The notes under the pieces were generated by a model. The model made no database searches and was not told the origin of the DNA. It saw nothing but the letters and a program-made list of their open reading frames with translations. From Angustibacter luteus (GTDB lineage Bacteria > Actinomycetota > Actinomycetes > Actinomycetales > Angustibacteraceae), in assembly GCF_039541115.1 (NCBI RefSeq), contig NZ_BAABFP010000002.1, forward strand, positions 930,001-994,000: DNA of 64,000 nucleotides. The letters run 5' to 3'. The translations under genes were made by a program, and so were the position numbers. Shown in pieces: positions 1 to 64,000 of this stretch (positions within the stretch are counted from its first letter, which is position 1; every line of letters begins with the position of its first letter).

Positions 1-42
1 CGCCAGCCGACGGCGGAACGGGTGGATGTGCACGGCGATCAT
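1..42 (-). CDS. 5' end of a gene running off the window (MIAVHIHPFRRRLA..., possible signal peptide)
   Basis: ATG at 42 preceded by GGAG 7 nt upstream; only 14 codons visible. Confidence 0.35.
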   Translation of the reverse strand, partial: MIAVHIHPFRRRLA

Positions 43-123
43 GGGGGCGCTCCCAACCGGGGCGGACGTCGGTGTCCGCGGTGTCCGTTTGGTGCGTGAC
101 AGTAGTCCGGTTTGCCGTCCCGA

Positions 124-160
124 TGGAAGATCTAGCCGAAACTTTCTGCAAGATCTTTCA
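124..160. promoter_or_regulatory. AT-rich imperfect palindrome, putative transcription-factor operator
   Basis: TGGAAGATCTAGCCGAAA-C-TTTCTGCAAGATCTTTCA; arms match 15/18; intergenic, upstream of the gene starting at 42. Confidence 0.45.
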
Positions 161-169
161 GTGCCAGCG

Positions 170-739
170 TCAGAGGGGCGGCCAGGACGGATCGTTCGGC
201 CGCGGCGGCTTCGGGCCGGGCTCGAGCTGGCGCTCCTGGTGGCTCATCGGCTCGGGCCGCAGGTGCATCGACGTGCGCGGACGGGTCAGCAGCAGCACCA
301 GCGTGGTGCACGCCAGGCCCAGCATCGAGCTGGCCACGACGTACCACCAGGGAACCGGGTAGGCCAGCGGCGCCAAGACATCCAGGGTGACCGCCACCGC
401 GACCACGACCCCGAAGATCCGGCACTCGCTGGACCGGTGCAGCACGCCCAGCACGAGGAGCACCAGGATCAGGACGAGGCCCAGGTCGAGCAGCGCGCTC
501 CACTGCGCCGGCGCCCGCAGCGCCGACTCCGTCCACCCGGCGTCCGAGTGCATGTCCAGGTGGTGCGCGTGCCCGTAGGTGCGCAGGAACTCCGGCCACT
601 CCCCCAGCACCATCCAGGCGCGCAGCCCGGCCAGGGCCGTCAGCGACACCAGGAGGGCGCAGGCAGCCCGCACGCCATCGGGCGCGGATCCCCAGTCTCC
701 GCGCTCCGAGGGCACCTCGAGGTCCCGGACGTCGAACAC
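170..739 (-). CDS. Hypothetical membrane protein (about 4 TM helices)
   Basis: Hydrophobic segments; GTG start after GGAGG (track ORF extends to 865); resembles the neighbouring 909-1409 protein. Confidence 0.65.
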   Translation of the reverse strand: MFDVRDLEVPSERGDWGSAPDGVRAACALLVSLTALAGLRAWMVLGEWPEFLRTYGHAHHLDMHSDAGWTESALRAPAQWSALLDLGLVLILVLLVLGVLHRSSECRIFGVVVAVAVTLDVLAPLAYPVPWWYVVASSMLGLACTTLVLLLTRPRTSMHLRPEPMSHQERQLEPGPKPPRPNDPSWPPL

Positions 740-908
740 ACCGCCTCCAGCCCGTCGGCCGCGCACCGGTGCCGAGCTCGGCACCTGGTGCGGGCCGTCG
801 TCCCTTGGTGACCTTAGGCGCGGACGAGTCCACCAGTCAGCGCCCGTGACCCAACCCGCGCCCACTCGTGACCGAACGGAGACCCGGCGACCCGGCGACC
901 CGGCCCGA

Positions 909-1409
909 TCAGCCGGTCTCGTGCCGGCGGGCCCGTACCTCGGCGTCGTGCCGCTCCTGGTAGTCCTCGATCACCGGCGTCCGCCAGAGCAGCACGATGA
1001 CGATCCCGGTCAGGGCCACCATCAGCACCGTGAGCGCGTAGTACCACCACGGCGACGGCACGGCGAGCGAGCCCAGGGTGTTCAGCCCGCCGGCCGCGGA
1101 CAGGATCAGCGCCAGGTTGCGCGCCCAGGGCGTCCCGGTGCCGATCCGCTTGATCAGCGGGAGCAGCAGCAAGCCGGCGCAGAGCAAGCTGAAGTTGGCC
1201 GAGTCGAAGTGCCCCGGCACCTCGCGCTTGGCCACCTCCAACCCGAGGAACGTGTTCGTGTCCAGGCCGGCGTAGTCCGCGTACGCCTGCACGAACGCCA
1301 TGCGCTGGGTGTGGCAGAGCACCACCCGCAGCACCCCGATGCCGATCACTGCCACCAGCAGCACCTTGGTCCACGCCGCCCGGGACAGACCGGCGAACGA
1401 CTCGGTCAT
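909..1409 (-). CDS. Hypothetical membrane protein (about 4 TM helices)
   Basis: 166 aa, hydrophobic helices; ATGA overlap with the ABC-F stop. Confidence 0.75.
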   Translation of the reverse strand: MTESFAGLSRAAWTKVLLVAVIGIGVLRVVLCHTQRMAFVQAYADYAGLDTNTFLGLEVAKREVPGHFDSANFSLLCAGLLLLPLIKRIGTGTPWARNLALILSAAGGLNTLGSLAVPSPWWYYALTVLMVALTGIVIVLLWRTPVIEDYQERHDAEVRARRHETG

Positions 1410-3088
1410 CGCTGCCTCACCACCCTCGTCTCATCCCAGACCGGGTCCGTCGACTCGTACACGTCGCCGTCCGAGCCGAACACCAGGAACCGGTCGAAAC
1501 CCCTCGTGAACCACCGGTCGTGGGTCACGGCCAGGACCGTACCCTCGAACGCCGACAGTCCGTCCTCGAGCGCCTCGGCCGAGTGCAGGTCGAGGTTGTC
1601 GGTCGGCTCGTCGAGCAGCAGCAGCGTCGCGCCGCTCAGCTCGAGCAGCAGGATCTGGAACCGGGCCTGCTGGCCGCCGCTCAGCGACTCGAAGACCTGC
1701 TCGCCGGCCCGGGCCAGCTCGTAGCGGTCCAGCGTCTTGGCCGCCTGCTCGCGGGGCAGCCCGTCCCGGTGCTCGTCGCCCCGGTGCAGGATCTCCAGCA
1801 GGGTGCGCCCGACCAGCCGGGGGTGCTCGTGCGTCTGCGCGAACCACCCCGGCCGCACCCGCGCGCCGAGCCGGGCCCGACCCTGGTGCACCACCGGCGC
1901 GATGACCACGTCGTCCACCGGCTGGTGCTCGACGTCGGGGTCGCTGCCACCCGCGGCCAGCAGCCGCAGGAAGTGCGACTTGCCGGAGCCGTTCGACCCG
2001 AGCACCGCGACCCGTTCGCCGTACCAGACCTCCAGGTCGAACGGCTTCATCAGGCCGGTCAGCTCGAGCTGCTCGCAGATCACGGCGCGCTTGGCCGTGC
2101 GGCCCCCCTGCAGCCGCATCCGGACGTTCTGCCGCTGCGGCAGCTCCTCCGGCGGGCCGGCCTCCTCGAACTTCGCCAACCGGGTCTTGGCCGCCTGGTA
2201 CCGGCTGGCCAGCCCGTCGTTGTAGGCCGCCTTGACCTTGTACATCTGCACCAGGTCCTTGAGCTTCTGGTGCTCCTCGTCCCAGCGGCGGCGCAGCTCC
2301 TCGAGCTTGGCGAACCGGGCCGCCCGCGCTGCGTGGTACGTCGAGAACCGGCCGGGGTGCACCCACGCGGTGCTGCCCGCCGCGCCGGGCTCGAGCGTCG
2401 CGATCCGGCTGGCCGCGCGGTCCAGCAGCTCGCGGTCGTGGCTCACCAGCAGCACGGTCTTGGGGGTCTCGCGCAGCCGCTCCTCCAGCCAGCGCTTGCC
2501 CGGGACGTCGAGGTAGTTGTCCGGCTCGTCGAGCAGCAGGACCTCCTCCGGCCCACGCAGCAGCGCCTCGAGCACCAGCCGCTTCTGCTCGCCGCCGGAC
2601 AACGTGCGCACCTCGCGCCACTGGGCCTTCTCGTACGGGATGCCGATCGCGGCCACCGTGCAGACGTCCCAGAGCGTCTCGGCGTCGTACCCGCCGGCGT
2701 CCGCCCAGTCCGCGAGCGCCTGCGCGTACCGCATCTGGATCGGCTCGTCGTCCGACTCCATCATCAGCAGCTCGGCGTCGGCAAGCGCGTCGGCGGCCTC
2801 CCGGACCCGCACGGGGGCCACGGTGAGCAGCAGGTCGCGGACCGTCGAGGTGTCGCGCACCTGGCCGACGAACTGGCGCATGACGCCGAGGCCGCCGCTG
2901 CGGGTGACGGCCCCGCCGTGCGCGTCCAGGTCGCCGGCGATGATCCGCAGCAACGTGGTCTTGCCGGTGCCGTTGGGGCCGACCAGCGCGACCGTGGCAC
3001 CGTCCCCGACCCGGAACGAGACGTCGTCCAGCAACGGCCGGCCGTCCGGCAGGTGGTAGCTGATGGCATTCAGGTCGACGTGTCCCAC
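1406..3088 (-). CDS. ABC-F family ATP-binding protein
   Basis: Two ABC domains (GPNGTGKT, LSGGEQ, LLLDEPDN; GSNGSGKS, LSGGQQ, LLLDEPTD) and no TM segments. Confidence 0.93.
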   Translation of the reverse strand: MGHVDLNAISYHLPDGRPLLDDVSFRVGDGATVALVGPNGTGKTTLLRIIAGDLDAHGGAVTRSGGLGVMRQFVGQVRDTSTVRDLLLTVAPVRVREAADALADAELLMMESDDEPIQMRYAQALADWADAGGYDAETLWDVCTVAAIGIPYEKAQWREVRTLSGGEQKRLVLEALLRGPEEVLLLDEPDNYLDVPGKRWLEERLRETPKTVLLVSHDRELLDRAASRIATLEPGAAGSTAWVHPGRFSTYHAARAARFAKLEELRRRWDEEHQKLKDLVQMYKVKAAYNDGLASRYQAAKTRLAKFEEAGPPEELPQRQNVRMRLQGGRTAKRAVICEQLELTGLMKPFDLEVWYGERVAVLGSNGSGKSHFLRLLAAGGSDPDVEHQPVDDVVIAPVVHQGRARLGARVRPGWFAQTHEHPRLVGRTLLEILHRGDEHRDGLPREQAAKTLDRYELARAGEQVFESLSGGQQARFQILLLELSGATLLLLDEPTDNLDLHSAEALEDGLSAFEGTVLAVTHDRWFTRGFDRFLVFGSDGDVYESTDPVWDETRVVRQR

Positions 3089-3158
3089 GAGGGTCCAGTG
3101 TCCTCTGTCCGCCGGGGGTTAGGCACCTGCATTTCCGGGCGGAGGGGCGTCGGCCCGG

Positions 3159-3854
3159 CTACGGCGTGGCGTTCAGCAGCAGCCGGTACCCGGCGCCGGC
3201 CAGGGCGACCGCGAGCGCCACCGGGATCAGGACCAGGGTCACCAGCGCGGACGTGTCCTGGAACCAGTCCCACAGGTCGTGCCAGGCCGCCAACCAGGTG
3301 ATCAGGGCGACCAGGCCGCCGACCACCACGACCGACCCGATGGCCAGCCAGATCATCCCGCCCTGACGCCAGCGGTGCTGCACGACGGCCATTCCCATCA
3401 GCAGCGTTCCGAGCAGCAGGAACGGCGCCGCGTAGACCAGGAGCTGGAGCACCGGGTCGTCCTGGCGCAGCCCCGGCACGCGGAAGAAGTTCAGCTCCAC
3501 CCCGAAGCCGCCGGTGGCCGACTCCAGGTACCGCAGGATCGTCAGGGCGGCCGCGAACAGCCCGGCCTGCAGGGCCAGCAGGGCGCCGGTGCCGGCCGCG
3601 AAGGCCTTGCGGGTGACGCCCATGCCGAGCGCGAACGGGAAGACCTGGCTCACTGCCTGGTAGGCCAGCCACGCCGCCACGAAGTAGAGCGAGGCGATCC
3701 CCCCGGTGCCGCTCTGCTGCCGGCTGCCGGGGTCGAGCAGCGCCTGGATCACCCAGTTGATGACGAACGAGGAGGCCAGCACGGCCCAGGGCCAGATGAC
3801 GGCGGAGCGCCAGGTGACCAGGTGCAGCCGGGCTGCGGTGACGGCGTGGCTCAT
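3159..3854 (-). CDS. ABC transporter permease
   Basis: About 6 TM helices; FALGMGVTRK motif; coupled to the ATPase gene. Confidence 0.85.
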   Translation of the reverse strand: MSHAVTAARLHLVTWRSAVIWPWAVLASSFVINWVIQALLDPGSRQQSGTGGIASLYFVAAWLAYQAVSQVFPFALGMGVTRKAFAAGTGALLALQAGLFAAALTILRYLESATGGFGVELNFFRVPGLRQDDPVLQLLVYAAPFLLLGTLLMGMAVVQHRWRQGGMIWLAIGSVVVVGGLVALITWLAAWHDLWDWFQDTSALVTLVLIPVALAVALAGAGYRLLLNATP

Positions 3855-4792
3855 CGGGAGACCTCCTGCTCGTGGTGGGCGGACGGCGTCAGCTCGCTGC
3901 CGGCGGGCTTGGCGCAGCCGCCGGCCTGGGTCGTGCGGATGACGAGCTGCTGCAAGGACAGCGGCTCGACGGTCAGGCCCGCTGTGCGCGCCTGCGTCCG
4001 GACGTCGTCCGCGGCCCGGGTGCGGACCGTGACCCGGGCGAGACCGGCCATCTGCTCGCAGTGCAGCACCCGGCGTCCGTTGACGACCTCGGCGACCACG
4101 GCGGACGGCCCGCTGATGACGACCGCCCCGGCGCGCAGCTCGTCGGCGTCCGCGTCGACCAGCACCTGGCCGTGGTCGACCAGCACGACGTGCTCGAGCA
4201 GGTCGGCCACCTCGTCGATCAGGTGGGTGGACAGCACCACGGTGCGCGGGTGCTCGGCGAAGTCGCCCAGCAGCCGGTCGTAGAAGAGCTGGCGGGCCAC
4301 CGCGTCCAGCCCGAGGTAGGGCTCGTCGAACAGGGTCAGCTCGGCCCGCGAGGCCAGTCCGACGACCACCCCCAGCGCCGAGCGCATCCCGCGGGAGAGC
4401 TTGCGGACCCGGCGTCCGAGCGGGAGGTCGTACTCGGCGAGCAGGTGGCGGGCGAACGCCTCGTCCCAGCGCGGGTGCAGCAGCCGGGCCGCAGCAATCA
4501 CGTGGCAGACGCGGTACGCGTCCGGGTAGGTCTGCCCCTCGGCCACGAAGCAGGTGCGGGCCAGGACGTCCGGGTTCTCGTACGGGTCCTCGCCGAACAG
4601 CCGGACCTGACCCGACGTCGGCCGGTCCTGGCCGGTGAGCAGCTGCATGAGCGTGGTCTTCCCGGCGCCGTTGCGACCCAGCAGCCCGTGGATGCGTCCC
4701 GGCTCGAGGGCGAGGTCGACGTCCTGGACCGCTGTGACCTCGCGGTAGCGGCGGGTCAGGCCACTGGTCTGTACGACCGGCTGGGTGCTCAT
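3851..4792 (-). CDS. ABC transporter ATP-binding protein (YtrB-like)
   Basis: GRNGAGKT, LSRGM, LFDEPYLGLD, STH motifs. Confidence 0.92.
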   Translation of the reverse strand: MSTQPVVQTSGLTRRYREVTAVQDVDLALEPGRIHGLLGRNGAGKTTLMQLLTGQDRPTSGQVRLFGEDPYENPDVLARTCFVAEGQTYPDAYRVCHVIAAARLLHPRWDEAFARHLLAEYDLPLGRRVRKLSRGMRSALGVVVGLASRAELTLFDEPYLGLDAVARQLFYDRLLGDFAEHPRTVVLSTHLIDEVADLLEHVVLVDHGQVLVDADADELRAGAVVISGPSAVVAEVVNGRRVLHCEQMAGLARVTVRTRAADDVRTQARTAGLTVEPLSLQQLVIRTTQAGGCAKPAGSELTPSAHHEQEVSR

Positions 4793-5154
4793 GAGCCCAC
4801 CACCGCGTCGTCCAGCAGGCTCTTGATCTCGTCCGGCCCCAGGCCGAGCCTGCGCGCCTCGGCGACCAGCGGGTCGACGTACTGGCGCGCGAAGTCCGCC
4901 CGCCGCCGCTGCCGCAGCAGGTCGCGCGCCCCTGCGCTGACGAACATGCCGATACCCCGTCTCTTGTAGAGGACCCCGTCGGCGACCAGGCGGTTGATGC
5001 CCTTGAGCGCCGTGGCGGGGTTGATGCGGTGAAAGGCGGCGAGCTCGTTCGTCGAGGGGACCTGGTCCTCCTCGGCGAGGCTGCCGTCGATGATCGCGGA
5101 CTCGATCTGCTCGGTGATCTGCACGAACAGCGGCCGGTCCTCGAACACCATCAC
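4789..5154 (-). CDS. GntR family (YtrA subfamily) regulator
   Basis: PSTNELA...INPAT...KRRGIGMFV winged HTH with short C-terminus; heads an ABC operon. Confidence 0.92.
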   Translation of the reverse strand: MMVFEDRPLFVQITEQIESAIIDGSLAEEDQVPSTNELAAFHRINPATALKGINRLVADGVLYKRRGIGMFVSAGARDLLRQRRRADFARQYVDPLVAEARRLGLGPDEIKSLLDDAVVGS

Positions 5155-5162
5155 CGGTTCCT

Positions 5163-5213
5163 TGGTTGGTTACTCACGTAACTAACCATGCAACCACCCC
5201 GGCCCCCTGTCAA
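5163..5213 (-). promoter_or_regulatory. Putative promoter (TTGACA-N17-CATGGT) with overlapping palindromic operator
   Basis: TTGACA at 5213-5208 and CATGGT at 5190-5185; inverted repeat TGGTTGGTTAC-N4-GTAACTAACCA at 5163-5188 (10/11). Confidence 0.6.
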
Positions 5214-5277
5214 CCAGAAAGCGGGAAATCCGGGGTCATGTGCGCCGAATGAGCCCGGATAGCGGGACATCTGCGGG
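5212..5277. repeat. REP-like palindromic intergenic repeat, copy 1
   Basis: Its reverse complement aligns without gaps to 54355-54420 (about 41/66 by hand; shared blocks ATGTCCCG, CATGACCCCG, TCTGG). Confidence 0.5.
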
Positions 5278-6129
5278 TTACGGGAGGGTGCGGACGGCGC
5301 GCGCCTGCTCCGCGCGGACGGCGAGCTCGTCGTCCGGCGGGTAGACGACCTCCTCCAGCGACAGGCCGTGGGGCGGCATCACCGCGACCGCCGCGTCCCG
5401 GGCGCCGGCGGCCAGCACCTGCGCGGGCCACTCGACCGGACGTCGTCCCTGGCCGACCGGCACCACGGCACCGACCAGGGACCGCACCATCGAGTGGCAG
5501 AACGCGTCGGCGACGACCCGGGCGGCCAGCGTCCCGTCGTCCTGGCGGCACCACGAGTACTCGAGCAGGGTGCGGACGGTGGTGGCGCCGTCGCGCCGCT
5601 TGCAGAACGCCGCGAAGTCCTGCAGGCCGAGCAGCAGCTGGGACGCGTCGTGCATGGCCTGCTCGTCCAGCGGCTCCTTCAGCACGACCGTGTCGACCCG
5701 GCGCAGCGGGTCCAGCCGCGCCGGCCCGTCGCAGATCCGGTAGCGGTACCGCCGGCGCATCGCCGCGAACCGCGCGTCGAAGCCGGGTGGGGCGACCTGC
5801 ACCGCCCGCACCACGACGTCCGACGGCAGGACGCCGGCCAGCCGGGTCACAGACGCCGCCTCGGGCGTGCGGTCGGACCGGCCGGGCAGGGCGGCCCACG
5901 CGTCGACGGCGACGTCCGCGTGCGCGACCTGGCCGCGTGCGTGCACCCCGGCGTCCGTGCGACCGGCCACCGTGAGCCGGACCGGCTGGTCCGCCCGCAG
6001 CACGGTGGTGAGCGCCCGGGACAGCTCGTCCTCGACCGTGCGCCGCCCGGGCTGGGCCGCCCACCCGGAGAAGTTGGTGCCGTCGTACGCGAGGTCGATC
6101 CGCAGGCGCACGGTCTCGGCCTCGCTCAT
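5278..6129 (-). CDS. truA: tRNA pseudouridine(38-40) synthase
   Basis: AYDGTNFSGW, AGRTDAGVHA, FCHSMVR motifs; ATG at 6129 (TAGCCT 7 nt upstream, possibly leaderless). Confidence 0.96.
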   Translation of the reverse strand: MSEAETVRLRIDLAYDGTNFSGWAAQPGRRTVEDELSRALTTVLRADQPVRLTVAGRTDAGVHARGQVAHADVAVDAWAALPGRSDRTPEAASVTRLAGVLPSDVVVRAVQVAPPGFDARFAAMRRRYRYRICDGPARLDPLRRVDTVVLKEPLDEQAMHDASQLLLGLQDFAAFCKRRDGATTVRTLLEYSWCRQDDGTLAARVVADAFCHSMVRSLVGAVVPVGQGRRPVEWPAQVLAAGARDAAVAVMPPHGLSLEEVVYPPDDELAVRAEQARAVRTLP

Positions 6130-6199
6130 GCCGGCAAGGCTATCCGCCGACCGCCACCACCCACCCTCGGTGGCGCAGGGCGCGGTCAGCGCGGGACGG

Positions 6200-6237
6200 C
6201 GAGAGCCCGCCACCCGAGGTCGGGTGACGGGCTCTCG
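6200..6237 (-). terminator. Stem-loop after rplQ (end of alpha operon)
   Basis: 18-bp inverted repeat with one G-U pair. Confidence 0.7.
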
Positions 6238-6255
6238 TGCGAGCTCAGCGAGGGC

Positions 6256-7008
6256 TCAGGCGTCCTTGTCGGACTCCTCAGCGGTCTCGGCCTCAGCGGC
6301 CTCCTCGGCGTCGGGCATGGAGCCCGGGGCCTCGAAGCCAGCGGCCTCGGCGGCCTCCTGGGTGGCGAACCACACCTCGGCCTCGGTCTGCTCGAACCAC
6401 GGGGACTCTTCGGTGTGGTACTTCTTCGAGTCCTCGTTGCCCTTGATCGGGAAGCCTTCCGGCGCGGAGCCGTCGGCCAGCGGGGCGTGCGAGCCCTCGC
6501 CGTACGGCGCCTCGGTCGCCTCGGCCGCACCCTCGGTGGCCTCTGCCGCCGGAGCCGCCTTCTTCGCCGTGGACTTCTTGGCCGCCGACTTCTTGGCCGC
6601 CCGCTTCGTCGCGCCCTCGGCCTCCTTCACGGTGGCCTGCTTGGCGGACAGCGGCTCGCGGACGAGCTCGATGACGGCCATCGGCGCGTTGTCGCCCTTG
6701 CGCGGGGCGATCTTGGTGATGCGGGTGTAGCCACCCTGGCGGTCGGCCACGTCGGGCGCGATCTCGGTGAACAGGCGGTGCACGACGCTCTTGTCGCTGA
6801 TCACCGCGAGCACCCGGCGACGGGCGTGCAGGTCACCGCGCTTGGCGAAGGTCACCAGCCGCTCGGCGAGCGGACGCAGCCGCTTCGCCTTGGCCTGGGT
6901 GGTCGTGATGCGGTCGTGCTCGAAGAGCGCCTGGGCGAGGTTGGCCAGGATGAGCCGCTCGTGCGCCGGGCCGCCGCCGAGGCGCGGACCCTTCGTGGGC
7001 GTGGGCAT
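6256..7008 (-). CDS. rplQ: 50S ribosomal protein L17 with long C-terminal extension
   Basis: [12 protein letters not shown]...[14 protein letters not shown]17 core, then Ala/Lys linker and PIKGN...KYH...WF domain. Confidence 0.96.
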
Positions 7009-7067
7009 GGTGGTCGATCTCCTACCGGTCGGTCACGGGGTTCGGGTCAGGTCCGGATCAGTCCGGC

Positions 7068-8084
7068 TCAGTACTGCTCGTCCTCGGCGTAGGCCGCGTC
7101 GTCGTCCGCGCCGTACGCCTCGACAGCAGCGGCCGGGTCGAACCCGGGCGGGCTGTCCTTGAGCTGCAGCCCCATGCCGACGAGCTTGGCCTTGACCTCG
7201 TCGATCGACTTGGCGCCGAAGTTGCGGATGTCGAGCAGGTCCGCCTCGCTACGACCCACGAGCTCACCCACGGTGTGGATGCCCTCGCGCTTGAGGCAGT
7301 TGTAGGAGCGGACCGTGAGGTCGAGCTCCTCGATCGGCAGCGCGAGGTCCGCAGCCAGCGCGGCGTCCGTCGGCGACGGACCCATGTCGATGCCCTCGGC
7401 CTCGACGTTCAGCTCACGGGCCAGGCCGAACAGCTCGACCAGCGTCTTGCCGGCCGAGGCCATGGCGTCGCGGGGGGAGATGCTGGACTTGGTCTCGACG
7501 TCGACCACGAGGCGGTCGAAGTCGGTGCGCTGCTCGACGCGGGTGGCCTCGACCTTGTAGGTCACCTTGAGCACCGGCGAGTAGATCGAGTCGACCGGGA
7601 TGCGGCCGATCTCGGCGTCGCCGGACTTGTTCTGCGCGGCGGAGACGTAGCCGCGGCCACGCTCGACGGTGAGCTCCATCTCGAGCTTGCCCTTCGCGTT
7701 CAGCGTGGCGAAGTGCAGGTCCGGGTTGAGGATCTCGACGCCGGCCGGCGGGGCGATGTCAGCAGCGGTGACCGCGCCGGGGCCCTGCTTGCGCAGGTAC
7801 ATGACGACGGGCTCGTCGTGCTCGCTGGAGACGACCAGCGCCTTCACGTTGAGGATGAGCTCAGTGACGTCCTCCTTGATCCCAGGGATCGTGGAGAACT
7901 CGTGCAGCACGCCGTCGATGCGGATGCTCGTCACGGCCGCGCCCGGGATGGACGACAGCAGCGTGCGACGGAGGGAGTTGCCGAGGGTGTAGCCGAAACC
8001 GGGCTCCAGCGGCTCGATGACGAACCGCGAGCGGGCGTCGTCGACGCTGTCCTCGGTGAGCTGGGGACGCTGTGCGATCAGCAC
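7068..8084 (-). CDS. rpoA: RNA polymerase alpha subunit
   Basis: [18 protein letters not shown]; alpha-[17 protein letters not shown] start at 8084. Confidence 0.98.
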
Positions 8085-8218
8085 TGGTGTTCTTCCTTCC
8101 CACGGGTGTCCGCCATATGACACCTCGCGAATCCCCGCACGGACTCTGTCCGCCGTGCCGGGTGTGCCGGACGCCGGTCCGCGCCGCAGGTGCGCGCGGA
8201 CCGACGTCCGTCAGTGGT

Positions 8219-8848
8219 TCAGTTCTTCGAGTACAGCTCGACGATCAGCTGCTCCTGGACGGGCGTGTCGATGACCTGCCGGGCCGGGAGCGAGTGAACG
8301 AGGATGCGCATCTGGGTCGGAATCGCCTCGAGCCACGCGGGCACGGTGCGCTCGCCGGCCTCGGCGCGAGCGACGACGAACGGCGTCATCTCGTGCGAGC
8401 GCTGGCGGACCTCGATGATGTCCTTCTCGCGGACCCGGTACGACGGGATGTCGACCTTGACGCCGTTCACGAGCAGGTGGCCGTGGCGGACCAGCTGGCG
8501 CGCCATGTCACGGGACTTGGCGAAGCCAGCCCGGTACACGACGTTGTCCAGCCGGGTCTCGAGGATGCGCAGCAGGTTCTCGCCGGTCTTGCCGGTGGAA
8601 CGGTGCGCCTCCTCGTAGTAGCCGCGGAACTGCTTCTCGAGGACGCCGTACATGCGCGCAGCCTTCTGCTTCTCGCGCATCTGGAGCAGGTACTCGGACT
8701 CCTTGGTCCGGGCACGACCGTGCATACCCGGGGGGTACGGACGGATCTCGATGGGGCACTTCGGCCCATCGCACTTGGAGCCCTTGAGGAAGAGCTTGGT
8801 CTTCTCGCGACGGCAGCGCTTGCAGTCTGCGCCGGTGTAACGCGCCAT
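8219..8848 (-). CDS. rpsD: 30S ribosomal protein S4 (Cys-containing form)
   Basis: [15 protein letters not shown]...RLDNVVYR. Confidence 0.98.
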
Positions 8849-8896
8849 GTGGCTGGTTCTCCTTGGTGAAGGCGCTAGTGGGTCAGGTGGCGCAGC

Positions 8897-9304
8897 TCAG
8901 ACGCGGCGGCGCTTGGGAGGACGGACACCGTTGTGCGGCACCGGGGTCACGTCCTGGATCGAGCCGACCTCGAGGCCGGTCGCGGTCAACGAGCGGATCG
9001 CGGTCTCGCGACCGGAACCCGGGCCCTTCACGAACACGTCGACCTTGCGCATGCCGTGCTCCATCGCGCGACGAGCAGCGGCTTCGGCGGCCATCTGCGC
9101 GGCGAACGGGGTGGACTTGCGCGAGCCCTTGAAGCCCACCTGGCCGGCCGAGGCCCAGGCGATGACGGCTCCGGTCGGGTCGGTGATCGACACGATCGTG
9201 TTGTTGAAGGTGCTCTTGATGTGAGCGTGCCCGTGGGCGATGTTCTTCTTCTCCTTGCGGCGCACCTTCTTGGCGCCCGCAGCGGTACGGCCCTTGGGAG
9301 GCAT
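8897..9304 (-). CDS. rpsK: 30S ribosomal protein S11
   Basis: STFNNTIV...[14 protein letters not shown]...PPKRRRV. Confidence 0.98.
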
Positions 9305-9367
9305 CTGCTGGTTACTCCTACGTTCGAGGTACGGGACCCGTGCGCGTCAGCACACGGCGGGGGCTGG

Positions 9368-9748
9368 CTACTTGCGGCCGGCCTTCTTCTTGCCGGCCAC
9401 CGTGCGCTTGGGCCCCTTGCGGGTGCGCGCGTTGGTCTTGGTGCGCTGTCCGCGCACCGGCAGGCCACGGCGGTGCCGCAGCCCCTCGTAGCTACCGATC
9501 TCGACCTTGCGGCGGATGTCGGCAGCAACCTCGCGACGCAGGTCGCCCTCGAGCTTGAAGCTCGCCTCGAGGTGGTCACGCAGCTTGACGAGGTCTTCGT
9601 CGGTCAGGTCGCGCACGCGCACGTCCGGGCTGACCCCGGTCGCCACGAGCGTCTGCTGGGCGCGGGTGCGCCCAACGCCGAAGATGTAGGTGAGCGCGAT
9701 CTCGACGCGCTTGTCGCGCGGGAGGTCGACGCCGATCAGACGTGCCAT
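9368..9748 (-). CDS. rpsM: 30S ribosomal protein S13
   Basis: [10 protein letters not shown]...[19 protein letters not shown]. Confidence 0.98.
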
Positions 9749-9926
9749 CTGGCGGTGTCTCCTGGTCTGTCGTCACGGAGGTCTGGAGCAGCACCGGTCC
9801 CCACCGTTCGAGGTGGGGTCCCCGGCCTCCGTGGCCGGGGGTGGCGTCCGACGCTCTCGCGTCAGGGTCGGGTGCTGCGGCTGTCGTTTCGTTGTGTCGT
9901 GAAGCCCTGCTGTGCTGCGGTGCTGC

Positions 9927-10040
9927 TCAGCCCTGGCGCTGCTTGTGGCGCAGGTTCTCGCAGATCACCATGACCCGGCCGTTGCGGCGGATCACCTTGC
10001 ACTTGTCGCAGATCTTCTTGACGCTCGGCTTGACCTTCAT
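9927..10040 (-). CDS. rpmJ: 50S ribosomal protein L36 (absent from ORF track)
   Basis: Hand translation: [37 protein letters not shown]. Confidence 0.97.
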
Positions 10041-10113
10041 CGCCCTGCTGTCTGCTCGTGGTGGTCAGTCGGACTGTCGTGCTGGTGGTGCTGGTGGTGC
10101 GGGACTGCGGACC

Positions 10114-10335
10114 TCAGCGGTACCGGAAGACGATCCGGCCACGGGTGAGGTCGTACGGGCTGAGCTCGACGACCACGCGGTCCTCGGGGAGGATCCGGAT
10201 GTAGTGCTGACGCATCTTTCCTGAGATGTGCGCCAGCACCTTGTGGCCGTTGCTCAGCTCGACGCGGAACATCGCGTTCGGCAGAGCCTCGACGATCGTG
10301 CCTTCGATCTCGATGACACCGTCCTTCTTCGCCAT
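10114..10335 (-). CDS. infA: Translation initiation factor IF-1
   Basis: [12 protein letters not shown]...[15 protein letters not shown]. Confidence 0.98.
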
Positions 10336-10527
10336 GTCCTCCGCAATCCGTTGTGTCGTGGGCCGCCCGCACGCGGACGAACCCCCAGGTGGTGGTGCTG
10401 CAGCGCACGCGTGACAGCGTCCTCATGCCGCCAGAACCAGCCGCGGGACGGGGCGAGGACGAGGGTGCTCGTGAGCCGACACAGCAGAATACGCCAGATC
10501 GTGCTCAGACCCCAAATGCGACCGTGC

Positions 10528-11925
10528 TCAGACGGTCAGCACGCCCCCCTCGAAGGCTTGCTGCGTCCCGCCGCCGTCCACCGCGGTCGCCGGTCCCACG
10601 GGGTATCCCCACCGGCCCGTCTCCGCGCCGTCCTGCTTCCAGCGGGTGAAGACCGCGCCGGTCACGGACTGCGTGGTCGTGCTCGTGGTGTCCGCGATCA
10701 CGCCGCGCTCGAAGTACTGGATCCACCGGTCGCTGCTGACCACGCGGTCCTTGACCGGGAACCCCAGGGCGCTCTTCTCGCCGCCCAGCGCCTTCCAGAC
10801 CGTGTAGGAGGTGCCGCTGAGGTAGGCGGTCACCGAGCTGGTCGTGTCCGCGATCACGCCGTGCTCGAAGTACTGGATCCACCGGTCGCTGCTGACGACG
10901 CGGTTCGTGATCGGGTAGCCGAGCACCCCGGAGTAGCCGCCCAGCTGGCGCCAGCGGCCGTACGCGACGCCGAGCACCAGGGCGGTCGCCGAGCTGGCGG
11001 TGTCGGCGATCCCGCCCTTGTCGAAGTACTGGACCCACTTGCCGGACGTCACCACCTTGTCGCCGCGCGGGTAGCCCAGGCTCCCCCGCTCGCGGCCCTG
11101 GGCGACCCACACGGTGTAGGCGTAGCCGAAGACCGCGTGCGCCCCGTTCTCGGGCCGCCAGCTGATCGCTCCGTGCTGGTAGTTCACGTACTTGCCGATG
11201 CCGTCGCCGACCGCGCGGTCAGGTCCGGTGGACGCGCCCAGGGGCGAACCCAGCGACCCGAGCGCGTCGTACTTGCGCGAGATCGGGCTGCACCCCTGCA
11301 GGCACGGCGCGTTGTGCTCCGCCGTCGCGTTGTCGCTGAGCGAGGTCGTGGTGCAGTTCGCCCACTTGTACGGCGCCACGCAGCTCACCACCCGGCAGGC
11401 CACCCCGCCACTGCACTTCACGTGCGTGTTGCACTGCCCGTAGCGGAAGGCGTTGCAGCACACCCGACGCTGGTCGCAGGTGGACTTGGAGCCGCACTTG
11501 CAGCTGCAGCTCCAGCAGCCGGAGCTGCAGATGTTGTCGTCCGAGCAGCCCGACGTGCACTTCGAGCAGCTCGCGTTGCAGTCGGTGATGTAGCGGTAGC
11601 CGCCGCAGCACCACGACGAGTCGGCAGCCTTCCACCAGCCGGCCGCGAACGTGCCGGGCGGGCAGGCGTTGACGCCCTTGTTGATCGTGCAGCACATCAC
11701 CGTGTAACCCGCCGCGCACGACGCGGCCGGGCCGCACCCCACGGCGGCGGAGGCGGTCATCGGGGTGAGCACGTAGTTGCGTGGGTCGACGACGATCGCC
11801 GACCCGACCACCGCCGTCCGCACGAGGAAGCCGCGGCGGCTGAACCGGCCCAGCCGGTTCGAGACCCGCTCGACCAGTCGCATCGTGGGGCTGCTGGCGG
11901 TCGTCGCCTCCTGCAGGGTGGTCAC
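10528..11925 (-). CDS. Tat-exported Cys-rich protein (MauA/amine dehydrogenase light-chain-like) fused to LGFP repeats
   Basis: SRRGFL Tat motif (aa 29-34), ASA cleavage site; 26 Cys in aa 64-212; NACPPGT..GWW and YITDC motifs; about 5 LG[YF]P repeats; AGGAG SD and GTGA overlap. Confidence 0.8.
   Translation of the reverse strand: MTTLQEATTASSPTMRLVERVSNRLGRFSRRGFLVRTAVVGSAIVVDPRNYVLTPMTASAAVGCGPAASCAAGYTVMCCTINKGVNACPPGTFAAGWWKAADSSWCCGGYRYITDCNASCSKCTSGCSDDNICSSGCWSCSCKCGSKSTCDQRRVCCNAFRYGQCNTHVKCSGGVACRVVSCVAPYKWANCTTTSLSDNATAEHNAPCLQGCSPISRKYDALGSLGSPLGASTGPDRAVGDGIGKYVNYQHGAISWRPENGAHAVFGYAYTVWVAQGRERGSLGYPRGDKVVTSGKWVQYFDKGGIADTASSATALVLGVAYGRWRQLGGYSGVLGYPITNRVVSSDRWIQYFEHGVIADTTSSVTAYLSGTSYTVWKALGGEKSALGFPVKDRVVSSDRWIQYFERGVIADTTSTTTQSVTGAVFTRWKQDGAETGRWGYPVGPATAVDGGGTQQAFEGGVLTV
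10688..10904. repeat. Intragenic direct repeat (two LGFP units, 156-nt period)
   Basis: 10688-10748 vs 10844-10904, 59/61 identical. Confidence 0.9.
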
Positions 11926-12401
11926 GGCAGGGCTCCTGTCCGCAGCATCTCGGTCCTGCTGGCGACCCGCACCGACCGCACCATCGCCTGCGCCCGAGGC
12001 ACGGTCGCCATCCGCCGCGAGTGCGCCCCGAGGACGACGAACAGGCAGAACGCCCGACCACCCTCGGAGAAGAAGTGCTGGGCCGCGCTGACTCCGGGGT
12101 AGGACCGGGCCAACCGGTTCGTGGCGAACTGCGACGGCCGCAGCGCCGGCCGGCCCTGCCGCGCGAACAGGCCCTGGTCGGCCACCTCGGTGCCGTAGTC
12201 GATCAGCGAGACGAAGACGTCGTCGGCGCCGAGCAGGTCGATCACCCCCGAACCGAAGTCCCCTCGGACGGCGGGCAGCGGCCGGGTGCAGGCGTGCAGC
12301 ACCGGGTGGGTGACCTCGTCGGCGCCCAGCGGCTCGCGGCGGAAGACCCGTGTCTCCCAGCCGTGCTCGGCCGGCACCGTCAACCCGTACCTGGACGCCA
12401 T
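11922..12401 (-). CDS. Hypothetical soluble protein of the mau-like operon
   Basis: ATG at 12401 after GGAG (track start 12413); stop overlaps the next start; no signal peptide. Confidence 0.8.
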   Translation of the reverse strand: MASRYGLTVPAEHGWETRVFRREPLGADEVTHPVLHACTRPLPAVRGDFGSGVIDLLGADDVFVSLIDYGTEVADQGLFARQGRPALRPSQFATNRLARSYPGVSAAQHFFSEGGRAFCLFVVLGAHSRRMATVPRAQAMVRSVRVASRTEMLRTGALP

Positions 12402-12403
12402 CG

Positions 12404-13090
12404 TCAGCTCCATCCCGAGGCGACCACGACGGTCGCGGTCAGCACCAGCGCGCCCCGCGCCAGCCGGTCCACCGGTCGGGCCCAGCGGTCGAGCCGGGCG
12501 AAGAACCGGTGCAGGTCACCGGGCGAGTGCACGCCGTGCAGCGCCAGGATCGGCAACCCGCGGGCCACCCCGAAGACCAGGCCGAGCAGGAGCCCCACCC
12601 ACAGCTGTCCCGACCACGCCGCCAGCAGCAGCACCGCGTACACCGTCGAGCTGGTGACGATCGTCATCACCCCGGCACCGAGCTGCAGACCGAAGCCCAG
12701 GCCGTAGACCCAGCCGCGGTAGCGGGTCAGCCACGCCTCGTCGACCTGGCGCTTCCAGGACGGCAGGCCGTGCCCGCGGGCCCGCAGATCCAGGGCCAGG
12801 CCGACCAGCACCCCGATCGCCACGAGCACCGCGGCGGCCACCGAGTCACGCCAGGACGCCGGCAGCGCGCTGCCCAGGGCAGCGGCCAGCGTCCCGGCGA
12901 CCGCACCGCCGACCAACGACCCGACGAGGTAGGCGGTGACGGTCAGTCCCCACCGGGCACCACGGGCCCGCTCACCGAGCGGGCTGATGCTGGACAGCAT
13001 CGACTCACCTCAAGGTGACCAGGTCGAGCGCACCGCGGCCACGAGGGCCAGCGGCAGCCCGACGACGACGGCGACGAGCTGGGGGGTCAT
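12404..13090 (-). CDS. MauF/DsbD-like membrane protein with in-frame UGA at codon 27 (candidate selenoprotein, 228 aa)
   Basis: ATG 13090 overlaps the upstream stop (ATGA); reads MTPQLVAVVVGLPLALVAAVRSTWSP*GESMLSSISPLGER, in frame with track ORF 12404-13000; multiple TM helices, RQV and GxQLGxG motifs. Confidence 0.7.
12966..13018 (-). promoter_or_regulatory. Stacked mRNA hairpins around and after the UGA; candidate bacterial SECIS or recoding signal
   Basis: UCACC-UUGA-GGUGA (13018-13005); GAUGCU-GUCC-AGCAUC (13001-12986); GCCCGCUC-GGU-GAGCGGGC (12984-12966). Confidence 0.5.
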
Positions 13091-13932
13091 GGCTGACCCG
13101 GCTCGTCGTCCGGTGGACCGGGGTTCTCGTACATGCTCTGGTGACCCGGGTGGATCCCGGCCCCCAGCAGCTCACGGTCGATCCGGGCCAGATCCGCGTA
13201 GTCCTGCAACGGGTCCAGCCCACCTGCGCCGGCCCCGGGCCCGATCGGGCCCGGTCCGGTGCGGCCCGCGCGGCGACGCGCGTCCGCGGTGTCCGCGACC
13301 GCCTGGCCCATCAGGTCGCGCACCTGGGCCCAGGTGGTCGACGAGCCCTCGCCGGTGATCAGTCCGTCCTCGACGTACACGAAGTACGGCGAGCCGGGCA
13401 CGCCGTAGTCGGTCCAGACCGCATCGGACTGGACGACCTCGAGCCGGTCCCGGGCCAGGTCGCGCAGCCGCGACACGCTCTCCTCCTGAGGACCCTTGGT
13501 CACGACGACGAGCCGGCCCTGGCCGGGGACGTCCGGCGTTCCGACGGACAGCTCGTCCCAGAAGGTCTGGCAGACCGAGCACCCGCTCGACAGGAACGCC
13601 AGCAGGGTGCGCCGCCCACCACCGGCGACGGGGATGGTCACCTCGTCGCCGTCCAGCGTCGTCCCGATCACCGCGGCCGCCCGGACGCTGGCCGGGCGGG
13701 TGGCCGGCATGATGCCGGTCTCGAGGTCGACGTCCACCGGGCCGGTGCCGGATCCGTGCTGGTGCGCGGCCTCCCCCGCCGCACCCGCCGTCGCGCCGGG
13801 CTTCTCGAGGTCGAGGCCGGCACCCAGCTCGTGCAACGCGCGCAGGATCAGCGCGTGGCTGCGGAGCAGGCCGACCACGAGCAGGGCGAGCAGCGCGATG
13901 GCCGCACCTTCGGCGACGACGACAGCGAGCAC
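13087..13932 (-). CDS. MauD-like membrane-anchored thioredoxin-fold protein
   Basis: N-terminal TM helix then LLRSHALILRALHE; AFLSSGCSVC (CxxC); YGVPGSPY cis-Pro loop. Confidence 0.85.
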   Translation of the reverse strand: MLAVVVAEGAAIALLALLVVGLLRSHALILRALHELGAGLDLEKPGATAGAAGEAAHQHGSGTGPVDVDLETGIMPATRPASVRAAAVIGTTLDGDEVTIPVAGGGRRTLLAFLSSGCSVCQTFWDELSVGTPDVPGQGRLVVVTKGPQEESVSRLRDLARDRLEVVQSDAVWTDYGVPGSPYFVYVEDGLITGEGSSTTWAQVRDLMGQAVADTADARRRAGRTGPGPIGPGAGAGGLDPLQDYADLARIDRELLGAGIHPGHQSMYENPGPPDDEPGQP

Positions 13933-13935
13933 GGA

Positions 13936-14484
13936 TCAACCTCTCTGCGGGGCGGTGGCCGAGCGCACCGCGCTCGGGGTGACGGTGGGCAGGACGGCGA
14001 TGACCAGGTAGCTCAGCCAGGTGAGCAGGACGGCGAAGCCGAGGACGGCGACGGCCAGCGCCGGGTCGTCCGTCGCGGCCGCCCACCAGGTGCCCGCGGG
14101 CGGGTCGAGCGCCACCGCGACGCCGGACGCCGCCAGCAGGCCGGTGACCACGAGATGCGCTCGGGTGGGTGGGGTGTCCGGGCGGCCGAAGCAGCCACAG
14201 GAACCGAGGACCCCGCCGCGGGACAGGGCCAGGGCGACGAAACCGGTGAACACGAGGTAGGCGACCGCGACCAGGACGGCGGTCAGCCGGCCGGGGCGCA
14301 CCAGGGCCAGGACGCCCCCGAGCACCTCCGCGGCGGCCGCGGCGCGGACCGGCGTGCGCCCGGCCGGCAGTCCGACGGAGCGGACCGCCCGGACGAGCGG
14401 CAGTGGATCACGCAGCTTGGGGAGGCCGGCCAGGACCAGCAGCACGGCGGCCGCCAGGTAGGCGCAGACGGCGATGTTCCCCAT
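13936..14484 (-). CDS. MauE/DoxX family membrane protein
   Basis: LAGLPKLRDP, AEVLGG, SCGCFG motifs; about 5 TM helices; ATG at 14484 preferred over track start 14547. Confidence 0.88.
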   Translation of the reverse strand: MGNIAVCAYLAAAVLLVLAGLPKLRDPLPLVRAVRSVGLPAGRTPVRAAAAAEVLGGVLALVRPGRLTAVLVAVAYLVFTGFVALALSRGGVLGSCGCFGRPDTPPTRAHLVVTGLLAASGVAVALDPPAGTWWAAATDDPALAVAVLGFAVLLTWLSYLVIAVLPTVTPSAVRSATAPQRG

Positions 14485-14521
14485 GCGGCTCGACGCTACA
14501 CGGTCGGTGTCGCCGCAACCG

Positions 14522-15358
14522 TTAGCCGAGGGGGGCGAATGCGGCACCGAGCTCGGCGAGCCTCTGCGCGCCGCCGTCCAACGCCGTCAGCACCCACAGG
14601 CCGTCGTCGCCGACCGCCACGGTGTGCTCGAAGTGGGCCGCCCGCGACCCGTCCAGGCTCACCACCGTCCAGTCGTCCGCCAGCACGCGGGTCTGGGCCG
14701 ACCCGCGGGTCAGCATGGGCTCGATCGCGACGACCAGCCCCGACCGGACCCGCACACCCTTGTCGCGCACGCGGTAGTTCGGCACCTGCGGGTCCTGGTG
14801 CATCTCGGTGCCGATGCCGTGGCCGACGTACTCCTCGACGATGCCGTATCCCGCGTCGGCACCCAGCACCGTGTCCTCGACGGCGGCACCGACCGCGTGC
14901 AGCCGCTCACCCACCGCCAGGGCCGCGATCCCCCGCCACATCGACTCCTCGGTCACCCGCAGCAGGTCCAGGTCCGCCGGGTCGGCCTGCGCTTCGTCGC
15001 CGACCACCACGGTGATCGCCGAGTCGCCGTGCCAGCCGTCGACGATGGCGCCGCAGTCGATGGAGACCAGGTCACCGTCGGCGAGCCGGCGCTGGCCGGG
15101 CACACCGTGCACGATCTCGTCGTTCACCGAGATGCACACCGTGCCGGAGAACGGCGGGTGCCCGTAGCCGAGGAAGCTGGGGGTCGCACCGGCCTCGCGG
15201 ATCGTGCGCTCGGCCAAGGCGTTCAGCTCGCCGGTGGTGACGCCGGCGACGGCGGACTCGCGCAGCCGCTGCAGGGTCTGCCCGACGAGCACCCCCGCCC
15301 GGCGCATGAGGCGCACCTGGTCCGGTGACTTGTACTGGATGCGGTCGCGGCCGATCAC
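14522..15358 (-). CDS. map: Type I methionine aminopeptidase
   Basis: CISVNDEIVHGVP, DCGA..DGWHGDSA, GHGIG, AIEPM, HFEHT. Confidence 0.97.
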   Translation of the reverse strand: MIGRDRIQYKSPDQVRLMRRAGVLVGQTLQRLRESAVAGVTTGELNALAERTIREAGATPSFLGYGHPPFSGTVCISVNDEIVHGVPGQRRLADGDLVSIDCGAIVDGWHGDSAITVVVGDEAQADPADLDLLRVTEESMWRGIAALAVGERLHAVGAAVEDTVLGADAGYGIVEEYVGHGIGTEMHQDPQVPNYRVRDKGVRVRSGLVVAIEPMLTRGSAQTRVLADDWTVVSLDGSRAAHFEHTVAVGDDGLWVLTALDGGAQRLAELGAAFAPLG

Positions 15359-15367
15359 GGCGTGCCC

Positions 15368-15937
15368 TCAGTGACGGGCGTCGATGGCGGCGACGAGCCG
15401 GTCGGTCACGTCCGCGACCTCACCGAGACCGTCCACGGCCACCAGCAGCGCCCGCTCGCGGTAGATCTCGACCAGCGGGGCGGTCTCGTCGGCGTAGATC
15501 TGCTGCCGCTTGCGGATGACGTCCTCGGTGTCGTCCGTGCGACCGTCGGTGGCGGCCCGCTTGAGCAGGCGGCCCACGATCTCGTCACGGTCCACCGTGA
15601 GCTCGGCGACGACGTCCAGCGCGTGGCCCTGCTCGGCCAGCATCGCGTCGAGCTCCTCGACCTGGGCCTTGGTGCGGGGGTAGCCGTCCAGCAGGAAGCC
15701 GGGCTCGGCGTCGTCCTGCGCGAGGCGGTCGCGCACCATGGCGTTGGTGATCTCGTCGGAGACGTACCCGCCGCTGTCCAGGATCTCCTTCACCTGCACG
15801 CCGAGCGGCGTGCCCTCGGAGATGTTGGCGCGGAAGATGTCGCCGGTCGAGACCGCCGGGATGCCGTAGTGCGCGGCCAGCCGGGCTGCCTGCGTGCCCT
15901 TGCCGGCACCGGGCGGTCCGAGGATGACGAGACGCAT
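15368..15937 (-). CDS. adk: Adenylate kinase
   Basis: GPPGAGKGTQ, STGDIFR, LLDGYPR. Confidence 0.98.
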   Translation of the reverse strand: MRLVILGPPGAGKGTQAARLAAHYGIPAVSTGDIFRANISEGTPLGVQVKEILDSGGYVSDEITNAMVRDRLAQDDAEPGFLLDGYPRTKAQVEELDAMLAEQGHALDVVAELTVDRDEIVGRLLKRAATDGRTDDTEDVIRKRQQIYADETAPLVEIYRERALLVAVDGLGEVADVTDRLVAAIDARH

Positions 15938-17235
15938 CAGCGCAGGAACCCTTCGTAGTGCCGCTGCTGGAGCTGGGACTCGATCTGCTTCACGGTCTCC
16001 AGTCCGACGCCCACGATGATCAGGATCGAGGTGCCGCCGAACGGGAAGTTGCTACTCGCACCCACCAGGGCGAGGGCGATGAGGGGGATCATCGACAGCA
16101 CGCCGAGGTAGAGGGCGCCGGGAAGGGTGATCCGGCTGAGGATGTAGTCCAGGTACTCGGCGGTCGGCCGACCGGCCCGGATGCCCGGGATGAAGCCGCC
16201 GTACTTCTTCATGTTGTCGGCGATCTCGTCCGGGTTGAAGGTGATCGCCACGTAGAAGTACGTGAAGAAGATGATCAGGACGAAGTACACGAGCATGTAC
16301 AGCGGGTGGTCGCCGCGCACGAAGTAGCGGTTGATCCAGACGACCCAGTCCGAGGTCTTGTCGTGCTGGAACTGGGCGATCAGGGCCGGCAGGTACAGCA
16401 GCGACGAGGCGAAGATGACCGGGATGACGCCGGCCTGGTTCACCTTGATCGGGATGTACGTGCTGGTGCCGCCGTACTGGCGGCGGCCGATCATCCGCTT
16501 GGCGTACTGCACGGGGACGCGGCGCTGGGACTGCTCGACGAACACGACGGCGCCGACGATCACCAGCCCGATCGCGATGACCAGGAAGAAGACGCTCCAG
16601 CCCTTGGCGGCCTTGATGGCCCACAGGGCGGTCGGGAAGCTCGCGGCGATCTGGGTGAAGATCAGCAGCGACATGCCGTTGCCGATGCCCTTGTCGGTGA
16701 TGAGCTCGCCGAGCCACATGATCAGGCCGGTGCCGGCCGTCATGGTCAGCACCATGATCATGATCGTCGACCAGGAGTCGCTGGGCACCAGGTCGTTGGC
16801 GCAGCCGGGGAACAGCGTCCCGGGGTTGCGCGCGACGGACACCAGCGTCGTGGACTGCAGGACCGCGAGGCCGATCGTCAGGTAGCGGGTGTACTGGGTC
16901 AGCTTGGCGGTGCCCTGCTGACCCTCCTTCTTCAGCGCCTCGAACCGCGGGATGACCACGGTGAGCAGCTGCACGATGATGCTCGCGGTGATGTACGGCA
17001 TGATGCCGAGCGCGAAGACGGACAGCTGGAGCAGTGCGCCGCCGCTGAACATGTTGACCAGGCCCAGGAGCGAGTTGTCCTTGGTCTGGTCGATGCAGGT
17101 GCGCACGGCCGGGTAGGAGATGCCCGGCGTCGGGATCAGCGAGCCCAGCCGGAACAGCGCCATGATCGCCATGGTGAAGAAGATCTTCTTGCGCAGATCA
17201 GGCGTGCGGAATGCCCGTGCGAACGCGGTGAGCAC
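15937..17235 (-). CDS. secY: Preprotein translocase SecY
   Basis: SVFALGIMPYITASII, GIGNGMSL, FIPGIRAG; GTG start after GGAGG. Confidence 0.98.
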   Translation of the reverse strand: MLTAFARAFRTPDLRKKIFFTMAIMALFRLGSLIPTPGISYPAVRTCIDQTKDNSLLGLVNMFSGGALLQLSVFALGIMPYITASIIVQLLTVVIPRFEALKKEGQQGTAKLTQYTRYLTIGLAVLQSTTLVSVARNPGTLFPGCANDLVPSDSWSTIMIMVLTMTAGTGLIMWLGELITDKGIGNGMSLLIFTQIAASFPTALWAIKAAKGWSVFFLVIAIGLVIVGAVVFVEQSQRRVPVQYAKRMIGRRQYGGTSTYIPIKVNQAGVIPVIFASSLLYLPALIAQFQHDKTSDWVVWINRYFVRGDHPLYMLVYFVLIIFFTYFYVAITFNPDEIADNMKKYGGFIPGIRAGRPTAEYLDYILSRITLPGALYLGVLSMIPLIALALVGASSNFPFGGTSILIIVGVGLETVKQIESQLQQRHYEGFLR

Positions 17236-17299
17236 GAATCCTCCAAATCCACCGCGGTGGCGGCGTTGACGGCCCGTCACGACGGACCTGCGGACGATA

Positions 17300-17335
17300 A
17301 CACCCCGGAACCCGGCGAGGCGGGGTCCGGGGTGT
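17300..17335 (-). terminator. Stem-loop between rplO and secY
   Basis: ACACCCCGGA...TCCGGGGTGT inverted repeat. Confidence 0.5.
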
Positions 17336-17369
17336 CAGCCGTGAGCCCGGGTCTCGGGCTCGAAGCGGG

Positions 17370-17822
17370 CTACAGCTCGGTTGCGCTGCCCCCGGCCGCG
17401 GCGATCTTGTCCTTCGCCGACGCCGAGAACTTGTGCACGGTGACGTTGACCGCGACCGAGATGTCGCCGGTACCCAGGACCTTCACGGGCTCGCCCTTGC
17501 GGACCGCCCCCTTGGCCACCAGGTCGTCGACGGTCACGTCGCCGCCGTCCGCGTAGAGCTCACCGAGACGGTCGAGGTTGACCACCTGGTACTCCACCCG
17601 GAACGGGTTCTTGAAGCCGCGCAGCTTCGGCAGCCGCATGTGCAGCGGCGTCTGGCCACCCTCGAACGTCGCCGGCACCTGGTAGCGCGCCTTCGTGCCC
17701 TTGGTACCGCGACCCGCGGTCTTGCCCTTGCTGCCCTCACCGCGACCGACCCGGGTCTTGGCCGTCTTGGCCCCCGGTGCCGGGCGAAGGTGGTGCACCT
17801 TCAGCGTGGTGTCCTTGGCCAT
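17370..17822 (-). CDS. rplO: 50S ribosomal protein L15
   Basis: [16 protein letters not shown]...FEGGQTPL. Confidence 0.98.
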
Positions 17823-17823
17823 G

Positions 17824-18006
17824 TCAGTCGACCTCCTGGTACGTCACGAGATGAGCCACCGTGGCGATCATGCCGCGGATCTCGGGACGGTCCTCCTTGA
17901 CGACGACGTCGCCGATTCGCTTGAGACCCAGCGTGCGCAGGGTCTCTCTCTGGTTCTGCTTGCCACCGATCGTGGACCGGGTCTGGGTCACCTTGAGGCG
18001 GGCCAT
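17824..18006 (-). CDS. rpmD: 50S ribosomal protein L30
   Basis: [11 protein letters not shown]...LRTLGLKRI. Confidence 0.97.
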
Positions 18007-18632
18007 CAGGCACCCATCCCAGCGGCCCGGGCCCGCAGCATCGCGGCGGGGGCCACGTGCTCGAGCGGCAGCCCACGGCGGGCGGCCACGGCCTCGGGGC
18101 GCTCAAGGCCCTTCAGCGCGGCCACGGTGGCGTGGACGATGTTGATCGGGTTGTCCGAGCCGAGCGACTTGCTGAGCACGTCGTGGATGCCGGCGCACTC
18201 CAGGACGGCGCGCACCGGACCACCGGCGATGACACCGGTACCCGGGGCCGCCGGACGGAGCAGGACGACACCGGCCGAGGCCTCACCCGTGATGGGGTGC
18301 GGGATGGTGCCCTGGATGCGGGGGACCTTGAAGAACGCCTTCTTGGCTTCCTCAACGCCCTTCGCGATCGCGGCGGGCACCTCCTTGGCCTTGCCGTAGC
18401 CGACGCCCACGGTGCCGTCGCCGTCGCCCACCACGACCAGCGCGGTGAAGCTGAAGCGGCGGCCACCCTTGACGACCTTGGCCACGCGGTTGATCGTCAC
18501 GACGCGCTCGACGTAGACGTTCTTCTCGCCGGAGTCGCGACCACCGCGGCCGCCACCGTCACGACGGTCACGACGCTCGTTGCCACCGGCACCGGCACCG
18601 GCACCGGTTCCACGGCGCTGGGGTCCAGGCAT
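18006..18632 (-). CDS. rpsE: 30S ribosomal protein S5
   Basis: [19 protein letters not shown] at 18632. Confidence 0.98.
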
Positions 18633-18687
18633 CAGACGTTCCTCTTCTCTGCGACTACGGAGTTGGCCTCGAGGGCGTTGGTCGGCA

Positions 18688-19062
18688 TCACAGCGCCAGG
18701 CCCCCCTCGCGGGCGCCGTCGGCGATCGCCGCGACCCGGCCGTGGTACTTGTTGCCGGCGCGGTCGAACACGACGGACTCGACACCCGCGCTCTTCGCAC
18801 GGTCGGCCAGCAGCTCGCCGACCTTGCGGGCCTTCGCGGTCTTGTCGCCGTCCAGGGCGCGCACGTCCGGCTCCATGGTGGACGCCGACGCCAGGGTCAC
18901 GCCCTGGGTGTCGTCGACCACCTGCACGAAGACGTGCCGGGTGGAGCGGGAGACGACCAGGCGAGGACGCGCTGCCGTGCCGGAGATCTTCTTGCGGACC
19001 CGCAGGTGACGACGGCCACGTGCGGCCACCTTGCCCTTGGCCCGCTTGACGGTCACTGCCAT
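18688..19062 (-). CDS. rplR: 50S ribosomal protein L18
   Basis: RPRLVVSRS...[14 protein letters not shown]. Confidence 0.98.
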
Positions 19063-19065
19063 GAC

Positions 19066-19605
19066 TTACTTCCCAGCCTTTCCGACCTTGCGGCGGATGT
19101 GCTCGCCGGCGTACCGCACGCCCTTGCCCTTGTACGGGTCAGGCTTGCGCAGCTTGCGGATGTTGGCGGCGACCTCGCCGACCTGCTGCTTGTCGATGCC
19201 CTGGACGCTGAGGCGCAGCGGGCCGTCGGTGGTGAAGCTGATCCCCGCGGGGGCCTTCACCGTGATGGAGTGGCTGTAGCCGAGCGCGAACTCGAGGTCG
19301 GAGCCCTTGGCCACCACGCGGTAGCCGGTGCCGACGATCTCGAGCTTCTTCTCGTAGCCGTTCGTGACGCCCTCGACCATGTTGGCGATGAGCGTGCGGG
19401 TCAGGCCGTGCAGCGAGCGGTTGCGGCGCTCGTCGTCCGGGCGCGTGACGTTGATCGTGCCGTCGTCGTCGCGAGCGACGACGATCGGCGTGGCCACGGT
19501 GTGCGACAGGGAGCCCTTGGGGCCCTTGACGTGCACGTCCTGACCGTCGATGGTCACCTCGACGCCCGAAGGCACGGTGACAGGGAGTCGACCGATGCGA
19601 GACAT
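19066..19605 (-). CDS. rplF: 50S ribosomal protein L6
   Basis: MSRIGRLP...[11 protein letters not shown]. Confidence 0.98.
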
Positions 19606-19617
19606 GGTTTCCCTCCC

Positions 19618-20013
19618 TTACCAGACGTAGGCGAGGACTTCCCCACCCACGCCCTTCTGAGTCGCCTGACGGTCGGTGAGCAGACCCGAGGACGTCGACA
19701 GGATCGCGACGCCCAGGCCGCCGAGCACCTTCGGCAGGTTGGTGGACTTGGCGTAGACCCGCAGGCCGGGCTTCGACACGCGGCGGATGCCGGCGATCGA
19801 GCGCTCGCGGCTCGGGCCGTACTTGAGCTCGATCACGAGCTTCTTGCCCACCTCGGCGTCCTCGACGGCCCAGGAGGAGATGTACCCCTCGGCCTCCAGG
19901 ATCTCGGCGATGTGGGACTTCAGCTTGCTGAACGGCATGGCCACGGAGTCGTGGTACGCCGAGTTGGCGTTCCGCAGACGCGTGAGCATGTCTGCGATGG
20001 GGTCGGTCATCAT
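19618..20013 (-). CDS. rpsH: 30S ribosomal protein S8
   Basis: [13 protein letters not shown]...SKPGLRVY. Confidence 0.98.
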
Positions 20014-20081
20014 CGGGCTTTCCTGCCCTTCCTCACCGTGGTTTCACGAGCCGACGTGGCTCAGGACCTGCGGTGTAGTGG

Positions 20082-20267
20082 TTACCAGCTGCTCTTGGTG
20101 ACGCCCGGCAGCTCGCCGCGGTGTGCCATCTCGCGAAGGCAGATGCGGCAGAGGCCGAACTTGCGGTACACGGAGTGCGGACGGCCGCACCGCTGGCACC
20201 GGGTGTAGCCACGGACCTTGAACTTGGGCTTGGCCGCGGCCTTGTTGACTAGGGACGTCTTCGCCAC
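20082..20267 (-). CDS. rpsN: 30S ribosomal protein S14 (Zn-binding type Z)
   Basis: 61 aa; CQRCGR...LCRIC. Confidence 0.97.
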
Positions 20268-20268
20268 G

Positions 20269-20838
20269 TCAGTTCTCCTTGAACGGGAAGCCGAGCTGCT
20301 TCAGCAGCGCCCGACCCTCGTCGTCGTTGTTCGCGGTCGTCACGACCGTGATGTCCATGCCGCGCACGCGGTCGATCCGGTCCTGGTCGATCTCGTGGAA
20401 CATCGACTGCTCGTTGAGACCGAAGGTGTAGTTGCCGTTCCCGTCGAACTGCTTCGGCGACAGGCCGCGGAAGTCACGGATGCGGGGCAGCGCCGTGGAC
20501 ACCAGACGGTCCAGGAACTCCCACATCCGGTCGCCGCGCAGCGTGGTGTGCGCGCCGATCGGCATGCCCTCACGGAGCTTGAACTGCGCGATGGACTTGC
20601 GGGCCTTGGTCACGACCGGCTTCTGACCGGTGATCGCGGTGAGGTCCTTGACCGCACCCTCGATCAGCTTCGAGTCGCGAGCCGCCTCGCCGACGCCCAT
20701 GTTGACGACGACCTTGACGACGCCGGGCACCTGCATGACGTTCCCGAAACCGAACTGCTCGGTCAGGTTCGCGATGATCTCGTCGCGGTACTTCTGCTTC
20801 AGCCGCGGCAGCGCGCGGGCCTCAGTGGTGGCAGTCAT
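20269..20838 (-). CDS. rplE: 50S ribosomal protein L5
   Basis: VVNMGVGEA...LPRIRDFRG. Confidence 0.98.
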
Positions 20839-21203
20839 CAGACGTCCTTCCCCGACCGCTTGGCCACGCGCACGCGGACGGTGCGCTCGCGGCCGTCACG
20901 CTCGACGGTCTCGGTGCGGTACCCGACCCGGGTGCGCTTCTTGGTCTCGGGGTCGACCAGCTGGACGTTGCTGATGTGCAGCGCCGCCTCCTGGGTGATG
21001 ATCCCGCCGGTCTTGGCGCCACGGCCGGACGTGCCGACCTTGGTGTGCCGCTTGACCTGGCGAACGCCCTCGACGAGCACCCGCTGGCGCTCGACGTCGA
21101 CGCTGATCACCTTGCCCTGCTTGCCGCGGTCGCCGCCGTTCTTCTGCGAGCGACCGGTGATGACCTCGACGAGGTCACCCTTCTTGATCTTCATCTTCGC
21201 CAT
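20838..21203 (-). CDS. rplX: 50S ribosomal protein L24
   Basis: [15 protein letters not shown] motif; LHISNV. Confidence 0.97.
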
Positions 21204-21205
21204 GG

Positions 21206-21574
21206 TCAGAGCACCTCCGGCGCAAGGGACACGATCTTCATGAACTTCTTGTCGCGCAGCTCGCGACCGACCGGCCCGAAGATGCGCGTCCCGCGCGGGT
21301 CGCCGTCGCCCTTGAGGATGACGGCTGCGTTCTCGTCGAAGCGGATGTATGAACCGTCCGGCCGCCGGCGCTCCTTGCTGGTGCGCACGATGACCGCCTT
21401 GACGACGTCGCCCTTCTTGACGTTGCCGCCGGGGATGGCGTCCTTGACGGTGGCGACGATGACGTCACCGATACCCGCGTAGCGCCGACCCGAGCCACCG
21501 AGAACGCGGATGCACAGGATCTGCTTGGCACCCGTGTTGTCGGCGACCTTGAGTCGCGACTCCTGCTGGATCAC
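21206..21574 (-). CDS. rplN: 50S ribosomal protein L14
   Basis: [16 protein letters not shown]...SLAPEVL. Confidence 0.98.
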
Positions 21575-21635
21575 TACTAACTCCTGTCGTCGCGCTGGTT
21601 CTCGCAGTACGAGCCTTGCGGAACTGGTGTTGGGA

Positions 21636-21938
21636 CTACTTGGCCTTCTCGAGGATCTCCACGACGCGCCAGCGCTTGGTGGCTGACAGCGGGCGGGTCT
21701 CCATGATCACCACGAGGTCGCCAGCGCCGGCCGAGTTGTCCTCGTCGTGCGCCTTGACCTTGCTGGTGCGTCGCAGGACCTTGCCGTAGAGCGCGTGCTT
21801 GACGCGGTCCTCGACCTCGACCACGACGGTCTTGTCCATCTTGTCGCTCACCACGTAACCACGGCGGGTCTTGCGGTTCGCGCGGTCGACGGTCTCGGTG
21901 CTGGTGCTCACGGTGTCCTTCTCGTTCTTCTCACTCAT
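21636..21938 (-). CDS. rpsQ: 30S ribosomal protein S17
   Basis: [14 protein letters not shown]...[11 protein letters not shown]. Confidence 0.98.
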
Positions 21939-22174
21939 GCCTGGCCCTCCGAACGGGTCCGGATGCCGAGCTCGTACTCGCGCAGCACCGTGTAGATGCG
22001 GGCGATGTCACGACGGACGGCGCGCAGCCGACCGTGGCTCTCGAGCTGGCCGGTGGCCGACTGGAAGCGCAGGTTGAACAGCTCTTCCTTGGCCTTGCGC
22101 AGCTCTTCGACGAGGCGCTCCTCGGTCATCTCGGCCAGGGCCGAGGTGGTGAGGTCCTTGGAACCAACGGACAT
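21935..22174 (-). CDS. rpmC: 50S ribosomal protein L29
   Basis: [10 protein letters not shown]...RRDIARIYT. Confidence 0.97.
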
Positions 22175-22593
22175 CAGAGGTCACCGCCTTCACGCCGCAC
22201 GAAGCGGCACTTCATGGGGAGCTTGTGCATCGCACGCAGCATGGCCTCGCGGGCGATGGGCTCCGGGACGCCGGACAGCTCGAACATCACGCGTCCGGGC
22301 TTGACGTTGGCGATCCACCACTCCGGCGAACCCTTACCGGAACCCATGCGGGTCTCGGCAGGCTTCTTGGTCAGCGGACGGTCCGGGTAGATGTTGATCC
22401 ACACCTTGCCGCCACGCTTGATGTGCCGGGTCATGGCGATACGCGCGGACTCGATCTGCCGGTTGGTGACGTAGGCGGGCTCGAGAGCCTGGATGCCGTA
22501 GTCGCCGAAGGCGATCGTGGTGCCGCCCTTGGCAGCGCCCGAGCGACCCGGGTGGTGCTGCTTGCGGTGCTTCACACGACGAGGGATCAGCAT
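22174..22593 (-). CDS. rplP: 50S ribosomal protein L16
   Basis: [13 protein letters not shown]...ETRMGSGKG. Confidence 0.98.
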
Positions 22594-22596
22594 GCC

Positions 22597-23424
22597 TCAG
22601 CCCTCCGTTGCCGGGGTAGCGGCGGCCTCGGCCGCCGGAGCGGTCTCGGTGCCGGCCGGCGCGTCGGCGCGAGCGCCACGGGTCGGACGGTCACCACGGG
22701 CGCCACGAGCCGGACGGTCGCTGCGGTCGCTGCGCGGGCCACGGGGCGCCCGCGGCGCAGCGGCCTGCTGCTGCGCGAGCTCCTTGGCCGTGACGTCGCC
22801 CTTGTAGATCCACACCTTGACGCCGATGCGACCGAACGTCGTCCGGGCCTCGTACAGGCCGTAGTCGATGTTGGCGCGCAGCGTGTGCAGCGGGACGCGA
22901 CCCTCGCGGTAGAACTCCGAGCGCGACATCTCGGCGCCACCGAGGCGGCCCGAGCACTGCACCCGGATGCCCTTGGCACCGGCGCGCAGCGAGCTCTGCA
23001 TGCCCTTGCGCATCGCGCGTCGGAACGACACGCGGGCGCTGAGCTGCTCGGCGATGCCCTGGGCGACCAACTGCGCGTCGATCTCGGGGTTCTTGACCTC
23101 GAGGATGTTCAGCTGGACCTGCTTGCCCGTGAGCTTCTCGAGCTCGCCGCGGATGCGGTCGGCCTCCGCGCCGCGACGGCCGATGACGATGCCCGGCCGG
23201 GCGGTGTGGATGTCGACGCGGACGCGGTCACGCGTGCGCTCGATCTCGACCTTGGAGATGCCGGCCCGCTCCATGCCCGTGGACATGAGCTTGCGGATCG
23301 CGACGTCTTCCTTCACGTAGTCGCGGTAGCGCTGGCCCGGCTTGGTGCTGTCGGCGAACCAACGGCTCTTGTGGTCGGTGGTGATGCCGAGTCGGAACCC
23401 GTGCGGGTTGACCTTCTGTCCCAC
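22597..23424 (-). CDS. rpsC: 30S ribosomal protein S3
   Basis: [15 protein letters not shown] domain; [10 protein letters not shown]. Confidence 0.98.
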
Positions 23425-23825
23425 TAGCGGGTCCTCCCCTTCGTGGCGGCCTTCGTGCTCTGGCCGGTGGTGTCGGTGTCGACGGTGCCCACGACCACGG
23501 TGATGTGGCTCGTGCGCTTGCGGATCCGGTAGGCACGCCCCTGGGCGCGCGGCCGGAACCGCTTCATGGTCGGTCCTTCGTCGACGTACGCGGCCTGGAC
23601 GACCAGGTCACGCTCGTCGAAGGCCTCGGAGGCCTTGTCCGCCTTGACCCGCGCGTTCGCGACGGCGCTGAGCAGCACCTTGCGAATCGGCTCGCTGGCC
23701 GCCTGCGGAGCGAACTGCAGCACCGCGGAGGCCTGCGTCGCATCCTTGCCTCGAATGAGGGCGACGACGCGCCGGGCCTTCTGGGGCGTGACACGGACGT
23801 ACCGCGCCTGCGCCTTGGCTTCCAT
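23424..23825 (-). CDS. rplV: 50S ribosomal protein L22
   Basis: [18 protein letters not shown]...KRTSHIT. Confidence 0.98.
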
Positions 23826-23878
23826 TGCTGTCCCTTGTCTCTCGGTGAGTTTCGTTGTGTCCGGTGAGTGCCGGCGCG

Positions 23879-24160
23879 TCAGCGCCGGCGACCCTTGCGG
23901 TCGTCCTTCTCGTGCCCGCGGAAGGTGCGGGTCGGAGCGAACTCACCGAGCTTGTGGCCGACCATCGACTCGGTCACGAAGACCGGGACGTGCTTGCGGC
24001 CGTCGTGGACGGCGATCGTGTGACCGAGCATGTCCGGCACGATCATCGAGCGCCGGGACCAGGTCTTGATGACGTTCTTGGTCCCCTTCTCGTTCTGCAC
24101 GTCCACCTTCTTCTGCAGGTGGTCGTCGACGAAGGGGCCCTTCTTCAGACTACGAGGCAT
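23879..24160 (-). CDS. rpsS: 30S ribosomal protein S19
   Basis: [12 protein letters not shown]...[11 protein letters not shown]. Confidence 0.98.
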
Positions 24161-24173
24161 GTGTCAGGGCTCC

Positions 24174-25010
<837 letters not shown>

Positions 25011-25051
25011 AGCTCAAAGTCCTCTTCGAAGTTCTCTCGTCGGCAGCCCGG

Positions 25052-25363
25052 TCAGGAGACCGGACCCCCGAAGATGTCGATGGACCCCTCGCTCAGGGTC
25101 ACGATCGCCCGCTTGGTGTCCTTGCGCTTGCCCATGCCGAACCGCGTACGACGGGTCTTGCCCTTGCGGTTCAGCGTGTTGACCGACTTGACCTTGACGC
25201 CGAACACCTGCTCGACCGCGATCTTGATCTCGGTCTTGTTGGCGCGCGGGTCCACGACGAAGGTGTAGGCACCCTCGTCGAGCAGGCCGTAGCTCTTCTC
25301 GGACACCACGGGGGCGAGCAGGATGTCCCGCGGGTTCTTCTGCACGGTGTACTCGGTGCTCAC
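25052..25363 (-). CDS. rplW: 50S ribosomal protein L23
   Basis: PVVSEKS...[11 protein letters not shown]. Confidence 0.97.
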
Positions 25364-26049
25364 TTCGCGGCCTCCTCGTCAGCAGCCTCGGACTCGGTCG
25401 CGACGGCCTTGGCGCTCTTGCCCTTGACGGGCCCGGCGACGAAGGCGTCGAACGCACCGGACGTGAAGACCACGTCGTCGGCGCACAGCACGTCGTAGGT
25501 GTTCAGCTGGTCGGGCACGATCACGTGCACGCGGTCGACGTTCGACAGGCTCTTCCAGCCCGTCACGTCGGCGCGCTCGACCACCACGAGCAGGTGCTTG
25601 CGGTCGGACACGGCGGCCAGGGCCGCGACAGCGCCCTTGGTCGACGGCGCGTCACCCTCGACGAGCGAGGAGAGCACGTGCACGCGGCCGTTGCGCGCCC
25701 GGTCGGACAGGGCCCCGCGCAGGGCGGCGACCTTCATCTTCTTCGGGGTGCGCTGGCTGTAGTCGCGCGGCTGCGGGCCGTGCACCACGCCACCGCCGGC
25801 GAACTGCGGCGCGCGGGTCGAGCCCTGGCGGGCGCGACCGGTGCCCTTCTGCCGGTACGGCTTGCGGCCACCGCCGCGAACCTCGCCGCGGGTCTTGGTG
25901 GAGTGCGTGCCCTGGCGGGCCGCGGCCTGCTGGGCCACCACGACCTGGTGGATCAGCGGCACGTTGGTCTGCACGTCGAAGATCTCGGCGGGCAGCTCGA
26001 CCGAACCGGAAGTCTCACCGGCCGGGGAGAGGACGTCGATCGTCGTCAT
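25360..26049 (-). CDS. rplD: 50S ribosomal protein L4
   Basis: [10 protein letters not shown]...[12 protein letters not shown]. Confidence 0.98.
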
Positions 26050-26053
26050 GGCG

Positions 26054-26710
26054 TCAGGCCCCCTTCACAACGAGCTTGGCAGCGGTCTTGACCAGCACGA
26101 CGCCGCCCTTGGGGCCGGGAACGGCGCCCTTGATGAGCAGCAGGCCCTTGTCGGCGTCGATGGCGTGCACGGTCAGGTTCTGGGTGGTCTTGCGGACGTG
26201 GCCCATGCGGCCGGCCATCTTCAGACCCTTGAACACGCGGCCGGGCGTCGAGGCCCCGCCGATGGAACCGGGCTTGCGGTGGTTGCGGTGCGCACCGTGG
26301 GAGGCGCCGACGCCGTGGAAGCCGTGACGCTTCATGACACCGGCCGTGCCCTTGCCCTTCGTGGTGCCGACGACATCGACCTTCTGGCCGGCCTCGAACA
26401 CCTCGACGGTGAGCTCCTGCCCGAGGGCGTACTCACCGGCATCGGCGGTACGCAGCTCGACCAGGTGGCGACGCGGGGTGACACCGGCCTTCGCGAAGTG
26501 ACCGGCCATCGGCTGGTTCACCTTGCGAGGGTCGATCGCGCCGTACGCGATCTGGACGGCGTCGTAGCCGTCGCTGTCGGAGGTACGGACCTGGGTGACG
26601 ACGCACGGCCCGGCCTGGACGACGGTGACCGGAACCAGCCGGCCGTTCTCGTCCCAGACCTGGGTCATGCCGAGCTTCTCACCCAGGACGCCCTGAATCT
26701 GCTTGGTCAT
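26054..26710 (-). CDS. rplC: 50S ribosomal protein L3
   Basis: GEKLGMTQ...DGYDAVQ...[12 protein letters not shown]. Confidence 0.98.
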
Positions 26711-26721
26711 TGAAAGGTCCC

Positions 26722-27030
26722 TTAGAGCTTGATCTCGATGTTCACGTCCGCCGGCAGGTCGAGACGCATGAGCGAGTCGACAGCCTTGGGCGTGGGATCG
26801 ATGATGTCGATGAGGCGCTTGTGGGTGCGCATCTCGAAGTGCTCGCGGCTGTCCTTGTACTTGTGCGGCGAACGGATGACGCAGTAGACGTTCTTCTCCG
26901 TAGGCAGCGGCACCGGACCAACGACCGTCGCACCAGCGCGCGTCACCGTGTCGACGATCTTGCGCGCCGAGCTGTCGATGACCTCGTGGTCGTAGGACTT
27001 CAGCCGGATGCGGATCTTCTGTCCCGCCAT
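26722..27030 (-). CDS. rpsJ: 30S ribosomal protein S10
   Basis: [18 protein letters not shown] at 27030. Confidence 0.98.
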
Positions 27031-27416
27031 CGCTTCGGTTAACTCTCTCTCGCTGCTCGGTGTCCCGGTTCGGCGGTAGCCGCTCCGGGTGGCGACCTCG
27101 CCGACCCCCGAGGTCGGGCGTGTCGCGCTCGCGCCACGCGCCGAAGCTGACATCTTTCGATGCCGTCCTCGTCGGGTCTTCTTGGTCACCGGCCTGGGCC
27201 GGACGTCGACACGCCTTCCCCGCCGTGAGGCGGAGCGCCGAGGGCCGCCCACCGTGGTGGTCAGCCGCGCCGGGGCGCGTCGAGCAACTTGTCTATTGTG
27301 CCAGAGCGACCGGCCGCTTGGCGAATCCGCTCAGTGCGGCCGCCGTGCGCAGGTCCCCCGGCCATGCCGCGGGGCTCGGGCGGTGCGCCCGAGCCCCGTG
27401 GCCGGTGGTGCTGGTG

Positions 27417-28613
<1,197 letters not shown>

Positions 28614-28717
28614 TGTGGGTCCTCCTCAGGACTGGGTGTTGTTGCCGCGGTTCTGGGTGATGCGGCTGGTCTGTGTGGTCGTGCTCTGGTGGAACGAACT
28701 CGCTGGCCGGAGCCAGG

Positions 28718-30820
<2,103 letters not shown>

Positions 30821-30887
30821 GGTTTCCTGCCCGTCTACGTCGAGAGTGTTCTGGCGGTGGGGTGGGGGCCGGTCCGGCCCCCCGTCA

Positions 30888-31358
30888 TCACCAGCGGTAG
30901 TGCGCGAAGGCCTTGTTGGACTCGGCCATCTTGTGGGTGTCCTCGCGGCGCTTCACAGCGGCACCGAGGCCGTTGCTCGCGTCGAGGATCTCGTTCATGA
31001 GGCGCTCGGTCATGGTCTTCTCACGACGGTCGCGCGAGTAGTTCACGAGCCAGCGCAGCGCCAGGGTGGTCGAGCGGTTCGCCTTGACCTCGATCGGCAC
31101 CTGGTAGGTGGCACCACCGACGCGACGGCTCTTGACCTCGATCGCCGGCTTCACGTTGTCCAGGGCGCGCTTGAGCGTCACCACCGGGTCGGTGCCGGTC
31201 TTCTCCTGGGCGCCCGCGAGGGCGCCGTACACGATCCGCTCGGCAACGGACTTCTTGCCGTCGAGCAGGATCTTGTTGACCAGCTGGGTGACCAGCGGCG
31301 AGTTGTACACCGGGTCGACGACCAGCGGTCGCTTCGGGGCGGGACCCTTGCGGGGCAT
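30888..31358 (-). CDS. rpsG: 30S ribosomal protein S7
   Basis: MPRKGP...[11 protein letters not shown]...AFAHYRW. Confidence 0.98.
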
Positions 31359-31732
31359 TAGCTCTTCTCCTTCTTGGCGCCGTACCGGCTGCGAGCCTGC
31401 TTGCGGCCGCGGACACCCTGGGTGTCGAGCGAGCCACGGACGATCTTGTAGCGGACGCCGGGAAGGTCCTTCACTCGGCCGCCGCGCACGAGCACGATCG
31501 AGTGCTCCTGCAGGTTGTGACCGACACCCGGGATGTACGCCGTGACCTCGATGCCGCTGGTCAGGCGGACGCGAGCCACCTTGCGCAGCGCCGAGTTCGG
31601 CTTCTTCGGGGTGGTCGTGTAGACGCGCGTGCACACGCCCCGCCGCTGCGGGCTCCCCTTGAGTGCGGGGGTCTTGGTCTTGGTGACCTTGTCCTGCCGG
31701 CCCTTTCGGACCAGCTGCTGGATCGTGGGCAC
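31358..31732 (-). CDS. rpsL: 30S ribosomal protein S12
   Basis: PTIQQLVR...[11 protein letters not shown]...RVKDLPGV. Confidence 0.99.
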
Positions 31733-31979
31733 TCTGTCTCCGTCTCTTGCGCGGTCGTGCTGTCAGTGATGGTTCGTGTCGTGGTGCGCTCCAGGACCCC
31801 GCCCTACGACCCCCGCGGTCGGGAGTGTCGGTCAGAGTCACCGCGCGATGTGCAACCGGTGCTCGCGCCACCCCCGACAGCCTGAGCGTCAGCGGGCGCG
31901 CACACCCAGGTCTCCCCGGGCACGGAGCACAACTTTACCCGCCTGTGCTCAGCCTGGTCAAAACGAGGCGGCCCGGACG

Positions 31980-32015
31980 CGGCGACTCCGCCCCGGCGAG
32001 GGGGCGGAGTCGCCG
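31980..32015 (-). terminator. Stem-loop after rpoC
   Basis: Perfect 15-bp inverted repeat CGGCGACTCCGCCCC/GGGGCGGAGTCGCCG. Confidence 0.7.
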
Positions 32016-32028
32016 TCCGAGCAGTCGA

Positions 32029-35901
<3,873 letters not shown>

Positions 35902-35967
35902 GTGTGTCCTTCTCTCAGTCTTCTCGGTCGATCGGGTCTGACGGTTGGTTGACGGCTAGCTGCTCCG

Positions 35968-39441
<3,474 letters not shown>

Positions 39442-39769
39442 GGAGGGTCCTTCCACGGGCCTTTGATGCGGTAAGTACGCACGCCGATCGACCCGGCGCT
39501 CGGACTGGCACGGAAGTGCTCATCCGATCGACGGGCATGGATACAGGCAGCGCAAAGCGCAAGCATACACGACGAAGCGCATGCAAGGAAACGCCCCTGT
39601 CAAGGTCACGATCGCCCGCACGAGACCCGGCTCTGCTACCGCTCAGAACCGCGCTGCTCGGGGCTGCTGTCGTGACGACAACGGTGCGCCATGAGGATGA
39701 CGCTCCCCGGCGCCCGCGTCAAGACTGCCGCCACCTACGGCGCGCCGCGACCCGACGTCCGGATGGCGG

Positions 39770-40444
39770 CTACAGGCCTCTGACCTGCGAGACCAGCCAC
39801 TGACCACCGCGATGGCTCATCGTCATCTCCACCCGGTTCTGATCCAACTGCGGGCGCTCCAGGCGGTTCGAGGTGGTGGTCTGGTTCACGAACAGGACCA
39901 CCACGACCTCGTCGCCCGTGGCCCGCACGACGCCGGTGGAGGCGACCTGCGCGACCACGGTGGCCTTGGTCTGGGTGGCCACCTGCTTGACCGCCTGGCT
40001 GGTGGTCTTCGCGTACTGGTCGCGGAAGGCGCCGGTGGTCCTGGCCCGGCCGGCCGCGAAGTCGGCGTCCAGGTGCCGGTAGTCGTAGCTGAGCACCTTC
40101 GTCGCGGCCGTCGCGGCCGCTCGGGTGGCCGCGCCACGGGCGTCGTCCACCGCCTGGGCCCGGCGATCGAGCACGACCAGCGCGCCGACGCCGACCAGCG
40201 CCACGACCAGCAGCCCGGCGAGGACGCCCAGCAGCCACACCGGCACCGCCCGTCCCCCGCTGGTGACGCGGTCGCGTGGCCCCGGTGCGGGCTGAGGGGA
40301 CGAGAGCGCGTCACGAGTGCGAGCAGGGCGCGGCCGGGGTTGGGGCTGGGGCTGGGCCTGGGGCTGGGGGTGCGGCTGGGGGCGGCGGGTGCGCTCCCCA
40401 GCCACTCGGCGGCGGGCGGTGGGCGGTCGTCGTACGTCGGTCAT
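39770..40444 (-). CDS. Mce-associated membrane protein (Mas-like)
   Basis: Single TM helix; LSYDYR..DADF and VLFVNQTT motifs; last gene of mce operon. Confidence 0.85.
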   Translation of the reverse strand: MTDVRRPPTARRRVAGERTRRPQPHPQPQAQPQPQPRPRPARTRDALSSPQPAPGPRDRVTSGGRAVPVWLLGVLAGLLVVALVGVGALVVLDRRAQAVDDARGAATRAAATAATKVLSYDYRHLDADFAAGRARTTGAFRDQYAKTTSQAVKQVATQTKATVVAQVASTGVVRATGDEVVVVLFVNQTTTSNRLERPQLDQNRVEMTMSHRGGQWLVSQVRGL

Positions 40445-40458
40445 CGTCGTCTCCTCCG

Positions 40459-40962
40459 TCAGGCCACGAACTGCAGCTGGTTGGCGAGCCAGCGGTCACC
40501 GGACCGGCTCAGGTCGACCTGGATGCGGTAGTGCCGGGGCACCGCGGTCGTGGCCGAGGTGTTGGTCACGTCGGCGTCCACGACGAGCAGCACGCGGGCG
40601 CTGTCGGCGTCGCTGGAGACCAGCCCGGCGGACAGCACCTTGCCCTTGCTGACCGCCTTGTTGCTGGTCACGAGCTTCTTGAGCTGCGCGGACTGGGCCG
40701 CGAACTCCTTCTTGAACGTGCCCGTCGCATCGGCCAGCACGCGGTTCGAGTCCCGGTCGAAGGTCCGGTAGTCCAGGGTCGTGAAGTTGACGCCGAGCTG
40801 GCCGGCAGCGGCGACCGCGTCCGCGCCGCGGGCGTCGGTGCGCCGGTCGTCCAGCACACGACGTCCGACGAACGCACCGGCGGCGACGGTCACCAGCAGC
40901 AGGGCCGCCAGGCCGAGCGCGAGGCCGCGGCGCAGCCGCGGGGTCAGCGGGACAAGGGTCAT
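40459..40962 (-). CDS. Mce-associated membrane protein (Mas-like)
   Basis: TM helix then TLDYR..D..RVLADATGTF; ATGA overlap with mceF stop. Confidence 0.85.
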   Translation of the reverse strand: MTLVPLTPRLRRGLALGLAALLLVTVAAGAFVGRRVLDDRRTDARGADAVAAAGQLGVNFTTLDYRTFDRDSNRVLADATGTFKKEFAAQSAQLKKLVTSNKAVSKGKVLSAGLVSSDADSARVLLVVDADVTNTSATTAVPRHYRIQVDLSRSGDRWLANQLQFVA

Positions 40963-42203
40963 GACTGGTCTCCGATCAGCATCCAGGCGAACGAGTCGGC
41001 GCCCTGCGGCGCGACCGAGGTGTGCACGGTGGGGTCGGTGGAGTCGGCCGGGCCGGGGCCAGCGGCTCCGAAGGGCACGGACGACGCCGGGGCCGACCCC
41101 GGCCGCGGGGCGTTCTGGGCGCCCCGCACCGAGGACGACGACCCGCGCGGCAGGGTGCACCGCACACCCGTGTTGAGCGGCGGCAGACCGGTGGTCTGCT
41201 GCGGGTCGGTCCGCTTGGTGCCGCCGTACCCCTGCGTGCAGGACGGCGGGTTGTCGACGTTGAGCTGCAGCCCGAAGTGCGCCGTGCCGTCGCCGGGAAC
41301 GACGGTGTAGCCACCCCGGACGACGTCCGGGTAGGTGATGAACATCTGCCGGAGCCCCTTGGTGCGGGTGACCGTGACCTGGCCGACGGTGACCAGGTTG
41401 GTCAGCAGCGCTCCCAGGTTGGTGCGGTTCTCCCGCAGCAGCGCGTCGACCTGCTGGCTGGCGACGACCCCGCGGTCCAGCACGGTGCGCAGGTCGCTGT
41501 CGCTGGTGCGCAGCTGGCCGGACAGGTCGTCCAGGTCGGCGGCGAAGGCACGGATGTCGCTGCCGGACGCCTTCTGGGTGTCCAGCACGGGCTTGCCGTC
41601 CTGGATCAGCCTCGTGGTCTCCGGCAGCGCCTCGCTGGCCGACCGGGTCAGGGCGTCCCCGGCGTCGATCAGCCGCTGCAGGTCGGTGCCGCCGTCCGCG
41701 AACGTCCTGCCCAGCTCGTCGACGGTGGTGCTGAGGTCGTCCCGGTCCACCGACCGGACCAGCCGGTCGACGTCCAGCAGCACCGTGTCGACCCGGGTCG
41801 GGGTCCGGGTGTCATCCCGGGCGATCCGCGAGCCGCCGGTCAGGTAGGGCCGGGCGCTGGTGCGCGGCTGCAGGTCCACGTACTGCTCGCCGACGGCGGA
41901 GCGGTTCTCCACCACCGCGAGGGTGTCCCGCGGCACCTGGGAGCCGCGGCGCATCCGCAGGTCGACCAGCACCCCGCCGTCGGTCAGCCGGAGCCGGTCG
42001 ACCTTGCCGACCGTCACGCCGCGGTAGGTGACCTCGGCGCCGGTGAAGATGCCGCCGGAGTCGCCGAAGTCGGCGGTGACGACGTACGAGCCGCCGGCCA
42101 CCCTGTCGAACAGGCCGACGTAGCGGGCCGAGAGCACGCTGACCGCCACCAGGGCGAGCGCGAGGAACGCGACGAGCTGGATCCGGACTCCACGGGTGAC
42201 CAT
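40959..42203 (-). CDS. MCE family protein (MceF)
   Basis: DSGGIFTGAEVTYRGVTVGKV; SAVGEQYVDL. Confidence 0.92.
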   Translation of the reverse strand: MVTRGVRIQLVAFLALALVAVSVLSARYVGLFDRVAGGSYVVTADFGDSGGIFTGAEVTYRGVTVGKVDRLRLTDGGVLVDLRMRRGSQVPRDTLAVVENRSAVGEQYVDLQPRTSARPYLTGGSRIARDDTRTPTRVDTVLLDVDRLVRSVDRDDLSTTVDELGRTFADGGTDLQRLIDAGDALTRSASEALPETTRLIQDGKPVLDTQKASGSDIRAFAADLDDLSGQLRTSDSDLRTVLDRGVVASQQVDALLRENRTNLGALLTNLVTVGQVTVTRTKGLRQMFITYPDVVRGGYTVVPGDGTAHFGLQLNVDNPPSCTQGYGGTKRTDPQQTTGLPPLNTGVRCTLPRGSSSSVRGAQNAPRPGSAPASSVPFGAAGPGPADSTDPTVHTSVAPQGADSFAWMLIGDQS

Positions 42204-43612
42204 CAGGCAGCACCTCCCAGCAGCAGCCCGGCGAGGTCGGTACCGGACTGGCCGGCCCCGCCGGACTTCCCCTCACCGCTGCCGGACGAGCCCAGGCACA
42301 GGACGCCGGGCAGGCAGATCCCGCCGCCGGAGCCGCCCCCGGTGGGGCTTGGCGCGGGCGCGGGCTTGGCCGCGGTCCTGGTCCAGCCCTTCGGGCAGGT
42401 CACGCCGCGGAACGGCAGCACCAGGGCCTTGACGGTGTCGTTGCGGCACTGGACGGTCAGGTCGCCGGGGGCGATCGCGGCCGGGCACTTCGCGCCCGGG
42501 AACTGGACGAGCTGGCCGAGGATCGTGCACGGGATGGACTTCACGTCGGGCAGCTGCGGCAGCGTGCCGAGTCCGGGGATCCCGGGCAACGGGCCGCTCG
42601 GGCCGGTCGGCAGGTCGAGCAGGGAGCGGGCGTCCAGGTCCGCGGTGATCCACAGGTTGGTGTAGTCGCCCTTGACGCCGTCGACCGCCGAGTCGGGGAA
42701 CGGGTAGGTGAGCAGCAGCTGCAGCGACTTCGGCAGGTCGTCGCCGGCGTCGTTCAGGGCCTTGAGCACGGGCTTGAGCGCGCTCAGGTTGGCCACCGTG
42801 TCGTCCTTGGACGCCTTGATGACCCGCGAGCCGACGTCGCCCAGCCGGTCGAGCGAGGTGAGCAGCGCGGTGAGCTGCTTGCGCTGGTCGGCGAGCACCT
42901 TGAGCCCGCCGGGCAGCTGGTCCAGCGCGGTCGCGATGTCGTCGCGCTGCGCGGCGAGGCGGGCGGCGAGCCGGTCGACCGAGTCCAGGGCCCGGTTGAT
43001 CTCGGCTTTCTGCGAGTCCAGCGACCCGACCAGGGTGTCGAGCTTGCTGAGCAGGTCGCGCACCGCGGGCTCGTTGCCGGTCAGGGCCTGGTTGAGCTCG
43101 GTCTCGATGATCTTCAGCTGGGCCACCCCGCCGCCGTTGAGCAGCATCGACATGGCGCCGAGGACCTCCTCGACCTCCGGGTTGCGGCCCGATCGGGCCA
43201 GCGGGATCACGTCGCCGTCGGACAGCCGACCGACCGCCGTGGCGTCCGTCGGGGCCTGCAGCGAGACGTACTTCTCGCCGAGCAGGCTGGTCTGCTTCAG
43301 CTCGGCGGTCGCGTTGTCCGGCAGCTTCACCGAGTCCTCGAGGCGCACCGTGACCCGCGCCGTCCAGCCGTCCAGCGCGATCTTCTCGACCGAGCCGACC
43401 GTGACGTCACCGACCTTGACCGCCGACTGCGGCACCAGGTCGAGGACGTCCGCGAACTGCACGGTCACCCGGTAGATGTCGCCGCGGCCCGCGACCCCGC
43501 CGGGCAGCGCGACGTCGTACGCGCCCTGGCAGCCGCCGAGCAGCAGCGCGACGGCGCCGGCGACGACCGCGAGCGCAGCCGTTCGCAGCCGGGGGCTCAT
43601 GCGGGGGCTCAT
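42203..43612 (-). CDS. MCE family lipoprotein (MceE/LprK-like)
   Basis: Lipobox LGGC; QTSLLGEKYV; ATG at 43612 overlaps mceD stop. Confidence 0.92.
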   Translation of the reverse strand: MSPRMSPRLRTAALAVVAGAVALLLGGCQGAYDVALPGGVAGRGDIYRVTVQFADVLDLVPQSAVKVGDVTVGSVEKIALDGWTARVTVRLEDSVKLPDNATAELKQTSLLGEKYVSLQAPTDATAVGRLSDGDVIPLARSGRNPEVEEVLGAMSMLLNGGGVAQLKIIETELNQALTGNEPAVRDLLSKLDTLVGSLDSQKAEINRALDSVDRLAARLAAQRDDIATALDQLPGGLKVLADQRKQLTALLTSLDRLGDVGSRVIKASKDDTVANLSALKPVLKALNDAGDDLPKSLQLLLTYPFPDSAVDGVKGDYTNLWITADLDARSLLDLPTGPSGPLPGIPGLGTLPQLPDVKSIPCTILGQLVQFPGAKCPAAIAPGDLTVQCRNDTVKALVLPFRGVTCPKGWTRTAAKPAPAPSPTGGGSGGGICLPGVLCLGSSGSGEGKSGGAGQSGTDLAGLLLGGAA

Positions 43613-44745
43613 CGCCCGCTCCCCAGGATGCCGGCCAGCGTCGGGTCGGACTGGATCAGCGGTGACAGCAGCGGGCCGAGCGCCTTCTGGCAGGCGGTGG
43701 CCTGGCTGACCTGCTGGTTGATCAGCCCGCAGAGCAGCTCGTCGGGGTGCTTGAGCTGGTCGGCGTTGTCCCGGACGTCGAGCGTGCCGGAGGCCGGGTT
43801 GTAGGCGTTCTGCAGGTTCGACAGCGCGACGGGCGCGTTGTCCAGCAGCTCGGCGAGCTGGTTGCGGTCGGCGGCGATGGTGCCGGTCACCGAGGTCAGG
43901 TCCGCGACGTCCGTCGTGAGCACCGAGCGGTTGTCCGCGACGAACGTGGACACCTCGTTCAGGGCGACGGCGAGGTTCTTCAGGGCCAGCCCGAGGTCGT
44001 CCTTCTCGCCGTTCAGCTGGTCGGCGACGGAGGCCAGGTCGGTGTTCAGCCGGCGCACCTGCGGGTCGTTCGCGGCCAGTGTGCTGGTGAAGGTCTGCAG
44101 GTTCTTCACGGTGCTGAACAGGTCGCCCCGGCTGCCCGAGACGGTGCCGAGCGCGAGGGAGAGCTGGTGCACGGCCTCGTTCGCCTTGTCGCCCTCGCCA
44201 CCCAGGTTGTCGGCGCTGGTGGCCAGCAGCCGGGACAGCGAGCCGTCGGCGTTGGCGCCCTTGGGCCCGAGGGCGGTGCTCAGGTCGTCCAGGCTCTGGG
44301 TGACCCGGTCCAGCTCGACCGGGACGGCGGTGCGCTCGATCGGGATGTCTGCGTGGTCGGCCAGCTTCGCGCCGCCGGTGTAGGCGGGCAGCAGCTGCAC
44401 GTACCGGTCGCTGACCAGGGACGGCGAGAGCACGGCGGCCTGCGCATCGGCCGGGATGGTGACGTCGCCCTTGACCTTCAGCGTCACCTCGACCTGCTCG
44501 CCCTGCGGCCGGACCCGCTCGACCGTGCCCACCGGCACGCCCAGCACGCGCACCTGGCTGCCCTCGTAGAGGCCGACGGCCCGGGTGAAGTGCGCGGTGA
44601 TCGTGCGGTCCGGCGTCGAGGGCCACAGCACGAACGCGGCCGCGGCCAGGACGCCGACCACGAGGACGCCGGCCAGCACCTTGCGCAGGTCGAGACCGCG
44701 CAGGTCGGGCAGGTCGGGCAGGTTCGAGACGCGGGGCCGCTTCAC
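43609..44745 (-). CDS. MCE family protein (MceD)
   Basis: AVGLYEGSQVRVLGVPVG; SLVSDRYVQL; GTGA overlap. Confidence 0.92.
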   Translation of the reverse strand: MKRPRVSNLPDLPDLRGLDLRKVLAGVLVVGVLAAAAFVLWPSTPDRTITAHFTRAVGLYEGSQVRVLGVPVGTVERVRPQGEQVEVTLKVKGDVTIPADAQAAVLSPSLVSDRYVQLLPAYTGGAKLADHADIPIERTAVPVELDRVTQSLDDLSTALGPKGANADGSLSRLLATSADNLGGEGDKANEAVHQLSLALGTVSGSRGDLFSTVKNLQTFTSTLAANDPQVRRLNTDLASVADQLNGEKDDLGLALKNLAVALNEVSTFVADNRSVLTTDVADLTSVTGTIAADRNQLAELLDNAPVALSNLQNAYNPASGTLDVRDNADQLKHPDELLCGLINQQVSQATACQKALGPLLSPLIQSDPTLAGILGSGR

Positions 44746-45722
44746 TTGCCACCTCCGGTGATCGTGCCGCCGACGGGGACCAGGTTCGGGATGTAGGTGT
44801 CGAACCAGCGGCCGTTGCCGAGGGTGTTCGCGAAGACCCGGGTGAACGGCGCCATGGCCTTGATCCCGGCGTCCAGGTCGTCCTGGTGCTTGCGCAGCGT
44901 GGCCAGCACGCCCTGCAGCTCGGTCAGGGCCGGCGTCAGCTGGGCCCGGTTGTCCCGCACCAGGCCGGTGATCTGCGCGGCGAGCGCCGCGGTGTTGGTG
45001 AGCAGGGTGTGGATCGCGGCCCGGCGCTTCTGCAGCTCGAGCAGCAGCAGGTCGCCGTCCTTGATCAGCGACTCGACCTCGCCGTTGCGCGCGGCCAGGG
45101 TGCCGGACACGTCCTTGGCGTGCGCGAGCAGCTCGGCCAGCTCCTGGTCGCGCGAGGAGATGGTCCTGGACAGCCGGGTCAGGCCCTCGAGCGAGGCCTT
45201 GACCTGGGGCGGGCTGTCCTTGAACTCGGTGGCGATGACGTCCAGCGACTTCGACAGCTGCGGGACGTCGATCGCCTCCGTGGTGGTGGTGAGGTCGCTG
45301 AAGGCGTCGATGACGTCGTACGACGGGGTGGTGCGGCTGGTCGGGATCGTCGTCCCGGCCTTCAGCTGGCCCGGGCCCTGGGGGTCGAGCGCGAGGTACT
45401 TCTGGCCCAGCAGCGTCTTGAGCTTGACCGCGGCCGCGGTCCGGGAGCCGAAGTGGGCGGGCTCGGTGATCTTGAACGAGATCAGCACCTGCGCGCCGTC
45501 CAGCTCGATCTTCTTGACCTTGCCGACCTTCACCCCGGCGACCAGGACGTCGTCGCCGGTCTTCAGCCCGCCGACCTCGGTGAAGGCGGCCCGGTAGGTG
45601 TCGCCGCGGCCGAGCAGCGGCAGCTTCTGCACGTTGAAGGCGGCCAGCAGCAGGGCGCCGATCAGCAGCAGCCCGACGGCCCCGATGGGCACCGGGTTGC
45701 GCTCGCGGAAGGGGGTGCTCAC
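44742..45722 (-). CDS. MCE family protein (MceC)
   Basis: FRERNP; GGLKTGDDVLVAGVKVG; TLLGQKYL. Confidence 0.92.
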   Translation of the reverse strand: MSTPFRERNPVPIGAVGLLLIGALLLAAFNVQKLPLLGRGDTYRAAFTEVGGLKTGDDVLVAGVKVGKVKKIELDGAQVLISFKITEPAHFGSRTAAAVKLKTLLGQKYLALDPQGPGQLKAGTTIPTSRTTPSYDVIDAFSDLTTTTEAIDVPQLSKSLDVIATEFKDSPPQVKASLEGLTRLSRTISSRDQELAELLAHAKDVSGTLAARNGEVESLIKDGDLLLLELQKRRAAIHTLLTNTAALAAQITGLVRDNRAQLTPALTELQGVLATLRKHQDDLDAGIKAMAPFTRVFANTLGNGRWFDTYIPNLVPVGGTITGGGK

Positions 45723-46774
45723 TTGCCGACACCTCCGCACCGGGCGGCGCCGTTGGACACGACGTCCACCGGGAGGCGGGTGTCCTTGCCCAGCCCGAGG
45801 ACGCCGGTGGGCAGCACGACCGACCCGTCGAACGAGCAGAGGTAGAAGTTGAACCAGGAGCCGTACGTGGCGGTGCGGGTCAGGGTGTTGACCTTGCCGG
45901 GCCAGGTGTCCATGAAGTGCTCGAAGACCTTCGTGTTCTCGGGCTTGTTGAGCGTCGTCGAGAGCTTGCCCAGGTTCGCGATGTCCGCCTTCAGCGGCGG
46001 GCGGGCCTGGCTGAGCAGCCCGGCGGTGTCGGCGGCGAGCCCGTTGATCGAGGTGAGCGAGCTGCCGATGGCCACCCGGTCGGCGGACAGCCCGGACACG
46101 AACCGCTGCAGCTGCACCAGGAGCTGGTCCAGCTGGTCGTCGCGGGCGTCGACGGTGCCGAGCACCTGGTTGAGGTTGCTGATGGTCCGGCCGATCACGG
46201 CGTCCCGGTCGGCGACGGACGACGTCAGCGACGCGGTGTGCGCGAGCAGGCTGTTGATGGTGCCGCCCTCACCCTGCAGGACCTGGATGATCTCGCCGGA
46301 CAGCTGGTTGACGTCCTGCGGCGACAGCGCGGCGAACAGCGGCTTGAACCCGTTGAACAGCACCGTCAGGTCCAGCGCCGGTTGGGTCCGCTCGATCGGG
46401 ATGGTCGCCCCCGACCGCAGCTGGTTCCCCGCACCGGCCCCCTGCACCAGTGCGACGTACCGCTGCCCGATCAGGTTGCGGTAGCGGACGACGACCTGCG
46501 TCGTGTCCGTCAGCGGGTGGTCGGTGTCGACGTCCAGGGTGACCAGGGCGCGGCTGCGCCCGCTCAGCCCGATGTCCTTGACCCGGCCGACCGGCACCCC
46601 GGCGATCCGGACGTCGTCGCCCTTGGCCAGCCCGGTCGCGTCGGCCAGCACCGCCTTGTACTGGGTGCGGTCGCCGCCGGCGATGGGCGAGATGGTGAGC
46701 GCGAGCATGCCGAACGCGGCGATCGTCGCCACGGCGAAGACCACCAGCTTGATCAGGCTGGACGTCGTCCTCAC
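45719..46774 (-). CDS. MCE family protein (MceB)
   Basis: DATGLAKGDDVRIAGVPVG; YRNLIGQRY; YGSWFNFYLC. Confidence 0.92.
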   Translation of the reverse strand: MRTTSSLIKLVVFAVATIAAFGMLALTISPIAGGDRTQYKAVLADATGLAKGDDVRIAGVPVGRVKDIGLSGRSRALVTLDVDTDHPLTDTTQVVVRYRNLIGQRYVALVQGAGAGNQLRSGATIPIERTQPALDLTVLFNGFKPLFAALSPQDVNQLSGEIIQVLQGEGGTINSLLAHTASLTSSVADRDAVIGRTISNLNQVLGTVDARDDQLDQLLVQLQRFVSGLSADRVAIGSSLTSINGLAADTAGLLSQARPPLKADIANLGKLSTTLNKPENTKVFEHFMDTWPGKVNTLTRTATYGSWFNFYLCSFDGSVVLPTGVLGLGKDTRLPVDVVSNGAARCGGVGK

Positions 46775-48114
46775 GAGGCGTCCTGGTTGACCTCGGTACC
46801 GCGCACCAGTGGGCCGAGCAGCAGGTTCGAGATGTCCGGCATGGCGTCGGGGCTGGTGCCCATCGCGGGCGCGAACAGCGCGTCCGTGACGGCCTGCTCC
46901 CCCGCCGTCCCGGCGTCCCCGCTCTGCGGGTCCGTGTACGCCGCCCCGTCGGCGAACGAGCTCGGCAGCGCGCTGGCGCTGGACGCCCGGTAGACGTTGG
47001 CGGTGCCGTCCGGGATGTAGTCGCCGGTGTACGGGTGCGCCTGCGAGCCCGCCTTGCCCGGCAGGCCCTTGCAGTCGGGCGCGCGGTTCGCGATCCAGGC
47101 GGGCTCCTCGCCGGGCTGGTACGCCGGCCGCTGCGGCACGACCTCGAGGGTGATGTGCAGCGAGCTGTCCCCGAACGCCTGGTCGATGCGCGGCACCCAA
47201 CCGGCCAGCCCCTGGGCGAAGCAGGCGTAGATCGGCGAGTACCGCTTCAACAGGTCGAGGGTCGGGCGGCTGACCCGGCCGAGCCGGATGATCCGGTCCT
47301 CGTTCTCGTTCAGCACGGACGTCGCGGTGTTGGCGAAGCCGGTGGTGCCGGCCAGGAACCCGGCGAGCGCGCTCTGCTTCTCGACCAGGGTCTGGCTGGT
47401 CACCGACAGGTTGCGCGCCATCTTCAGCAGGTCGGGCGCGGCGTCGGCGTAGATCGAGGCCACGTCGGCGAGCCCGCTGATGTCCTGCTTCAGGGTCGGC
47501 AGGTTCGGGTTGAACGCGGTCAGGAACTTGTCGGCCAGCACCAGGTTCTCGCCGAGCGGCTTGCCGCGGCCCTCCAGCGCGGTCGCCATCGCGTTCAGCG
47601 TGGTCGCCAGCTGGGCCGGCTTCACCGTGCGCAGCAGCGGCAGCAGGTTGTCGAAGACCTGCTCGAGCTCGATGGCCACGCTGGTGCGGTCCTGGCCGAT
47701 CACGTCGCCGGCCCGCAACGGCGTGCGGGCAGGGTCGTCCGGCGTCACCAGGTCGACGTACCGCTCACCGAACAGCGTCTTGGGCAGCAGCCGGGCACTC
47801 ACGTTGGCCGGGATGGCACCGACCTGGTCGGGCTGCAGGGCGAGCTCGATCTGCGCACCGTCGCCGACGTGCTCGATCTTGCGGACCTGCCCGACCACCA
47901 GCCCGCGGATCTTCACGTCCGAGGTGGTCTGCAGCTGGTTGCCGATGTGGTCGGTCCTGAGGGTCACCAGGGTGACCGGGGTGAACCGCTGCTGGTACAT
48001 GGCGACGGACAGCGCGAGCAGCAGCGCGAGGACCAGCAGGAACACCAGCCCGTACGCGTGCGTGGAGTAGCGGGCCAGGGCGCGCCCGGCCGGCTGCTTC
48101 GCTGCCATGTGCAT
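46771..48114 (-). CDS. MCE family protein (MceA)
   Basis: DVKIRGLVVGQV; PKTLFGERYVDL. Confidence 0.92.
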   Translation of the reverse strand: MHMAAKQPAGRALARYSTHAYGLVFLLVLALLLALSVAMYQQRFTPVTLVTLRTDHIGNQLQTTSDVKIRGLVVGQVRKIEHVGDGAQIELALQPDQVGAIPANVSARLLPKTLFGERYVDLVTPDDPARTPLRAGDVIGQDRTSVAIELEQVFDNLLPLLRTVKPAQLATTLNAMATALEGRGKPLGENLVLADKFLTAFNPNLPTLKQDISGLADVASIYADAAPDLLKMARNLSVTSQTLVEKQSALAGFLAGTTGFANTATSVLNENEDRIIRLGRVSRPTLDLLKRYSPIYACFAQGLAGWVPRIDQAFGDSSLHITLEVVPQRPAYQPGEEPAWIANRAPDCKGLPGKAGSQAHPYTGDYIPDGTANVYRASSASALPSSFADGAAYTDPQSGDAGTAGEQAVTDALFAPAMGTSPDAMPDISNLLLGPLVRGTEVNQDAS

Positions 48115-48119
48115 CGTCG

Positions 48120-48962
48120 CTACCCCGCGATCCGCACGGTGGTGGTGGCGCCCCAGATGGCCAGCGACAGGAAGAAGTCGACGATGTTGATCGCCACGAT
48201 CGACGTCCGGACGGCCTTGCCGACCGCGACGCCGACGCCGGCCGGGCCGCCGCTGGCGGTGTAGCCGTAGTAGCAGTGGATCAGGATGATCACGACGGCG
48301 AAGACCAGCACCTTGAGGAACGACCACAGGACGTCGCCGGGCGGCAGGAACAGGTGGAAGTAGTGGTCGTACGTGCCCGTGGACTGCCCGAAGTACTGGG
48401 TGGTGATGAAGCGGGTCGCGAAGTACGACGACAGGAGGCCGACCACGTACAGCGGCATCACCGCGATGAACCCGGCGATCATCCGGGTGGTCACCAGGAA
48501 GGGCAGGCTCGGCAGTCCCATCACCTCGAGGGCGTCGACCTCCTCGCTGATCCGCATCGCACCGAGCTGGGCGGTGAAGCCGCAGCCGACGGTGGCCGCG
48601 AGCGCCAGGCCGGCGACCAGCGGGGCGATCTCGCGGGTGTTGAAGTAGGCCGAGATGAAGCCGGTGAACGCGCCGGTGCCGAGCTGGTTGAGCGCGCTGT
48701 AGCCCTGCAGCCCGACCTCGGTGCCGGTGAAGAAGGCCAGGAAGGTGATGACGCCGACGGTGCCGCCGATGACCGACAGGGCGCCCGTGCCGAGGCTGAC
48801 CTCGGCCAGCAGGCGCATGATCTCCTTCTTGTAGCGGCGGATCGTGCGCGGCGTCCAGGCGAGCGAGCGCACGTAGAAGCGCAGCTGGCCGCCGAGGCTG
48901 TCCAGGCCCTCGACCGGCTTGCGCGCCGTGTCGGCCACCTTGGTCCCGATGCTGGTCATCAC
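48120..48962 (-). CDS. YrbE/MlaE family permease (YrbEB)
   Basis: REIAP; AQLGAMRISEEVDALE; GGPAGVG. Confidence 0.93.
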   Translation of the reverse strand: MMTSIGTKVADTARKPVEGLDSLGGQLRFYVRSLAWTPRTIRRYKKEIMRLLAEVSLGTGALSVIGGTVGVITFLAFFTGTEVGLQGYSALNQLGTGAFTGFISAYFNTREIAPLVAGLALAATVGCGFTAQLGAMRISEEVDALEVMGLPSLPFLVTTRMIAGFIAVMPLYVVGLLSSYFATRFITTQYFGQSTGTYDHYFHLFLPPGDVLWSFLKVLVFAVVIILIHCYYGYTASGGPAGVGVAVGKAVRTSIVAINIVDFFLSLAIWGATTTVRIAG

Positions 48963-48963
48963 G

Positions 48964-49737
48964 TCACCCGAGCTTCTGCGGGACGACCTGGAAGTACACG
49001 GCCGTCAGGACGAAGTTGACGACGAACAGCAGCATGAAGGTGATGACGACGGACTGGTTGACCGCGTCGCCCACCCCCTTCGGGCCGCCGCCGGCGGTGA
49101 GCCCCTTGTACGAGGCGACGATCGCCGCGATGGCGCCGAAGATCAGCGCCTTGATCTCGCCGGAGCCGAGGTCGGCCACCTGCGCGAGCGCGGTGAACGA
49201 CGCGAGGTACGCGCCCGGCGTCCCGCCCTGCAGGACGACGTTGAAGAAGTAGCCGCCGATCACCCCGACCACCGAGACCAGCCCGTTCAGCAGCAGCGCG
49301 ACGAGCATCGAGGCCAGCACCCGCGGGACGACGAGCCGCTGGATCGGGCTGATGCCCAGCACCTCCATGGCGTCGATCTCCTCGCGGATCTTGCGGGACC
49401 CGAGGTCCGCGCAGATCGCTGAGCCCCCTGCGCCCGCGATCAGCAGGGCCGTGACGATCGGGCTGGCCTCGCGGATGATCGCCAGGACGGACGCCGCGCC
49501 GGTGTAGGACTGCGCGCCGAGCTGGCGGGTCAGGCTGCCGAGCTGCAGCGCGATGACCGCGCCGAACGGGATGGAGACCAGCGCCGTGGGCAGGATCGTG
49601 ACGCTCGCGATGAACCAGGACTGCTGGATGAACTCCTTGCCCTGGAACGGCCGACGGGGCAGGGCTCGCAGCACGTCGAGGGCGAGCGCGAAGAGGTTGC
49701 CGGACTGCCGCAGGGCGCCGGTGACCGGCGCGCTCAC
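48964..49737 (-). CDS. YrbE/MlaE family permease (YrbEA)
   Basis: ICADLGSRKIREEIDAME; GGPKGVGDAVN. Confidence 0.93.
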   Translation of the reverse strand: MSAPVTGALRQSGNLFALALDVLRALPRRPFQGKEFIQQSWFIASVTILPTALVSIPFGAVIALQLGSLTRQLGAQSYTGAASVLAIIREASPIVTALLIAGAGGSAICADLGSRKIREEIDAMEVLGISPIQRLVVPRVLASMLVALLLNGLVSVVGVIGGYFFNVVLQGGTPGAYLASFTALAQVADLGSGEIKALIFGAIAAIVASYKGLTAGGGPKGVGDAVNQSVVITFMLLFVVNFVLTAVYFQVVPQKLG

Positions 49738-50690
49738 GACGCCACCGGCTCGGACATGGAGTCGTCGCTGAACGAGCGCGGCGGCGGCGTCACGCCGTTA
49801 TCCCGGCACCACCCACCGGGCTCGCGCTGGTGGCGACGCACGGTGCCGTCGCTGGTGCCGAGCTGCATCGGGATCGGCGGCAGCGGCGGCAGCTCCTGGC
49901 CGGACTCGGCCGCCAGCTCGTCGGCGTCCTTCTCCTCGCTCATCCCGATCGGCCCGATCCGCTGGGCGTTCAGGAACTGCCGGACGACGGGCTCCTCGCT
50001 GCTCAGCAGCATCTCGCGCGGGCCGAACATGGCGAGGTGGCGGTGGTACAGCAGGCCGATGTTGTCCGGCACGGTGCGGGCGGTGTTGATGTCGTGCGTG
50101 ACGATCAGGAACGTCGCGTCGATCTGCGCGTTGAGGTCGACGATCAGCTGGTTCAGGTAGGCCGTGCGCACGGGGTCGAGGCCGGAGTCGGGCTCGTCGA
50201 ACAGGATGATCTCGGGGTCGAGCACCAGCGCGCGGGCCAGTCCGGCGCGCTTGCGCATGCCGCCGGAGATCTCGCCGGGCAGCTTGTCCTCGGCGCCCTG
50301 CAGCCCGACGAGCTCGAACTTCTCGTTGACGATCTGGCGGATCTCGGACTCGGACTTGCGGGTGTGCTCGCGCAGCGGGAAGGCGATGTTGTCGTACAGG
50401 CTCATCGAGCCGAACAGCGCGCCGTCCTGGAAGAGGACGCCGAACAGCTTGCGGATCTCGTAGAGGTCGCTCTCGCGCAGCGTGACGAGGTCACGGCCCT
50501 CGATGAAGATGGACCCGCGGTCCGGCTTGAGCAGGCCGACCAGCGTCTTGAGGAACACGGACTTGCCCGTGCCCGAGGGCCCGAGCATGACGGAGATCTC
50601 CCCGGCAGGGAGCGTCAGTGTGACGTCCTGCCAGATCGTCTGCGAGCCGAAGGACTTGGTCAGTCCCTCGACACGGATCTCGACTCCCAC
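49734..50690 (-). CDS. mkl: Mce ATPase (Mkl/MceG, MlaF family)
   Basis: GPSGTGKS, FQDGALFGS, ISGGMRKRAGLARAL, GPIGMSEEKD. Confidence 0.9.
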   Translation of the reverse strand: MGVEIRVEGLTKSFGSQTIWQDVTLTLPAGEISVMLGPSGTGKSVFLKTLVGLLKPDRGSIFIEGRDLVTLRESDLYEIRKLFGVLFQDGALFGSMSLYDNIAFPLREHTRKSESEIRQIVNEKFELVGLQGAEDKLPGEISGGMRKRAGLARALVLDPEIILFDEPDSGLDPVRTAYLNQLIVDLNAQIDATFLIVTHDINTARTVPDNIGLLYHRHLAMFGPREMLLSSEEPVVRQFLNAQRIGPIGMSEEKDADELAAESGQELPPLPPIPMQLGTSDGTVRRHQREPGGWCRDNGVTPPPRSFSDDSMSEPVAS

Positions 50691-50893
50691 GTGTGTCCAC
50701 CCCTCGTCGCTGAGGATCCCTGCAGGGTGCTCAACGAGCGGGTGGCGCGGAGGTTACGGGCGGGCACGGTCCTCGCGCGTGCCAGGAGAGCATCCAGCGT
50801 TGCTCTTGGCAGGACAACCGTGTGGTCAGACCACGGCAACATCCCTGCCGGTCCCATGAGGGCAGCCGTGTTGGTTGCAGCCCAGTCGTGCGG

Positions 50894-51799
50894 TCAGCCG
50901 ACAGGCGTCCAGAGCCGGTCGATGGGCATGACGTAGAGCCGGTCCTCGAAGCTGAACGAACGCGGACCAGTGGCCAGGACCACTCCGGCGATGAACCTCT
51001 TGCCGAGCGCATCGCGCAGCTTGCGAAGGCCAGAGAACTCCCTGCCTGGGACGCGTTCGCCGGCCTTCACCTCAAAGGCCAGCACACCGCCGTCGTCGAA
51101 CTCGATGACGAAGTCGACCTCGTCTCCGTCGTGAGTGCGCCAGTGCCCCACGGTGACCTGCTCTTCGAGCCACGAGACCTGCTTGCGCAATTCACCAACC
51201 ACGAAGGTTTCCAGAAGGTTCCCGAACTCGGTCAACGCAGTTGGGTCCAGGCTGGCCAGCTTGTCCGGCGTGAGCCGCAGCAATCGTGCTGCGAGCCCGG
51301 AGTCGACCATGTGCACTTTGGGACTGGAGGCTGCTCGGGCGCGCAGCGTCTTGCCCCATGCTGGTAGTCGCGCGATGAGGAAGAGATCTTCGAGGAGCTT
51401 GGTGTACTCCTCGGCGGTCTTGCGTTCCACGCCGAGCCCGTCGATGGCGTTGCTCAGGTTCAGGATCTGCCCGGTCCTGCCACCCAGGCGGTTCAGTAGC
51501 TCGCGCAGGACCTGTCGCTGCCTGATGCGCACCAGCTCCAGGGCGTCGCGCTCTACCGACTGGGAAACGTAATCGTCGAACCACCGGTTGCGTGCCGCCA
51601 GCGAACGGTTGATCGCCAAGGGAAACCCGCCTGCGCAGACGCGTTCGATGTACTCGCTACGGGTGGTGGTCGAGGAGGGGTGGGCAAGCACAGCGGGCTC
51701 GGGATTCGTGCGAAGCGCCGGGATGAGGTCTTCGATGACGCCGGCGATCTCTCCCTGGGACAGCGGCCAGATCTTCATGGAGTGCAGACGACCGGTCAA
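50894..51799 (-). pseudogene. N-terminally truncated AAA+ ATPase (AAA_14/DUF4143-like)
   Basis: LTGR..PLSQGE, GGFP, KVHMVDSGL, ETFV..EL, EVDFV..EVK; no Walker A/B; in-frame TAG a few codons upstream. Confidence 0.65.
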
Positions 51800-51962
51800 C
51801 GCCCCGAGGCTAGTTAACTACCAAAATCCGAGGGCTCAAACTGCCAAAGTACGAGGGGAAGACCTCCGGATTTCGACGTCGGGACGGCGAGCCCTCGAGC
51901 ACCCATCAAGGCTCAACCCTGCCAAGATCGCCACCCGTTGCTGTCGTGGCACCACGTTCGGG

Positions 51963-52982
51963 TCAGCGCGCGTCGAGGGCGCGCTCGAGCTCCGGGACGG
52001 TCAGGGACGCCGGGCGGGCACCGGACGACGACGCCTGGCGGGCGAGCGCCTGGACCCTCGCGTTCAGCGGAGCCTCGCCGCCGTGGGCCCGGGCGATGGC
52101 GACGATCTCGCCGTTCAGGAAGTCCGCCTCGTTGGAGTCGGCGCCGCGAGCGAGCGACTGCCAGGTCGACCCGCCCATCTGCGCTGGCTCACCGGGGACC
52201 ACGCGGTCGACGAACAGGTCCCGGCGCCAGGCGTCCTCCTCGTCGGCGCTCGCGCACTCGATTCCGGCGTGCGCGAGCACGGCGGCCCCCTCCTGCCGCA
52301 GGCGGGCCGACACCGCGCCCGCGCCCTCGGCGTCCGGCCCGACCAGCGCCTGCACGGCGTTGCCGAGGTTGGTCAACAGCTTGCGGTACTTCCAGCGCAG
52401 GACGTCCTCGACGACGTGGATCTCGAACCCGGCTCGTTCGAGGTCCGCGGCGACGCCGTCCAGCAGGCCGTCGGCACGCCCGCCGGGCGGCACCTCGCCG
52501 AGGATCAGCACGCCCGACCTCGGCGCGATCCGGACGAACACCTCGCCCGGCTCCAGGCTCACCGCGGGCAGCCACACGCACACCCCGACGACCCGGTCGA
52601 AGTAGCGATGGGCGATCTGCTCGGCCGCCACGCCGTTGAGCGCCAGGAGCACCGGCAGCCGCTCCCCCGCCGTCCCGACCTGGTCGTCGCCCTCGTGCAC
52701 GGGCACGTCCACCCACTCCCGCAGGGCGCCCTCGACCTGCTGGGTCTTCGTCGCCATGACCAGGACGTCGTCCGCGCGCAGCCGCACGTCGGCCGGCGAC
52801 CGCACGACGTCCACCCCGATGACGACGTCCTCGTCCGGCGTGCGCAGGCGGAGGCCGACGTGCTCGATCAGGTCGGCCCGACGGCCCCGGGCCGCCAGCA
52901 CCACCCGGTCGCGACGCTGCTGCGCGAGCCGGGCCGCGATCGCCCCACCGATCGACCCGGCCCCGATCACGACGTACCGCAT
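51963..52982 (-). CDS. Ketopantoate reductase (PanE/ApbA) family protein
   Basis: GAGSIGG Rossmann motif; ATKT; LNG; KYRKLLTN; STWQS..EADFLNG. Confidence 0.9.
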   Translation of the reverse strand: MRYVVIGAGSIGGAIAARLAQQRRDRVVLAARGRRADLIEHVGLRLRTPDEDVVIGVDVVRSPADVRLRADDVLVMATKTQQVEGALREWVDVPVHEGDDQVGTAGERLPVLLALNGVAAEQIAHRYFDRVVGVCVWLPAVSLEPGEVFVRIAPRSGVLILGEVPPGGRADGLLDGVAADLERAGFEIHVVEDVLRWKYRKLLTNLGNAVQALVGPDAEGAGAVSARLRQEGAAVLAHAGIECASADEEDAWRRDLFVDRVVPGEPAQMGGSTWQSLARGADSNEADFLNGEIVAIARAHGGEAPLNARVQALARQASSSGARPASLTVPELERALDAR

Positions 52983-53031
52983 GCCACCTCCGATGTGGGC
53001 GTCCGCTCATCCTGCCCTGCGCGCAAAACGC

Positions 53032-53071
53032 GAGCCAGGGCCGACCCGGCGTACCGGGTCGGCCCTGGCTC
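53032..53071 (-). terminator. Intrinsic terminator after rplL
   Basis: Perfect 18-bp stem, UACG loop, followed by GCGUUUU. Confidence 0.85.
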
Positions 53072-53101
53072 AGGGTGCTCAGCGTGTCGCTGAGCGGGCG
53101 A

Positions 53102-53485
53102 TCACTTGAGGGTGACGGTGGCCCCGGCGCCCTCGAGGGACTCCTTGGCCTTCTCCGCAGCAGCCTTGTCGACCTTCTCCAGGACGACCTTGGGGGCGCC
53201 GTCCACGAGGTCCTTGGCCTCCTTCAGGCCGAGGGAGGTGAGGGCGCGCACCTCCTTGATGACCTGGATCTTCTTGTCGCCAGCAGCCTCGAGGACGACG
53301 TCGAACTCGTCCTGCTCGGCCTCGGCCTCGGCGGGGGCAGCGCCACCACCGGCAGCGGCAACCGCGACCGGAGCCGCAGCGGTGACCTCGAAGGTCTCCT
53401 CGAACTTCTTCACGAACTCGGAGAGCTCGATCAGGGTCATCTCCTTGAACGACTCAAGCAGGTCGTCCGTGCTGAGCTTCGCCAT
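53102..53485 (-). CDS. rplL: 50S ribosomal protein L7/L12
   Basis: [20 protein letters not shown]. Confidence 0.98.
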
Positions 53486-53566
53486 GTCGGCGTTCCTTCC
53501 TGTCTTCGCCCGCGAACGGGCGGTCGTGTGTGGGCGGGCTCGCCCGGGGGGTGGTGCTTCGGGCGA

Positions 53567-54091
53567 TCAGCCCTGGTCCTGCTCGACCTTCTGACGAAGG
53601 GCGTCGACCACGCGGGCGGTCTGGGCCAGCGGGGCGGCGAACAGAGCCGCAGCGCCGGACATGGACGCCTTCATGGCGCCGGCCAGCTTGGCCAGCAGCA
53701 CCTCACGGGACTCGAGGTCCGCGAGCTGCTTGACCTCGTCGGCCGTCAGCGGCTTGCCGTCAAGCAGGCCGCCACGGACGACGAGAGCGGGGTGATCCTT
53801 GGCGAAGTCCCTGATCTTCTTCGCCGTCTCCACCGCGTCACCGGTGATGAAGGCGATCGCGGACGGGCCGGCGTACTGGCCGTCGAAGGCCGAGACACCG
53901 GCTTCCTTCGCCGCGATCTCGGTCAGGGTGTTCTTCACCACGGCGTACGTCGCGTGCTCACGGATGGCGCTGCGCAGCTCGGTCAGCTGGGCCACGGTGA
54001 GACCGCGGTACTCGGTCAGCACGGCCGCGTTGGACTCACGGAACTTGTCGGTGAGCTCAGCGACGGCTGCTGCCTTGTCGGGCCTGGCCAT
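53567..54091 (-). CDS. rplJ: 50S ribosomal protein L10
   Basis: TEYRGLTV...VVKNTL. Confidence 0.98.
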
Positions 54092-54204
54092 GGGCCTCCT
54101 TCCACGGGTGAAGCGCCGGCGGTTCCGGACCCGCTCATGACGAACGCCCCGGCGCTAGGCGCACGGGGCGTGGACGACCGCGTCACGGGGACGCACTGTC
54201 GAGA

Positions 54205-54295
54205 ACCTCGGTCACCTGCGCGGGTCGCCCGCGTGAGCGGACTTTCGGACGTCGTGCCAGGTGCGGCACTCGGTCGACCAGCGGTCTTGGGCAGC
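54205..54295 (-). promoter_or_regulatory. Putative L10 leader RNA
   Basis: AAGACCGCTGG...CCCGCGCAGG pattern upstream of rplJ; boundaries approximate. Confidence 0.5.
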
Positions 54296-54354
54296 CTCCA
54301 GAGTACGGGGCGGGGCGCCGTCCGACCAAATCGGCCCACTCCGGCCGTCCCACC

Positions 54355-54420
54355 ACCCCGAATGTCCCGATATTCGGGGCTATGGATCCGCCATGACCCC
54401 GAATGTCGGGACATCTGGGG
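54355..54420. repeat. REP-like palindromic intergenic repeat, copy 2
   Basis: Two 24-nt quasi-palindromes (CCCCGAAT...GGGG) that are also imperfect inverted copies of each other; similar to 5212-5277. Confidence 0.6.
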
Positions 54421-54453
54421 TGCCGGGGCGCCGGGGTGCCGGGGCCCGGCGGC

Positions 54454-55356
54454 TCAGCTCTTCGTCGTCTTGCCCGGGGCCTTGTTGACGGTGATCCGGA
54501 TCCGGTCCGGGGAGGCGATCTTCGAGGCCGGCGGCAGGTCGAACGCGTGCCCGGCCTTGACCGGCCGCACCTTCACCTCGAACGTGGTCGGCCCGAAGTC
54601 CTGCACCAGGGAACGGATCAGGCCCGCCGAGTCGATCTCGATCTGCAGGTATGCCTTCTCGCCCTTGAGCAGGCGCAGAGCCCTGCGCAGCCGCGGGTCC
54701 AGCTTCTTGCCCGCCAGGGTCTTGGCGACGTCCAGCTCACCCTTGTAGACCTGCACCGGCTCGTCCAGGATCTGGCTGGAGCCGGCGGGCACCAGCCCCC
54801 GCTCCAGCGCCAGCGCGTTGACGTCCTTGAGGTCGTCGCGCTTGGCCACCGCCCGCATCTGGTCGCCGAACTGCTTGAACGCCTTCGAGATGCCGTCCTT
54901 GCCGCCCGGGCGCAGGCGGACCCACGTCTTCGGCATGTTCGAGATCAGGCCGAGCGCGTACACGTCGCCGTCCTGCTGCACGATCGTCTCGATGACCTGC
55001 TTGCCGAAGGTGACGCTGGCGCGCAGCCGGTGCGGCGTGACGCCGTAGTCGATGGTGTCGACCTCGGCGAAGATCCGGTCGTCGCGGTAGGTGTAGTTCG
55101 TCTGCGTCTCGACGTACCGCACCTTCTTGCGGGCGGTCACGGCACGCACCAGCAGCGCCTTGGTGTCGGACGCCGAGGCGGTCGCGACGGACGTCGGGCC
55201 GGCGGTGGCCGTGGCACTGGCCGTCGCGCTCGCGGACGTCGAGGGGCTGCTCGAGGCACCCAGGCTGGCGACGGAGCCGCCGGAGTCGGAGCACGCGGCG
55301 AGGGCGAGGGCCAAGGTGCCGGCGGTCAGCGCGGCGAGCACGGGACGACGGGGCAC
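54454..55356 (-). CDS. Putative lipoprotein (LppX/LprAFG-like)
   Basis: Lipobox LAAC, Ser/Ala/Thr linker, beta-rich body ending IEIDSAGLIR...LPPAS; GTG after AGGAG. Confidence 0.75.
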   Translation of the reverse strand: MPRRPVLAALTAGTLALALAACSDSGGSVASLGASSSPSTSASATASATATAGPTSVATASASDTKALLVRAVTARKKVRYVETQTNYTYRDDRIFAEVDTIDYGVTPHRLRASVTFGKQVIETIVQQDGDVYALGLISNMPKTWVRLRPGGKDGISKAFKQFGDQMRAVAKRDDLKDVNALALERGLVPAGSSQILDEPVQVYKGELDVAKTLAGKKLDPRLRRALRLLKGEKAYLQIEIDSAGLIRSLVQDFGPTTFEVKVRPVKAGHAFDLPPASKIASPDRIRITVNKAPGKTTKS

Positions 55357-55504
55357 GGGCACTCCTCGCTGCAGGGGCCCGAGGTGTCCGGAGCCAGGCG
55401 CATCCTGCCAGCACGAAGACCCGCGGCGCGCACCATTCGCGCAAGACGTGGCCATCCGGCCCTGAGAACCACTTGGAGCGCGAATGGTGCGGCGGACGGG
55501 ACGG

Positions 55505-55539
55505 CGAAGGGCCCCTGCCGCAGTGGCAGGGGCCCTTCG
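55505..55539 (-). terminator. Stem-loop after rplA
   Basis: Perfect 15-bp inverted repeat. Confidence 0.7.
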
Positions 55540-55556
55540 GACGACGCGGGGCCGGG

Positions 55557-56279
55557 TCAGGCGGACTCGGCCTCGTCGGCGACGGTGACGTTGCGCGTGC
55601 GGTTCGGGTCGACCGGGATGCCCGGGCCCATCGTGGTGGCGACGGTGGCCTTGCGCAGGTAACGACCCTTGGCGGACGACGGCTTGAGCCGCAGCACCTC
55701 CTCGAGCGCGGCGGCGTAGTTCTCCACGAGGTTCTGCTCGCTGAACGACGTCTTGCCGATGATGAAGTGCAGGTTCGCGTGCTTGTCCGAGCGGAACTCG
55801 ATCTTGCCGCCCTTGATGTCGGTAACGGCCTTGGCGACGTCCATCGTCACGGTGCCGGTCTTCGGGTTCGGCATCAGGCCACGCGGGCCGAGCACCTTGC
55901 CGAGCCGGCCGACCTTGCCCATGAGGTCGGGGGTGGCGACGACGGAGTCGAAGTCGAGCCAGCCGCCCTGGACCTTCTCGAGCAGATCGTCGCTGCCGAC
56001 GAAGTCGGCGCCCGCGGCGGTCGCCTGCTCAGCGCGCTCACCCGTGGCGAAGACCAGGACCCGAGCGGTCTTGCCGGTGCCGTGCGGCAGGTTGACGGTG
56101 CCGCGCACCATCTGGTCGGCCTTGCGGGGGTCGATGCCCAACCGGAAGGCGACCTCGACGGTCGCGTCGTACTTCGTGGTCGACGTCTCCTTGGCGAGGC
56201 GGACGGCGTCCAGCGGTGCGTAGAACTTGTCGGCGTCGATCTTCTCGGCCGCCGAGCGGTAGGACTTGCTGCGCTTCAT
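55557..56279 (-). CDS. rplA: 50S ribosomal protein L1
   Basis: [30 protein letters not shown]. Confidence 0.98.
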
Positions 56280-56377
56280 GTGGTGCTCCCTGGTTCTGGG
56301 TGGGGGTGTGGTCGAACGGGCCAGCGCTGGCCCTGCCACGGACTTCTGGGTCGTGCAGGTGGTGCGAGGGGTGGTGC

Positions 56378-56812
56378 TCAGCCCTCGACCGTGATGCCCA
56401 TCGAGCGGGCGGTGCCGGCGATGATCTTCGCGGCGGCGTCCACGTCGTTCGCGTTGAGGTCCTCCATCTTGGACTGCGCGATCTCGCGGACCTGCTCGTT
56501 GGTGAGCTTGGCGACCTTGGTCTTGTGCGGCTCGCCGGAGCCCTTGGCCACGCCAGCGGCCTTCTTGATCAGCTCGGCGGCCGGCGGGGTCTTCGTGATG
56601 AACGTGAACGAGCGGTCCTCGTACACGGTGATCTCGACCGGGATGACGTTGCCGCGCTGGGCCTCCGTCGCGGCGTTGTACGCCTTGACGAACTCCATGA
56701 TGTTCACGCCGTGCTGGCCGAGAGCCGGGCCGACGGGCGGCGCGGGGGTCGCGGCACCGGCCTGGATCTGAAGCTTGATGAGGCCAGTGACCTTCTTCTT
56801 CTTGGGGGGCAT
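56378..56812 (-). CDS. rplK: 50S ribosomal protein L11
   Basis: [15 protein letters not shown]...GTARSMG. Confidence 0.98.
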
Positions 56813-56888
56813 TTCTCGGGTCCTTACGTGGTGCGGGTTCTCGACGCGGTCGGACGACGACGTCGGGGTCTGTGGGGGCTGCCGGGGC

Positions 56889-57662
56889 TCAGATCTTCGC
56901 GACCTGGCTGAACGACAGCTCGACGGGCGTCTCGCGGCCGAAGATCGACACGAGCACCTTGAGCTTCTGGGCGTCCGCGCTGATCTCCGAGATCGTCGCC
57001 GGCAGGGTCTCGAACGGGCCCTCCATGACGGTGACCGACTCGCCGACCTCGAAGTCGATGACCCGGACCGGGGCGGCGGCCTTCTGGCCGGGCTTCTCCT
57101 TGACGTCGAGCGTGGGGGCCAGCATCGAGAACACCTCGTCGGTGCTCAGCGGCACCGGCTGGTGGGTGTTGCCGACGAAGCCGGTCACGCCCGGGGTGTG
57201 CCGGACGGCGCCCCAGGACTCGTCCGTGAGGTCCATCCGGACCAGGACGTAGCCGGGCATGCGCACGCGGCGGACCTGCTTGCGCTGGCCGTTCTTGACC
57301 TCGGTGACCTCCTCCATGGGGACCTCGACCTGGAAGATGAAGTCCTCCATGGTCAGGCTCTGGATGCGGGTCTCGAGGTTCGTCTTCACGCGGTTCTCGT
57401 AGCCGGCGTAGGAGTGGATCACGAACCAGTCGCCGGGGGCGCGGCGCAGGCCGGCCTTGAACTCCTCGACCGGGTCGACGTCGTCGTCCTCGTCCGCGGT
57501 CGCGTCCTCGGTCGCGTCCTCGACGGGCGCGTCCACGACGGCGGCGTCCACCTCGGCGTCTGCCTCGGCAGCGTCGTCGTTGGTGGACAGCTCGACCTCG
57601 GCGGCGCCGTCAGGGGCGTCCTCACCGATGGTCTGCGTCGTCGGATCCGTCTGGTCGGACAC
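56889..57662 (-). CDS. nusG: Transcription factor NusG (acidic N-terminal extension)
   Basis: [22 protein letters not shown] domain, [10 protein letters not shown]. Confidence 0.98.
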
Positions 57663-57724
57663 GTCGTGCCTGCTTCCTCGTCGTCAGTCGTGCGTGCGGG
57701 TCGTGCTGGTCCTGCTGGTCCTGC

Positions 57725-57952
57725 TCAGCTGCTGGAGCCGCCGAAGACCCGGACCACGACGGCGCCGAGCCCGATGTCGAGCGCGGCGACGAACGCCATG
57801 ACCGAGACCACGAACACCATGCAGACCGCGGTGTACGTCAGCAGCTCGGTGCGCGTCGGCCGGACGACCTTGCGCAGCTCCGCCATGACCTGGCGGAAGA
57901 ACAGCCCGATCCGCGACAGCGGCCCTCGTCGGGCGGTGCTGGTCTGGCTCAC
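57725..57952 (-). CDS. secE: Preprotein translocase SecE
   Basis: FFRQVMAELRKVVRPTR plus one TM helix. Confidence 0.96.
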   Translation of the reverse strand: MSQTSTARRGPLSRIGLFFRQVMAELRKVVRPTRTELLTYTAVCMVFVVSVMAFVAALDIGLGAVVVRVFGGSSS

Positions 57953-58083
57953 TGTCCCTCACCTGGTGCTCGTCGGAATCCACCCGCAAGGCGCATCAGG
58001 CGCCCCGGGGCCGGGACCGTGTCGTCGACGCGGCCCCGCCGCCTCGCGGCGGGTCGGTGCTCACCCCACGAGGGGGTGCAACG

Positions 58084-58156
58084 CAGGGCAGGAGGGACTT
58101 GAACCCCCAACCGTCGGTTTTGGAGACCGATGCTCTGCCAATTGAGCTACTGCCCT
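58084..58156 (-). tRNA. tRNA-Trp (CCA)
   Basis: Cloverleaf: AGGGCAG/CTGCCCT acceptor stem, anticodon loop CTCCAAA, TTCAAGT T-loop; 3' CCA not encoded. Confidence 0.97.
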
Positions 58157-58345
58157 TCAGGTCGTCGACGCCCCGCTGAGACCACCCAGCATCGAACCCC
58201 GGGCAGGCGACAGCATGGCGGCCGTCAACCACCGCAAGGAAGTGTACGCGAGTCACGGCCACCGGGTCGAACCGGCCGACGGTCGGTCCGCCCGCCGCGG
58301 AACCTGGTCGACGCCGACCGGGGTCCCGGTGGGAGGATGGCTGTC

Positions 58346-59599
58346 GTGAGCGAGCCGACGACGTCCACCAGCCCCTCCAAGATGTCCGCCGCGACCGCGC
58401 AGCGCCGCGTCTCCCAGCGTATCGGCGCCATCGCGGAGTCCGCGACGCTCGCCGTGGACGCCAAGGCCAAGGCGCTCAAGGCCGAGGGCCGCCCGGTGAT
58501 CGGGTTCGGCGCGGGCGAGCCCGACTTCCCGACGCCGGACTACGTCGTCGAGGCGGCGATCGAGGCCGCCCGGGTGCCGGCGAACCACCGCTACACGCCC
58601 GCGGGTGGGCTCCCCGACCTCAAGAAGGCCATCGCGGCCAAGACCGAGCGGGACAGTGGCCTGCTGGTCGCTCCCGACCAGGTGCTGGTCACCAACGGCG
58701 GCAAGCAGGCGGTCTACCAGGCCTTTGCGACCCTGCTGGACCCCGGCGACGAGGTCATCGTGCCGACTCCGTACTGGACGACGTACCCCGAGGCGATCAA
58801 GCTGGCCGGCGGCGTCCCGGTCGACGTGTTCGCCGGCGCGGACGCCGGGTACCTGGTCACGGTGGACCAGCTCGAGGCCGCCCGCACGGACCGCACCAAG
58901 GTGCTGCTGTTCTGCTCGCCCTCGAACCCGACCGGCGCGGTCTACCCGCCCGACCAGGTCAAGGCGATCGGCGAGTGGGCGCTCGAGCACGGCATCTGGG
59001 TGGTCACGGACGAGATCTACGAGCACCTCGTGTACGACGGCGCCGAGTCGGTCTCGATGCCGGTCGTCGTGCCGGAGCTGGCCGACACCTGCGTCGTGCT
59101 CAACGGGGTCGCCAAGACCTACGCCATGACGGGGTGGCGGGTCGGCTGGCTGCTCGGCCCGAAGGACGTCGTGAAGGCGGCCACCAACCTGCAGTCGCAC
59201 GCCACGTCCAACGTCGCGAACGTGTCCCAGCGAGCGGCGATCGCCGCGCTGACTGGCGACCTGTCCGCCGTGGCCATGATGCGCGAGGCCTTCGACCGCC
59301 GCCGGCGCACCATCGTCGACATGCTCAACGCGATCGACGGCGTGCACTGCCCGACGCCGCAGGGCGCGTTCTACGTGTACCCCTCGGTCGAGGGCGTGCT
59401 CGGGCGCACGATCCGCGGCCGGACGCCGACGACGTCTGCCGAGCTGGCCGAGCTGATCCTGGACGAGGTCGAGGTCGCCGTCGTGCCGGGCGAGGCGTTC
59501 GGTCCGAGCGGCTACCTGCGGCTGTCGTACGCGCTCGGTGACGCCGACCTGGCCGAGGGCGTCGGTCGGATCCAGGAGCTGCTCGGCGAGGGCCGCTGA
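58346..59599 (+). CDS. PLP-dependent class I aminotransferase (aspartate aminotransferase-like)
   Basis: [29 protein letters not shown]; start could also be ATG 58337. Confidence 0.93.
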
Positions 59600-59607
59600 C
59601 CGCGACC

Positions 59608-60645
59608 GTGGCAGCACAGCGCGACCTGGCCGCCCTGCCGAAGGCGCACCTGCACCTGCACTTCACGGGCTCGATGCGGCCGGCGACGGTGATCGACCTG
59701 GCGCACCAGCACGGCATCCACCTGCCCGACGCGCTGACCAGCGGCCAGCCGCCGGAGCTGCACGCGACGGACGAGAAGGGCTGGTTCCGCTTCCAGCGGC
59801 TCTACGACATCGCGCGCTCGTGCGTGCGGACCGAGGACGACGTCCGCCGGCTGGTGCTGGAGGCGGCCCAGGACGACGCCCGGGACGGCTCGCGCTGGCT
59901 GGAGATCCAGGTCGACCCGACCTCGTACGCCGTGCACCTGGGTGGGCTGACCCCGACCCTCGAGCTCGTCCTGGACGCCGTGAAGGTGGCGAGCGCGCGG
60001 ACCGGTGTCGGCATCGCGGTCGTCGTCGCGGCCAGCCGGATCCGGCACCCGCTGGACGCCCGCACCCTGGCCCGGCTGGCCGTCCAGTACGTCGGCGACG
60101 GGCCCGGCGAGGTGGTCGGCTTCGGGCTCAGCAACGACGAACGCCGCGGCCGCACCGAGGACTTCGCGGGGGCCTTCCGGATCGCCCGCAACGCTGGCCT
60201 CGCCAGCGTGCCGCACAGCGGTGAGCTGCTCGGCCCGGACCACGTGCAGGTGACCCTCGACGCGCTCGCGCCGGACCGGATCGGCCACGGCGTCCGCAGC
60301 GTCGAGGACCCACGCGTGCTCGAGCAGATCGTGCAGCGCGAGATCACCCTGGAGACGTGCCCCGGCTCGAACGTCGCGCTCGGCGTCTACCCCGAGGCCG
60401 AGGCGGTGCCGCTGCGGACCCTGCTGGACGCCGGCGCCCGGGTCGCCCTCGGCGCCGACGACCCGCTGCTCTTCGGCACCCGGCTCACCGACCAGTACCG
60501 GATCGCCCGCGAGGTGCACGGCCTGGACGACGCCGCGCTGGCGGCGCTGGCGGCGTCCTCCATCCGCGGCTCGCGAGCGCCGGACGACGTCAAGCGCGGG
60601 CTCCTCGGGGACGTCGACGCCTGGCTGGCGAGCGACCCGACGTGA
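59608..60645 (+). CDS. add: Adenosine deaminase family protein
   Basis: PKAHLHLHFTG, HSGE, RIGHG, CPGSN, ADDP. Confidence 0.9.
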   Translation: MAAQRDLAALPKAHLHLHFTGSMRPATVIDLAHQHGIHLPDALTSGQPPELHATDEKGWFRFQRLYDIARSCVRTEDDVRRLVLEAAQDDARDGSRWLEIQVDPTSYAVHLGGLTPTLELVLDAVKVASARTGVGIAVVVAASRIRHPLDARTLARLAVQYVGDGPGEVVGFGLSNDERRGRTEDFAGAFRIARNAGLASVPHSGELLGPDHVQVTLDALAPDRIGHGVRSVEDPRVLEQIVQREITLETCPGSNVALGVYPEAEAVPLRTLLDAGARVALGADDPLLFGTRLTDQYRIAREVHGLDDAALAALAASSIRGSRAPDDVKRGLLGDVDAWLASDPT

Positions 60646-61427
60646 CCGCCCCGGCCGTCGTGACCGGGATCGGCGAGGTGTTCCGGGTCTTCGACCAGCA
60701 GGACTCCGGCTGCGTCTCCTACGGGGTGCGTCGCGGCTCCGAGCGGTACTTCGTGAAGACGGCGACGACACCGGCCGCCGACCGGTCGCTGCGCCGGGCG
60801 GTCGAGGTGCACGGCGCGGTCCAGCACCCGGCACTGGTGGCCCCGGTCCGGGTGGAGCCCGACGGCGACGGCATCGCCCTGGTCTACCCGTGGGTCGACG
60901 GCGACGTGCTCTACCACGCGACCGTCGGACCGGACGGCCGCGCGACGTCGGCCCGGCGAGACGACCCGGGCAGTCCGCTGGCGCGCTTCCGCGGGCTCCC
61001 GCTGCCAGCCGTGCGACGGGCGATCAGCACCATCCTCGAGGCCCACGTGCCCGTGGACGAGGCCGGCCTGGTCGCGGTCGACCTGTACGACGGCTGCTTC
61101 CTGTACGACTGGGCGGCCGACGCGGTGCGGATCATTGACGTCGACGAGTACCGCCGGGGGCCGTTCGTCCCGGACACGCAGCTCCCGGGATCGACCCGGT
61201 TCTACGCGCCCGAGGAAGTCGGTGTCGGTCAGGTCGTGGACCGTCGGACGACGGTCTTCCGGCTCGGTCGGGTCGCTCGGCTGCTGCTGGACGCCGGCGA
61301 CACCGAGTCGGCCTGGCGGGGAAGCGGGGCCGAGCTCGAGGTGATCGCACGAGCCACCCACCGGGATCCGGACCAGCGCTTCCAGTCCGTCGCCGACCTG
61401 GTGGCGCACTGGCACGCCGCCGGCTGA
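60642..61427 (+). CDS. Protein-kinase-like fold protein
   Basis: FVK, HPALV, DLYDG, IID, GSTRFYAPEE, RFQSV; GTGA overlap with add. Confidence 0.8.
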   Translation: MTAPAVVTGIGEVFRVFDQQDSGCVSYGVRRGSERYFVKTATTPAADRSLRRAVEVHGAVQHPALVAPVRVEPDGDGIALVYPWVDGDVLYHATVGPDGRATSARRDDPGSPLARFRGLPLPAVRRAISTILEAHVPVDEAGLVAVDLYDGCFLYDWAADAVRIIDVDEYRRGPFVPDTQLPGSTRFYAPEEVGVGQVVDRRTTVFRLGRVARLLLDAGDTESAWRGSGAELEVIARATHRDPDQRFQSVADLVAHWHAAG

Positions 61428-61428
61428 G

Positions 61429-62019
61429 TCAGACCTCCAGTCCCCGCAGGAAGGCGAGCGAGCGCTGCCAGAGCAGCTCGGTGGCGACGGCGTCGTACTC
61501 CTTCGGCAGCGACGGATCGGTGAACAGGTGGCCGTCGCCCGCGTACTCGAACACGTCGATCCGGCCGCTGGCCGCCTGGACCTGCGCGACCGTGCCGTCG
61601 ATCTCACCCTGCTCGCGGAACGGGTCGCCCACCGTCGAGTGCAGCTGGGCGGGCACCCCCGCCGGCCAGCGCACGTCGTCCCCCAACCACTCGACCAGGA
61701 AGGCGCCGGCGAAGAGCAGGACGCCGGCCACCGGCCGCCGGGTGGCGACCAGCACGGCCGAACCCCCGCCGGCGGAGAAGCCCGCCGTCACGAAGCCGTC
61801 AGGCAGGTCGGCGACGGCGGCCAGCCCGCGACGCATGACCTCGAAGGGGCCGAGCTCGTGCTCGGCGTACTGCATGGCCGGCTCGTACTCGTCGAAGACC
61901 CGACCCTCGTAGAGGTCGGGGACGAGCACCTCGTGGCCGTCGGCTCGCAGCCGCTCGGCGGCGTCCAGCACGCCCGGGCGCACACCGAGGACGGAGTGGA
62001 ACAGGGCGATCTGCGTCAT
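61429..62019 (-). CDS. Dienelactone hydrolase family protein
   Basis: LFHS..G, PDLY, GFSAGG nucleophile elbow, GHLF. Confidence 0.9.
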   Translation of the reverse strand: MTQIALFHSVLGVRPGVLDAAERLRADGHEVLVPDLYEGRVFDEYEPAMQYAEHELGPFEVMRRGLAAVADLPDGFVTAGFSAGGGSAVLVATRRPVAGVLLFAGAFLVEWLGDDVRWPAGVPAQLHSTVGDPFREQGEIDGTVAQVQAASGRIDVFEYAGDGHLFTDPSLPKEYDAVATELLWQRSLAFLRGLEV

Positions 62020-62053
62020 GCCCGACAGCAGACCACCCGGCACCGACAGTCGG

Positions 62054-62236
62054 TCAGCGGTGCTGGCCCGGAGCGAGCCGCGCCAGCGCCTCGGCGGCGG
62101 CCGCGTTGTGCCGGGCGATCGGCACGAGGACGCGCACGGCGTCCGAGGTCTGGCCGGTCTGGCGCACGGCCGCCGCGAAGGCGGTCGCGCCGATGAGGCC
62201 GGCGGTGAGCTCTGTGACGTAGATGCTGAGGTCCAT
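62054..62236 (-). CDS. Small hypothetical protein (60 aa)
   Basis: MDLSIYVTELTAGLIGATAF...; fills the gap between hydrolase and chelatase genes. Confidence 0.4.
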   Translation of the reverse strand: MDLSIYVTELTAGLIGATAFAAAVRQTGQTSDAVRVLVPIARHNAAAAEALARLAPGQHR

Positions 62237-62323
62237 GGCAGTTCCGTATCGTCGGGGTTCGCTACCTGCTGGATCGGCCACCCGCGCAGCAGCCTTGAGG
62301 ACTTCGCCCGTCACAATGGGCCC

Positions 62324-63037
62324 GTGAGCAACCCGGTGCTGGTCGCCTGCGCGCACGGCACGCGCGGCGCTGACGGCCGTCGCGCCGTCGGGACGCTCGT
62401 CGCCGCGGTGCAGGCGGCACGGCCCGGGACGGTCGTGCGGGCCGCCTTCGTCGACGTCCAGGAGCCCACGGTCGCCCACGTCGTCCACGAGGTCACCGAC
62501 GCGGGTTCGTCGGTCGTCGTCGTCCCGCTGCTGCTGTCCGCCGGCTACCACGTGGCGGTGGACATCGGGCGGGCCGTGCACGGCCGGGCGGCCACCGCGA
62601 CGCCCGCGCTGGGCCCGGACGACCGGTTGACCGCACTGCTGCACGACCGGCTGCTCGCCGCGGGCACCGGGGACGAGGACGCCCTCGTGCTGGCCGCCGC
62701 GGGGTCCAGCGACCCGGCAGCGGTGCGCGACGTCGAGCGGGTGGCCGCGGCGCTGGCCGCCCTGCACTCCGGTCCGGTCACGGTCGGGTACGCCGCCGCC
62801 GCCAAGCCGTCGGTGACCGAGGCTGTCGAGACGGCCCGGCGCGAGCACCCCGGACGTCGGGTCGTCGTGGCCGCCTACCTGCTCGCCCCCGGCCACTTCC
62901 ACCGCCGGCTCGGCGACGTCGGCGCGGACGTCCTCACCGCCGCGCTGCTGTCCGCCGCGGGCCCGCCGGACCCGCGGCTGGTCGAGATCGTCCTGGACCG
63001 CTATGACGCCGGCGTGCGCAGCCTGCTCAGAGACTGA
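62324..63037 (+). CDS. Sirohydrochlorin chelatase (CbiX/SirB family)
   Basis: AHGTR, AFVDVQEP, PLLLSAGYHV..DI, YLLAPGHF. Confidence 0.9.
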   Translation: MSNPVLVACAHGTRGADGRRAVGTLVAAVQAARPGTVVRAAFVDVQEPTVAHVVHEVTDAGSSVVVVPLLLSAGYHVAVDIGRAVHGRAATATPALGPDDRLTALLHDRLLAAGTGDEDALVLAAAGSSDPAAVRDVERVAAALAALHSGPVTVGYAAAAKPSVTEAVETARREHPGRRVVVAAYLLAPGHFHRRLGDVGADVLTAALLSAAGPPDPRLVEIVLDRYDAGVRSLLRD

Positions 63038-64000
63038 GCCCGACCAGCACCGGCTCGTTGACCAGCGTCACGGCAAACTCGTCCTGCACGCCGTCCCGCA
63101 CCACCCGGGCCAGCGCCACCAGCTCGGCCGCCGAGGCACCGCCACGGTTCGTCACCGCGAGCGTGTGCTTGGTCGAGAGCGCGACCCGTCCCGGCAACCC
63201 GAAGCCCTTGCCGAAGCCGGCCCGCTCGATCAGCCACGCGGCACTCGTCTTGGTGCCGGCGTCCTCCGGCCAGGCCGGCGGCTCGACGTCCGGCCCGAGG
63301 CGCTCGCGCACCCGCTCGCGCAGCCGCTCGAAGTCCGTCGCGGACAGGATCGGGTTGGTGAAGAACGACCCCGCGCTCCAGGTGTCGTGGTCCTCGGCGT
63401 CCAGCACCATGCCCCGGCGGCGGCGCTGCTCGAGCACGGCCTGCCGGGCGTCGGCGAGCGGGACCCGGCCACCCACCTCGACGCCGAGGCCCTGGGCCAG
63501 GTCGCGGTAGCCGATCGGTGCGGACAGGTCACCCAGCCGCAGCTGGAACAGCACGTCCAGCACCACGAAGCGGTCGGTGCCCTTGAACGCGCTGTGCCGG
63601 TAGGTGAACCGGCAGTCCGCGTTGGCCACGGTGACCACCTGCTGGCCGAACCGGTCCCACACCCGCACCTGGGCGATCGTCTGGGAGACCTCCTGGCCGT
63701 ACGCGCCGACGTTCTGCACCGGCGTGGCGCCGACCGAGCCGGGGATGCCGGACAGCGCCTCGATGCCCACCCAGCCCTCGTCGGCGGCGCGGGCCACCAG
63801 GTCGTCCCAGGGCTCCCCCGCGGCGACCCGCACGTTCACCCCGCCGCAGCCGTCGGCCGACTCCACCACGACCCCGGACGACGCGACCCGGACGACGGTG
63901 CCGGGCACCGGCTCGTCGCTGACCAGCAGGTTCGAGCCGCCGGCCAGCAGCAGCAGCGACTCGTCGGCGTCGTCGACCTCGCGGACGGCGTCCACCAGCT
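63027..64000 (-). CDS. murB: UDP-N-acetylmuramate dehydrogenase (5' end outside window)
   Basis: GGSNLL, LSGIPGSVGATPVQNVGAYG, SAGSFFTNP, STKHTL, NEP. Confidence 0.96.
   Translation of the reverse strand, partial: LVDAVREVDDADESLLLLAGGSNLLVSDEPVPGTVVRVASSGVVVESADGCGGVNVRVAAGEPWDDLVARAADEGWVGIEALSGIPGSVGATPVQNVGAYGQEVSQTIAQVRVWDRFGQQVVTVANADCRFTYRHSAFKGTDRFVVLDVLFQLRLGDLSAPIGYRDLAQGLGVEVGGRVPLADARQAVLEQRRRRGMVLDAEDHDTWSAGSFFTNPILSATDFERLRERVRERLGPDVEPPAWPEDAGTKTSAAWLIERAGFGKGFGLPGRVALSTKHTLAVTNRGGASAAELVALARVVRDGVQDEFAVTLVNEPVLVGLSL

Follow-up and report, generated by a model that had tools for sequence, protein, structure and literature searches.

The five-gene operon described here probably encodes a mau-derived thiol/selenol (oxidative) folding module dedicated to one client, A, a surface-displayed derivative of the TTQ light chain. 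It lies on the minus strand of the window, by which we mean the whole 64,000-nucleotide stretch of Angustibacter luteus DNA analysed, from a genome (G000) that is 100% complete in 11 contigs. From 5′ to 3′ the genes are mauE (E), mauD (D), mauF (F), H, whose product has no known family, and A, flanked by map (14522-15358) on one side and infA on the other. As the first-pass annotation had described, they are co-oriented and tightly packed, with a 3-nt gap between E and D, 4-nt overlaps at D/F and H/A and, provided that H starts at the ATG at 12401, a 2-nt gap between F and H.

Conservation of the gene set

A was present in 32 of the 401 Actinomycetota genomes sampled. Besides G000, 31 genomes hold a complete A domain. 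D and H adjoin A in all of them (31/31) and F does so in 28, while E could be confirmed in 27; mauF stands outside the cluster in three, and in genome G234 the cluster is divided between two contigs. This linkage persists across several gene orders, so that the gene-neighbourhood survey bore out a conserved set, and the five-gene arrangement is not chance. The operon directly adjoins selB, selA and selD at loci L018, L053 and L069, respectively. The E/D/F set also accompanies other Cys-rich Tat clients.

Client A and its likeness to the TTQ light chain

The A gene (10528..11925) encodes 465 aa with 26 Cys. Residues 1-60 (11746..11925) form a predicted Tat leader with the motif SRRGFL (RR at 11833-11838), which falls under the TIGR01409 (Tat) cut-off (E 0.07); R30/R31 are invariant in the A1 alignment, and the leader resembles that of MauA by profile. 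Residues 61-212 (11290..11745) make up the 26-Cys domain (Cys in 64-212), and residues 229-465 (10528..11241) hold four LGFP stretches (PF08310, E 5e-29), a predicted cell-wall anchor. Among homologues, the tail is of at most 25 aa in 55/254, and the other tails carry LGFP, CWB2, SLH, FG-GAP, B-lectin or ricin domains. The dedicated export system proposed earlier did not hold up: nothing in the operon is one, and A would leave by the general Tat pathway. Its Cys residues are gained and lost pairwise (142/157, r 0.96; 79/208, r 0.89; 140/156, r 0.85; 70/144, r 0.83), as disulfides would be.

The 26-Cys domain is probably a distant homologue of the TTQ light chains MauA/AauA; the likeness is weak by each method alone and to that extent counts against the folding-module reading. 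Among 48,161 chains, the only structural match at Z >= 2 was the AADH small subunit 2agl_D (weak; Z 2.9, rmsd 3.2, 73 aligned), and the comparison with MADH L 2bbk was equally weak (Z 2.8, rmsd 3.6, 82 aligned). The top three ESM Atlas clusters carry PF02975 at 14%, 13% and 98%, with a recognition score below the reliable range; weak as they are, these structural results agree with one another. By sequence, the mature domain matches MauA with a borderline profile probability of 7-17%, a score exceeded by 1 of 25 column shuffles. Neither PF02975 nor TIGR02659 matched A above cut-off, nor did PF02975 match any of 114 family members. A bridging client (L139) matches the MauA profile at 62.8% and sets the register, in which W97 (11635-11637) would correspond to Trp57 and D115-C116 (D115 at 11581-11583) to Asp76-Cys77. 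Both W97 and D115 are invariant (255/255), as are W98 (255/255) and, nearly so, R111 (254/255) and F160-R161-Y162 (253-254/255). In contrast, no conserved Trp equivalent to Trp108 occurs in residues 151-176, where any Trp is found in 17/255 homologues; Cys/Arg spacing places Trp108 at the variable K170 (A/G/P/R), and an alternative register leads to the invariant Y162. Classical TTQ is thus beyond A. A had been envisaged as a different, wall-associated client; the wall association stands, given its LGFP repeats, but A is not unrelated to MauA, being probably a divergent MauA/AauA-fold domain that keeps the Trp57 and Asp76 equivalents. These observations suggest that monoderms reuse the light-chain fold in the absence of MauB and MauG, with Trp108 lost or replaced by Tyr. 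The retained site would then be a defunct cofactor site that now serves as scaffold, or else would house a new cofactor. Conservation of W97, W98, D115, R111 and F160-R161-Y162 beyond need argues against a passive scaffold and favours a catalytic site.

There is a small chance that A is a heavy-chain-free quinoprotein that forms a non-canonical Trp-derived cofactor without MauG and uses it to oxidise an amine or some other substrate at the surface. With the aid of Asp115, Trp97 would first be hydroxylated; it would then be oxidised and might form a cross-link with a Tyr, which in A would be Tyr162 and in the sister family A′ the Tyr that takes the position of Trp108. The register given by L139 and the invariance of W97 and D115 fit this route, and the accessible part of PMC7876137 describes the first hydroxylation as thought to be autocatalytic and the Asp as strictly conserved in tryptophylquinone enzymes. 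In A′ (1287 hits), W125, D138-C139-C140 and Y156-C157 are at 100% in 121 rows, and client L137 has the same W / DCC / GYC / VYC pattern; however, the Tyr of A′ was mapped to the Trp108 place by motif spacing, and hhalign did not recover the mapping. Also against the route, the operon neighbourhoods show no conserved gene for MauG, a flavoprotein, a haem protein or a cupredoxin, the Trp108 place of A is the variable K170, and the position of Asp32 varies, with D in 103/255. The ten invariant Cys of A make an even number, which leaves no obvious unpaired one for CTQ. Similarly doubtful is the broader proposal that Actinomycetota hold a large unrecognised MauA-fold radiation, matured by Sec-MauF, MauE and MauD and bearing a Trp-derived cofactor without MauG or heavy chain. 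If it were true, the cofactor in A′, and perhaps in A via Tyr162, would be a tyrosine-cross-linked tryptophylquinone, which is not one of the five quinone cofactors that PMC11951088 lists. As the client of a folding module, A is most likely a surface binding or redox module with Trp97 unmodified or at most 7-hydroxylated.

MauE and MauD homologues

The mauE product (13936..14484; 182 aa, a membrane protein) carries a CGC(FG) motif (C96/C98; CGCFG) and exceeds the PF07291 cut-off of 27 bits (58.1 bits, E 1.5e-15). The mauD product (13087..13932; 281 aa) combines an N-terminal membrane anchor with a CSVC thioredoxin-like domain (C118/C121). By profile, D is a MauD homologue and not an equivalog: it scores below the TIGR02661 (MauD) cut-off of 188.6 (21.8 bits, E 1e-4), its profile matches Paracoccus denitrificans MauD at 96.8% (E 2.9e-10), and it is the best tblastn match of MauD in G000. 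Together with F (below), E and D thus turned out to be true homologues of the Mau proteins that they had been noted to resemble.

According to the accessible part of a recent preprint (bioRxiv 10.64898/2026.03.05.709764), MauE homologues substitute for DsbB in E. coli via the CXC motif, and MauA occurs in only 10.2% of MauE-bearing species, MauE being termed a generalist by the authors. Such breadth, and the presence of the module with several different clients, might suggest that E and D form a general envelope oxidative-folding pathway with A as a passenger co-located by happenstance. We regard this as improbable, because reading frames overlap with that of A, the linkage is kept in 31/31 genomes despite many rearrangements, a Cys-rich Tat client is adjacent in each inspected F-bearing cluster with D, and G000 has a separate MauE-family gene, on contig C8.

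A predicted selenocysteine in the MauF homologue

The mauF product (12404..13090; a membrane protein of 228 aa through an in-frame UGA) is very probably a selenoprotein, with UGA27 read as Sec. The TGA (13010..13012; STWSPUGESM) falls on the WSPCG motif of MauF, at its invariant Cys. F matches PF13386 DsbD_2 (E 8.5e-6) and no NCBIfam model; a profile of F from which MauF was excluded matches P. denitrificans MauF at 98.9% (E 4.2e-17, 184 columns), and F is the best match of MauF in G000 (E 1.3e-6), with the WSPCG and RQV motifs found. Among the loci listed in one alignment, 36 have TGA at this codon and 3 have Cys. MauF-type genes occur in 87/401 of the sampled Actinomycetota genomes, 69 with the in-frame TGA, and selA was found in 64/69 TGA genomes versus 4/13 genomes without the stop. 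In G000 itself, selA, selB and selD score over cut-off, and tRNA-SeC(tca) lies on contig C5.

Bacterial SECIS elements are hairpins just 3′ of the UGA with a G-led loop, and such a hairpin was found in mauF. The SECIS-like element (12966..13001) comprises two hairpins, the second of which (12966-12984) pairs over 8 bp and places a GGU loop 33 nt past the UGA. The region folds with z -2.75 and has fixed synonymous codons; in an alignment of 19 rows, 94.7% of cells are paired, with two-sided changes at 2 pairs, and the covariation score was reached by 0/500 shuffles, although related sequences can produce such a score in the absence of any structure, and these sequences also served to define the helix.

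That the UGA is a true stop, with a start at Met31, or is read as Cys instead of Sec, has very little probability. An in-frame ATG four codons past the UGA is kept in 29/30 TGA rows, and five of the 69 TGA genomes lack a selA match; these five, however, are drafts of 91-99% completeness. Moreover, the 26 codons ahead of the UGA align with the first helix and WSP motif of MauF, Cys codons stand at the site in 13 listed loci, the only UCA-anticodon tRNA of G000 is the tRNA-SeC beside selB, and the hairpin is gone in the three Cys genes folded, which are lower-GC loci (-3.3 to -4.9 versus -6.9 to -16.4 kcal/mol). Annotation of the genes from Met31 hides the active residue of F.

A selenium-dependent electron-transfer step had been suggested for this operon. 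The selenium part is upheld by the very probable Sec, but no CcdA-type two-thiol shuttle is seen. CcdA needs two membrane Cys, in two P-C motifs. F belongs to the same membrane superfamily as the CcdA/DsbD transmembrane domain (PF02683, PF13386) and has the first P-C motif as P-U, but the F of this window is, the UGA site aside, free of Cys and no second Cys is conserved in a column of the A8 alignment, so that with Sec27 as single redox residue its sequence does not show such a shuttle. F also differs from the selenoprotein TsoB (rhodanese/DsbD fusion-like, NF045694) in having neither a rhodanese domain nor the UxxxxU motif. MauF is absent from an inventory of 119 prokaryotic selenoprotein families, to which it would add a candidate. 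As the only convincing selenoprotein found in G000, F may explain retention of selABCD without a Sec formate dehydrogenase. Sec at the sole invariant Cys of MauF would mark its active residue and make its role directly testable.

Missing amine dehydrogenase components

Profile searches of G000 gave no match to PF06433 (MauB), PF03150 (MauG/CcP) or PF00127 (cupredoxin) and nothing above cut-off for PF02975; as tblastn queries, MauB and amicyanin of P. denitrificans found nothing at E 0.1, and MauG a 60-aa piece alone (E 0.066). Among the 32 A-bearing genomes, mauB (PF06433) occurs in none (P. denitrificans positive control, 2.4e-212) and the MauG family (PF03150) in one; PF02975 exceeds cut-off in 0/401 genomes, and A holds no CxxCH. 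The reported absence of mauB and mauG therefore extends genome-wide. With no Trp108, heavy chain or MauG, A is not a TTQ amine dehydrogenase, and classical methylamine oxidation, already doubted, is very unlikely. A normal TTQ amine dehydrogenase with mauB and mauG elsewhere in the genome has a negligible probability and appears largely refuted by these counts and by the rare, unfixed Trp in residues 151-176 (17/255), even though the leader, the fold and the helper genes all resemble their mau counterparts and a propeller might have diverged beyond recognition. Some clusters do have propeller genes of the BNR or PD40 type next to them (family f23, L072).

Proposed mechanism

We propose that A leaves via Tat on its MauA-type leader, possibly escorted or held by H in the cytosol. 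Outside the membrane, MauD (CxxC) would put up to 13 disulfides into A, and MauE (CxC) would take the electrons of MauD into the quinone pool, DsbB-like. MauF, via Sec27 as its only redox residue, may be a reducing or reshuffling arm, forming a short-lived selenosulfide to undo incorrect disulfides in the client or on MauD; our literature search found no paper on MauF function, and this step is our own suggestion. In cells that cannot supply Sec, Cys-type MauF would fill this role. The folded domain would then be shown on the envelope by an exchangeable anchor: LGFP here, and CWB2, SLH, lectin, FG-GAP or none elsewhere. Against the model stand the mauF genes outside the cluster (3/31), the second MauE-family gene of G000 and the five TGA genomes without a selA match.

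H (11922..12401; 159 aa), with no evident signal peptide, haem motif, or Pfam or NCBIfam family, is modelled with pLDDT 95.6 in a PsbP/Mog1/DcrB-like fold (best match Z 6.9, rmsd 3.5, 104 aligned), and may be a cytosolic chaperone or partner of A. Top rows (Tsi3, MTC28, LpqN, PsbP, DcrB, EagT6) align over 100-116 residues at Z 5.6-6.9, values common between unrelated folds, with 5-16% identity, and function is not transferable.

Comparison with known systems

The mauFBEDACJG cluster on plasmid 1 of P. denitrificans PD1222 (methylamine dehydrogenase; L087) and the related aau cluster (aromatic amine dehydrogenase) share with the operon homologues of MauE (CGCF), MauD (CxxC) and MauF (STWSPCG, RQV), as well as a Cys-rich protein with a Tat leader. 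The leaders are similar, the fold of A is probably light-chain-like (a weak structural match), and A has proposed equivalents of Trp57, Asp76 and Cys36/46/77/121. The operon differs in its UGA/Sec-containing MauF, the extra gene H and a monoderm host, and, unlike the mau cluster, was not found with MauB, MauG, amicyanin, MauJ/M/N or MauR. Compared with MauA, A has no Trp108, 26 Cys against 12 in the mature protein, rewired pairs and an added wall anchor. Candidate RiPP clusters of Streptomyces similarly have mauE and mauD without other mau genes beside Cys-rich precursors; their precursors are short, and the accessible part of that report (PMC7794033) names no MauF, Sec or light-chain homologue. 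The DsbB-like MauE of the preprint cited above shares the CXC(FG) motif and occurrence without a recognised MauA; the MauE of our operon, in contrast, sits with MauD, MauF and one client. The main text of the preprint leaves MauF, selenocysteine and Actinomycetota unmentioned. Some of the species counted there as having MauE without MauA may in fact carry MauA homologues that have diverged beyond the reach of PF02975.

The mau-type operon and its conservation

The five-gene operon that the first-pass annotation had placed at 10528-14484 is real and conserved, and it is a variant of the mau maturation system whose client is probably light-chain-derived, wall-anchored and not a classical amine dehydrogenase. 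All five genes were confirmed there on the minus strand: mauE (E, 13936-14484; PF07291, over the cut-off), mauD (D, 13087-13932; a weak TIGR02661 match), mauF (F, 12404-13090; a PF13386 match), a gene without family match encoding a 159 aa protein, H (11922-12401), and the client gene, A (10528-11925), whose product has a Tat motif, 26 Cys in residues 64-212, four LGFP stretches and no CxxCH. The junctions E/D, D/F, F/H and H/A measure 3 nt, -4, 2 nt and -4, respectively. The site (window 10337-14521), in the ribosomal spc-alpha region, is flanked by map and infA; the operon follows the map stop by 37 nt, and no promoter or terminator consensus was detected at it. In the window genome (G000), the best matches of Paracoccus denitrificans MauF and MauD are F and D of the window, and profiles of F and D built without Paracoccus proteins matched MauF and MauD at 98.9% and 96.8%, respectively, in profile comparison. 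A pairing of mauE/mauD with Cys-rich precursors is described for Streptomyces (PMC7794033).

Among 401 Actinomycetota genomes, the A profile was matched in 34, with the full domain in 32 (including G000) and the leader only in two. The neighbourhood survey of the 31 other full-domain genomes indicates that the set, read in the first-pass annotation as a possible dedicated maturation and export system, is conserved: D and H adjoin A in all 31, F in 28 and a confirmed E in 27. For the remaining four, one contig ends, two have candidate ORFs outside the scan, and in one E was not found; where the A cluster lacks F, in three genomes, a Cys-type mauF lies elsewhere. Gene orders include E-D-F-H-A, E-A-D-F-H and E-A-D-H-F. 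The named sequences nearest to the A domain come from Angustibacter (80-92%) and Pedococcus/Phycicoccus (77-79%). Plasmids searched by tblastn with A and with E yielded no useful match. A map/infA-type insertion also appears, by ORF layout, in L014 and L016; the Pedococcus loci differ.

The lack of mauB and mauG, noted earlier for the cluster, extends across genomes: MauB was found in none of the 32 A-bearing genomes, with the Paracoccus control positive, and a MauG/CcP-family gene in one. These counts, together with a client lacking Trp108, make classical methylamine oxidation very unlikely, in line with the earlier view. No PF02975 match exceeded the cut-off in the 401 genomes, and no cupredoxin was matched in G000. 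A Pfam scan of flanking ORFs (78 of 103 called; three lower-GC loci had no ORF calls) detected no conserved gene for an oxidase, a haem protein or a regulator.

No signal peptide, haem motif or propeller is evident in H, which is therefore neither MauB nor MauG. A confident structure prediction gives H a fold resembling PsbP/Mog1/DcrB proteins, with a middling Z (6.9, rmsd 3.5, 104 aligned), and Foldseek returned no match at E <= 0.001. H stands beside A in 31 of 31 clusters and in none of the inspected clusters of A', the client family of sister operons; this distribution fits a role for H as a private chaperone or partner of A.

Several local variations were observed. In family f23 (L077-L083), a TlpA-like redoxin and a convergent BNR-repeat gene are added downstream of H, and the A leaders have a degenerate twin-arginine motif; an ELxxxGIxPGHPSL-like motif ends E in this family and ends D in the window. 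A PD40 propeller gene immediately follows H in L072, and a 217-246 aa ORF without Pfam match follows A in L057, L058, L060, L061, L063 and L064. His-rich tails occur at the mauD C-termini of L017-L021 and the mauE C-termini of L073 and L077-L083. G000 has a second MauE-family gene (contig C8, 76411-77622, plus strand), which matches the E profile at E 2.4e-13. Some homologues look like E-A or H-A fusions (P0196, P0250, P0255, P0140, P0136) and were taken as probable frameshift artefacts at overlapping junctions.

Probable selenocysteine in MauF

The in-frame UGA of mauF (13010-13012) very probably encodes selenocysteine. It aligns on the Cys of the MauF STWSPCG motif; G000 carries selA, selB, selD and tRNA-SeC, and in three relatives the operon directly adjoins selB, selA or selD. 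MauF-type genes were matched in 87 of the 401 genomes, of which five had partial matches only and fall outside the following tally. Motif-covering matches had an in-frame TGA in 69 genomes, 64 of them with selA (61 of 66 without the unpublished genomes G001, G048 and G120), and had no stop in 13, four with selA (Fisher p 4e-6, overstated because related genomes are not independent). The codon was viewed in place at 46 TGA and 13 Cys loci, and the remaining loci rely on an automatic stop flag. selA itself is present in 267 of the 401 family-balanced genomes (six of the 267 unpublished), far above the 69 with TGA-mauF.

Two hairpins lie 3' of the UGA, the second with a GGU loop 33 nt past it (fold z -2.75). 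In the 19 rows sharing a register, 94.7% of cells are paired and two pairs are changed on both sides; helix 2 takes a shifted second register in 11 of 30 rows, and no covariation was detected in helix 1. Synonymous codons required by the stems are fixed, with Ser AGC in 30/30 (background 0.28), Arg CGG in 19/19 (0.31) and Leu CTC in 18/19 (0.41), and the hairpin is lost in the three Cys-type mauF genes folded.

Other selenoproteins were sought in G000. It shows no Sec formate dehydrogenase (neither of its two molybdopterin genes has an internal stop), its SelD has Cys, and no selenoprotein candidate was noticed beside selA/B/D. A crude, non-exhaustive scan reduced 1153 coding-like in-frame TGAs to 13 with motif and hairpin, of which only mauF looks real by eye. 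A is not a selenoprotein, since the TGA stops flagged inside A matches fall outside its reading frame. We regard MauF as a candidate for a new selenoprotein family. The literature searches turned up neither this operon nor a Sec-MauF; in the portion covered of PMC13188914, an inventory of 119 selenoprotein families, MauF is absent and 'mau' has 0 occurrences. A term search of PMC12013277 and PMC13326102 likewise gave 0 in their main texts; their supplements could list MauF. In L122, L123, L124, L126 and L127, a Cys-type mauF stands alone: neither E nor D nor a client was detected up to ~5 kb away.

Probable relation of client A to the TTQ light chain

The first-pass annotation took the client to be a wall-associated protein other than MauA. 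Wall anchoring stands; an unrelated client is improbable. A is probably a divergent light chain, and on all the evidence we consider its homology to MauA/AauA highly likely. Against 48,161 chains, the predicted model of the A domain (pLDDT 93.6) reached Z >= 2 with only one, the AADH small subunit (Z 2.9, rmsd 3.2, 73 aligned). Five of 32 Foldseek rows reach Z 2, all MADH/AADH light chains, and the range end of the structural alignment matches C177 to Cys121. In the three nearest ESM Atlas clusters, PF02975 is found in 14%, 13% and 98% of members.

Support from other comparisons is mixed. Foldseek gave no match at E <= 0.001, and the A profile, run by hmmsearch on PDB sequences, had 0 matches at E 10. 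A and MauA profiles matched at 96.8% over the full length and at 7-17% with mature domains only, where 1 of 25 column shuffles scored above the real A profile. The full-length match is not decisive alone because it leans on the leader, which was non-specific in a single-sequence test: the MauA leader profile did not place the window A leader among the top eight G000 matches.

A light-chain origin gains from L139, a further Sec-MauF cluster, whose client forms a bridge: compared with the MauA profile it scores 62.8% (E 7e-5), and it has GGWWESCCN where MauA has ASWVASCYN, and also YRDC. By this alignment, W97 of A corresponds to Trp57, W98 to Val58 and D115-C116 to Asp76-Cys77 (Trp57/Trp108 numbering after PMC11951088). 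All 255 A rows have W97, W98 and D115, and F160-R161-Y162, equated with Tyr98-Arg99-Pro100 by hhalign, is kept in 253-254. No conserved Trp lies near the Trp108 place in these rows, where Cys/Arg spacing puts the variable K170. In the MauA alignment, Asp76 and the residues that pair as disulfides in MADH are all invariant; the Cys pairs of A co-vary in a pattern partly unlike MauA. The L139 cluster (6071-6658, minus strand, in G375) is the second Sec-MauF cluster of its genome, with a client much closer to MauA than A and no recognisable C-terminal Trp108 segment.

The A family is large (364 clusters; 628 representatives in a second count), and its tails are exchangeable. Among 49 long homologues, LGFP was found in 19, CWB2 in 7 (4 also with LGFP), SLH in 1, FG-GAP in 2 and MauE in 1, and the tail of 23 matched no family. 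Lectin domains occur on further homologues, and 55 of 254 are near-tailless.

Proposed mechanism and cofactor

We propose that A would be exported by Tat and that disulfides would pass from MauE, shown to be DsbB-like (bioRxiv 10.64898/2026.03.05.709764), via MauD to the client. Sec-MauF may act as a single-residue reducing or reshuffling arm, and the LGFP region would display the client on the wall. With neither Trp108 nor MauG, the client is unable to form TTQ. As the first Trp hydroxylation is considered an autocatalytic step helped by an Asp (PMC7876137), hydroxylation of Trp97 to 7-OH-Trp97 is plausible; formation of a further Trp-Tyr quinone in the client is unlikely.

Sister clusters

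The other mauF genes inspected belong for the most part to E-D-A'-F clusters, which lack H and have Sec or Cys MauF (L085:3510-5968, L086:5429-8685, L125, L128-L136, L140 and L141). A', a Tat protein ~176 aa long, contains two invariant motifs, HxCGH and CPHP; its family comprises 1287 clusters and has no Pfam match. W125, D138-C139-C140, R146 and Y156-C157 are each 100% conserved in the 121 closest rows, and their motif spacing suggests equivalence to Trp57, Asp76-Cys77-Cys78, Arg99 and Trp108-Cys109, a mapping that hhalign did not recover. With Y156 at the Trp108 place by spacing, Tyr would replace Trp108 in A'; A' is a better candidate than A for a Trp-Tyr quinone. Two Sec-MauF clusters have other clients: a short W/DCC/GYC domain with a long CWB2-like tail (L137:4167-5501, plus strand), and a Cys-rich mini-protein with a MauA-type leader, otherwise unrelated-looking (L138:4865-5198, plus strand).

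Follow-up and report, generated by a model that had tools for sequence, protein, structure and literature searches.

The minus-strand gene at 13090–12404 of the window (the 64 000-nucleotide stretch of Angustibacter luteus DNA analysed here) carries an in-frame UGA at codon 27 which, judging from its relatives, is almost certainly read as selenocysteine (Sec). It is highly probable that the gene encodes a 228-residue CcdA-like membrane selenoprotein, whose UGA is decoded via SelB and tRNA-Sec with the help of downstream hairpins; the role that we infer for it is in a relay. Comparison of sequences shows the Sec codon and the SECIS-like structure, and likewise the family, its cassette and its link to the Sec machinery.

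The gene and its predicted readthrough product

The selenoprotein frame opens at an ATG (13090–13088, minus strand) that overlaps the TGA stop (13089–13087) of the upstream thioredoxin-like ORF as ATGA, runs through 26 open codons to TGA as codon 27 (13012–13010) and closes at a terminal TGA (12406–12404), so that 12404–13090 comprises 228 codons plus stop. Around the site, the readthrough product reads ...AAVRSTWSP-U-GESMLSSISPLGERAR... (motif WSP-U-GESML, Sec as residue 27) and it includes no Cys at all. An SD-like GAGG, contained in UGAGGUGAG, stands after the TGA and 7 nt before Met31 (ATG 13000–12998, the annotated start); gene callers therefore place the start at Met31. With the TGA read as Sec, the gene becomes 30 codons longer than its annotation.

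The preliminary description of this DNA had extended the frame 30 codons upstream to the ATG at 13090 with its ATGA overlap, had found the remaining residues to be free of Cys and had pointed to a GAGG-type sequence just before Met31. Every coordinate was confirmed, and the translation of the readthrough product agrees. It had also supposed that annotation pipelines miss the extension, and homologues are indeed mostly annotated from Met31. Of the 120 top-ranking homologues in the database, nearly all start there, are about 198–201 residues long and cover at most 86% of the query. Among the best 150 cluster representatives, from 3269 hits, 100 are annotated from a Met just past the TGA site and the remaining 50 are full-length with Cys.

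Conservation of the UGA site

At the same motif, other genomes yielded 81 distinct sequences with an identical in-frame TGA, which span many genera and at least three classes; the recurrence is so far beyond chance that chance may be set aside as the source of the pattern. The family is widespread in Actinomycetes, Acidimicrobiia and Euzebyales. Eighty species-representative loci comprise 76 with TGA, three with Cys and one fragment, and the two forms share one motif, ...WSP[U/C]G.SML.... A search of 61 related genomes gave 13 matches, 12 with a single in-frame TGA at the site and one with Cys. On a tree of 149 representatives the Sec/Cys label changes three times, compared with a mean of 41 when the labels are shuffled.

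Conservation extends to both sides of the site. R21, W24, S25, P26, G28, S30, L32, I35 and P37 are invariant, the frame downstream of the TGA is intact and conserved among homologues, and the 10 codons upstream of the TGA have entropies of 0.49, 0.33 and 1.11 by codon position. The preliminary description had proposed to look for TGA in several lineages aligned to Cys (WSPCG) in others and for conservation of the 26 codons ahead of the TGA, and had set a TGA confined to this genome against its own reading. The TGA aligns to Cys at the three Cys loci, conservation of the 26 codons follows a codon periodicity, and 76 of the 79 loci that retain an N-terminus carry TGA.

Hairpins downstream of the UGA

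Two hairpins that together form a putative SECIS follow the UGA (positions are numbered from its U). Hairpin 1, GAUGCU-GUCC-AGCAUC (12986–13001, minus strand), spans +12 to +27 with its loop at +18 to +21; hairpin 2, GCCCGCUC-GGU-GAGCGGGC (12966–12984, minus strand), spans +29 to +47, and its triloop (+37 to +39) begins with G. In 73 distinct sequences hairpin 1 is 100% paired, the lone A-to-G change retaining a G-U pair, and its codons TCG and AGC show no change in any of the 81 sequences; because the stem is invariant, it offers no covariation. Hairpin 2 is 94% paired, with both-sided changes at three pairs (CG 29/GC 21/AU 1; CG 67/UG 4/UA 2; GC 71/CG 2) and a covariation score of 0.060 vs 0.023 in shuffles (0 of 500 shuffles as high). 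Its first loop base, G, is invariant (73/73 sequences). For the two hairpins together 96.6% of cells are paired, and synonymous entropy is 0.17 bits in the stems vs 1.35 elsewhere (p = 1.7e-4). Both hairpins are missing from the three Cys forms, for which the MFE is −12.0, −12.5 and −4.8 vs a mean of −21.6 in the 81 Sec forms.

The SECIS is described, in the available text of PMC1088965, as a stem-loop that directly follows the UGA and whose small apical loop includes a G, and a stem-loop with a small G-containing apical loop does lie immediately 3′ of the UGA here. An Rfam scan of 12800–13200 (E ≤ 10) returned two chance-level rows and no SECIS family. Folding the 66 nt alone gave z = −0.48 relative to shuffles, single-sequence folding being uninformative in DNA as GC-rich as this.

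Selenocysteine machinery

The genome contains selA (418 bits), selB (252 bits), selD (385 bits) and tRNA-Sec (68.6 bits, anticodon TCA), each over its curated cut-off; ARAGORN also calls a tRNA-SeC with anticodon TCA. Among the related genomes selA is found in 12 of 12 TGA carriers vs 26 of 61 genomes overall, counts that overstate independence since these genomes are kin. It is also found in seven of eight further TGA carriers from other lineages, which brings the total to 19 of the 20 TGA-carrying genomes tested. In the twentieth, a MAG, selA was not found, and a tRNA-Sec (68 bits) sits at a contig edge. None of the three Cys carriers has selA.

The preliminary description had proposed that the UGA is recoded as Sec (WSPUG), had expected a downstream hairpin and had suggested a search of this genome for selA, selB, selD and a UCA-anticodon tRNA-Sec. 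All four genes are present, the UGA is followed by two conserved hairpins, the second with covariation, and the proposal is supported by the TGA and Cys orthologues, the hairpins and the link to selA.

Proposed relationship to CcdA and DsbD

The selenoprotein can be assigned, with modest confidence, as a distant relative of the CcdA/DsbD membrane domain with six predicted helices. Its match to Pfam DsbD_2 (PF13386, 26.2 bits) is just over the cut-off of 24.9 and that to DsbD_TM (PF02683, 18.8 bits) is below the cut-off of 27.1. The two families match 31 and four of the 81 members, respectively (E ≤ 1e-3), and DsbD-type families are the only Pfam families matched. The genome has a separate, ordinary CcdA. 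An hhalign comparison with this single CcdA was too weak (probability 1.6%), and a profile of 14 actinobacterial CcdA sequences was used in its place (E = 5.6e-5, probability 66%, 165 columns). The alignment places U27 on the invariant helix-1 Cys of CcdA (‘SPC’), the motif of the family being ‘SP-U/C’, and the CcdA C134 column aligns with T/V/S. A second invariant Cys was found neither among the 81 Sec/Cys forms nor among 50 Cys forms.

To our knowledge, all characterised CcdA/DsbD proteins are two-cysteine relays. Lacking the second catalytic Cys, the family cannot work as a classical two-Cys relay and is not a canonical DsbD-type carrier. The analogy to the Pro-Cys site of DsbD/CcdA carriers drawn in the preliminary description is supported by the profile–profile alignment, which puts U27 on the helix-1 Cys.

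The AF2 model of the selenoprotein has a pLDDT of 93.3. Foldseek gave no match to it at E ≤ 0.001, and VIA-align (wide) ranked RnfA, NorA and NqrE best with Z of 5.4–5.9, a range common for helical bundles; CcdA was absent from the list. A PDB sequence search with the family profile returned nothing relevant.

The five-gene cassette

The selenoprotein gene is one of five minus-strand genes. The first encodes a MauE-like membrane protein (13936–14547; Pfam MauE PF07291, 57.7 bits) with a CGC (CXC) motif; according to the available text of a recent preprint (10.64898/2026.03.05.709764), MauE homologues stand in for DsbB and work through a CXC site. It is followed by the 281-residue thioredoxin-like (MauD-like) protein (13087–13932), which carries a CSVC motif and, at its N-terminus, a membrane helix, and whose match to MauD (21.8 bits) is far below the family cut-off of 188.6. 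Directly downstream of the selenoprotein gene, and overlapping its end, lies the gene for a 163-residue protein of unknown family (11922–12413), for which a protein Atlas search found only unnamed actinobacterial clusters. The last gene (10528–11925) encodes the presumed client of the cassette, a protein that has a Tat signal, an N-terminal domain very rich in Cys and, at the C-terminal end, four LGFP repeats; this exported protein contains more than 30 Cys.

The arrangement recurs. Across the 80 loci, the thioredoxin-like gene is directly upstream of the selenoprotein gene in 75, with its motifs conserved in the alignment, the gene for the 163-residue protein is found in 74, the Cys-rich domain in 73 (the LGFP part in none) and MauE in 68; apart from two, the MauE matches share the strand of the selenoprotein gene. 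Complex prediction for a natural Cys-form protein and its thioredoxin-like neighbour gave no answer (score 0.00).

The Cys-rich protein may weakly resemble the light chains of TTQ dehydrogenases; its Cys-rich domain contains an invariant WW pair. The top Foldseek match of the Cys-rich domain is 1mda_L (E = 1.4), and the seven chains that reach Z ≥ 2 in VIA are all MADH/AADH light chains, with low Z of 2.3–2.8. The light-chain Pfam family PF02975 did not match the protein at E ≤ 0.1, nor did a whole-genome search with it give a match at the locus; PDB sequence searches with the domain and its profile found nothing relevant.

Discussion

SelB and tRNA-Sec would decode the UGA at codon 27 under the direction of the two-hairpin element (+12 to +47). 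Sec would stand where CcdA has its helix-1 ‘SPC’ catalytic cysteine and, because CcdA/DsbD's second catalytic Cys has no counterpart here, it would be the only redox-active residue of the protein. The chemistry, the partner proteins and the direction in which electrons flow are inferred as follows. Sec may serve as a membrane-embedded nucleophile in a selenol/thiol-disulfide exchange relay; its partners could be the CxxC thioredoxin-like protein, which is membrane-anchored and translationally coupled to it, the MauE-like oxidase through its CXC site, or both. Such a relay would make or rearrange the numerous disulfides of the Cys-rich cassette protein exported by Tat.

A genuine Sec could also belong to a transport or chaperone protein whose selenolate binds a soft metal, or a selenium or sulfur species. 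The single redox residue and the missing second CcdA Cys would suit such a protein, membrane transport selenoproteins are listed in the available text of the 2026 inventory (MerT-like, the SO_0444 family and YeeE/YedE; PMC13188914), and three of the 81 members weakly match the ArsG permease model. The conserved neighbours, however, are two thiol-disulfide proteins, one MauE-like and one CxxC thioredoxin-like, and the protein with more than 30 Cys, with no metal sensor, ATPase or metallochaperone among them, and we consider this function unlikely.

Less probable still is that the UGA is a true stop, with a 26-residue membrane peptide and a 198-residue protein arising by reinitiation at Met31 as the sole or a selenium-independent alternative product. 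All gene callers choose the Met31 start, the SD-like GAGG stands ahead of it and the normal stop of the gene is also UGA, but two ORFs predict neither a Cys at exactly the UGA codon in full-length homologues nor a strict link of the TGA to selA and tRNA-Sec. Nor do they predict frozen synonymous sites, covarying hairpins in the TGA form only or a site that lines up with a catalytic Cys in CcdA. Small amounts of a Met31-initiated protein may still be made when selenium is limiting. A nonsense mutation (TGC to TGA), or else a sequencing error, in a pseudogene or mis-assembly would call for only the one base that separates TGC/TGT from TGA. Among indexed sequencing runs no RNA run matched the stretch and the best DNA run covers 9% of the sampled words, too few for a read check. 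The idea is nevertheless refuted by the comparative data, namely the same TGA in 81 sequences, whose genera are many and whose classes number at least three, and the intact, conserved frame downstream.

With its UGA almost certainly read as Sec, the gene belongs to a widespread actinobacterial selenoprotein family that is shortened in databases and missing from current selenoprotein catalogues. The family was not found in the available text of the 2026 inventory of 119 selenoprotein families (PMC13188914), NCBIfam assigned the readthrough protein to no family at E ≤ 0.1, and NF045694 and the other NCBIfam selenoprotein models match none of the 81 members, for which the only NCBIfam matches at E ≤ 0.01 are ArsG (three members) and a sugar-porter model (one member). 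Hundreds of database entries would accordingly be 30 codons short, having lost the first membrane helix and the only redox residue. In actinobacteria, FDH has been regarded as the principal or only selenoprotein (for mycobacteria, in the available text of PMC13449736). The full Sec machinery is encoded here, yet two family searches found no Sec-type FDH in this genome. With one selenol and no second Cys, the protein would be a CcdA-like protein outside the two-Cys relay of CcdA/DsbD, and the family may offer a tractable case for why Sec is preferred over Cys within the membrane. The cassette would also tie the newly recognised MauE disulfide-forming pathway to selenium. A broader suggestion, which we make tentatively and with some doubt, is that the cassette serves the selenium-dependent maturation of a new, extremely Cys-rich secreted protein distantly like MauA, perhaps with a cross-linked or quinone-type cofactor; the selenoprotein would be its single-Sec CcdA-like component, and in genomes like the present one, in which no Sec-type FDH was found, this family, not FDH, would keep the Sec machinery selected in many soil Actinomycetota.

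Comparison with known systems

The MerT-like (PF02411), SO_0444 (NF033936) and YeeE/YedE (PF04143) selenoproteins of the 2026 inventory are, in its available text, integral membrane proteins with Sec in place of a functional Cys, as proposed here. They belong to other families with other motifs, and none of their models matches the protein. TsoB (NF045694), described in the same available text (PMC13188914) as rhodanese/DsbD fusion-like with two Sec in a UxxxxU rhodanese loop, is likewise a selenoprotein with a DsbD-type membrane part. It differs in being a fusion with two Sec; the present protein has one and does not match NF045694.

Methylamine-utilisation clusters with MauE and MauD share with the cassette a CXC MauE homologue and a membrane-anchored CxxC thioredoxin-fold protein in one operon, together with a Tat-exported, disulfide-rich small domain, for which the structural matches to light chains are weak. 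The genes for the heavy subunit, MauG and amicyanin, in contrast, are missing from the cassette. A selenoprotein component of mau clusters is not described in the literature consulted, and a search for a link between selenoproteins and MauE led to unrelated topics.

A further likeness is to the membrane domain of CcdA/DsbD, also a small multi-helix membrane protein. The likeness comprises the DsbD_2 match, the helix-1 Pro-Cys site, which is Pro-Sec here, and helices that in the AF2 model are broken at corresponding places in both halves. CcdA and DsbD have Cys at the helix-1 position, where Sec is predicted here; in the place of their second catalytic Cys (helix 4, ‘WxPC’ in CcdA) the family has T/V/S, with no other conserved Cys. 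The genetic setting differs as well: the selenoprotein gene lies with MauE-like and MauD-like genes and not with those for cytochrome c maturation.

An in-frame UGA in a conserved reading frame

The ATG at 13090-13088 on the minus strand shares an ATGA with the stop codon (TGA) that ends the 281-aa ORF upstream (minus-strand sequence, 12300-13800). It is followed by 26 open codons, by TGA (13012-13010) and by GGT GAG TCG ATG; the ORF listing begins the gene at ATG 13000, and the frame is open until the TGA at 12406-12404. Translation with the internal TGA as U gives 228 residues (...AAVRSTWSP-U-GESMLSSISPLGERAR...) without any Cys. The upstream extension, the overlap, the TGA site and the lack of Cys are all as the preliminary description had them. 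Conservation on both sides of the TGA, named there as support for recoding, is also seen. R21, W24, S25, P26, U/C27, G28, S30, L32, I35 and P37 are invariant in 81 aligned members, and the ten codons before the TGA have entropies of 0.49, 0.33 and 1.11 bits at their first, second and third positions, a signature of translation in a frame that runs through the TGA. Judged from these comparisons, TGA 13012-13010 is almost certainly a real, conserved Sec codon in a mis-annotated gene.

The preceding Pro codon 26 (13013-13015) is CCT in 61/81 Sec forms (TGA at codon 27) and CCG or CCC in three Cys forms. CCT is not among the codons given for two other tabulated Pro columns of this GC-rich gene, and its use at codon 26 suggests that U is favoured just before the UGA.

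Distribution of Sec and Cys forms

The readthrough product, with stops read through, was searched against 61 related genomes. Thirteen gave a match, 12 with exactly one in-frame TGA and one (G040) with none; the TGA always lies within RSTWSP-U-GESMLSSI(S/T)PLGER in the extracted frames, and G040 has RGTWSP-C-GLSMLSSITPFGER at the site. A one-genome-per-species scan detected 131 relatives, and 80 loci were retained, 76 with TGA, three with Cys (TGC or TGT) and one a fragment without N-terminus, a tally to be read with two biases, as one of the two patterns detects Cys forms only and the matches were ranked by similarity to a Sec-form query, to the advantage of Sec forms. Pooled, the two sets hold 81 distinct TGA-bearing and three Cys-bearing sequences. 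Record titles name Angustibacter, Kineococcus, Frankiales, Mycobacteriales, Acidimicrobiia, Euzebyales and Actinospongicola; among the carriers one MAG is labelled Streptomyces and another Burkholderiales.

Less biased than the species scan is a profile search against 1.84 billion cluster representatives, of which 3269 reach E <= 1e-3 and 451 reach E <= 1e-30. Among the best 150 of the 3269, 100 have the Met right behind the TGA site as their first residue (ML[STAG]S...) and are truncated annotations, in line with the expectation that annotation pipelines would miss the recoded codon; the remaining 50 are complete (220-430 aa) and carry WSPCG or WSPCS. TGA in several lineages thus aligns with Cys in others, as anticipated, in both the scan and the profile search. 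On a FastTree phylogeny of 149 of these 150 the Sec/Cys label needs three changes (shuffled mean 41; 0/500 shuffles as low), which argues that Sec has been retained across a deep clade.

Cys forms (P0126 and others; loci L098, L101 and L114) mostly read WSPCG-L-SML where Sec forms read WSPUG-E-SML, and are mostly 50-100 residues longer at the C-terminus. A congener (G001:C1:848890-849583, L035-L037) has a second gene copy that matches in three frames with a TAG inside and looks degraded.

A SECIS-like element downstream of the UGA

Two hairpins were tested in a gap-free alignment of 73 distinct 63-nt stretches, with positions counted from the U of UGA. Hairpin 1 (GAUGCU-NNNN-AGCAUC, +12 to +27) is paired in 100% of cells, its stem constant except for one A-to-G change that retains a G-U pair; its distance from the UGA is about that in E. 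coli fdhF. Hairpin 2 [(N)CCCGCUC-GGN-GAGCGGG(N), +29 to +47] is paired in 94% of cells and has both-sided changes at three pairs (CG 29 / GC 21 / AU 1; CG 67 / UG 4 / UA 2; GC 71 / CG 2). The covariation score of the whole structure is 0.060 vs 0.023 in shuffles (0/500 as high), and pairing falls to 36-49% when the partners are slid. Both hairpins are in the minimum free energy (MFE) structure of 75/81 Sec forms.

The putative stems freeze synonymous sites in the Sec forms: Ser30 is TCG and Ser34 AGC in 81/81, Pro37 is CCG in 79/81, Leu38 CTC in 73/81 and Arg41 CGG in 78/79. At the remaining conserved columns of these four amino acids several codons are in use. The five degenerate stem codons have a mean codon entropy of 0.17 bits, and the 43 other degenerate codons that are conserved have one of 1.35 (Mann-Whitney p = 1.7e-4). 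In the three Cys forms the codons differ and neither hairpin is retained, with MFE values of -12.0, -12.5 and -4.8 kcal/mol (mean -21.6 over 81 Sec forms). The downstream hairpin that had been expected is matched by two conserved putative ones, marked by frozen codons and, in hairpin 2, by covariation, in Sec forms only. The motif occurs once in the window's genome, and no Rfam family matches the putative SECIS region. According to a Sargasso Sea study (PMC1088965), SECIS elements of bacteria commonly have a small apical loop in which a G is conserved; hairpin 2 likewise has both.

Selenocysteine machinery

A search for selA, selB, selD and tRNA-Sec had been proposed, and all four are present in the window's genome: selD (385 bits), selA (418 bits), selB (252 bits, slightly above the cut-off of 242) and, adjoining selB, a tRNA-Sec (68.6 bits) that ARAGORN calls tRNA-SeC with anticodon TCA. 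Above cut-off, selA occurs in 26/61 relatives, including 12/12 TGA carriers, and selA was found in 7/8 further TGA carriers of other lineages, counts that are descriptive and not a statistical test because the carrier genomes are kin. In the eighth, a MAG, selA was not found and a 68-bit tRNA-Sec lies at a contig edge. The Cys carrier G040 is without selA and has a marginal tRNA-Sec match (48.6 bits vs a gathering score of 47); selA is also missing from two further Cys carriers, in which no tRNA-Sec match reaches the gathering score. One selA-positive genome (G068, locus L059) is flagged unpublished, and no result hinges on it. At G036:C1:1777798-1781693 (L029) selA and the selenoprotein gene are ~2 kb apart on opposite strands.

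Neither TIGR01553 (weak matches, no stops) nor PF00384 (two matches, neither with a stop) revealed a Sec-type formate dehydrogenase in the window's genome, and for this reason its Sec machinery may be kept largely for the selenoprotein.

The protein family and its relation to CcdA

The selenoprotein matches Pfam DsbD_2 with 26.2 bits (cut-off 24.9) and DsbD_TM with 18.8 bits, under the cut-off. Among the 81 members at E <= 1e-3, DsbD_2 matches 31, DsbD_TM four and no other Pfam family any. The family profile aligns with that of 14 actinobacterial CcdA proteins over 165 columns (E 5.6e-5, probability 66%), and places STWSP-U/C on the invariant SFASPC (helix-1 Cys) of CcdA. The AF2 model (pLDDT 93.3, pTM 0.89) has a helix break at residues 24-26 beside U27; structure searches with the selenoprotein gave no informative match. 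With modest confidence, the selenoprotein is homologous to CcdA/DsbD, with the first catalytic position in common. The second invariant Cys of CcdA (GWxPC) aligns with T/V/S, and no second invariant Cys occurs in the 81 members or in the 50 Cys forms. The proposed DsbD/CcdA likeness with a catalytic Pro-Cys thus has support at the helix-1 position and fails at the second catalytic Cys; assignment as a canonical CcdA was rejected. An ordinary CcdA is found elsewhere in the window's genome.

A conserved gene cassette

Five minus-strand genes (10528-14547) lie between infA (10114-10335) and map (14522-15358) in the conserved ribosomal-protein/secY/adk region. Besides the selenoprotein they encode a MauE-like protein (13936-14547; PF07291 57.7 bits, CGC motif), a thioredoxin-like protein (13087-13932; CSVC, weak MauD similarity), a 163-aa protein (11922-12413; ORF listing) and a 465-aa protein (10528-11925) that combines a Tat-type RRGFL signal, a domain containing >30 Cys and four LGFP repeats. 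Translational coupling is suggested by gene ends that abut or overlap (ATGA, GTGA, 10-nt overlap). By tblastn over 80 loci, neighbours include the thioredoxin-like protein at 75, the 163-aa protein at 74, the Cys-rich domain at 73 and MauE at 68 (all on the selenoprotein gene's strand except two), and the LGFP part at 0/80. Gene order varies, and the thioredoxin-like, selenoprotein and 163-aa trio stays together; the Cys-form loci share these neighbours, arranged differently.

Positive charges follow the N-terminal helix in the thioredoxin-like family (GLLRSHAEILRALH), and by the positive-inside rule this domain may face the cytoplasm, unlike periplasmic MauD. Its alignment (A7) has a conserved juxtamembrane RSHAEILRALH and a C-terminal AGI.PGHPSLY, both outside the fold. 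According to a 2026 preprint (10.64898/2026.03.05.709764), MauE homologues replace DsbB in E. coli, with a CXC active site, and MauD is their likely DsbA-like partner.

The Cys-rich domain (11250-11925, minus; alignment A4) has invariant CPPG...GWWK, RYY.DCN and FRYGQC motifs, which include an invariant Trp-Trp pair. For its model (pLDDT 69.5) the top Foldseek match is a methylamine dehydrogenase light chain (E = 1.4). In a second structural comparison each of the 7 chains that reach Z >= 2 is a light chain of MADH or AADH, so that light chains of TTQ dehydrogenases are the sole such matches, but Z is low (2.3-2.8); the Pfam light-chain model does not match the protein. As a lead rather than a finding, the Cys-rich domain may be very distantly MauA-like.

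Proposed function and comparison with known systems

The gene is a member of a widespread selenoprotein family that did not turn up in any catalogue or paper searched. Table 1 of a May 2026 prokaryotic inventory (PMC13188914) has 119 families or subfamilies and no CcdA/DsbD_2-like single-Sec protein; its nearest entry, TsoB, is rhodanese/DsbD fusion-like and a double selenoprotein, whereas the family here is single-Sec. No NCBIfam release 20.0 model matches the family, and close homologues with NCBI names are 'hypothetical protein' of ~198 aa. Full-text literature searches found no paper on this family. The available text of the deep-Sep paper mentions neither DsbD, CcdA nor transmembrane, and that of the Actinomarina preprint neither CcdA, DsbD nor MauE; the supplements of either could carry the family under another name.

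Sequence comparison shows a recoded UGA with a SECIS-like element, a protein family, its cassette and a link to Sec machinery; function we infer from context. U27 would be a membrane-embedded nucleophile that exchanges with the thioredoxin-like CxxC, the MauE CXC or both while the Cys-rich Tat client folds oxidatively or has its disulfides reshuffled. The main functional rival, that the selenoprotein is a metal or chalcogen carrier, seems improbable. As a redox partner, the selenoprotein has a single redox residue, which points to mixed Se-S intermediates with its partners, or a dimer, and not to an internal two-Cys relay; a cytoplasm-facing thioredoxin-like domain could serve U27 as thioredoxin serves CcdA.
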